From: Salpingoeca rosetta | Lineage: Eukaryota > Protista > Choanoflagellata | Assembly: GCA_033442325.1 (NCBI GenBank) | Contig: JAWQFM010000011.1 | Coordinates: 684,873-748,787 of the forward strand | Length of the DNA stretch: 63,915 nt | Direction of reading: 5' to 3' | Shown here: positions 1 to 63,915 of the stretch, piece by piece | Numbering within the stretch: the stretch's first letter is position 1 | Layout: each line of letters begins with the position of its first letter | Program-made: the position numbers and the translations under genes | Notes under the pieces: generated by a model | The model's input: the letters and a program-made list of their open reading frames with translations, nothing else | The model's database searches: none | What the model was told of the DNA's origin: nothing

Positions 1-86
<86 letters not shown>

Positions 87-93
87 GCCACAG

Positions 94-5468
<5,375 letters not shown>

Positions 5469-5980
5469 ACACACACACACACACGCACGCATGTTGCACG
5501 CACTGTGCAGGGTTGTGCTTCTGCCTGCCCCACCCCTTTCTTTGGTCAGTCATCTTGTTGTGTTTGCACATGTTTCTCCCGTTTGTAGTTGTCTCGGGTG
5601 TGTTTGCTTGACTCCACTTTGTGTTGCTGCTGTGTTGTGTACTATACCGCTCAGCTACCACAATGACAAGTAGACATTTCAAGGCACATGAAGTCCTCAA
5701 CGCCACACACATGCACATACACACAAAAAGGCGCGACGTAGACACCGATGATGATGTAATGTAACTCTTTGATAGTGACACATGTCACCGCAACATGAAC
5801 CTTCTACGCCCTCTAAATTGCAAACTCCACTGCTCCAACAACGGCAACAACAGGAGTTGCCGCACTGCTGATGCAGAAACAGGAACGACAGACAACTGCC
5901 ACTTTCACAATGACAGCGATAACGACGACGACGACGACGACGAGAACGATGATAGTACCGTGCCAGCTGCACAGCCATGT

Positions 5981-7983
5981 TTAAGGCCCGTACGGCGGTG
6001 GTGCACGAGGCACGAGCGGGTCTTTGTCGGTTGGCTGGCGGGTGATGACGGGGTTGCGGCCCGCGCTGATGGCCGCGTCACGTGCGTCCAGTTGCAGCTT
6101 GTTCTGCGTCTGGATGCACCCGCAGATGCTGTCGTGGAACGAGACGTGTAAGGTGGGGTGGAATGGAGAGTGGTGTGGTGTGGGGTGGTGAGGTGGCAGG
6201 AATGCCGCGTCAGTGATCCTTGATGTGAGTCAACAACATCTACTGCCAAACAGGCAGCCGCATGCCATCATCCATTCGCATGCATTCGCATGCATTCGCA
6301 TGCACACATACACACACGCAACGTACAGCGTAAAAGCGGTGTCGCCCATGCAGGTGCAGAGGTTTGCTTGCGCGCGGCAGCCAATGCACTTGAGCACCGC
6401 AGCGGCTGCTTTCACCAGACCCAGCATGCACTGAACAAACACGTAGAATAATGTGTGGATGAGATATCGATGATGTGAAATGCAACCACGGGTTGACCTG
6501 AGGTGTGGCAGCTCCCAATTGTGTCGTCACAGACAAACACACACACATACATGTACAAACACATACACATGCATACGCATATACATACGCATACATACAC
6601 ATATACATACACATACATACACATATACATACACATACATACATACACGCACCAGCATGGTTTTGTCGCAGCACGTGTTCTTGAGCTCAAGGTCGTCCTG
6701 CAGCGCCATCCTGGTGCCCATAATGGAGCACGGGTGGAAAAGGACCACCTGATGGCCACACCAGCATTGGCGAGCGCTTGAGCGTGAGCACAGCAACTTC
6801 ACTGGCAATCGCACGCAAACGCAGATGCACATGTTCGTACGCACACACGCATGCACGCACGCACGCAAACACACAAAACACACAAAACACACACACACAC
6901 AACACGCACAACACACACGAGCAAATTGAGATGGCTGTCCTCTTGCGTCTCACACCTCAGCAGCGAGCAAGCAGCCGGGGCACGCAGAATCACGGCAGTA
7001 GCAGCACTCGCACGGCAGGATGCCATATTTGCCAGCACAGCACCTTTCGATGAATGGCATTCACGCGACACAAATGCGTGTGTGTGCGTGTGTGTGTGAA
7101 TATCCGTGAACATGTGGAAAGGTGCGAGGGTACAACTCAACCCAACCAACCACACACGCGCACACACACAGAGCATGCACAGACATGGAGAGCGCACGCA
7201 GGTGCACAGGTGGACGCACTCGTATCTGCTGAGATCGTTCTGGTAGTATCGCTGTCGCAAGTGGAAGGAAACACACTGCCAAACCATATTGCGAGCGAGT
7301 TTGGAGCCGTGGGAGCGAAGCAAGGCAGGGTGAGATCTGTTGCACCTTGGTTTTAGCATCAACAACGTCCCTGGTTATGTGTCGCTCAAGCGCACGCACA
7401 TTCCCTCACTGACACACACACAAACACACAGACACCACACAGACACCACACACACACACACCACACACACACTCTCTCTCCCTCCTTCTCTCTCTCGCAC
7501 ACACACACATACAGACACAGACAAATACGAGCAAACTTACCGGGCTGCAGAGGATAGAGAGGCAAAAGAATCCTGGGTCGGCGCAGGGTGCGCTCCAGAA
7601 GCCCTCATCCCATTCGTTTGTGTACAAGCTGCGATCGGGTTCCAGATCTGCATGACGAGCAAAGCGAAGTGTGATGTGTTAAGCCCATGTTCAGCACCTA
7701 TCTCCTCGCACACCTGCACCGATCGCCACACACACACACACGCACACACACACATACACACACGCACACACACACATACAACACACACAGATGCAACACA
7801 CACACATACACACACACACACAGATGCAACACACACACATTTGGAGGCGTCAATCTGCTGCTGGTTCTGCTGAGGAGGGTACGGTCCCGCGGTCGTTGTG
7901 GACGTTGCCGTGTGCGTGCGGTGGTCGTAGCGGATCACCGTCGTGGTGCCGCCTCCGTGGCTGTTGTGGTTGTACCCACTCAT
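5981..7983 (-). CDS. PLAC8-family Cys-rich protein (plant/algal-like subtype), multi-exon
   Basis: Exons give YTNEWDEGFWSAPCADPGFFCLSILCSP|CVSFHLRQRYYQNDLSRYE|CCAGKYGILPCECCYCRDSACPGCLLAAE|VVLFHPCSIMGTRMALQDDLELKNTCCDK...|ICGCIQTQNKLQLDARD...PPPYGP*. Start MSGYNH at 7983. Confidence 0.85.
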
Positions 7984-8128
7984 CGTCGAGGGAAAGGACC
8001 TGTGTTGGTGGTGCTTGGTGGTGTGTGGAGGAAGGACACGCATGTGTGAATGATGTGACGTGTGCGTTGGATTTGAGTGTGATGACTCATCAACCGCAAC
8101 GGACGGACAAGAGTACAACGGACGGCAG

Positions 8129-11181
<3,053 letters not shown>

Positions 11182-11511
11182 TCCAATTCATGCCACCCTC
11201 ATCAAAGAGGTGTGCCTGTGAGTGTAGTTGATGCCCGTTGGCAGGAGCAGTTGACACATTCCACCAGCGTCATTTCTCCTCTCTGTGTATATTTCTATCT
11301 CCTTCGCCCCTCGCATTGTCTGTACACACCCAATGCGCCTTGCTGCCTTGCTGCCTCGCTGCCTCGCTTCCTTGCTTCCTTGCTCTTTTCATTGTGTTGC
11401 GATCCATTGACAATACACCTCAACCCCCCCCCCCCCCATATCCTGCATATCCATCGCACAACACCAAAGACAAAGCACCCAGGAGACAATGCAAGTGCCT
11501 TTGTTCGCAAG

Positions 11512-14500
11512 TCATGTGCGCGTGGCAACAATCTTGGCAAAGTTGGTGGACATGTGTGTGGAGTAGGGGCCGCGCTGTTGCACTGGAAGACATTTCAGCA
11601 GTCGCAGCGACACGGAGCACAGCGAACGCGCCATGTTGCGGTCCTGCCGTGAGAAGCACTCAATGCCTCGATTCCAAACCTGCAGCAGGCGCAGCGCAAC
11701 CAGAGGGAGAGAATAAGAGACCCATCTTTTTGCACATCAGCAATGCACAATCACCACGAAAAAGCACTACAGGCAGCACTGCGTGTATATAATGAGCTCG
11801 CCGCATAGCCCGTCACTTCCAAAGTGGAACTGCAACCACCAACCTTGATCATGACACACAAAATATCCTCAGCAGCCTGTGCATCAAGGTCAACAGCCAC
11901 ACAAGTTGGCAATTGGAATCAGCGCGCATGACTCAAAAAAATAGCGCGCACAGGCACACACGCACACACAATATACACACAGGCACACAGGCACATGTAT
12001 ACACACAGGCACATGTATACACATACGCACATGTACACACATACACACATGCGCACACAGACAGGTATGGGTTCGCTGTGGGTACCGGCGTTGGTAGTAT
12101 TGTGGCGCTTTTCTTCTCCATGTTTGTGGCCAAGGTGCGTGCAATTTCGAGTGTGGCACTGTCGTCCCCCAACTGGGCAAGGATGTCCGCAATGCTGCGG
12201 AACAGCGGCCTGTTGGGTTTGGTTGGACAATGTGGAAACAAAATGAGCCATGGGCTGAAGCATGAGACTCTATCAGCTGCACATATACATGTCAGGATGG
12301 CAAAGACGCAGCTCGATACACATGCACACATAAAGTCGCACACAAACACAACCACAAACACACAAACAAACACACACAAGCACAAACACACACGCACACG
12401 CACACGCACACACAAACACAAACACAAACACAAATACAAACACAAATACAAACACAAACACAAACACGCCACCAGGGGCACGCTTCACACTGCGATCTTA
12501 CGTTTTGTCTGTGAAGCTGTCCGTGTCGGTGACAATGCCTTCGTGGAGGATGCTGCGGGCAAGCTGCTTATCGCCGTGGCTCAGCGCCAGACCTGTGTCA
12601 CACGACAAGCGGTGGACCTTGACCGTAAAACCACTGCTTGCTTGGCTGCAGTTTGTGGTACAACCCCACACGCACGCCATTGTCTTCCCCTTCTCCCACA
12701 ACACAAAAGGCAAGCACACGCTCTCAAACTCACCAGCTAAGATTTCGTAGCACGTGAGTGGGTTGCTGAGACCACGCGCCTCCTGCCACACCTGCAATCA
12801 CACAGAGCCCGCAGTGAACCTGAGATCATAACGCGCTCAACACACACGATGCACACCAAATTGCACACTGCACATCACACGTTGCACACTACGCAATACA
12901 CATCAACCACAATCACCAACTCTCCACCCCAGCACAAACACACACGTACACACACGTACACATATGGTCGCATCACCAACAACCTTGAGGAGCTCGTTGT
13001 CCTTGATGGTGAGGGCAATGTCAAACTGGAGAATGATGGCCAGGATCTTGTCGCGTTCGCGTCGTGCGGATGTGGCGGCCGGATCACCCGATGACGATGA
13101 CAGCAGCGGTGCAGATGCAGACGACGCTGTGGCTGAGCCGTCGTCGAGAATCGCCGAGCGGTACACCTCGATGGCGCGCTGGGCGTGAATTGCGTCGGCG
13201 TGCGAAGGCGTGTGTCGCTCCTTCGTGCGGCTGACATAGCACGCTGCCGCCAGTAGTGATGAGCGCGCTTTTCGCCGCCGCGCTTCGGGCTTTGACATCA
13301 TGTCATCAAACTGCACGCAAGCCGAGGCGGTTGATGTGGGAGGCTTGATGAATGAGGGAAACAAGTGGGCGAGATGTGGATGTGTGTTTGGGTTTGTTTT
13401 GTACGTGTGCTCTGTGTGCGCGCGTGTGTGTGCGTGCGTGTGTGTGTGTGTGTGCTGTGGTGCTATGTGACGTGCATGCATGCAAAGTGCGTGTGCGTAT
13501 GTGTTGCGGGCAAACTGCTGCACCTGTGAGAGATACAACCTCATCTTCACGAACCTGAAAGCTCAGCTCAAACAGCGGTGCCGCAGTCCTGGGCTCCACC
13601 ACACGACTCACATGTACAGCAATGTTCCAGGCTGGCGTCATGTGCACGTGTGTATGTGTGTGGTGTGTGAGTGTGTGAGTGTGTGTGAGTGTGTGTGAGT
13701 GTGTGTGTACGTGTGTGTACGTGTGTGTGTGAGTGTACACCACACACACATACGCCACACACACATACACCACACACACACACGCACAAACGCATTTGCA
13801 AGCAACAGGCGGTGTTGTTGTGCATGTGGGGATCATTTCAACGCAGTTTGCACGCACGTGCAATTGTTCCAAAGCAACTCACTCATCCGGGCAAACCAGT
13901 CAATGTCCAATGCCTTGTCCTCCGCGCTGTGCTTTTCCTGTTGCTGTTGTTGCTGTTGAGCGCATGATCCCTGTTGACGACACGCAGCCAGTGCTGGTTT
14001 TGGCAGACCAAGGAAGGGGTGAATCACATGCAAGCAATGCAGACAGCAGTGCCGCAAACCTGCAGCAGAAGGGCGTACCACAAACACAAACAGAAGGGCG
14101 TACCACAAACAAAAGGGCGTACCACACCCTCACACCCTCACCCTCACATGCACACACACACTTCCGCGCTCACACATACGCACGCACGCTCAAGCAACAC
14201 GACAAACCCTGTTTGCCGGTTGATGTCACGTCGTCCAGCAGTGACGTTGAGCTAACACCAAGAAATGTAAGCAGGCAAATGTCTTGTGTGAGAGCATGAG
14301 AAGCAAGTCACGCACCTAGGCACACTCTGGCACACCCTTGTCATAAGCAGTCCATGCAAACGCTAACACACACACACACACACAGCACACACAAAGCTTA
14401 CACGACTGTTGGCAGGCTCTTCAGTTCTCGAATGATGAGTCGAAGATGGCACCTCAACAGCAACACCTGGTGTGGCGCTTTCTCCTCCACAAGCGCCTGT

Positions 14501-15674
14501 ATGTTGTTAGCATGATTGTGAGCATTTGACAGGTTTAAGCGATGGAGCCAGTCATGCTTGAAATCGGCGTGTAGGTGCAAATAAGCGTGTTCTTCAAAGT
14601 GTGTGCATGTTTGAGCTCGTATGCAGTGTGTGTACAAGTGTGTGCAAAAGAGAGAGAGTGTGTGTGTGCACTTGGGTTCACAACAACGCCGTGGGAGTAT
14701 GTTGACTGGCATGGCCAACATCAAACAGAGTGTGCACTGCGTGGACTGCATGTGTTTGTGCTTGTACAACGGCTGCCGCAAGTCGTACCTTGAGGACAGT
14801 CCGAGCGCACTGGCGCGAAGACGCTTCGAAGCAGTCTTGAAACGCCAAGCTCAGCAGCCCCAGCTTGCTCTCTGGCCCTTGGTTCGCGCCTTCTCCTTCC
14901 TGGTGACTGATCAGTTCAAGCAGTGCCTTTCGTGCTAAGCACGGGTGCATGTTGACGATGAGGTTGCTCACAGTGAATTCGGGGACATGAAGCCATCGAC
15001 AAACGCACACATACGTGCACTTACAACGCACAAAGCAGCATGCAACCACGCACACATGCAGACTTCGCTGTGCACGAAGAAAGAAGTTGCACACGGTGGT
15101 ACACAGTGGCAACTAAAGGGCAATTGCACCCCAAGTTGCGTACAGATAGCAACACACATCAACCTCTTCCACTCACACAACTCACCGTTCTCTTCGTCCT
15201 TGGAGAGGATGTACAGGCGAAACGAGAGGTAGGACAGGCGCAATGAGGACTGGCTGCGATCGCTGCTCCTGCTGGAGCGTGCTTGCTGCAGTGCAAGTTT
15301 GGCCTCATCAAGCCGATTGAGTCGCAGCAGACACCAGATTCGCATCGCCTGCAAGAAAGGTGGTCGGTTGCATATGGCAAGGACTCGGCTGAGTGGGTGG
15401 CGATGACGTGGGTCTGTGTGTGGCGATGAAATAGTACATGGCCGGCTGCGGATATCGTAGTCAGCACACGTTCACGCAGGTGGAAGCGTTGGCTGTGATA
15501 CCCAATGTCCCTCCTCCCATAACCACACCAACGAGCGGGATGTGGACAACAGGATGCAACATCAAACCTGCCACTGCGTCCCGTCCTCTGATGACATGCT
15601 TGTCGTGATATTTGCTGAGTTGCCGACGTTCAGAGCTTGCAGCGCTCGGTCAACGTCCTCTTCCTGTTGGTGAG

Positions 15675-15737
<63 letters not shown>

Positions 15738-16723
15738 TGCATGTGCAAACACACACGCATACACGCACAACCACACCAACACACATGTGAGCTGAGCTCC
15801 AACAAGCCAGCAGTGACATGCACGTTGTCTGGCACGAGGGACACACTGATAGTGTTGTCACCTGAATGGCGTTGGCGGCTGCGTTCCAGAGGGCAAGGCG
15901 CACACGCTCCTGGTGCACCAACTGCTTCCACAGCTGCGCATCAACCATCTCTGTTGCAACAACACAAGCATGCAGGTTCAAGGCACGCTCCAAGTACATA
16001 GCTGCGTGCTTTCCTGTCACACAGTACCAGGTGTCAGTCGTGGCAGTGGTTGTGCAGACCACGAAGAAACGTACCTTTGAGGGATTGGATGTCTGTCGTT
16101 CGCTTTTGGTCGAGCATCGCGCTGAGCAGAAGGGTGAGTGCCGCTGTCTTGGTGTCGCTTGAATGCAGGTTCTGCTGTAGCATGTGGGCAGCTTCCAGCA
16201 GGTGCTGGCTTTCAACTTTCCTACAATCAACATCCGCAGGGACAGTGAAGCAAGCCGTCGTCAGCAGCATCTACAGCAGCAGTGAAGACAGCAGCAGCGA
16301 CATGTGTCGTGCACATACGGGTGATCGCGAAGGGCCTGCAACATGTCCTTAACAACGTCCAAGAGCACCGTCGCGTCTGGTGGGCGTCGCAACAATGACC
16401 CCAAGCCTGTCAAATAGACACCACAAACGCAAGTGGGATGTGAACGCATGATGTTTGTCACGGAACGGGGGTGGCGTGAAGCAGTTGGTTGTCTGTGGAA
16501 ACAGGTCGGCTGGGGTGATGATGATGCAACCTCTTCACAAAGCACAATGTATACACAGCTACGCGCACATTCGCAGCAGACATCACACACGCACAAGCAC
16601 GTACACCAACACAGTCGCGCACGCACACCAGCACCGATGCGCACGCACACCAACACAGTTGCGCGCGCACACCAACACCGTTGTGCATACTCACAGCAGA
16701 CATTACACACGCTAACACACACC

Positions 16724-16813
<90 letters not shown>

Positions 16814-17737
16814 CACACACACACACACACCGTTGAGGATGGGGGCGGCGGAATCTGATGCTGTCGTGTAAATGCGTGATTTCAGGCCTAGGCTCAGTGC
16901 ATACTCGGTTGGGGAGATCGCATCGACTTCAATGGCGCTGATCAGGGCCAGAGCCTTGTCAGGTTGACCAAGCTGAAGCGTGCACCAAGACATGGCGCGA
17001 ATCACCTGACACTTCTGATTCGCGTGGCTCACGTGGTTCAGGATGAGGGAGAGGGTTTCGTGTGCCAGTGTGTGCTCCTTGTGCTCCAAGCAGGTGAGTG
17101 CAGAGCGATGCATGATGGCGATGACGCGCTCTTGGTGGCTACCAGCTTGCAGCAGAGCGGCAGCTTCTTGCAGGGTCACACGCGCCTTCTGGTATTCCTT
17201 CTGTGCAAGCGCTGCCCGCGTTCGCAGCTCCAACAGCCGGAGCCATTGTGTCTTGTTGTCATCGTGCAGCGTGCCTTGTTGTGACACTGCCCATGCAGCA
17301 TCAAAGGCCTGCAGTGCTGCGCCAGAGTCGCCAAGCTTGGACCACGACGTACCCACGCCCATGCAAATCGACTGTGCAATGTATGGTATGTGTGTGTGTG
17401 GTGTGTATGATGTGTCAATGTGTGTGTGTGTGTTGTGTTGTGTGTGTGTGTGTGTGTGCGTGTGTTGTGTTGTGTGTGTGTGTGTGAGTGAGTGAGTGAG
17501 AGTGAGAGGCAGAGAGAGCGCGCGCGCACACAAAATGTGATGGCAAGTCCACCAGTGAGTTGAGGACTGCATGTGGTATCAATCACGCGGGTAATGACAG
17601 TCCAAAGCCGAGTGAGCATGTCACACTGTAATGGTCAAAGTAACACCTGACCATTTGACTTTGTCGAACACCGTCATTGTGGCTTGGGCCATGGATCATC
17701 AGCAGGTGCATACATTCTGTTCGAACTGTTGTGTGTG

Positions 17738-17814
<77 letters not shown>

Positions 17815-18135
17815 ATGTGTGTGTGTGTGTGTGCTTGGATGTTAATGTGGTGTTTTGAGAGCGCATGTGTTAGCTGATGGGGGGTGAGTGAGTGTGTGAG
17901 TGTGTGCGTGCCAACCGTACACACACACGCGCGTATGGTTTGGTGGAACCATACCTTGACATGTGTCTTTGCTGATTGGCAGGGTGATTGTGTGGTTCCA
18001 GAGGCGTCGAGCAGCAGAGTACAGCTCTTCTTCGCCAAGCGCTTGCTGTTTCGCATACTCTGTTGCCTTGACAGCGAGCCGAGCCTTTTCGCCGCTCTCG
18101 TCGCAATCCAGCACAGCGGAGACGCGCTTCTCCAT
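11512..18135 (-). CDS. TEX11: Meiotic ZMM TPR scaffold TEX11/ZIP4/Spo22, multi-exon
   Basis: N-terminal EEELYSAARRLWNHTI; TPR helices; RLALWNAAANAIQ..AMRIWCLLRLNRLDEAKLALQQA; LLLRCHLRLII; IDWFARMSWNIAV; C-terminal EDILCVMIKVWNRGIECFSRQDRNMARSLCSVSLRLL..*. These blocks are collinear with recalled TEX11 motifs (LWNW, ILWRQAA, WFRKTAWNLAV, WLMVKSWNTG). Internal exon boundaries are approximate. Confidence 0.85.
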
Positions 18136-18492
18136 GGCTGTGCTGCTCGTAGTTGCTTGTCGTTGCTTGTCGTTGCTTGTCGTTGTGCTCTGGTTGTGCA
18201 AGCAGGCGGCTCCTCAGGTCGATGTGTCGTGCTGTTTGCTTAATTGCCTCTTGTCTCGTGGTGTTGTACTCTGGGCTGTGCACCGGTTCTGCGAGCAGGA
18301 TGACGACAGCTTGCAAATGCGACCAGCCACAAGTGCAACATTGGCCGACCGCAGTGCCGCCAAAGAAGACTTGCGCTGTAGTTTGCTGCTTGTGCTGCAT
18401 GTCATGTCGAAGCACACACAGTCGGCGCGAACAACATGCCATAAGTGTGTCCTCCATTTACATTCAGCCGTTCATTCCCATTTTGTTGTTCG

Positions 18493-18597
18493 TTTTGGCG
18501 GGAAAACCAATTGCACACGTTTGTTGACGTTTGTGCACGCGTTCGCGACTGTAAAGAAGAATGAATTGATGATGGCAAGGGGGTCTTCCCGCCAAAA
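18493..18597. promoter_or_regulatory. Two inverted E2F/DP-type sites in the TEX11-DMC1 intergenic region
   Basis: TTTTGGCGGGAAAA at 18493-18506 and TTCCCGCCAAAA at 18586-18597 form an exact 12-bp inverted pair matching the E2F consensus TTTSSCGSSAAA. Confidence 0.6.
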
Positions 18598-18994
18598 TAA
18601 ACCACCAACAACGAACCTTTCACACACACACACACACACCCTCTCTCTACTGCACAAAACATCCATGCACCTGTGCACACATAGTTCCGTTGTCAATTCC
18701 CTGCACACTGGCAGTTGTTCTTGTTGCTCTCGCAACGCTGTTCTCCAGCGATTACCCTACCATGAGACCATGCGCGTCCGATGCGTTTGCAACTTGGCGC
18801 TGCTTCTGAGCAATGGTCATTTCCATCAACCACGGTTCAAGCCAACTGCACATCGAGTCAACTACACCGCACACAAGAGCACCGCCAGCGAAACAACAAC
18901 AGAACGACGCATTGCCCTCCACAATCCCCGCTGATATCACGCTGCATAACACCAACAGCTTCTCTTCCGCACACATACACACACGACCGGCGCG

Positions 18995-21128
18995 ATGGCA
19001 ACCGAAGTTGAGGGTCAAATCCCCATGGAGGAGGGCGAGGGAGAGGAGCTGGATATGATCGAGAAGCTCCAAACCGTCGGCATTGGGTATGTGTGTGTAT
19101 GTGTGTGTGTGTGCGACGCAAGGCGGACGTCTTGCTGATTGGCCGGCTTGTTTGTTTGAGAGCCTGCTTGCCAATGTGCTGCCATTCAAACACAACATCT
19201 CTTCTCACGTCCTTTGCATGCCCTCATTTGTCCCCTCTTTTGATGTAGCATGTCAGACATCACCAAACTCAAGAACGCGGGCTTCTTCACGGTCAAGTCG
19301 GTCATTCTCATTCACCCGAAGAAGCTCAAGGAGCTCAAAGGCTTCTCCGAAGCCAAAGTCGAAAAGGTGTGTATGTGTGTGTGTGTGTGCTTGTCTTGTT
19401 TGAGCTGATTGTCGTGTTTGAGTTGATTGTGCGACGTCAATCCGGCTGCTTTCACTCGTACGGCATTCAGCCATGCTCCAATACCCCGACTCCTTCAATC
19501 ATCCACTCCCTCGCTCACTCTTGGCTCTCACATACACACACATACACATACACACACATACACACTCTTGGTCCTCACACACACACACACTCACGCGCAC
19601 ACTCGCACACCCACTTTTTCTAGGTTCTGGACGCGGCAAAGAAGCTCGCAGTTGGCGACTCCCCGTTTGTGACTGCCGCTAACTTTCTCGAGGCACGTCA
19701 GCAGGTGTTCTTCATCTCCACCGGCGCTAAGGAACTTGACGCCATCCTTGGCGGCGGTATCGAGAGCCAGCAGATCACAGAGGTGAGGTACCAACACGAC
19801 ACGCTGGCTTGGGGCGCAAGCAAGAGCAACATCACATACATACATATGTCTGCATTCCTCTGTTCCGTGACCCTGCTTCTGTACTCGGGCGTCTGGTTTC
19901 AATGCCTAACCCTTGGTATGCCTGCGCGCTGCACCCACTTGCTTGTAGATCCATGGCGAGTACAGGACTGGCAAGTCGCAAATCTGCATGACCTTGGTGA
20001 GTGAGACGTGGGCGTTTGAATGGGACACGGTCGTTTGGTGTGGAGGCGTAGAGGAGTGGAGGAGCGGAAGAGTGGAGGAGTGGAGGAGTGGAGTGGAAGG
20101 GGTTCAAGTATGTTGGGCTATCGAGTGCGTTGGATAAGCGTTTCCTTCCTTGATGCCATCAGCGCTCCACACCTCAACATCAAACGCACGCGCTCACACT
20201 GTGCTCACATCACATCCACCTGCGTGTTGTCCTGTCACTCGCCACTCGCTACTGTCTGGCAGTGCATCTCTGCGCAAGTGCCAACAGATGAGACGAATTA
20301 CTCTGGCGGGAAGGTGATTTACATTGACACAGAGGGCGCCTTCAGGCCGGAGCGCCTGGAGGGGATCTGCGATCGCTTCAACGTTGACTACCAGGCAGCT
20401 CTCAACAACGTCTACTTCTGTCGCGCATACAACAGCGAGCAACTGGTCTGTGGTGTTATGCTTCGAACGCATGATCACATACATCCCACGCTCAACCTCA
20501 ATCAAAGATCCATAGCACGTGTTTCGTTGACACATTTCTCTCACTGCAAGCACGCATAGACTTTCAGTCCTTCTCATATGCACTCACTCATGTCTGCGCC
20601 CTCTCTTTGGCTGGCGAAACGTCCTTCTCCCGCTGTTCTGTCTTGGCTCACAACAGGCCACCTTGATGGCCGATGTTGGTGCCATTCTTGCGCAAGAGGC
20701 TGGCATCGTCCGCCTCCTTATCATCGACTCCATTATGGCCACGTTCCGCACCGACTACTGCGGCCGCGGCGAGCTCGCAGAGCGACAACAGATGCTGAAC
20801 CAGGTCCTCGCTGCCATCAAGCGGCTGGCCGAGGAATGGAACCTTGCTGTCGTCCTCACAAACCAGGTCAGCTCATGCATGTGCTGTGGAAAGACACCTC
20901 GTGATTCTTGCTGTATTGTTGCTGCAAGCATTTGGTCATCTCGTGCCATCCATCGTTGACCGTTCACATGCATGCGGGATGCTGTGCTCGTCGTTGTCTC
21001 AGATGTGCTCAGATCCAGGCGCGACAATGTCGTTCGTCTCCGACCCAAAGAAGGTTACGGATGCGCTTTCACTTTTGTTGAGATGGACGCGGCTCAAAGC
21101 ACTTTAACCACACACACTCCCACTCGAC

Positions 21129-21159
<31 letters not shown>

Positions 21160-21720
21160 CATACATACATACATACATACATACATACATACATACATAC
21201 ATACATACATACATACATACATACACATCCAAACTCCCGCCCGACTCACACATGACTCCCCTCCCCACACACATACATGCACACAGCCTGTTGGAGGCCA
21301 CATCCTGGCACATGCAGTGCAAACACGCCTCTCCCTGCGCAAAGGCAGCGGCGAGCAACGCTTTGCCAAGGTATGACAGACAATGTTACGCTAGGATAAG
21401 GTGTAATTGGGCGGGGGGGGGAGGAGAGAGAGGGATTGATGTACATGTACACGTATTCAGCACTGCCAGGTACATCCTGGCCACAGCAGTTAACATCATT
21501 CGCATGCACACAGGCAAATATGAATTGAATCCACGTTATCACAAACTCAACGCTCGCATCACAAACTCAACTCTCACATCCATGCCTTCCGCCCCTCACG
21601 CGTAACGCACGCCATCCAACACCAAACTACACCCACAACCAGCTTGTGTGCTCGTCCCGGTTCTCGGAGAAGGACGCAAGCTTCAATCTGACCGAAGGTG
21701 GCGTGGCCAACAGCGAGTGA
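18995..21720 (+). CDS. DMC1: Meiosis-specific recombinase DMC1, multi-exon
   Basis: ISTGAKELDAILGGGIES, Walker A GEYRTGKSQ, YIDTEGAFRPER, Walker B LLIIDS, GRGELAERQQ, DPGATMSFVSDPKKPVGGHILAHA. ELAERQQ, DPGATM and GGHILAH are DMC1-type rather than RAD51-type. TGA ends at 21720. Confidence 0.95.
21131..21225 (+). repeat. (CATA)n intronic microsatellite
   Basis: Perfect tetranucleotide run in a DMC1 intron. Confidence 0.95.
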
Positions 21721-21981
21721 TCCCTTTCGCGCAAGGTACAGCCGCACGCGACCACACCACACGCTGGCGTTGTGGGGATGGGCAGATGCGAGGCGCGCGA
21801 GGGCGGTGGGTTCACATGAGTGATGAGTGACAGTGAGTTTGTTTGACCAGTAAAAGCTACAGCGAAAACCATCGATGAAATCCCGACAGCAAAGCAGCAC
21901 AAGAGGGGTGTGGCAGAGTGCACTGCAAGTCGGGGGCAACGCAAAGACATGCATTGAGACATATAGACACCCATGCACACA

Positions 21982-22024
<43 letters not shown>

Positions 22025-22075
22025 ACATACACACACACACACACATTGGCACGCGCGCACTTACGGAGGCTGGCC

Positions 22076-22841
22076 TCAGTACATGATGTACCAAAGGGAG
22101 AAGACGACGCAAGTGGCGATGACGGAGCCGAGAATGATGGCTGACCGCTTCTTCCTCAGGTCAATGTTCTTGCTGAGCTGGTTGATGACGGGGAACTTGT
22201 TCATTGTCGTGGAGAGCTTGGAAAACACATTGTCGATTCGTGACGCCTGGTCTTGCAACGCATTCCGCGCACCAGCAGCCATGCTGCGACATAGAGGGAC
22301 GTGGTTATGCGCGTGTGTGCGTGCGTGTGCGTGCGTGTGCATGTGCGTGCGTGTGTGAGCAGAGGAGGAGCACGAGTTTGCACTCGCATGCACAGAGCAG
22401 TCACTCCCAGAGCCAACTCCGAGTCACACACACACATGAAGACCGTTAGTACGTGTCTTTACCCCAAGATGTCGTCGGTGAGACGGTCGGATGTCCGAAT
22501 GTGATCACTTTCCTTGAGGTACAGATCCTCATTTCTCGATCCAGAATGATGGTCACTGCAAAACAAAGAAGTGGCCGTGAGCATTGCACTTCTGCACGCG
22601 CGCGCGCGCGCGTGTGTGTGCGTGTGTGCGTGTATTTATGTTTGTGGGGTGATACGAAAAGTACTGCCCATAGCGCCCTGTACACGGTATGCATGATGGG
22701 CTCACTTGATCGTCTTCTTCACATTGTCCAGCAGGTCTTCCTTCTCCATTTGCGCCTTGATGCTTTGCTGTCAGGTGTGTGTGTGTGGTGGGGGGACAAG
22801 GGCGTTGGTGCAGGTTCATGACTTGAGAATCGAACACAACG

Positions 22842-22894
<53 letters not shown>

Positions 22895-23781
22895 ACACAC
22901 GCACAAACACACATCACACACACACACGCACACGCACACATGAAAACCAACGAACCTTGATTCGTGCAAATTGTCGGTGATATGCCGTCTCCTTCTGTGC
23001 AAGCTGGTTGACGACGGTGACTCGACTTCTCGCCTCGCCCGCCAGGCCAACCATCTCGCTCGTCAATACAGAAAACTGCACTCGCAGCATACGAAGGAAA
23101 GCAGCGTCAATCCAAACGATACACAGAACACGGCGTCAATCCATTCGCAGACGCAAAGGATAACAGGCAGGCAAGCAGACAGACAGACAGATAGACGGAC
23201 GGATAGACAGACAGACAGAGGCAGACACGCACACACACACACACGCACGCATGCGCACCTCGTCCAGGCAGTTTTGAATCTCGGCGTACACACTGTGAAT
23301 GTCTCGAAGGGGATCATCGCTGCGTCTTTGCACACACGCACATGTGCAGGTGCAATCACAGTCAGAGATCAGCACGACAACAAGAGCCGGGCTGCCATGG
23401 CACAAGCACACAAGCACGCACACACACACAACCAAGCTCGCATATACACACGCAGGCACGCACACACACACACAACCAAGCTCGCAAACAAACCCACGCC
23501 AATGGCAGATCACAATATTATTGTGACTCTTACTTGAGCTGGTTGAAGTTGCGCAGCTTCTCAAAGTTGGCTTCCAACTCCAATTCCAGCTGTCGCACCC
23601 TGAGGTGCTTTGCTACACATTTGTGCATGAGCAGACAAAGTGTCAGCCACTACCACCAGAGTTACACACACACACACACACACACACAGACACAGACACA
23701 CACAGACTCACAGACACACACACACCATCACAGACACACACACCATCACACACCTTCCCATGGTGAGCTGCCTGTCGCCAT
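22076..23781 (-). CDS. GOSR1: Golgi SNARE GOSR1/Gos1 (GS28)
   Basis: MATGSSPWE..LRVRQLELELE; EKEDLL; DLYLKESDHIRTSDRLTDDILG; SNARE helix ..MNKFPVINQLSKNIDLRKKRSAIILGSVIATCVVFSLWYIMY* with C-terminal TM anchor. Confidence 0.9.
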
Positions 23782-24003
23782 CTTGTGTCTTTCTTCCTCT
23801 TTGGTTTGTTTGGTGTGGTGTGTGTATTTCGAGTGCAGATAATGCATGAAAGTTATTGGCCACTTTTCCAGACTTGAACTGCTGCGTGGTCCTGCTCGTC
23901 GCACAACACCTCTTCTCGTGTCACAACACATCACAACACAACACGATACAGCAACCTCCTCCAAGCCCGCAGCACGTCACTGGCACCCCAGCACACCAGC
24001 ACG

Positions 24004-25557
24004 ATGAGCGTGATTGCTGTTCATCATCCAGCGATGGATGAGCACGATCCACCGCATGCGCCACGCATGAGCGAGATCCGGCTGCGCGGTGAAGCCATTC
24101 GCACCATGCTGCAAGAGAACACGGACGTCTTCGCGCTGCGGGAGGCCAAGGACTTGGGCGAGAAGGTGATCCTGCGCACACACTCACAAGACCTGTACGA
24201 CGTGCTGCGTGTCGCATACGACCGCTTCCAGCGGCAAACGCAGACCACGGACGAGCCCCTCATCGTGGACACATTTGCTGTGGGGCGCATGCGCACGGAA
24301 GGGCTCAAGCACGTGAGGGAGATCCTCGAGAACGAGGACGCCGACATCGCCCATGCACTGGGCATGTTCGTGTCGGACGCCACATCGCCAATGACCAAGG
24401 GCACCTTCAAGGCGGCGTACTGGGCTGCTCAGTGTGCGGCACATGCCGTTGAGGTCGTGCTTGAGGAGGCGCAGCACCGTATCGCCTATGCCCTGTGCCG
24501 TCCACCTGGTCACCATGCCAGCCGCGACATTGCTGGTGGCTTCTGCTTTTTCAACAACGGTGAGCCACATCACACCGCTTAATGGTCATGCTCAGCCTTG
24601 TTTTGGACACGCAGCTTGTTTTGTGCACCCCTGTGTGTCTGCTTGGCCTGTTTGCACTTGTGTCCTTGGTTGTCGTGTGCGTGGATGTTGGTGTGCGTTG
24701 ATGTGCAAAAACGTTGATTTGTGTCCGCACGACATGAGATAACTGGAGTTTGCATCCGTATGCCACAAGATACCCGCCTGCAGCTTCCAACCCTCCCCTC
24801 ATCCATTTCATGCTGCATTGCCACGTTGTTGCGCCATGTCACCTACAGTGGCCGTGGCTGCCGAGCAAGCTCTGGCCAAGGGCAAGCGCCCAGCGATCCT
24901 TGATGTCGACTTCCATCACGGCAATGGCACACAGGACATCTTCTATGCCCGCAGCGATGTGCTGTTTGTTTCCCTGCATTGTGATCCTCGCTTTGAGTAC
25001 CCCTTCTGGGCTGGTTTCAGCACGGAGCACGGCGAAGGTGTGTCGGCCATGTGATGCATTGCCTTGCGTGCGTGTACGTGTGCGTGTGTGCGTGTGTGTG
25101 CATGTGTGTGTGCATGTGTGTGTGCATGTGTGTGTGTGTGTGCATGCGTGTGTATGTGCGTGCGTATGCGTGCGTGTGTGCGCGTGTGTGTATGTGTGTG
25201 TTTGTGTGCATGTTTGTGTGTGCACTTGTGCACGTGTTTCTGTTGCTTGTGCGCTCATTTCCTCAAGGTCTGTGCCTCATCTTCAGTTACTCACGCTGTT
25301 TCTCCTGCCGTTTCCCTTGCTGGTTCATGTGCATGTGTGCATGGTAGGTGAAGGCGAGGGTTACAACCTGAATGTGCCGCTTCCGCCTGGCACGACCGGT
25401 GAAGAGTTTAATGGCGAGCTCGAGAAGCAGGCCCTGCCGCGCATCGCAGAGTTTAAGCCAGATGTGCTGCTCATCTCTCTCGGCACAGACACCGCCCGCG
25501 CAGACCCAGAGGTCAGAGTGTGATGTGTGATGTGTGATGTGTGATGTGTGATGTGTG

Positions 25558-25603
<46 letters not shown>

Positions 25604-25952
25604 TGTGTGATGTGTGCGTGCGTGCGTGTGTGTGCGTGTGTGTGTACGTACGTGGGGTCCATGAGTGCTTGCATTGTTTCTCGTGTCTGACCATTACACC
25701 GTCACCTCCTCTATCATCCCCTCCACCACCACCTCCACCACGGTCGCCGCTGTCGCACATGCACCACAGGGCCAGTTCCTGCTGGACACGGCCGACTTCC
25801 ACCAGATGGGAGCCAAGATCAGCGCTGCCTTTGCCACCACCCCGATTGTTGTCGTGCAGGAGGGTGGCTACTCGGTTGCGGGCGAGAACAACGTGCTCTC
25901 AGTCAATGTGAAGGCCTTCATGTATGGTCTCCAAGGCATCGCCCTGGCTTGA
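24004..25952 (+). CDS. HDAC-superfamily enzyme of the bacterial acetylpolyamine amidohydrolase (APAH) type; 4 exons
   Basis: YALCRPPGHHA..GGFCFFNN, AILDVDFHHGNGTQDIFYARSDVLFVSLH.DP..EYPF..G...E.GEG.GEGYNLNVPL, ISLGTDT, QEGGY. Exons 24004-24559, 24849-25037, 25348-25511, 25770-25952. Confidence 0.9.
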
Positions 25953-26259
25953 AGCGATGCGTGGATGTGAGGTGGATGATCCACACTGCCCACGACATTG
26001 TGGTTACACGAGACGCGCCCGTGTGTTGTGTCCCAAGATGCTTTCGTCTCAATAGGGGGCGGGCAGGCACTCTGTTACTTGCTTGTTGCATGTGTTCTGT
26101 TTGGATGGGTGTGCGTGGTTTGTGTCGTGTCAGTGGATCATTGGAGGATGGCAGCAACAACAGCCACATAAAACCTCAACGCCGCAAGCAAGCAAGCCAG
26201 CAAGAAGCAACCAAGCAAGCAAGTCAGTCCTGCCAAACTTGGCACACGACTTTGGAAGC

Positions 26260-27530
<1,271 letters not shown>

Positions 27531-27575
27531 CACGGACAAAATGTGTGCGTGTGTGCGTGCGTGCGTGCGTGCGTG

Positions 27576-27659
<84 letters not shown>

Positions 27660-28172
27660 CGTGTGTGTATGCGTGCGTGTGTGTATGCGACGGTGCTCTT
27701 GGGAGTAGGTTTGGTGAGAGCGAAGCTGACACTGTGTACTGTAAGTTATTTGAGGACAGAAGCTGACTGACGTTGTGACAGACGTGACATGCCATGGCAC
27801 GTGTGGCTGCACGTGTTAAGGGACACTGTAGTACGAGAAATAAACGAACCCCCCCCCCCAACACCACTGCACAAGACGGACAGGGGTTAGAGGTGAAGAT
27901 CAACAGAGGGACACACGGATGAATGCCTGGGTTGAGAGAAATACACTCACTTCCACAGACGGACAAAGACACAGACAGAGACACTGGGACAGAGGCTCAC
28001 AAGCACACAGACAGACAGACAGACAGACAGACACACCACACACACACACACACAACACACATAGGCTCACAAGCACACACACACACACACAGAGGCTCAC
28101 AAGCACACAGACAGACAGACAGACACACACACACACACGCACACACACACACATACACCATCTGAGCGCATG

Positions 28173-30536
<2,364 letters not shown>

Positions 30537-31842
30537 GATGGTTCGTGTGCCGCTGACGAGTCCTGTCCAATTGTTGATGCTGGTGTTCTTGTTGTTGGTG
30601 CTGCTGCTGGTGGTGGTGGTGGTACGGTTGTAGTTCAAAGAGCAGTGGAAGAGGGATCTGCGGTTCGTGATGGCTTTGCGGTACTGGTGGCGAGGGAGGG
30701 TGCAAGTGGTCTTGGGCTGTCTTGAGTGGTGTGCACTCGAATCAAGTCGAACCGTAGACGACGGAAGCGATGGGTGCGTGATGGGACAGGGAGGGCCAAA
30801 GGCAGAGGTGCTGGCGACAGTCGCGCGTGAAGGTGCCACAAGACAAGAGGGTCGACTTCAGTGGAGGCAACCCGGCAGGTGAGGAAATGAGGGACCGGAG
30901 AGTGCGCGGGGTTTCCCGTCAACGAGAGACGACAGTCGAGCCCAAGCGGTGATGATGTGGCGGACTGGATCGAAAGGAGCGGAAGTGCAAGGTGCTCCTT
31001 CAGGAGTGTGTGAAGGTGAGGGAGGTTAGCTGAGCCTTGTGATGGCAACGAGACGAAAGCCGATATGTGGCCGGGTGTCAGCAGAAGCGTCAAGACAGCT
31101 GGGCTGGTGATGGGGGCTTGAACCTCGCGCACGAGCAGAAAGTGGCGCTGGTGTTGAGCTGGGAGGCAAAACAAACCGCTCGCGCCGAAGAGGGAGCAGG
31201 AACCGAGCAGAAGGGGAGACTCGCAAGTGCGCAGCAAAGGTCCCTTCGCTCTGGCGTGTGGTTGGAAAAGTGAAAGCACGCACCTCTTCTGTGAAACAGG
31301 CACAGGCACAGGCACAGGGCACAGGCATCGCAGTGCTTGGGTGGGAAAGGGGGGGGGGAGGGGAAGAAGAAGGAGAAAAAGGAGAAGCAGCAGGAGGTGC
31401 GCCATTTCTGGTTGTCACAGCGAGCGGGAGCATGCTTGCATGCGTTGCTGCACGCATGCACAAGGTCCGACTACTGGTGCTGCTGGTGCTGTTGCTGTTG
31501 CTGGTGCTGGTGCTGGTGTTGGTGCTGGTGCCGCGGTTGCACATCATGCACCCACACAACAAGCCCTTCTCGCTTGCTAGATAGCTGCTTCTTGACTACC
31601 GCAAGGTGACCTGACGTAATTGCGAGCGATCGAGAACCGGCTGGTGTGAGCATGACGTGATTGTGACTGCATAGCATGAGGCAGAGCAGTGGCATGGGCG
31701 CCATCGCAGGCCATTGTAGTGGACACAAATGACCACCGTCATCTTTGGTGCCGAGCCGCCGAAAATTACATCAAGATTTTTGCAATTCTTCAAGACACGA
31801 GACAGAGAAAGCAAGCAAGCCAAGGCAGACCAAACCACAGAC

Positions 31843-32313
31843 ATGCGCGTGTGTGCTGGGGAAGGATGCGAGAAGGAGGGCACGATGCGTTGCCCGACAT
31901 GCATCAAGCTTCACATCGAGGAAGGCAGCTACTTCTGCGATCAGGTGCGCGCAGCGAAGGAACAAGGAAAGAGAGGAGGGGTAGGGTGAGGGGTGGGGAG
32001 AGGAGAACGGCACTCGCTGCAGGCAGCATGTGTGTGTGTGTGTGTTGCGTTGCCTCGTGCCATGTCACACGGTTGTAGTCATTGCCTGGGACCTTGATGG
32101 GAACGATCCTGAAAGCTTTGCTTGCACAGCTCACTATGTATTCCTTTCTGTGATATAACAGGTGTGTTTCAAGGCCAACTGGGCCAAGCACAAGGCCCTG
32201 CACAAGAAGGCAAAGCTTGAGGCTGCCAAGATCCAGCAGGAGAACAGCGCCACCGATCGTACGTTTCGTCGCGTGAATTTGAGTCGTTCGTCCCTGTTCA
32301 TGCCATTGAACAC

Positions 32314-32384
<71 letters not shown>

Positions 32385-34419
32385 GCTATGGGCCCGTGCT
32401 TTGTTTGCTCACGCCTTGTGCACATAACATGGACATGAACATCAACGAACCAACAGCAAAGGACCTGTCTGTGCAGTTGGACTGGCCAGGCTACAGGTTC
32501 TCAGGTCCACTGCGCCCTCACAAGCAATCACCTCGCCGTCTTGTGCCCAAACACATCCAACGCCCGGACTACGCCAACAACGATGAGGGTGAGGCGGGCG
32601 AGTGTTCCTGTGTTTGTGTCTTATGTATGTTGGGTTTGTTGTGTCTGTTGTGTGTGTGTGCGTGTATGTCTTGTGTCTGTTGTGTTTGTTCGTTTGTTGC
32701 TGTGCTGTGTATTCAAAGTGTTTGCATGTGCTATACGATATGACCGATAGTGCTGACTCGTTGGCTGCGTGGGCGTGTGCATTGTGCTGACTGGCGCAGG
32801 CTACCCGTTCTCCGAGGCCATGAACAAGTCCAAGCTGCGGTGCCTGAGCAAAGAGGAAATTGCAAAGATGAAGCACGTCTGCAAGGTGCGCTGCATGTTG
32901 TGTGTGTGTGTGTGTGCGTGTGTGTGTGTGTGTATGCGCGCAATCTTGTCGCACGAGCCATGAGCACTTCTCTCACACATCGCCACTCCCACGTATTGTG
33001 CTTACCATTCCCCCCACTCTCCTGCCGCGTACACTTGTGATGCCCTCCACATACCACCACCACGACCACCATGATCACGACGACCACCACCACGTGTTGG
33101 TCAGCTTGGGCGGGAGGTGCTGGATGCGTGCGGCGCCGCCATCCGGCCCGGCATCACCACCGACGAAATCGACCGCGTCTGCCACGAGGTCCCCTTGATA
33201 TGTGTGTATGTGTGTGTATGTGTGTGTGTGTGTTTGTGTGTTTGTGTGTATGTGTGTATGTTTGTGTGTATATGTGTGTGTATGTGTGTGTGTGCGTTTT
33301 TGTGTGTTTGTGTGAATCACGTTGTTTATGTGCTTTTGATCTGTGCGTTGCTTGCAAGCCTTCACCGTTTTAAGCTCATGCACTGTATCTCGTCTCGGTT
33401 TTGCACCGTGCTTGCAGGCATCGATTGAGCGGGACTGCTACCCGTCCCCACTCAACTACTTTCAGTTTCCAAAGTCTTGCTGCACGTGAGTGTTCTCCCT
33501 TTTCACATGGATGAATGGATGGATGGATGGATGGTGGCGTGTTCGTGGCTGCTGCTGCTGTCCACGCTCACGTTGCGGTGTGACGTACACTCACTTTGCT
33601 CTGTCACTCCATCATTCTCTCGTGTGCGTTTGAGTCTTCAGGTCGGTGAACGAGGTGATCTGTCACGGCATCCCTGATGGCTACGTCCTGCAGGATGGTG
33701 ACATTGTCAACGGTGCGCACAACCGCGTGGTGTTGTGCTGTGTTGTAGTGTTTGTGCTGTGTTTGTGTGGGGTGTGATTCACACATTTGAAGCACGACGT
33801 GCCCACATTTCCTGCCTCCTGGTCCTCATCTCAATCCCCTTCACACATACACACACACACCGCGTGCTGCTGCGTGTTGTGCAGTTGACATCTCTGTGTT
33901 CCACAAGGGCTACCACGCTGATTTGAACGAGACGTTCCTGGTTGGCGAGGTCGATGAGAAGACCCTCCACCTCGTCAAGACCACCTACGAGTGCTTGGAC
34001 ATGGCCATCAAGTCTTGTGCGTTTCTTTTGTGTGTGTGCGTGTGTGTCTGTGTTTGTTCCGTTTGTTTGTTTGTTTGTCTGTTTGTTTGTTTGTTTGTTT
34101 GTTTGTTTGTTTGTTTGTTTGTTTGTTTGTTTGTTTGTTTGTTTGTTTGTTTGTTTGTTTGTTTGTTTGTTTGTTTGTGCATGCTTTCAATGTGCACTCA
34201 CAATCATGTTGTCTTTGCCCTCCCCCCCCCAATGGCCATTCATCAACCAGGCAAGCCGGGCATGCGTTACCGCGATCTCGGCAACATCATCAGCAAGGTG
34301 TGTGGGGCCGATACATTCGCTTGTTGGCGTGCTTGGTTTGTTGGTGTGATTGGTTTGTTTGTGAGGTTGCTCGCGCGTTGGTTACGTCCTCCCTTGTCAC
34401 CCTCATGGTATGTTGACCG

Positions 34420-34499
<80 letters not shown>

Positions 34500-35242
34500 N
34501 NNNNNNNNNNNNNNNNNNNNNNNNNNNNNNNNNNNNNNNNNNNNNNNNNNNNNNNNNNNNNNNNNNNNNNNNNNNNNNNNNNNNNNNNNNNNNNNNNNNC
34601 GTGCATGCATTGTGTGTGTGCGCGCGTGTGTGTGTGTGTGTTCATTGGCATCAACCCACCCTGCATGTTATCCTTCCTTCTTTCTCTTGTGATTGTCCAT
34701 CTTTGCCCCCCCCCCCTTTTCTTCTTCCTCTGCTAATACTTTGCCTGTGCATGTGTTTATTGTGTTTCATCACTGCAGAGAACAAGGCAGTTGGCATTAT
34801 GAAGCCCGGGCACGTGTTTACCATTGAGCCCATGATCAACTTGGGTAAGAGAAAGAGTGCGTGTGCATGGGTGTGAATATGCGTGAAAGCACGCAGCTGA
34901 TGGGCGAGCAGGCATTGCCAGTCACGGTCGGCTTGAGCCTTCCCCACGAATACACATGCCCGACTCACCATACATATATCCTCCTCCTCCTCCCCTCCAA
35001 CTGCACACACGCACTTCGTGCGCACCATCGCAGGGACGTGGCAGGATCAGACGTGGCCGGACAAGTGGACGTCGACGACGATTGACGGCAAGCGGTCGGC
35101 GCAGTTTGAGCACACGCTGCTCATTACAGAGACTGGGGTGGAGGTGCTCACCGCACGCACCAAGGACTCGCCCGTTGGGCCGCAGTGGTTCCAGACTGTG
35201 CTGGAGAAGAAGGCCGCCGAGAAGAAAAGTGGGAGTGATTGA
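31843..35242 (+). CDS. METAP1: Methionine aminopeptidase 1 with N-terminal zinc finger; at least one exon lost in gap 34500-34599
   Basis: [81 protein letters not shown]. Confidence 0.97.
34061..34177 (+). repeat. (GTTT)n intronic microsatellite
   Basis: Tetranucleotide run in a METAP1 intron; a similar run lies at 5164-5231. Confidence 0.95.
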
Positions 35243-35488
35243 AAGGGGCTGTGATGTGATGTGATGTGATGTGATGCGGCCACGCTCATTGTATTGTGTC
35301 TTGTGGTCGTGCTCGTTTGTTGTCGTTTGTGGTGGTGGTCGCGGTCGTTCGTGGTGTTGTTCGCCCACACAAAAAAAAAAAAACCGAAGAATTAAAAAAA
35401 TTGATGTCACATTTTTTATTTGTCGAAACCCACAAGTGTGCAAACTGGATGAATTTTCTGATATGCCGGAAGGACATTAAATGCAGGC

Positions 35489-35651
35489 ATACTTACCTGC
35501 ACGTCTCGCATGCTGGATCACGCAGCAGCTGCGGGGTTGGCGAGAGTTGGGCATTGCACGCGGCCCAGCTTGACCTGACTGAACATCACGAATGTGGTGT
35601 CTCAACGTGGCAATTTTTGCCCAGGCAGGTGTGGCGTTCGCGCCCTCCTGC
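35489..35651 (+). ncRNA. U1: U1 spliceosomal snRNA
   Basis: 5' ATACTTACCTG; helix CACGT/ACGTG; SL1 loop GATCACG (U1-70K site); SL2 loop ATTGCAC (U1A site); Sm site AATTTTTG; terminal stem GCAGG..GGCG-TTCG-CGCC..CCTGC; about 163 nt. Confidence 0.97.
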
Positions 35652-36079
35652 TGTCAAACTCAATCTTGAGTATCAACAACCACACTAAAAGAAATGTAAA
35701 CCAATGTTTGATCCTGCGAGAGAATGGTGAGCTGCGGTATGTCTTCTGTACGCATAATCATCCGTGTGTGTTTGTACGCAGAAGCATTCATGTCGGTTCA
35801 ATCGCGTGTTACCCACGTTGTGACACTCGCACATTGCCCTTTCTATCATCGTTCATCACACTCCACACAACAACACCCTTTTCTTTCCAACATCAGATCC
35901 CATCATCAGAGGTTATGGTTAAGCTTTGGCTGTACTGGGGAGGCGTACGCGAAAGCATTTGACAAAGGGGGGAGCAGCAGACAACCATGCGAGGAGACAG
36001 ACAGGGCACCAGAGGTGTAAAGAAAAGAAGAGAGTAGAAACAAACAAGACGAGCGAGCACAAGCTGGCGTTTGTTGCGT

Positions 36080-37449
36080 TTACTTCTTCTTCTTCATGGC
36101 AGCCTCTGCCGCAGCCTCGGCAGCAACCTTGAGACGGATACCAGCGAGCTTGGCGTCGGCGCGCATGTGGCGCATCTCCGCGAACACATTGCGTTTCCTC
36201 TCCTTCTGCAAAAAGGGGGGATGCGCAAACAACAACAACAACACCACACACACCGAGCACGCGCACAACCGTGAGACAAACAAAAACAGTGGTGGTGGTG
36301 GTGGTGGACCCAGGAACAGGAGTGCATTCCCAACACACAAATGCACACGCACAAGCACACACGACGCCACCCATGTACACAGACAGACCACACCCACGAC
36401 ACACGCAACGCCTCACCATCTCACATCCATAACCACGACAAGAACACAACCAGCAAGACAGAGCAAGAGCAATGTGGGGAAAATAGTTGACTGACCTCTG
36501 TGATGGCGCGGACCTGGATCTTGTGCTTGGGCTGCACAATAGGCATGACAACACCCTTGAGCTGCTCCACGGCATGCTGGTCCTTGCCGCCCTTGCGGAT
36601 GACAACGAGCTTGCTCTTGTACTCCTTGAGGCGGGCAACGTTGGCCTGGAAAGCCTCAACAGAGCGGTTCTTGCGGCGCTTGTCCACCGAGATGCCCACA
36701 GTCTGCGCATAGCGGGTGCTCAGACCAGCCTCCTGTTGACGCCCCAACAACAACAAAGAAAGACACGGAACGCGTTGACCATCCTCATTGTGAGGGAATG
36801 CACGACACAAGCAGCACACCCAGAACCGAACACAACACGAAACGCACACACCCCACACAAACAGCTACCACAACACATGTCAACAAGACAGAGTGGATAA
36901 TAACACAAGTACCACGCAGCCCAATAACAACCCACATGTACCACAACACACACCGCCTACCACATCAATGACCGGCACACACCTTAAGCTCGAGGGGGGT
37001 GAAGCCACGGCCGGCACGGAGACGCATGTTGTACTTGAACGTCTGGCAGCGGGCGATGGGGCGCAGAGCACCACCGGTGGGGCGGGGTGCAACCTGCTTG
37101 GCCTTCTACACTCACAAAACGAATAGCAACGCACACACGAGCCACCGTACCGTGAGCGCTTGTCACGCAGGCACGGCACATAAACTGCAAGGCAAATACG
37201 TGCACACACACACAGGACTCGAACACACGACAACACAGACAACACTCGACCCATCCACTCACACACACACACACGCGCATAAAAGTTGTGGTGAAGGGAA
37301 CGTACGGACTGGCGCTTGAGAGAGCGACGGCGCTTCTTGCCAGCCTGGTTGAAGTGGCACTTGACAACACCACGGTAGGTCCAGACGGAGTTGTGCCAGT
37401 GCTTGTGCAGATGCACGTTTGGCAGCATGTTGTTGTGTGCCTTCGTCAT
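36080..37449 (-). CDS. RPL13: 60S ribosomal protein eL13; 4 coding exons
   Basis: [94 protein letters not shown]. Confidence 0.97.
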
Positions 37450-37927
37450 GGTGCCGGTTTAGAGTCCTCTGGCAAAACTGTGAAAGAGAACAAACGAAGG
37501 GAGAAAGGACGAGAGCGAGGCAAAAAGGGAACGAGAGCCACCGCATGCACGTGAGTCGGTGAGTCGGATGTCTGCGCGAGTGTGCATGACACAATCGAAT
37601 TGGTGAATGAAATGTGGAAGAGCGCATGTGCGCGGTGCGTTGCTGCACGTGTTGGGATGGTTGTTGTGGCTTGAAGCTGCTGAAATGTGCGCCTCCCCTC
37701 TGCAATGCTGCTGTTGCTGTTGCTGTTGCTGAACCATCGACAGCCGCACACCTGCTGTGTATGTGCGGCACACGCCCGGCTGTTGCTGACACAGGATATG
37801 CTGGCACGTGGCAGGCCCACCAACAATCAATCCTCGTGTGTGGTTATCACGGTCGTCGGTGTCCATCACGGCAAACAAGGCGCACACCGTGTCCGTCACA
37901 GCACATCCAGCATCAACCAAGCGATGG

Positions 37928-37986
<59 letters not shown>

Positions 37987-38820
37987 AGCAGCCACCATCA
38001 TCATCGTCTGTCATGCCATCGTTCATCTCGCGTGCGTTGTGGTGGCTGTTGTGGATGTGCCGCGCCGCTCATGTACGATGCATATATGTGTGTGCGTCTG
38101 TGCTCTTGTGTTGCACACATCACCATCACACACAGAGACACACGCACAGACAGACAGAGACACACACAGAGACACACACAGAGACACACACAGAGACACA
38201 CACAGACACCCTCGTGCACCGACCACCCTCCCATATCCACCCCATCTCCGCTCGCGGTGTTCACTCACATGGGTGGCCGCTGTGGAGAAAAAGGCAGCTG
38301 CACGCGAGCGCAGGCGAATTTTGCGTGAAGAAAGCCACACACAATTCTTCCAATGGAAAAATAGCTGAAGATACCGCAGGGCGGTGTGCGCAATATATGT
38401 TTCGCACACAATCGTCAACAAAAAGTGCGCATTGGGGAATCCATGACAACCCAGGATATCGGACACAGATCAAGGCAGGCGAGCACAAAGCAAACCAAAC
38501 AACAGCGAGCACGACAGCGGTGACTTGACTGAGAGCAAGCAGCGAGTCGCTGAGTGACTGAGAGCGACAGTGTGTGCGAGTGAGTGTGTGCGAGTGAGTG
38601 TGTGTGTGTGTGTGTGCGCGTGTGTGTGTGTGTGAGTGTGTGTGTGTGAGTGTGTGTGTGTGTTATGCTCTGGGCCGGCCAATCCCAGCACGCAGAAAGC
38701 AAAAAGCCAACAGCGGCATCGGCGCAACACATCAGCAGTTGCCGAGAACGGTGTCAGCAGTGGTGACACGCAACACTCGCCCAGAGACACACCAGAAGCA
38801 GTACAAACGGCACCTTCGCC

Positions 38821-41679
<2,859 letters not shown>

Positions 41680-42185
41680 CGATGATGATCAAGGAGGGTG
41701 GTGGTGATGACCGATGGATGGATGGATGGATGGATGGCGTGTGAGGTGTGTACGTGTTCGGTTTCTCAACCCTGCACGCAGGTAAATGTTCACATGTGCA
41801 CGTTATTTTCCGTGTCTGCGTGTGCGTTTGTGATGTGAGCGCCTTTTGTGTTTGCTTTGGCATGTTAGCGCTCTGTCAGTTTGGCCGACGGCTGGCATCG
41901 TCGTGCTTCCATTGTGTGTATCCCCCTCTGACCCACTGCGTCCGTGTTTCCACAGCACCCCGTCTGTCATTTATGTGTGGTTACCTCCTGTGTCCTCTGG
42001 TTATTCTCGCTGCTAGCGCGCCGTGCGTGTTGTGTCGCAGCAACCTCCCTTCCCTCGCTCTTTCTTTCTTATCCCTCACCATCTCTCCTGTTGTGCGCAA
42101 CTTTCATTTATTTGTGTGTTGGTTGTAAGGGGATGTGCGTGCATGTGTGCTCGTGTGTTTCCGGTTGTGTGCGTGTTTGTTATGA

Positions 42186-42242
<57 letters not shown>

Positions 42243-42476
42243 TCATGCAATATAACTGATGACATGTCAAAACAATGCAGTGTGTGCAGAGAGAAAAAGG
42301 GAAAGCATCGAAAGAAAGATTGAGGCAGGCAACAGACCGGTAAGGGGAACAACAATGGGGTGCATAAGAGATTGGGGAGGGGTGTGAACCAAGAAACGAC
42401 GTGCCAACATTTACGCACGAGGCGCAAGCGTGCGCACAGCACTTTGAATGCACATGACGTGCTTGCGCGAATGCAC

Positions 42477-44144
42477 TTAGCTGAAGTCGCGGTTTGGCAG
42501 ACAGAGGGGCGCAATCAGCGTCCAGATGTACAGGAGCTGGCAACACGTGCAGTGCAATGCAGTGGTGGTGGCGGCGATGGCATGAGGAGATGGTGACAAT
42601 GGCATGAGGAGAACGAACAAGACACATGCAGCGCGGAACGTGATTGGAGAACACAAAGACAACAGCGCATAGATTGGTCCAAGCAAACCGAGGCACGCAC
42701 GCCATTGAGGTAGAACGAGACAACAAGACAGTGCCAAGAGACAGAGAGGCAGAGGCACGACAGAGAGACAGAGACACAGGTCATGCCATGCACTCACCGC
42801 AACGACCCAGGATGAGGCAATCTGGATCCAGACTGATGCAAGGCCGTTGCCAACCTTCTCGTTGGCGGTGTGCCCGTCCCTACGATGCACGTGCAAATGG
42901 CAAAGGGGAGGGGGCGTAAGGGAGGGGGGGGGGAGGAGGCAGCGAAAAAGCAGGGCCGGCATAGATGGAAGGGGATACAGTATAAAGCAGAAAAAGAGTG
43001 GAACCTCAATTGCACCGGACAATTAAGCAATTGAAGGCGCAGCTGAAACACAAGACGAAACAGCAGCCGCAGAGACGCACACCCTTATCCCAACGCACGC
43101 CACAACGCACACACACACACACACACCTGATGTTTGCCCAGTCTGTGATGACCATCATGAGATAGAAGGCGGCCATCATGAAGGTGAGGTGGAAGAACGA
43201 CCAGCTGTACTTGACACCGTCAGCCTCGTCATCGCCGCCAGCACAGCCGCCACCGCTGCTGTCGTCATCATCGCCGCCACCGCTCTCCACGTCGGAGAGG
43301 ATCAGGCTCTCGCGCTCGCTCGCGTCCTGCTGCATGCCCAGCTTGCCCAGCTGCGACGCAGAGGACGTGCGCATGCTGCTGTACGCGACAGCAAGAAAGG
43401 TGAGGATGGCGCCAACGACCGTTGCCGTCGTATCGGGCTTCACACCCATACCGCACGGCTCTGGTTGGTGGTGGTGGCGATGGACGTTGTGGTGGTTGTA
43501 GTGGTGGTTGTAGTGGTGAGGAGATTGGAGGTATGGAGGACGAGTGCCAGGCCAAACACACACAAACACACACACCAGCAACGCACCATCGACGTTTGAG
43601 ACGGCAGACCAGACGAGGTACGTGGTGTAGAAGGACATGATGCCGGCCTGCAGCAGGCCAGACGTCGGTTGTGCTGTCGTTGTGTGTGCGTGCGTGCGTG
43701 CGTACGTGCGTGTGTGTGTGTGTGTGTGTGATAGAGAGAGAGAGATGAAGAGGTGAGATGGTCAGAAAGTGGAGGATAACATGGTGGTGGTGGTGGTCGT
43801 CGTCGTCATCGTCGTCGTTGTGGTGGTGGTCGTTGGACGAAACAGAGGGCTGCTACACGGCAAACGTCAGGGACCACGAAGCAAGCATGCCCCACCTTCT
43901 TGGACGCGGGGGTGTAGGGCGAAGAACGTCATGATGAGGGAAAGGCCAATGTTGACACCAAGCGCTGTCTTGCTGAGCGTGCACGGGTTGTTGTCAGCCT
44001 GTGCACGCACAACAAGCGAGCATTTCAACAACGGTGTGGAAGTGGAAGTTAGACATGTGAGAGGAACGGCACACATGGAAGATGATGTCTGGTGCACTCA
44101 GTCAGATAAATCGCACGTGCACACAAGAGACGACGACGACGACC

Positions 44145-44193
<49 letters not shown>

Positions 44194-44195
44194 GC

Positions 44196-44238
<43 letters not shown>

Positions 44239-44408
44239 GCAACACCGTGGTGACCGGACCTGGGTGTAGAAGACGAAGCAGCAGACGGTGATGGCGATGG
44301 CGATGGCGTATGCGCCAAACGAGCACGTGATGAGGCCTAGATAACAAGACCCGGGGAGAATGGGTGACGTGGTGATCACGACAATGGCGTGAGGAGGGAG
44401 CACGCGTT

Positions 44409-44477
<69 letters not shown>

Positions 44478-44785
44478 GCGTTCAGTCCAAGGTGACTAAA
44501 GGTTACTGGCAGCCTATATCCTCCTTCGGCAGCCTCGCGTAGTAGGACGTTTTGTAATGTTGGAGGGGATATTATATACGTCTTCACCTTATTACTCGGC
44601 TTTGAGTAATGATTCTACATATCTGGCTGGCATATTCTCATTGTGTGACACAATCGTGCCGCCTGTCCTGCTATACCCGATGGCTGACTAAGGCGAAGTT
44701 CCGTCGGCCACCGTAGGAAACGACATAACCACATATACTTCCATAACCGCATCAATCGATCAAAGGTATGGCAAGGCTCTTTGCG

Positions 44786-44851
<66 letters not shown>

Positions 44852-45115
44852 CACCGCCGCCACACACATCAGTGTCAACGCACCCCACTTGTAGCACGAG
44901 CTTCCGTCCTCCATGCGGCCGAGCCAGGCCTCGTTCCAGGAGTAGGCAAAGTCCACAAGCAGCACCATCTGCACAATGATGAACAGGAACCCGCACACAA
45001 GCGCAACCCAGCCAAGGTCTGACAGTCGGGAGAAGGGATGACGGTGGATGTGTGCACACGGATACATTTGTGCATTGGAAGTAGCGTGAGCGCCATGCGT
45101 TGCAAACACAACGAA

Positions 45116-45170
<55 letters not shown>

Positions 45171-45175
45171 GCACG

Positions 45176-45206
<31 letters not shown>

Positions 45207-45510
45207 AGCAAACAAACGCACGCACGAAAACAGAGCAAACACACGCACGCACGAAAACAGAGCAAACAAACAAAGCAACCAAACAAAGCAAGAAAGCATA
45301 AACAAAGCACGCGGCGCACCCATGAAGACGCCGTTGGGGATAAAGAAGGCGCCAGTGGCGAGTGCAATCAGCAGCAGGAGCTTCACAGGCCAGAAGCTGT
45401 TGATGCATGGGAATGGGGACAAAGAGAAGATACGCGCGTTTAAGCGACCACGCAAACCGCAATCAAAGCAATGAGGTGGAGGAGAAGGAGACAAAAGGCC
45501 GAACAGCACC

Positions 45511-45605
<95 letters not shown>

Positions 45606-46498
45606 ACACATACATACGAAAAGAGAAAACACGCACCCCTTGTGGATTGCGGCGCGTGGATCGCGGCTCGACTTGACGCCAATGAGGATGAGGGCCATGA
45701 GGGCATGGAAGACGGCGGTGGCCGTGAGGACACGATACACGCCAAGCTCACCCCAGCGGCGATCTGCATTATCATTCATGGAGTCGACAAAACACGTGGC
45801 GTGAGCCTTCAACAGCACCTGTGGCGGCGGTCAGCAACAAGGAGCAACAGGCAACCAGCAACAAACGACAACAAGAACCACAATGCAACGGCGCTCACGA
45901 CTTATGATCATCAGCTCTGTGCTTTCCAAAGTACAACCACAGAATCAAAAACTCACCGCAGTTTTCGTTGCCCTTGCAGATGTGACCAACATACTTGTCC
46001 ATCTATTGGCAGAGGATGGCGAGTAAGGTGAGCACTCTGTTGAGCCACAACATTAAGTGCACGCACCGCCGCACACCTGTCACACGCACACACACACACG
46101 CACACACACGCACACACACACGCACACACACACACACACCTTCTGGAGGTCGGAGGAGACTTTTGGGTTGAGGAAGATCCAACCACAAACAGCGGAGAGC
46201 AACAAGAGGAGAGCGTAGCCGACACGCGTCATGGTTGCAGACCCGCATCGTCCACACGACGACGAGCACAGGCAGCACGCCGCCTATGCCAGCCCAACAC
46301 GTCATACACAAAACAAAGACAAGAAGAACAATGTCAGCCAACCCAACATGTTGTTGTTTGTGTCGTTGACATGATGTCGCGTGATGCACGATGCGTGAGC
46401 GTGAGCTGGGTGAAATGTACAGACACGCCCACCACCCCACCATAGAACCCCTCTACACCACAACGCACCGATGAGAGGCAGCTCGTGATGGAGCACAT
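42477..46498 (-). CDS. SERINC: SERINC/TMS membrane protein, multi-exon
   Basis: Cys-rich N-terminus; TRVGYALLL; GVYRV..IGVKSSRDPRAAIHKGFWPVK; IVQMVLLVDFAYSWNEAW; PRVQEAQPTSGLLQAG..YTTYLVWSA; DDEADGVKYSWSFFH; WIQIASSW..LYIWTLIAPLCLPNRDFS*. Confidence 0.95.
44477..44790. mobile_element. Putative transposon remnant (LTR-like, TGTA...TACA 44553-44790, plus ~76 bp flank) inside a (CA)n tract in a SERINC intron
   Basis: 314 bp of high-complexity, TA-rich sequence unlike the surrounding introns, with (CA)n on both sides. A 238-bp segment has TGTA/TACA termini and TATATAA on the minus strand. No TSD or ORF recognised. Confidence 0.45.
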
Positions 46499-47425
46499 CG
46501 CTGTCTGGGGTGCGCCGTTTGCTTCAAGCTTGCTTCTTCTGGGGTGTCAGGGAAGGTCGTTCGTATGCGCTGCTTGTCGTTGCTTTGCGTGGTGGTGGAG
46601 AGTGCAAATCAAAATCAGATCAGCAGGCAACCAGCCAGCAGAAATGCACCGACGGTGACTCATCAGCTGTGAGCATTCAATAAAGATATAACTAATAATC
46701 GCCATCACAACAAAGAGACAAAAGAAAAACAAAAAAAAAAACAGCAACACCACAAAAAGCAAAGAGGAGCGGAAGCAAAACAGGCAACCAGCCAGGCAGC
46801 GGAACGAACGTTGGTGGGTGTTGTGGAACCTTGTCTCGGCTTGCCTTCGTGTTGCCTTGCCCCATCGTCGTGTCTTGTCTTGTGGTGACTTGCTTGCTCG
46901 TGGTGTGGTGTGGTGTGGTTGTTGGGTTTGATTGGGTTGGCTGTTTTTTGCCCTTCACCACTTCAACTCTTTCCATGTCAATTTGCCCTGTCTGCTTTGT
47001 TCCTTTCCAACAACATCTGGTCCTGGTGGTGTTCAGCGACCTGTTGTGCATGCCTGCCTTGAATACTTTGACCACCACGTTTTGAGAACAACTACGACTC
47101 ACACCCCCCGTGCACCACTGCTGTTCGTACACGCTCCTGCAGACCGGTGTCACTTGTTTCCACTGCTTGCTTGCTCGCTCGCGACGTCACTTCACGTCAG
47201 CACAGCCCGTGCTTCACAACGCTCCAATAGCGCTGCTACAGATTCGCAGGTTCGCAGGTTCGCTTCCCCGCCGTCGCCACGCCATCATACGTGACCACGT
47301 TGCGCATCGCGTTGGAGCTGCGTCACCTCTCTCCTCCCCCCTCTCTCCGTCTCTGTTTCTTTCCCGGCCACGGCAACATAGTTTGACGTGCACGCGATTG
47401 AGCACCAAGCACAGTAACGGCGAGC

Positions 47426-49979
<2,554 letters not shown>

Positions 49980-50473
49980 CCGCCACCGTCGCCACCACTT
50001 GCTGTGTTGTTGTTGTAGCTGTTGTCGCGCCTTGTATCGCTGCTCCTCCTTGTGGAACCGTTGTTGTGTGCATAGCTGGTGTTTGCGCGTGTACGTGCAT
50101 GTGTACATGTGTGTTGTCAAGTGTGTGTGTGTCTGTGTGTGTCTGTGTGTGTCTGTGTGTGTTGTCGTCTGTGTGTGTTGTCGTGTGTGTGTGTGTTTTG
50201 TCAAGTGTTGTCTGTTGCCCCCTCCCCCTCCCCCCGCCTGCCTCTTCCCCCCACAGTGTCTCCCTTTGTCGCTCGTGCACACATTGTGATACAAGACTGC
50301 GATAAGTTCACGTGACGTCATTGACCTACTTGCCGACGCTGTCTAGTCCTCCGCAAGAAGTGACATGACAGTGACAGGTGTGACATGGTGATGTGGCATT
50401 TCATTCATCGTCACCAAGCAAGCAAGCCAACAAGCAAGCAAGAAGCGAACAAGCAACAAGCAATCAACCATCA

Positions 50474-50583
<110 letters not shown>

Positions 50584-50749
50584 ACAGACAAACATGTCTT
50601 CTGAGGCGAGCGCGCGCAGTCTTGCCGCGCTGGTGGTCGGTTCTTGTTAGTGCGGCACGCGTGCCATCGACGTCAGTGTATGTCCGCAGGGCCGTATGTG
50701 TTCTGAGAAAAAAAGAGGCTCTGTTGGTTTGTCTTGGGGTGAGGAGAAT

Positions 50750-51192
50750 NNNNNNNNNNNNNNNNNNNNNNNNNNNNNNNNNNNNNNNNNNNNNNNNNNN
50801 NNNNNNNNNNNNNNNNNNNNNNNNNNNNNNNNNNNNNNNNNNNNNNNNNNNNNNNNNNNNNNNNNNNNNNNNNNNNNNNNNNNNNNNNNNNNNNNNNNNN
50901 NNNNNNNNNNNNNNNNNNNNNNNNNNNNNNNNNNNNNNNNNNNNNNNNNNNNNNNNNNNNNNNNNNNNNNNNNNNNNNNNNNNNNNNNNNNNNNNNNNNN
51001 NNNNNNNNNNNNNNNNNNNNNNNNNNNNNNNNNNNNNNNNNNNNNNNNNNNNNNNNNNNNNNNNNNNNNNNNNNNNNNNNNNNNNNNNNNNNNNNNNNNN
51101 NNNNNNNNNNNNNNNNNNNNNNNNNNNNNNNNNNNNNNNNNNNNNNNNNNNNNNNNNNNNNNNNNNNNNNNNNNNNNNNNNNNNNNNNNNNN
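50750..51192. other. Assembly gap (other gaps at 8424-8523 and 34500-34599)
   Basis: Runs of N adjacent to (GT)n/(CA)n tracts. Confidence 1.
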
Positions 51193-51233
<41 letters not shown>

Positions 51234-51355
51234 TCACACACACACACACACACTCACAGACACTCACAGACACAGACACACTCACCTCCCTGTCCCCCCT
51301 CCCTCCCTCCCTCTCTCTGCCTCCTCCCTCCCTCTCTCTGCCTCTACTCTCGTAG

Positions 51356-52158
51356 TCTGCCAGCAAGGACGACAAGTCGCCCGTGACCGTGGCAGACTTT
51401 GCTGCTCAGGTATCGCAGACTGTATGTGTTTGCTGCCCTGCGCCAGACGCACTCCGATCCTTCCATCCAAACAACTTGGCGACGTGCTGTTCATCTGTGC
51501 CCGCTTGACGTGAAAGCTTACCTACCAACGGCGTCATCGCGCGTTGCTCTCCTTCTAGGCCATCGTGAACAGCGAGCTGACGGCTGCCTTCCCTGATCTG
51601 CCCATCGTGGGAGAGGAGGTAAGGTTGGCCGCGTTTGTTGGGCAGGGTACCGGGACTGTGGGCAAGGCAGTCGGGTTGTGACCATGGCATATTGCATCCA
51701 ACGCCATACCCAGAACACGGCGGCATTCACTCAACCGCCGTGTGTACATGAACCGCTTTGACATGATGTGACATGATGTGACATGATGTGACGGCAGGAC
51801 GCAGGCGCACTGCGTGGCGACGACGAGACGTCGGCATCCCTCCGCGCCAAAGTGGTCGATGCAGTGCATCACGTCAACAGCGCCGCTTCCCAAGATGCCA
51901 TCCTCGCGGCCATCGATCGAGGTACTGTAGTGCCTGTGTGTCTCTGTGTGTGTGTGTCTGTGTCTGCCTGAACTTGCGTTTGTACCCGTGTCTTTGTCTC
52001 TCTCTTCCCCTCTCTCCGTGCGTGTGTGCTGACAATGCATCCTGTTCACGCCCATGTTTGTTCGTGTGCATTTGCGTGGCGTCAGGCAACCACACGGGCG
52101 GACCCAGCGGCCGCTTCTGGGTACTCGCAATGAACACAGCAGCTGCAGTACAGAGTGC

Positions 52159-52239
<81 letters not shown>

Positions 52240-52799
52240 CACGCGTAGCACACGAGAACAAGGGGCTCATGCAACTGGCATTGCTTGTCACTGCCTCACC
52301 CCATGCAAACCATTCCTCCTTCCCACCGCCATCACCAATGGCACCACTTCCCCCACAAAACATATACACATCAGGCCAAGTACGCTGCGCTGTCGCGTGG
52401 TGATGCCGACATCTACCTTCGCCTCCCTCGGCCGAGCAAGCGGTACGAGGAGAAGATCTGGGACCACGCTGCCGGCGTCGTTGTTGTGGAGGAGGCAGGT
52501 GGTCGTGTCACGGATGTGTTTGGCAAGGATCTCGACTTCTCCCGTGGACGCACGCTCAAGGACAACACAGGTTAGAGCGACGTTCTGCATGTATGTGTAT
52601 GCATGTGTATGTGCGTGTATGTGCGTGTGCATACGTTCGAGTGCCGCATGATGTGTCTCTCGCCTGCCAACCTCATTACCACGTTGCTCCTCTTTCCCCT
52701 CCTGTGCTTGCTGCAGGTGTGGTTGCGTCCAATGGCGCCCTGCACGACGCAACCATCGCCCAACTTGCACAGCACATGCAGCAGCCGGCAGCCGAGTAG
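51356..52799 (+). CDS. 3'(2'),5'-bisphosphate nucleotidase, HAL2/SAL1 type; partial (5' end in or before gap, possible ATG 50594; central exons absent)
   Basis: SKDDKSPVTVADFAAQAIV, PIVGEEDAGALR, AIDRGNHTGGPSGRFW, AKYAALSRGDADIYLRLP..YEEKIWDHAAG..EEAGGRVTD..LDFSRGRTL, GVVASNG. Confidence 0.9.
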
Positions 52800-53217
52800 A
52801 CCCAGGCACATGCCCGCCAGACACACAGTTGACCTGCTCCGTTGATGGGTTGATTTGTTTGTGTGTGTTGCGACTTGGTTCGTGTTGTTCCACAATTTCG
52901 TTTGTGGATGTTTGCTCGTGTTGCGCTTTACTTGTACACCATCCAATACAACAGTCGGAGGGAAATCAACACAACAGCAGGCGAGACCCGACGCCAGCGT
53001 GCTGTGACGTGAGCGCTGGCATCGCTGATCAGCAAGGGGGTTATTGGGGTCCATACACATCACATGAAATCATCACCATACAACACAACACACGCCCTCA
53101 CCTGGCAACAGCAACAACAACGAAGGGGGGGGGGGCAAGTCAGCAGTGACAGCGACACCAGAAGCAGCGCGTGAAGTGCAGAGCAGAATCAAAGGGGGAA
53201 CGAATGGTCGGTCCTCT

Positions 53218-56385
<3,168 letters not shown>

Positions 56386-56546
56386 CGTGCGAGGTGGTGG
56401 TGTGTTGCTGGCTGGTTGCTGGCACTGTGCAAAAGTGTGGGTGGTGGGGGTGTTGGCCTTTCGTGAACTGCACCTGCAATTTTCCATCAACAATCTGCAT
56501 CGAATCAAAAGCCGATGAAAAGATAGTTGCTTTGCTGGCTGGTGCG

Positions 56547-56680
<134 letters not shown>

Positions 56681-57099
56681 GTGTGTGTGTGTGTGTGTGT
56701 CTGTGTGTGCGTGTGTGTCTGTGTGTGTCTGTGTGTGTGTGTCTGTGTGTCTGTGTGTGTGTGTCTGTGTGTCTCATTCTCGATCCCTGTCTCCATCTCT
56801 CGAACCCCCGCCCCTCCTTTCTGTTCCCGTTCAAGAGACAACGAGAACTCGCCAGGTGTAAGGGGTCAGCAAACGATTAACAACGCTACAGATGAACAAA
56901 GCAAGCCAGGAAAACAAGGCAGAAAAAGCAAGAAAGAAAGAAAAGAACGTAATGCAATCAACAGGAAACGAAGCAGCAGGTGTCAGCAACAACCAACCAT
57001 ACATGGATGGCAATGGCAAGCAGGCAAGACGGCACAAACCACAAAGTGCCGTGGCATTGCCGCGGTGTCGGGTCTGTGTTCCGTTGCCTCAACCGCCAA

Positions 57100-63714
<6,615 letters not shown>

Positions 63715-63915
63715 TCTTCCTTACTTTTTTGTTCTTCTTCCCCTCCCCCCTCCCTATTCTCTCTTCTACGTAAGCAATTAATTATTATTTTTTAGTTTTT
63801 TAGTTGTTGTCTTTTGTGGCGATGCGCTGTTCCAGGTATGGAGGTGGCTGCGCTATTTTGTGATTTCCTATCGCGTTTTGTAGAGCGACGGCAGCTATTT
63901 GTGCCTCATTATGGA

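What the first reader, a model, noticed from the sequence alone, without database searches (positions are those of the whole stretch)
18493..18597. Twin inverted E2F-type sites centred between the meiotic genes
Seen: TTTTGGCGGGAAAA (18493-18506) and TTCCCGCCAAAA (18586-18597) form a perfect 12-bp inverted pair about 360-400 bp from each ATG. I noticed no comparable site in other intergenic regions of the window. Known: this is the high-affinity E2F/DP motif, and in mammals E2F6 (PRC1.6) silences meiotic genes through TCCCG-type sites. Inference: E2F/DREAM-type gating of meiotic genes may predate animals, with one element controlling both genes.
Basis: partly seen in the sequence, partly recalled or inferred. 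Interest (0 to 1): 0.8.

Follow-up and report, generated by a model that had tools for sequence, protein, structure and literature searches.

The report
Conserved twin E2F sites between ZIP4/DMC1
Two mirror-image copies of the optimal binding sequence for the cell-cycle regulator E2F lie midway between two head-to-head meiosis genes (ZIP4 and DMC1) of the choanoflagellate Salpingoeca rosetta. A wild marine relative keeps them in the same layout although the rest of the promoter has diverged beyond recognition, so they are very probably a real shared switch, which extends E2F control of meiotic genes known in mammals, plants and ciliates.

Summary
TTTTGGCGGGAAAA (18493-18506) and TTCCCGCCAAAA (18586-18597) form a perfect 12-nt inverted pair: 2 hits of the 11-mer against 0.00 expected. 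The window is Salpingoeca rosetta scaffold GL832964.1. The pair sits 358 and 398 nt from the start codons of two divergent genes, DMC1 (EGD72724) and PTSG_04451, an 883-aa ZIP4/TEX11/SPO22 homologue.

The main new result comes from a Tara Oceans contig (L008) of an uncultured choanoflagellate. It has the same head-to-head ZIP4-DMC1 pair and the same inward-facing pair of TTTGGCGGGAAA sites near the middle of an unalignable intergenic region, plus a third site. Fourfold-degenerate sites are saturated between the two species. GGCGGGAA occurs 3 times there against 0.009 expected.

The sequence equals the published optimum for E2F2-DP1 and E2F8. Published RNA-seq shows DMC1 at about 0.4 TPM in growing cells. 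In one mutant DMC1 rises about 37-fold and ZIP4 2.4-fold.

I conclude these are selected E2F-family sites in a shared bidirectional promoter, probably repressive outside meiosis. Binding, transcription start sites and genome-wide enrichment were not tested. The specific analogies are weak: E2F6 is vertebrate-specific, and neither species has a CHR element or an E-box. DREAM repression of DMC1 in plants was published in 2026, so this is a new member of a known kind. This scan had already noted E2F sites at other genes of this genome; those notes are unverified.

The parts
18493..18506 (+). E2F-type site A, TTTTGGCGGGAAAA, on the ZIP4-proximal side
   Evidence: Read directly and matched. It is contained in the E2F8 co-crystal DNA and fits the SELEX seeds for E2F8 and E2F2-DP1. 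It shares a 14-mer with L008.
18586..18597 (-). E2F-type site B, which reads TTTTGGCGGGAA on the minus strand, on the DMC1-proximal side
   Evidence: The same orientation relative to the two genes is found in L008 at 1424-1436.
18482..18608 (.). Extended imperfect inverted repeat around the two sites, with 27-nt arms at 81% complementarity
   Evidence: The fold has z = -2.67. The extension beyond the 12-mers is not conserved in L008.
18424..18431 (+). Weaker E2F-like core GGCGCGAA, 69 nt on the ZIP4 side of site A
   Evidence: L008 has a third site, ATGGCGGGAAAG, at a similar offset of about 55 nt on the ZIP4 side.
18357..18364 (-). Weaker E2F-like half site, TTTGGCGG on the minus strand
   Evidence: It has no counterpart in L008 and may be chance.
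18507..18511 (+). CCAAT pentamer directly abutting site A
   Evidence: L008 has a CCAAT only about 150 nt away, so its conservation is doubtful.
18537..18548 (.). CpG-rich ACGCGTTCGCGA in the middle of the spacer
   Evidence: It is absent from L008, and its function is unknown.
18136..18994 (.). 859-nt divergent intergenic region, a putative bidirectional promoter
   Evidence: Gene table of L002. L002 is identical to window 8995-31720.
18995..21720 (+). DMC1 gene (P0271, EGD72724, 340 aa), coding range including introns
11512..18135 (-). PTSG_04451 (P0344, EGD72723, 883 aa), a ZIP4/TEX11/SPO22 homologue, coding range including introns
   Evidence: The Pfam SPO22 model is not matched.

Best explanation
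The two 12-mers are binding sites for E2F-family proteins, kept by selection at the centre of a bidirectional promoter shared by ZIP4 (PTSG_04451) and DMC1. The binder would be a typical E2F-DP heterodimer with a pocket protein, or an atypical two-domain E2F7/8-type repressor. What is shown: the sites exist, they match the experimentally optimal E2F sequence, and they are conserved in number, orientation and central position in a second choanoflagellate whose neutral DNA is saturated. What is inferred: E2F proteins occupy them. Because DMC1 is almost silent in proliferating cells even though E2F activity must cycle there, the complex is probably repressive in vegetative cycles. It would be relieved or replaced around pre-meiotic S phase, so that meiotic recombination genes are tied to the cell-cycle entry decision. 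The sign of regulation and the joint control of both genes are the least certain steps.
For: Motif and chance: (GGCGGGAA 2 observed against 0.012 expected, P=0.0003). [quoted passage not shown] Conservation: L008 carries DMC1 on the plus strand and ZIP4 on the minus strand. Its intergenic region reads TTTGGCGGGAAA, then the five bases TCAAG, then TTTTCCCGCCAAA, with a third site upstream. GGCGGGAA occurs there 3 times against 0.009 expected, with none of 3000 simulations reaching this. TTSSCGCS occurs 6 times in the contig against 0.80 expected. The two intergenic regions cannot be aligned, and the only long shared non-repeat words are the motif, up to a 14-mer. At fourfold-degenerate sites, 25 of 35 differ. 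Factors: the choanoflagellate M. brevicollis has E2F, E2F7/8, DP and RB genes (PMC3224931). Expression: DMC1 is about 0.4 TPM in four wild-type samples. In the cRFXa mutant DMC1 has logFC +5.2 and ZIP4 +1.26, while the WD40 neighbour's TPM values are similar in mutant and wild-type samples (no test statistic was retrieved for it). Precedents: plant DREAM components bind and repress the DMC1 promoter. Mouse E2F6/PRC1.6 represses meiotic genes, and E2F motifs are the most enriched at STRA8-activated genes, which include Dmc1 and Tex11. Ciliates have a meiosis-specific E2F/DP pair.
Against: There is no binding or mutational evidence. Transcription start sites are unknown, and the sites are 358 and 398 nt from the ATGs. 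That fits promoter-proximal E2F sites only if the 5' UTRs are about 300 nt long. ZIP4 is clearly expressed in vegetative cells (logCPM 6.35) while DMC1 is nearly silent, so the two genes are not simply co-regulated. The DMC1 rise in the cRFXa and FoxJ1 mutants is unexplained and may be indirect. No CHR element is present, which weakens a DREAM-specific reading. A canonical E2F site upstream of DMC1 is missing in Hydra, Spizellomyces, Oopsacas, Priapulus and Batrachochytrium. Enrichment of the motif at other S. rosetta meiotic or cell-cycle promoters could not be tested, because only this window and one 22.7-kb locus were readable. The presence of E2F, DP and RB in S. rosetta itself was not checked here.
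Confidence: 0.62

Rival explanations
1. These are ordinary G1/S-type activating E2F sites, as at RAD51 and other replication or repair genes. They would drive expression in every S phase and would have nothing to do with gating meiosis.
For: Genes of the RAD51 family and DNA repair genes are classical E2F targets (established knowledge; one search lists Rad51 among genes with E2F motifs). ZIP4 is moderately expressed in growing cultures (logCPM 6.35). No CHR or E-box is present.
Against: DMC1 is about 0.4 TPM in four wild-type proliferating samples and can rise more than 30-fold. Two optimal E2F sites therefore do not give it S-phase expression in mitotic cycles.
Confidence: 0.2
2. The sites are functional E2F sites but serve only one of the two genes. 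Their central position would be a by-product of the short intergenic region.
For: The two genes have very different basal levels and different fold changes.
Against: The head-to-head pair and the central, symmetric, inward-facing layout are both conserved in L008, although the spacing differs: 5 nt against 79 nt between sites, and 542 against 859 nt of intergenic DNA. Both genes move in the same direction in the cRFXa mutant, whereas the WD40 neighbour's TPM values look unchanged.
Confidence: 0.1
3. A different DNA-binding protein that recognises the GC core (a GC-box or zinc-finger type factor) uses the sites, not E2F.
For: No binding data exist for any choanoflagellate E2F.
Against: What is conserved is the whole 12-14-nt element with its T-tract and A-tract flanks, which is the E2F signature, and not only the GGCGGG core. 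E2F specificity is shared by animals and plants.
Confidence: 0.06
4. The pair is a chance palindrome, a remnant of mobile-element ends, or a DNA or RNA hairpin with no sequence-specific reader.
For: The 127-nt stretch folds better than shuffled versions (z = -2.67), and the arms extend to 27 nt at 81%.
Against: The same sequence, not merely the pairing potential, is kept in L008 with a very different loop, 5 nt against 79 nt. There are no other copies in the window and no Rfam match. Chance is excluded.
Confidence: 0.02

Closest known systems
Optimal E2F site defined by SELEX and crystallography (Morgunova et al. 2015, PMC4686757)
   Same: Site A, TTTTGGCGGGAAAA, is contained in the E2F8 co-crystal DNA. 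Both sites fit the seeds for E2F8 and for E2F2-DP1.
   Different: That work used human proteins. The specificity of choanoflagellate E2F proteins is assumed, not measured.
Plant DREAM repression of DMC1 (TCX5/6, ALY, with E2FB recovered on the promoter; Sci Adv 2026, PMC13674478 and PMC13674485)
   Same: The target gene, DMC1, is the same, and it is kept off outside meiosis by an E2F-containing cell-cycle repressor complex.
   Different: In Arabidopsis recruitment is through TCX (LIN54-type) sites such as TTCAAA. Here no CHR or TTYGAA element exists in either species, and the conserved elements are E2F sites. ZIP4 is not reported there as sharing a promoter with DMC1.
Mammalian E2F6/PRC1.6 silencing of germline and meiotic genes (Pohlers 2005, Kehoe 2008 and Dahlet 2021, as cited)
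   Same: A TCCCGC-core E2F site in promoters of meiosis genes that are silent in mitotically growing cells.
   Different: E2F6 is a vertebrate-only subgroup. No CACGTG E-box for MGA/MAX is present. Whether Polycomb and DNA-methylation follow-up exist here was not examined.
Meiosis-specific E2F/DP in ciliates (Tetrahymena E2fl1 and Dpl2; Paramecium Tfdp)
   Same: E2F-family factors are tied to meiosis in a unicellular eukaryote.
   Different: Those factors are listed as meiosis-specific E2F/DP transcription factors. Whether they activate or repress, and what their target sites are, was not examined here, and the factors here are unidentified.
E2F motif enrichment at STRA8-activated genes in mouse (Kojima 2019, PMC6392498)
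   Same: Dmc1 and Tex11 belong to a gene set whose start sites are most enriched for E2F motifs, which links meiotic entry to the G1/S programme.
   Different: That is a statistical enrichment in a mammal with a vertebrate-specific activator, STRA8. Here there is a single locus with phylogenetic footprinting.

Membership tests
E2F-family binding site (cis-element) | Match to the consensus TTTSSCGC and to the SELEX optimum TTTGGCGGGAAA, including the A/T flanks | tested here: met
   Both sites carry the GGCGGGAA core with a T-tract on one side and an A-tract on the other.
E2F-family binding site (cis-element) | Conserved in the orthologous promoter of a diverged species | tested here: met
   L008 at 1407-1418 and 1424-1436, plus a third site near 1350-1361. 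Synonymous sites are saturated.
E2F-family binding site (cis-element) | Lies close to the transcription start site | tested here: inconclusive
   The sites are central in the intergenic region, 358 and 398 nt from the ATGs.
E2F-family binding site (cis-element) | E2F, DP and pocket proteins are encoded by the organism | not tested
   They are reported for the choanoflagellate M. brevicollis. An unverified scan note mentions a pocket-protein gene in this genome.
E2F-family binding site (cis-element) | Occupied by E2F in vivo or bound in vitro | not testable with these tools
   This needs EMSA, CUT&RUN or ChIP.
DREAM target promoter | A CHR element (TTYGAA) for LIN54, alone or next to a CDE/E2F site | tested here: not met
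   There is no TTYGAA or TTTAAA in either intergenic region. E2F-only DREAM targets of the G1/S class remain possible.
DREAM target promoter | The gene is repressed outside its proper phase and derepressed on loss of MuvB or a pocket protein | not testable with these tools
   The only indirect evidence is that DMC1 is about 0.4 TPM in growing cells and is inducible.
E2F6/PRC1.6 germline-gene silencing | Presence of an E2F6 paralogue | not tested
   The literature places E2F6 as a vertebrate-only subgroup, so membership is unlikely.
E2F6/PRC1.6 germline-gene silencing | A companion E-box, CACGTG, for MGA/MAX | tested here: not met
   None is present in either intergenic region.
Bidirectional promoter | Two divergent genes with start codons less than 1 kb apart, an arrangement that is conserved | tested here: met
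   859 nt in S. rosetta and 542 nt in L008.
DMC1 (right-hand gene) | A Rad51 domain that is closer to DMC1 than to RAD51 | tested here: met
   Pfam Rad51 at E = 2e-94. One exon scores 75 bits against DMC1 structures and about 50 bits against RAD51. The NCBI name is DMC1.
ZIP4/TEX11/SPO22 (left-hand gene) | Match to the Pfam SPO22 model PF08631 | tested here: not met
   hmmscan at E up to 1 finds only weak TPR hits. No precomputed Pfam hit is on record.
ZIP4/TEX11/SPO22 (left-hand gene) | Overall likeness to ZIP4 proteins in size, TPR solenoid, language-model features and fold | tested here: met
   Atlas features score 0.96-0.97 with SPO22/ZIP4/TEX11 clusters of plants, fungi and chordates, and all ten best hits with a Pfam family share that family or clan. 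The top structural row is a ZIP4 homologue with TM 0.46/0.52. The UniRef name is Protein ZIP4 homolog. The length is 883 aa.

The most novel reading that the evidence does not exclude
An E2F-pocket protein gate on the meiotic recombinase DMC1 is ancestral and has been kept since before animals, plants and choanoflagellates diverged. In choanoflagellates it has been built into a compact two-gene recombination module, ZIP4-DMC1, with one symmetric twin-site operator. Editing the operator would then unlock or block meiosis in the closest living relatives of animals.
Probability: 0.3. Interest if true: 0.7.

Novelty: new member of a known kind. Interest (0 to 1): 0.55.

Why it matters
How unicellular relatives of animals decide between mitotic and meiotic cycles is not known, and no cis-regulatory element of a meiotic gene has been described in a choanoflagellate. 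This locus offers a small, sharply defined and phylogenetically footprinted element between two core recombination genes. S. rosetta has working genome editing (the gene-editing table of the cRFXa study lists guide RNAs and repair templates) and, from my own knowledge, inducible mating. Testing the element would show whether the link between the E2F cell-cycle machinery and DMC1 also holds on the animal stem lineage. That link is seen as E2F6/PRC1.6 in mammals and as DREAM in Arabidopsis. In practice, a derepressible meiotic promoter could help genetics in S. rosetta. The concept itself is no longer surprising after the 2026 plant papers.

Tried and rejected
All later references lie beside them, for example 16829-17371. 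I infer from their sizes that runs X20-X24 are small transcriptome-sized assemblies of the same species. They hold almost none of the region's words. This fits low expression, but the run types are only guesses.

2. Ordinary profile searches built on a real DMC1 scaffold (A3, and A8 in simulation) ranked S. rosetta's own protein about 110th. What worked was an alignment of a stop-free non-coding span with one exon (A10, A12).

3. Pfam SPO22 on ZIP4 exons and on the full protein gave no match. An Atlas search with one exon gave only generic TPR hits.

4. Global alignment of the two intergenic regions is meaningless. I used shared-word analysis instead. A shared 14-mer alone has P of about 0.011, so the stronger test is the one on the a priori motif.

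5. The JGI metagenome scan found only relatives at 28-58% identity (best segment) of unknown taxa. Three of them have their locus's only TTTSSCGC upstream of the Rad51-family ORF. Neither the taxon nor the paralogue is resolved, so I did not use them as evidence.

6. The Capsaspora DMC1 locus is not on record.

7. Rfam gave nothing.

8. An X-box as an explanation for the cRFXa effect: the palindrome at 18723 is not conserved in L008 and is not in the authors' motif list.

9. Three representative proteins (P0022, P0025, P0027) looked primate or human-like. I fetched no contigs for them and did not use them as queries. They were present only in a bulk local file of all returned proteins.

Full report
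OBSERVATION. The sequence reads TTTTGGCGGGAAAA at 18493-18506 and TTCCCGCCAAAA at 18586-18597. The second is the reverse complement of TTTTGGCGGGAA, so the two form a perfect 12-nt inverted pair separated by 79 nt. Weaker symmetry extends to 27-nt arms at 81%. The 11-mer TTTSGCGGGAA occurs only at these two places in the 63.9-kb window, against 0.00 expected. Inside the intergenic region GGCGGGAA is seen twice against 0.012 expected, P=0.0003. Looser patterns are uninformative: TTTSSCGC gives 9 hits against 6.0 expected. The other three GGCGGGAA hits in the window lack the A/T flanks or lie in DMC1 exon 5. The same intergenic region also holds GGCGCGAA at 18424, CCGCCAAA at 18357, a CCAAT abutting site A, and ACGCGTTCGCGA in the spacer.

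WHERE THIS IS. The window is Salpingoeca rosetta ATCC 50818, scaffold GL832964.1. Locus L002, fetched through the organism's DMC1 protein, is identical to window 8995-31720 with 0 mismatches in 22,726 nt.

The right-hand gene (18995-21720, plus strand) is DMC1 (EGD72724, 340 aa). Pfam Rad51 scores 2e-94. One exon scores 75 bits against solved DMC1 structures and about 50 bits against RAD51.

The left-hand gene (11512-18135, minus strand) is PTSG_04451 (EGD72723, 883 aa). The Pfam SPO22 model does not match it. Even so, its language-model features score 0.96-0.97 with ZIP4/SPO22/TEX11 clusters from plants, fungi and chordates. Its best structural neighbour is a ZIP4 homologue (TM 0.46/0.52), and UniRef names it Protein ZIP4 homolog. 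I accept it as a divergent ZIP4/TEX11 homologue.

The sites lie 358 and 398 nt from the two start codons. The centre of the pair is about 20 nt from the midpoint of the 859-nt intergenic region.

THE KEY TEST: A SECOND SPECIES. The profile search in the search for homologous proteins built on DMC1 exon 6 (A10) returned a fragment, P0270. It is carried by 17 marine metagenome contigs, among them contigs from the Tara Oceans project. The longest, L008 (3,264 nt), encodes a DMC1 orthologue on the plus strand, with exons about 84-98% identical and ATG at 1714. On the minus strand it encodes a ZIP4 homologue that is only 40% identical over residues 1-60 and 86-267, with ATG at 1171. The head-to-head pair is therefore conserved in an uncultured choanoflagellate.

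At fourfold-degenerate sites inside a 65-codon stretch of identical protein, 25 of 35 differ, so neutral DNA is saturated. Accordingly, the two intergenic regions (859 and 542 nt) cannot be aligned.

Yet L008 reads TTTGGCGGGAAA, then TCAAG, then TTTTCCCGCCAAA at 1407-1436, and it has a third site, ATGGCGGGAAAG, about 55 nt towards ZIP4. GGCGGGAA occurs three times there against 0.009 expected, and none of 3000 simulations reach this. The only long non-repeat words shared by the two regions are this motif, up to the 14-mer TTTGGCGGGAAAAC. A shared 14-mer of any sequence has P of about 0.011.

Orientation relative to the genes is the same in both species. GGCGGGAA reads on the DMC1 coding strand at the ZIP4-proximal site and on the opposite strand at the DMC1-proximal site. 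In both species the centre of the pair is about 20 nt from the midpoint, on the ZIP4 side. Only the spacing differs, 5 nt against 79 nt. Because the sequence itself is kept, not merely its pairing potential, a protein reader is favoured over a hairpin. Rfam finds nothing.

WHAT READS IT. Morgunova et al. 2015 crystallised E2F8 on TTTTGGCGGGAAAAA. They report SELEX seeds NTTTGGCGGGAAAN for E2F8 and WWWTGGCGGGAAA for E2F2-DP1. They mined the in vivo motifs from ChIP-exo peaks for E2F2 and DP1 and from a published E2F7 ChIP-seq set. Site A is contained in the crystallised DNA. A typical E2F, an E2F7/8 member, DP and RB are all encoded in the choanoflagellate M. brevicollis, whereas E2F6 is a vertebrate-only subgroup. 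I did not verify these genes in S. rosetta.

EXPRESSION. In Coyle et al. (bioRxiv 10.1101/2022.11.11.515474, supplementary file 5), DMC1 is 0.38-0.48 TPM in four wild-type samples. It rises with logFC +5.2 (FDR 5e-67) in the cRFXa mutant. In two of three FoxJ1-mutant samples it reaches 7-11 TPM. ZIP4 rises with logFC +1.26 (FDR 5e-11) in the cRFXa mutant but has a substantial baseline, logCPM 6.35. The WD40 neighbour shows similar TPM in mutant and wild-type samples (no test statistic was retrieved for it), and the V-SNARE neighbour moves by +0.63. DMC1 is thus tightly off in proliferating cells despite two optimal E2F sites. This argues against plain S-phase activation and for a repressive or conditional use. 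The joint rise of the two genes fits a shared element, but their different baselines show that it is not the only input.

COMPARISON WITH KNOWN SYSTEMS. Neither species has a CHR element (TTYGAA) or a CACGTG E-box. DREAM recruitment through LIN54 and a PRC1.6-type E2F6 plus MGA/MAX arrangement are therefore not supported. An E2F-only site class remains, used in animals by RB-E2F, by DREAM at G1/S genes and by E2F7/8.

Published work already connects E2F machinery to meiotic genes.
- Mouse E2F6/PRC1.6 represses meiotic genes.
- E2F motifs are the most enriched at STRA8-activated genes, which include Dmc1 and Tex11.
- Tetrahymena and Paramecium have meiosis-specific E2F/DP factors.
- In October 2026, Arabidopsis DREAM components were shown to bind and repress the DMC1 promoter in somatic cells.

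The claim that such gating predates animals is therefore plausible but no longer new as a concept.

OTHER DMC1 PROMOTERS. Results across opisthokonts are patchy.
- Amphimedon has its locus's only TTTCGCGC at -81 (P=0.039).
- Saccoglossus has its only TTTGGCGC at -450 (P=0.040).
- Sycon has E2F-like cores followed by TTTGAA at -609, which is not significant.
- Hydra, Spizellomyces, Oopsacas, Priapulus and Batrachochytrium have none upstream.

Long first introns or unannotated 5' exons may hide the true promoters in some of these species. The ZIP4-DMC1 pairing itself was seen only in the two choanoflagellates.

VERDICT. The most likely mechanism is E2F-family binding at a shared bidirectional promoter (confidence about 0.6). 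I prefer a repressive role in vegetative cells, but this is not shown. It is a new member of a known kind. Earlier unverified notes from this scan report E2F sites at Polo, kinesin-5, a pocket-protein gene, Claspin and a TERB1/SYCP3-like cluster in the same genome. If they are confirmed, they would place this locus in a wider E2F regulon.

Noticed in passing
window 18723-18736: An X-box-like palindrome, GTTGCTCTCGCAAC, lies about 260 nt upstream of the DMC1 ATG (2 such palindromes in the window against 0.35 expected). DMC1 is among the most strongly up-regulated genes in the published S. rosetta cRFXa mutant. However, the authors list no RFX motif for this gene, and the palindrome is absent from L008.
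   Followed up: partly
window 18995-21720 (DMC1) and 11512-18135 (ZIP4); published RNA-seq: DMC1 is about 0.4 TPM in wild type but 7-11 TPM in two of three FoxJ1-mutant samples, and it has logFC +5.2 in the cRFXa mutant. The cause is unknown. Possibilities are clone history, ploidy, or a stress or sexual state.
   Followed up: partly
L008 1-3264: Seventeen marine metagenome contigs, among them contigs from the Tara Oceans project, carry a DMC1 exon that is nearly identical in protein to S. rosetta's. ZIP4, however, is only 40% identical. This points to a widespread uncultured relative whose genome would be useful for footprinting S. rosetta promoters.
   Followed up: partly
L007 and L034: DMC1 is flanked by an L7Ae-family ribosomal or snRNP gene (divergent, upstream) and a Sad1/UNC gene (downstream) in both Saccoglossus and Priapulus. 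This looks like conserved bilaterian microsynteny.
   Followed up: no
L004, about 609 nt upstream of the Sycon DMC1 ATG: TTTTCCGCGATTTTCCCGCGTTTTTTGAAC holds two E2F-like cores followed by a CHR-like TTTGAA, which looks like a CDE/CHR composite. By motif count it is not significant.
   Followed up: no
window 21725-21732: A TTTCGCGC lies 5 nt after the DMC1 stop codon, in the convergent gap before the V-SNARE gene. It is probably chance.
   Followed up: no
window 18153-18193: A 10-nt tandem repeat, TTGCTTGTCG, occurs 3-4 times next to the ZIP4 start codon, in the presumed 5' UTR.
   Followed up: no
window 47402-49168: A 589-codon open stretch with a long polyglutamine and histidine run has relatives in another choanoflagellate-like data set (P0342, P0343, about 60% identity) and no Pfam domain.
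   Followed up: no
L016, L017, L025 (JGI metagenome contigs): In three contigs of unknown eukaryotes, the only TTTSSCGC of the whole locus lies 55-400 nt upstream of a Rad51-family ORF. Whether that ORF is DMC1 or RAD51 was not resolved.
   Followed up: no
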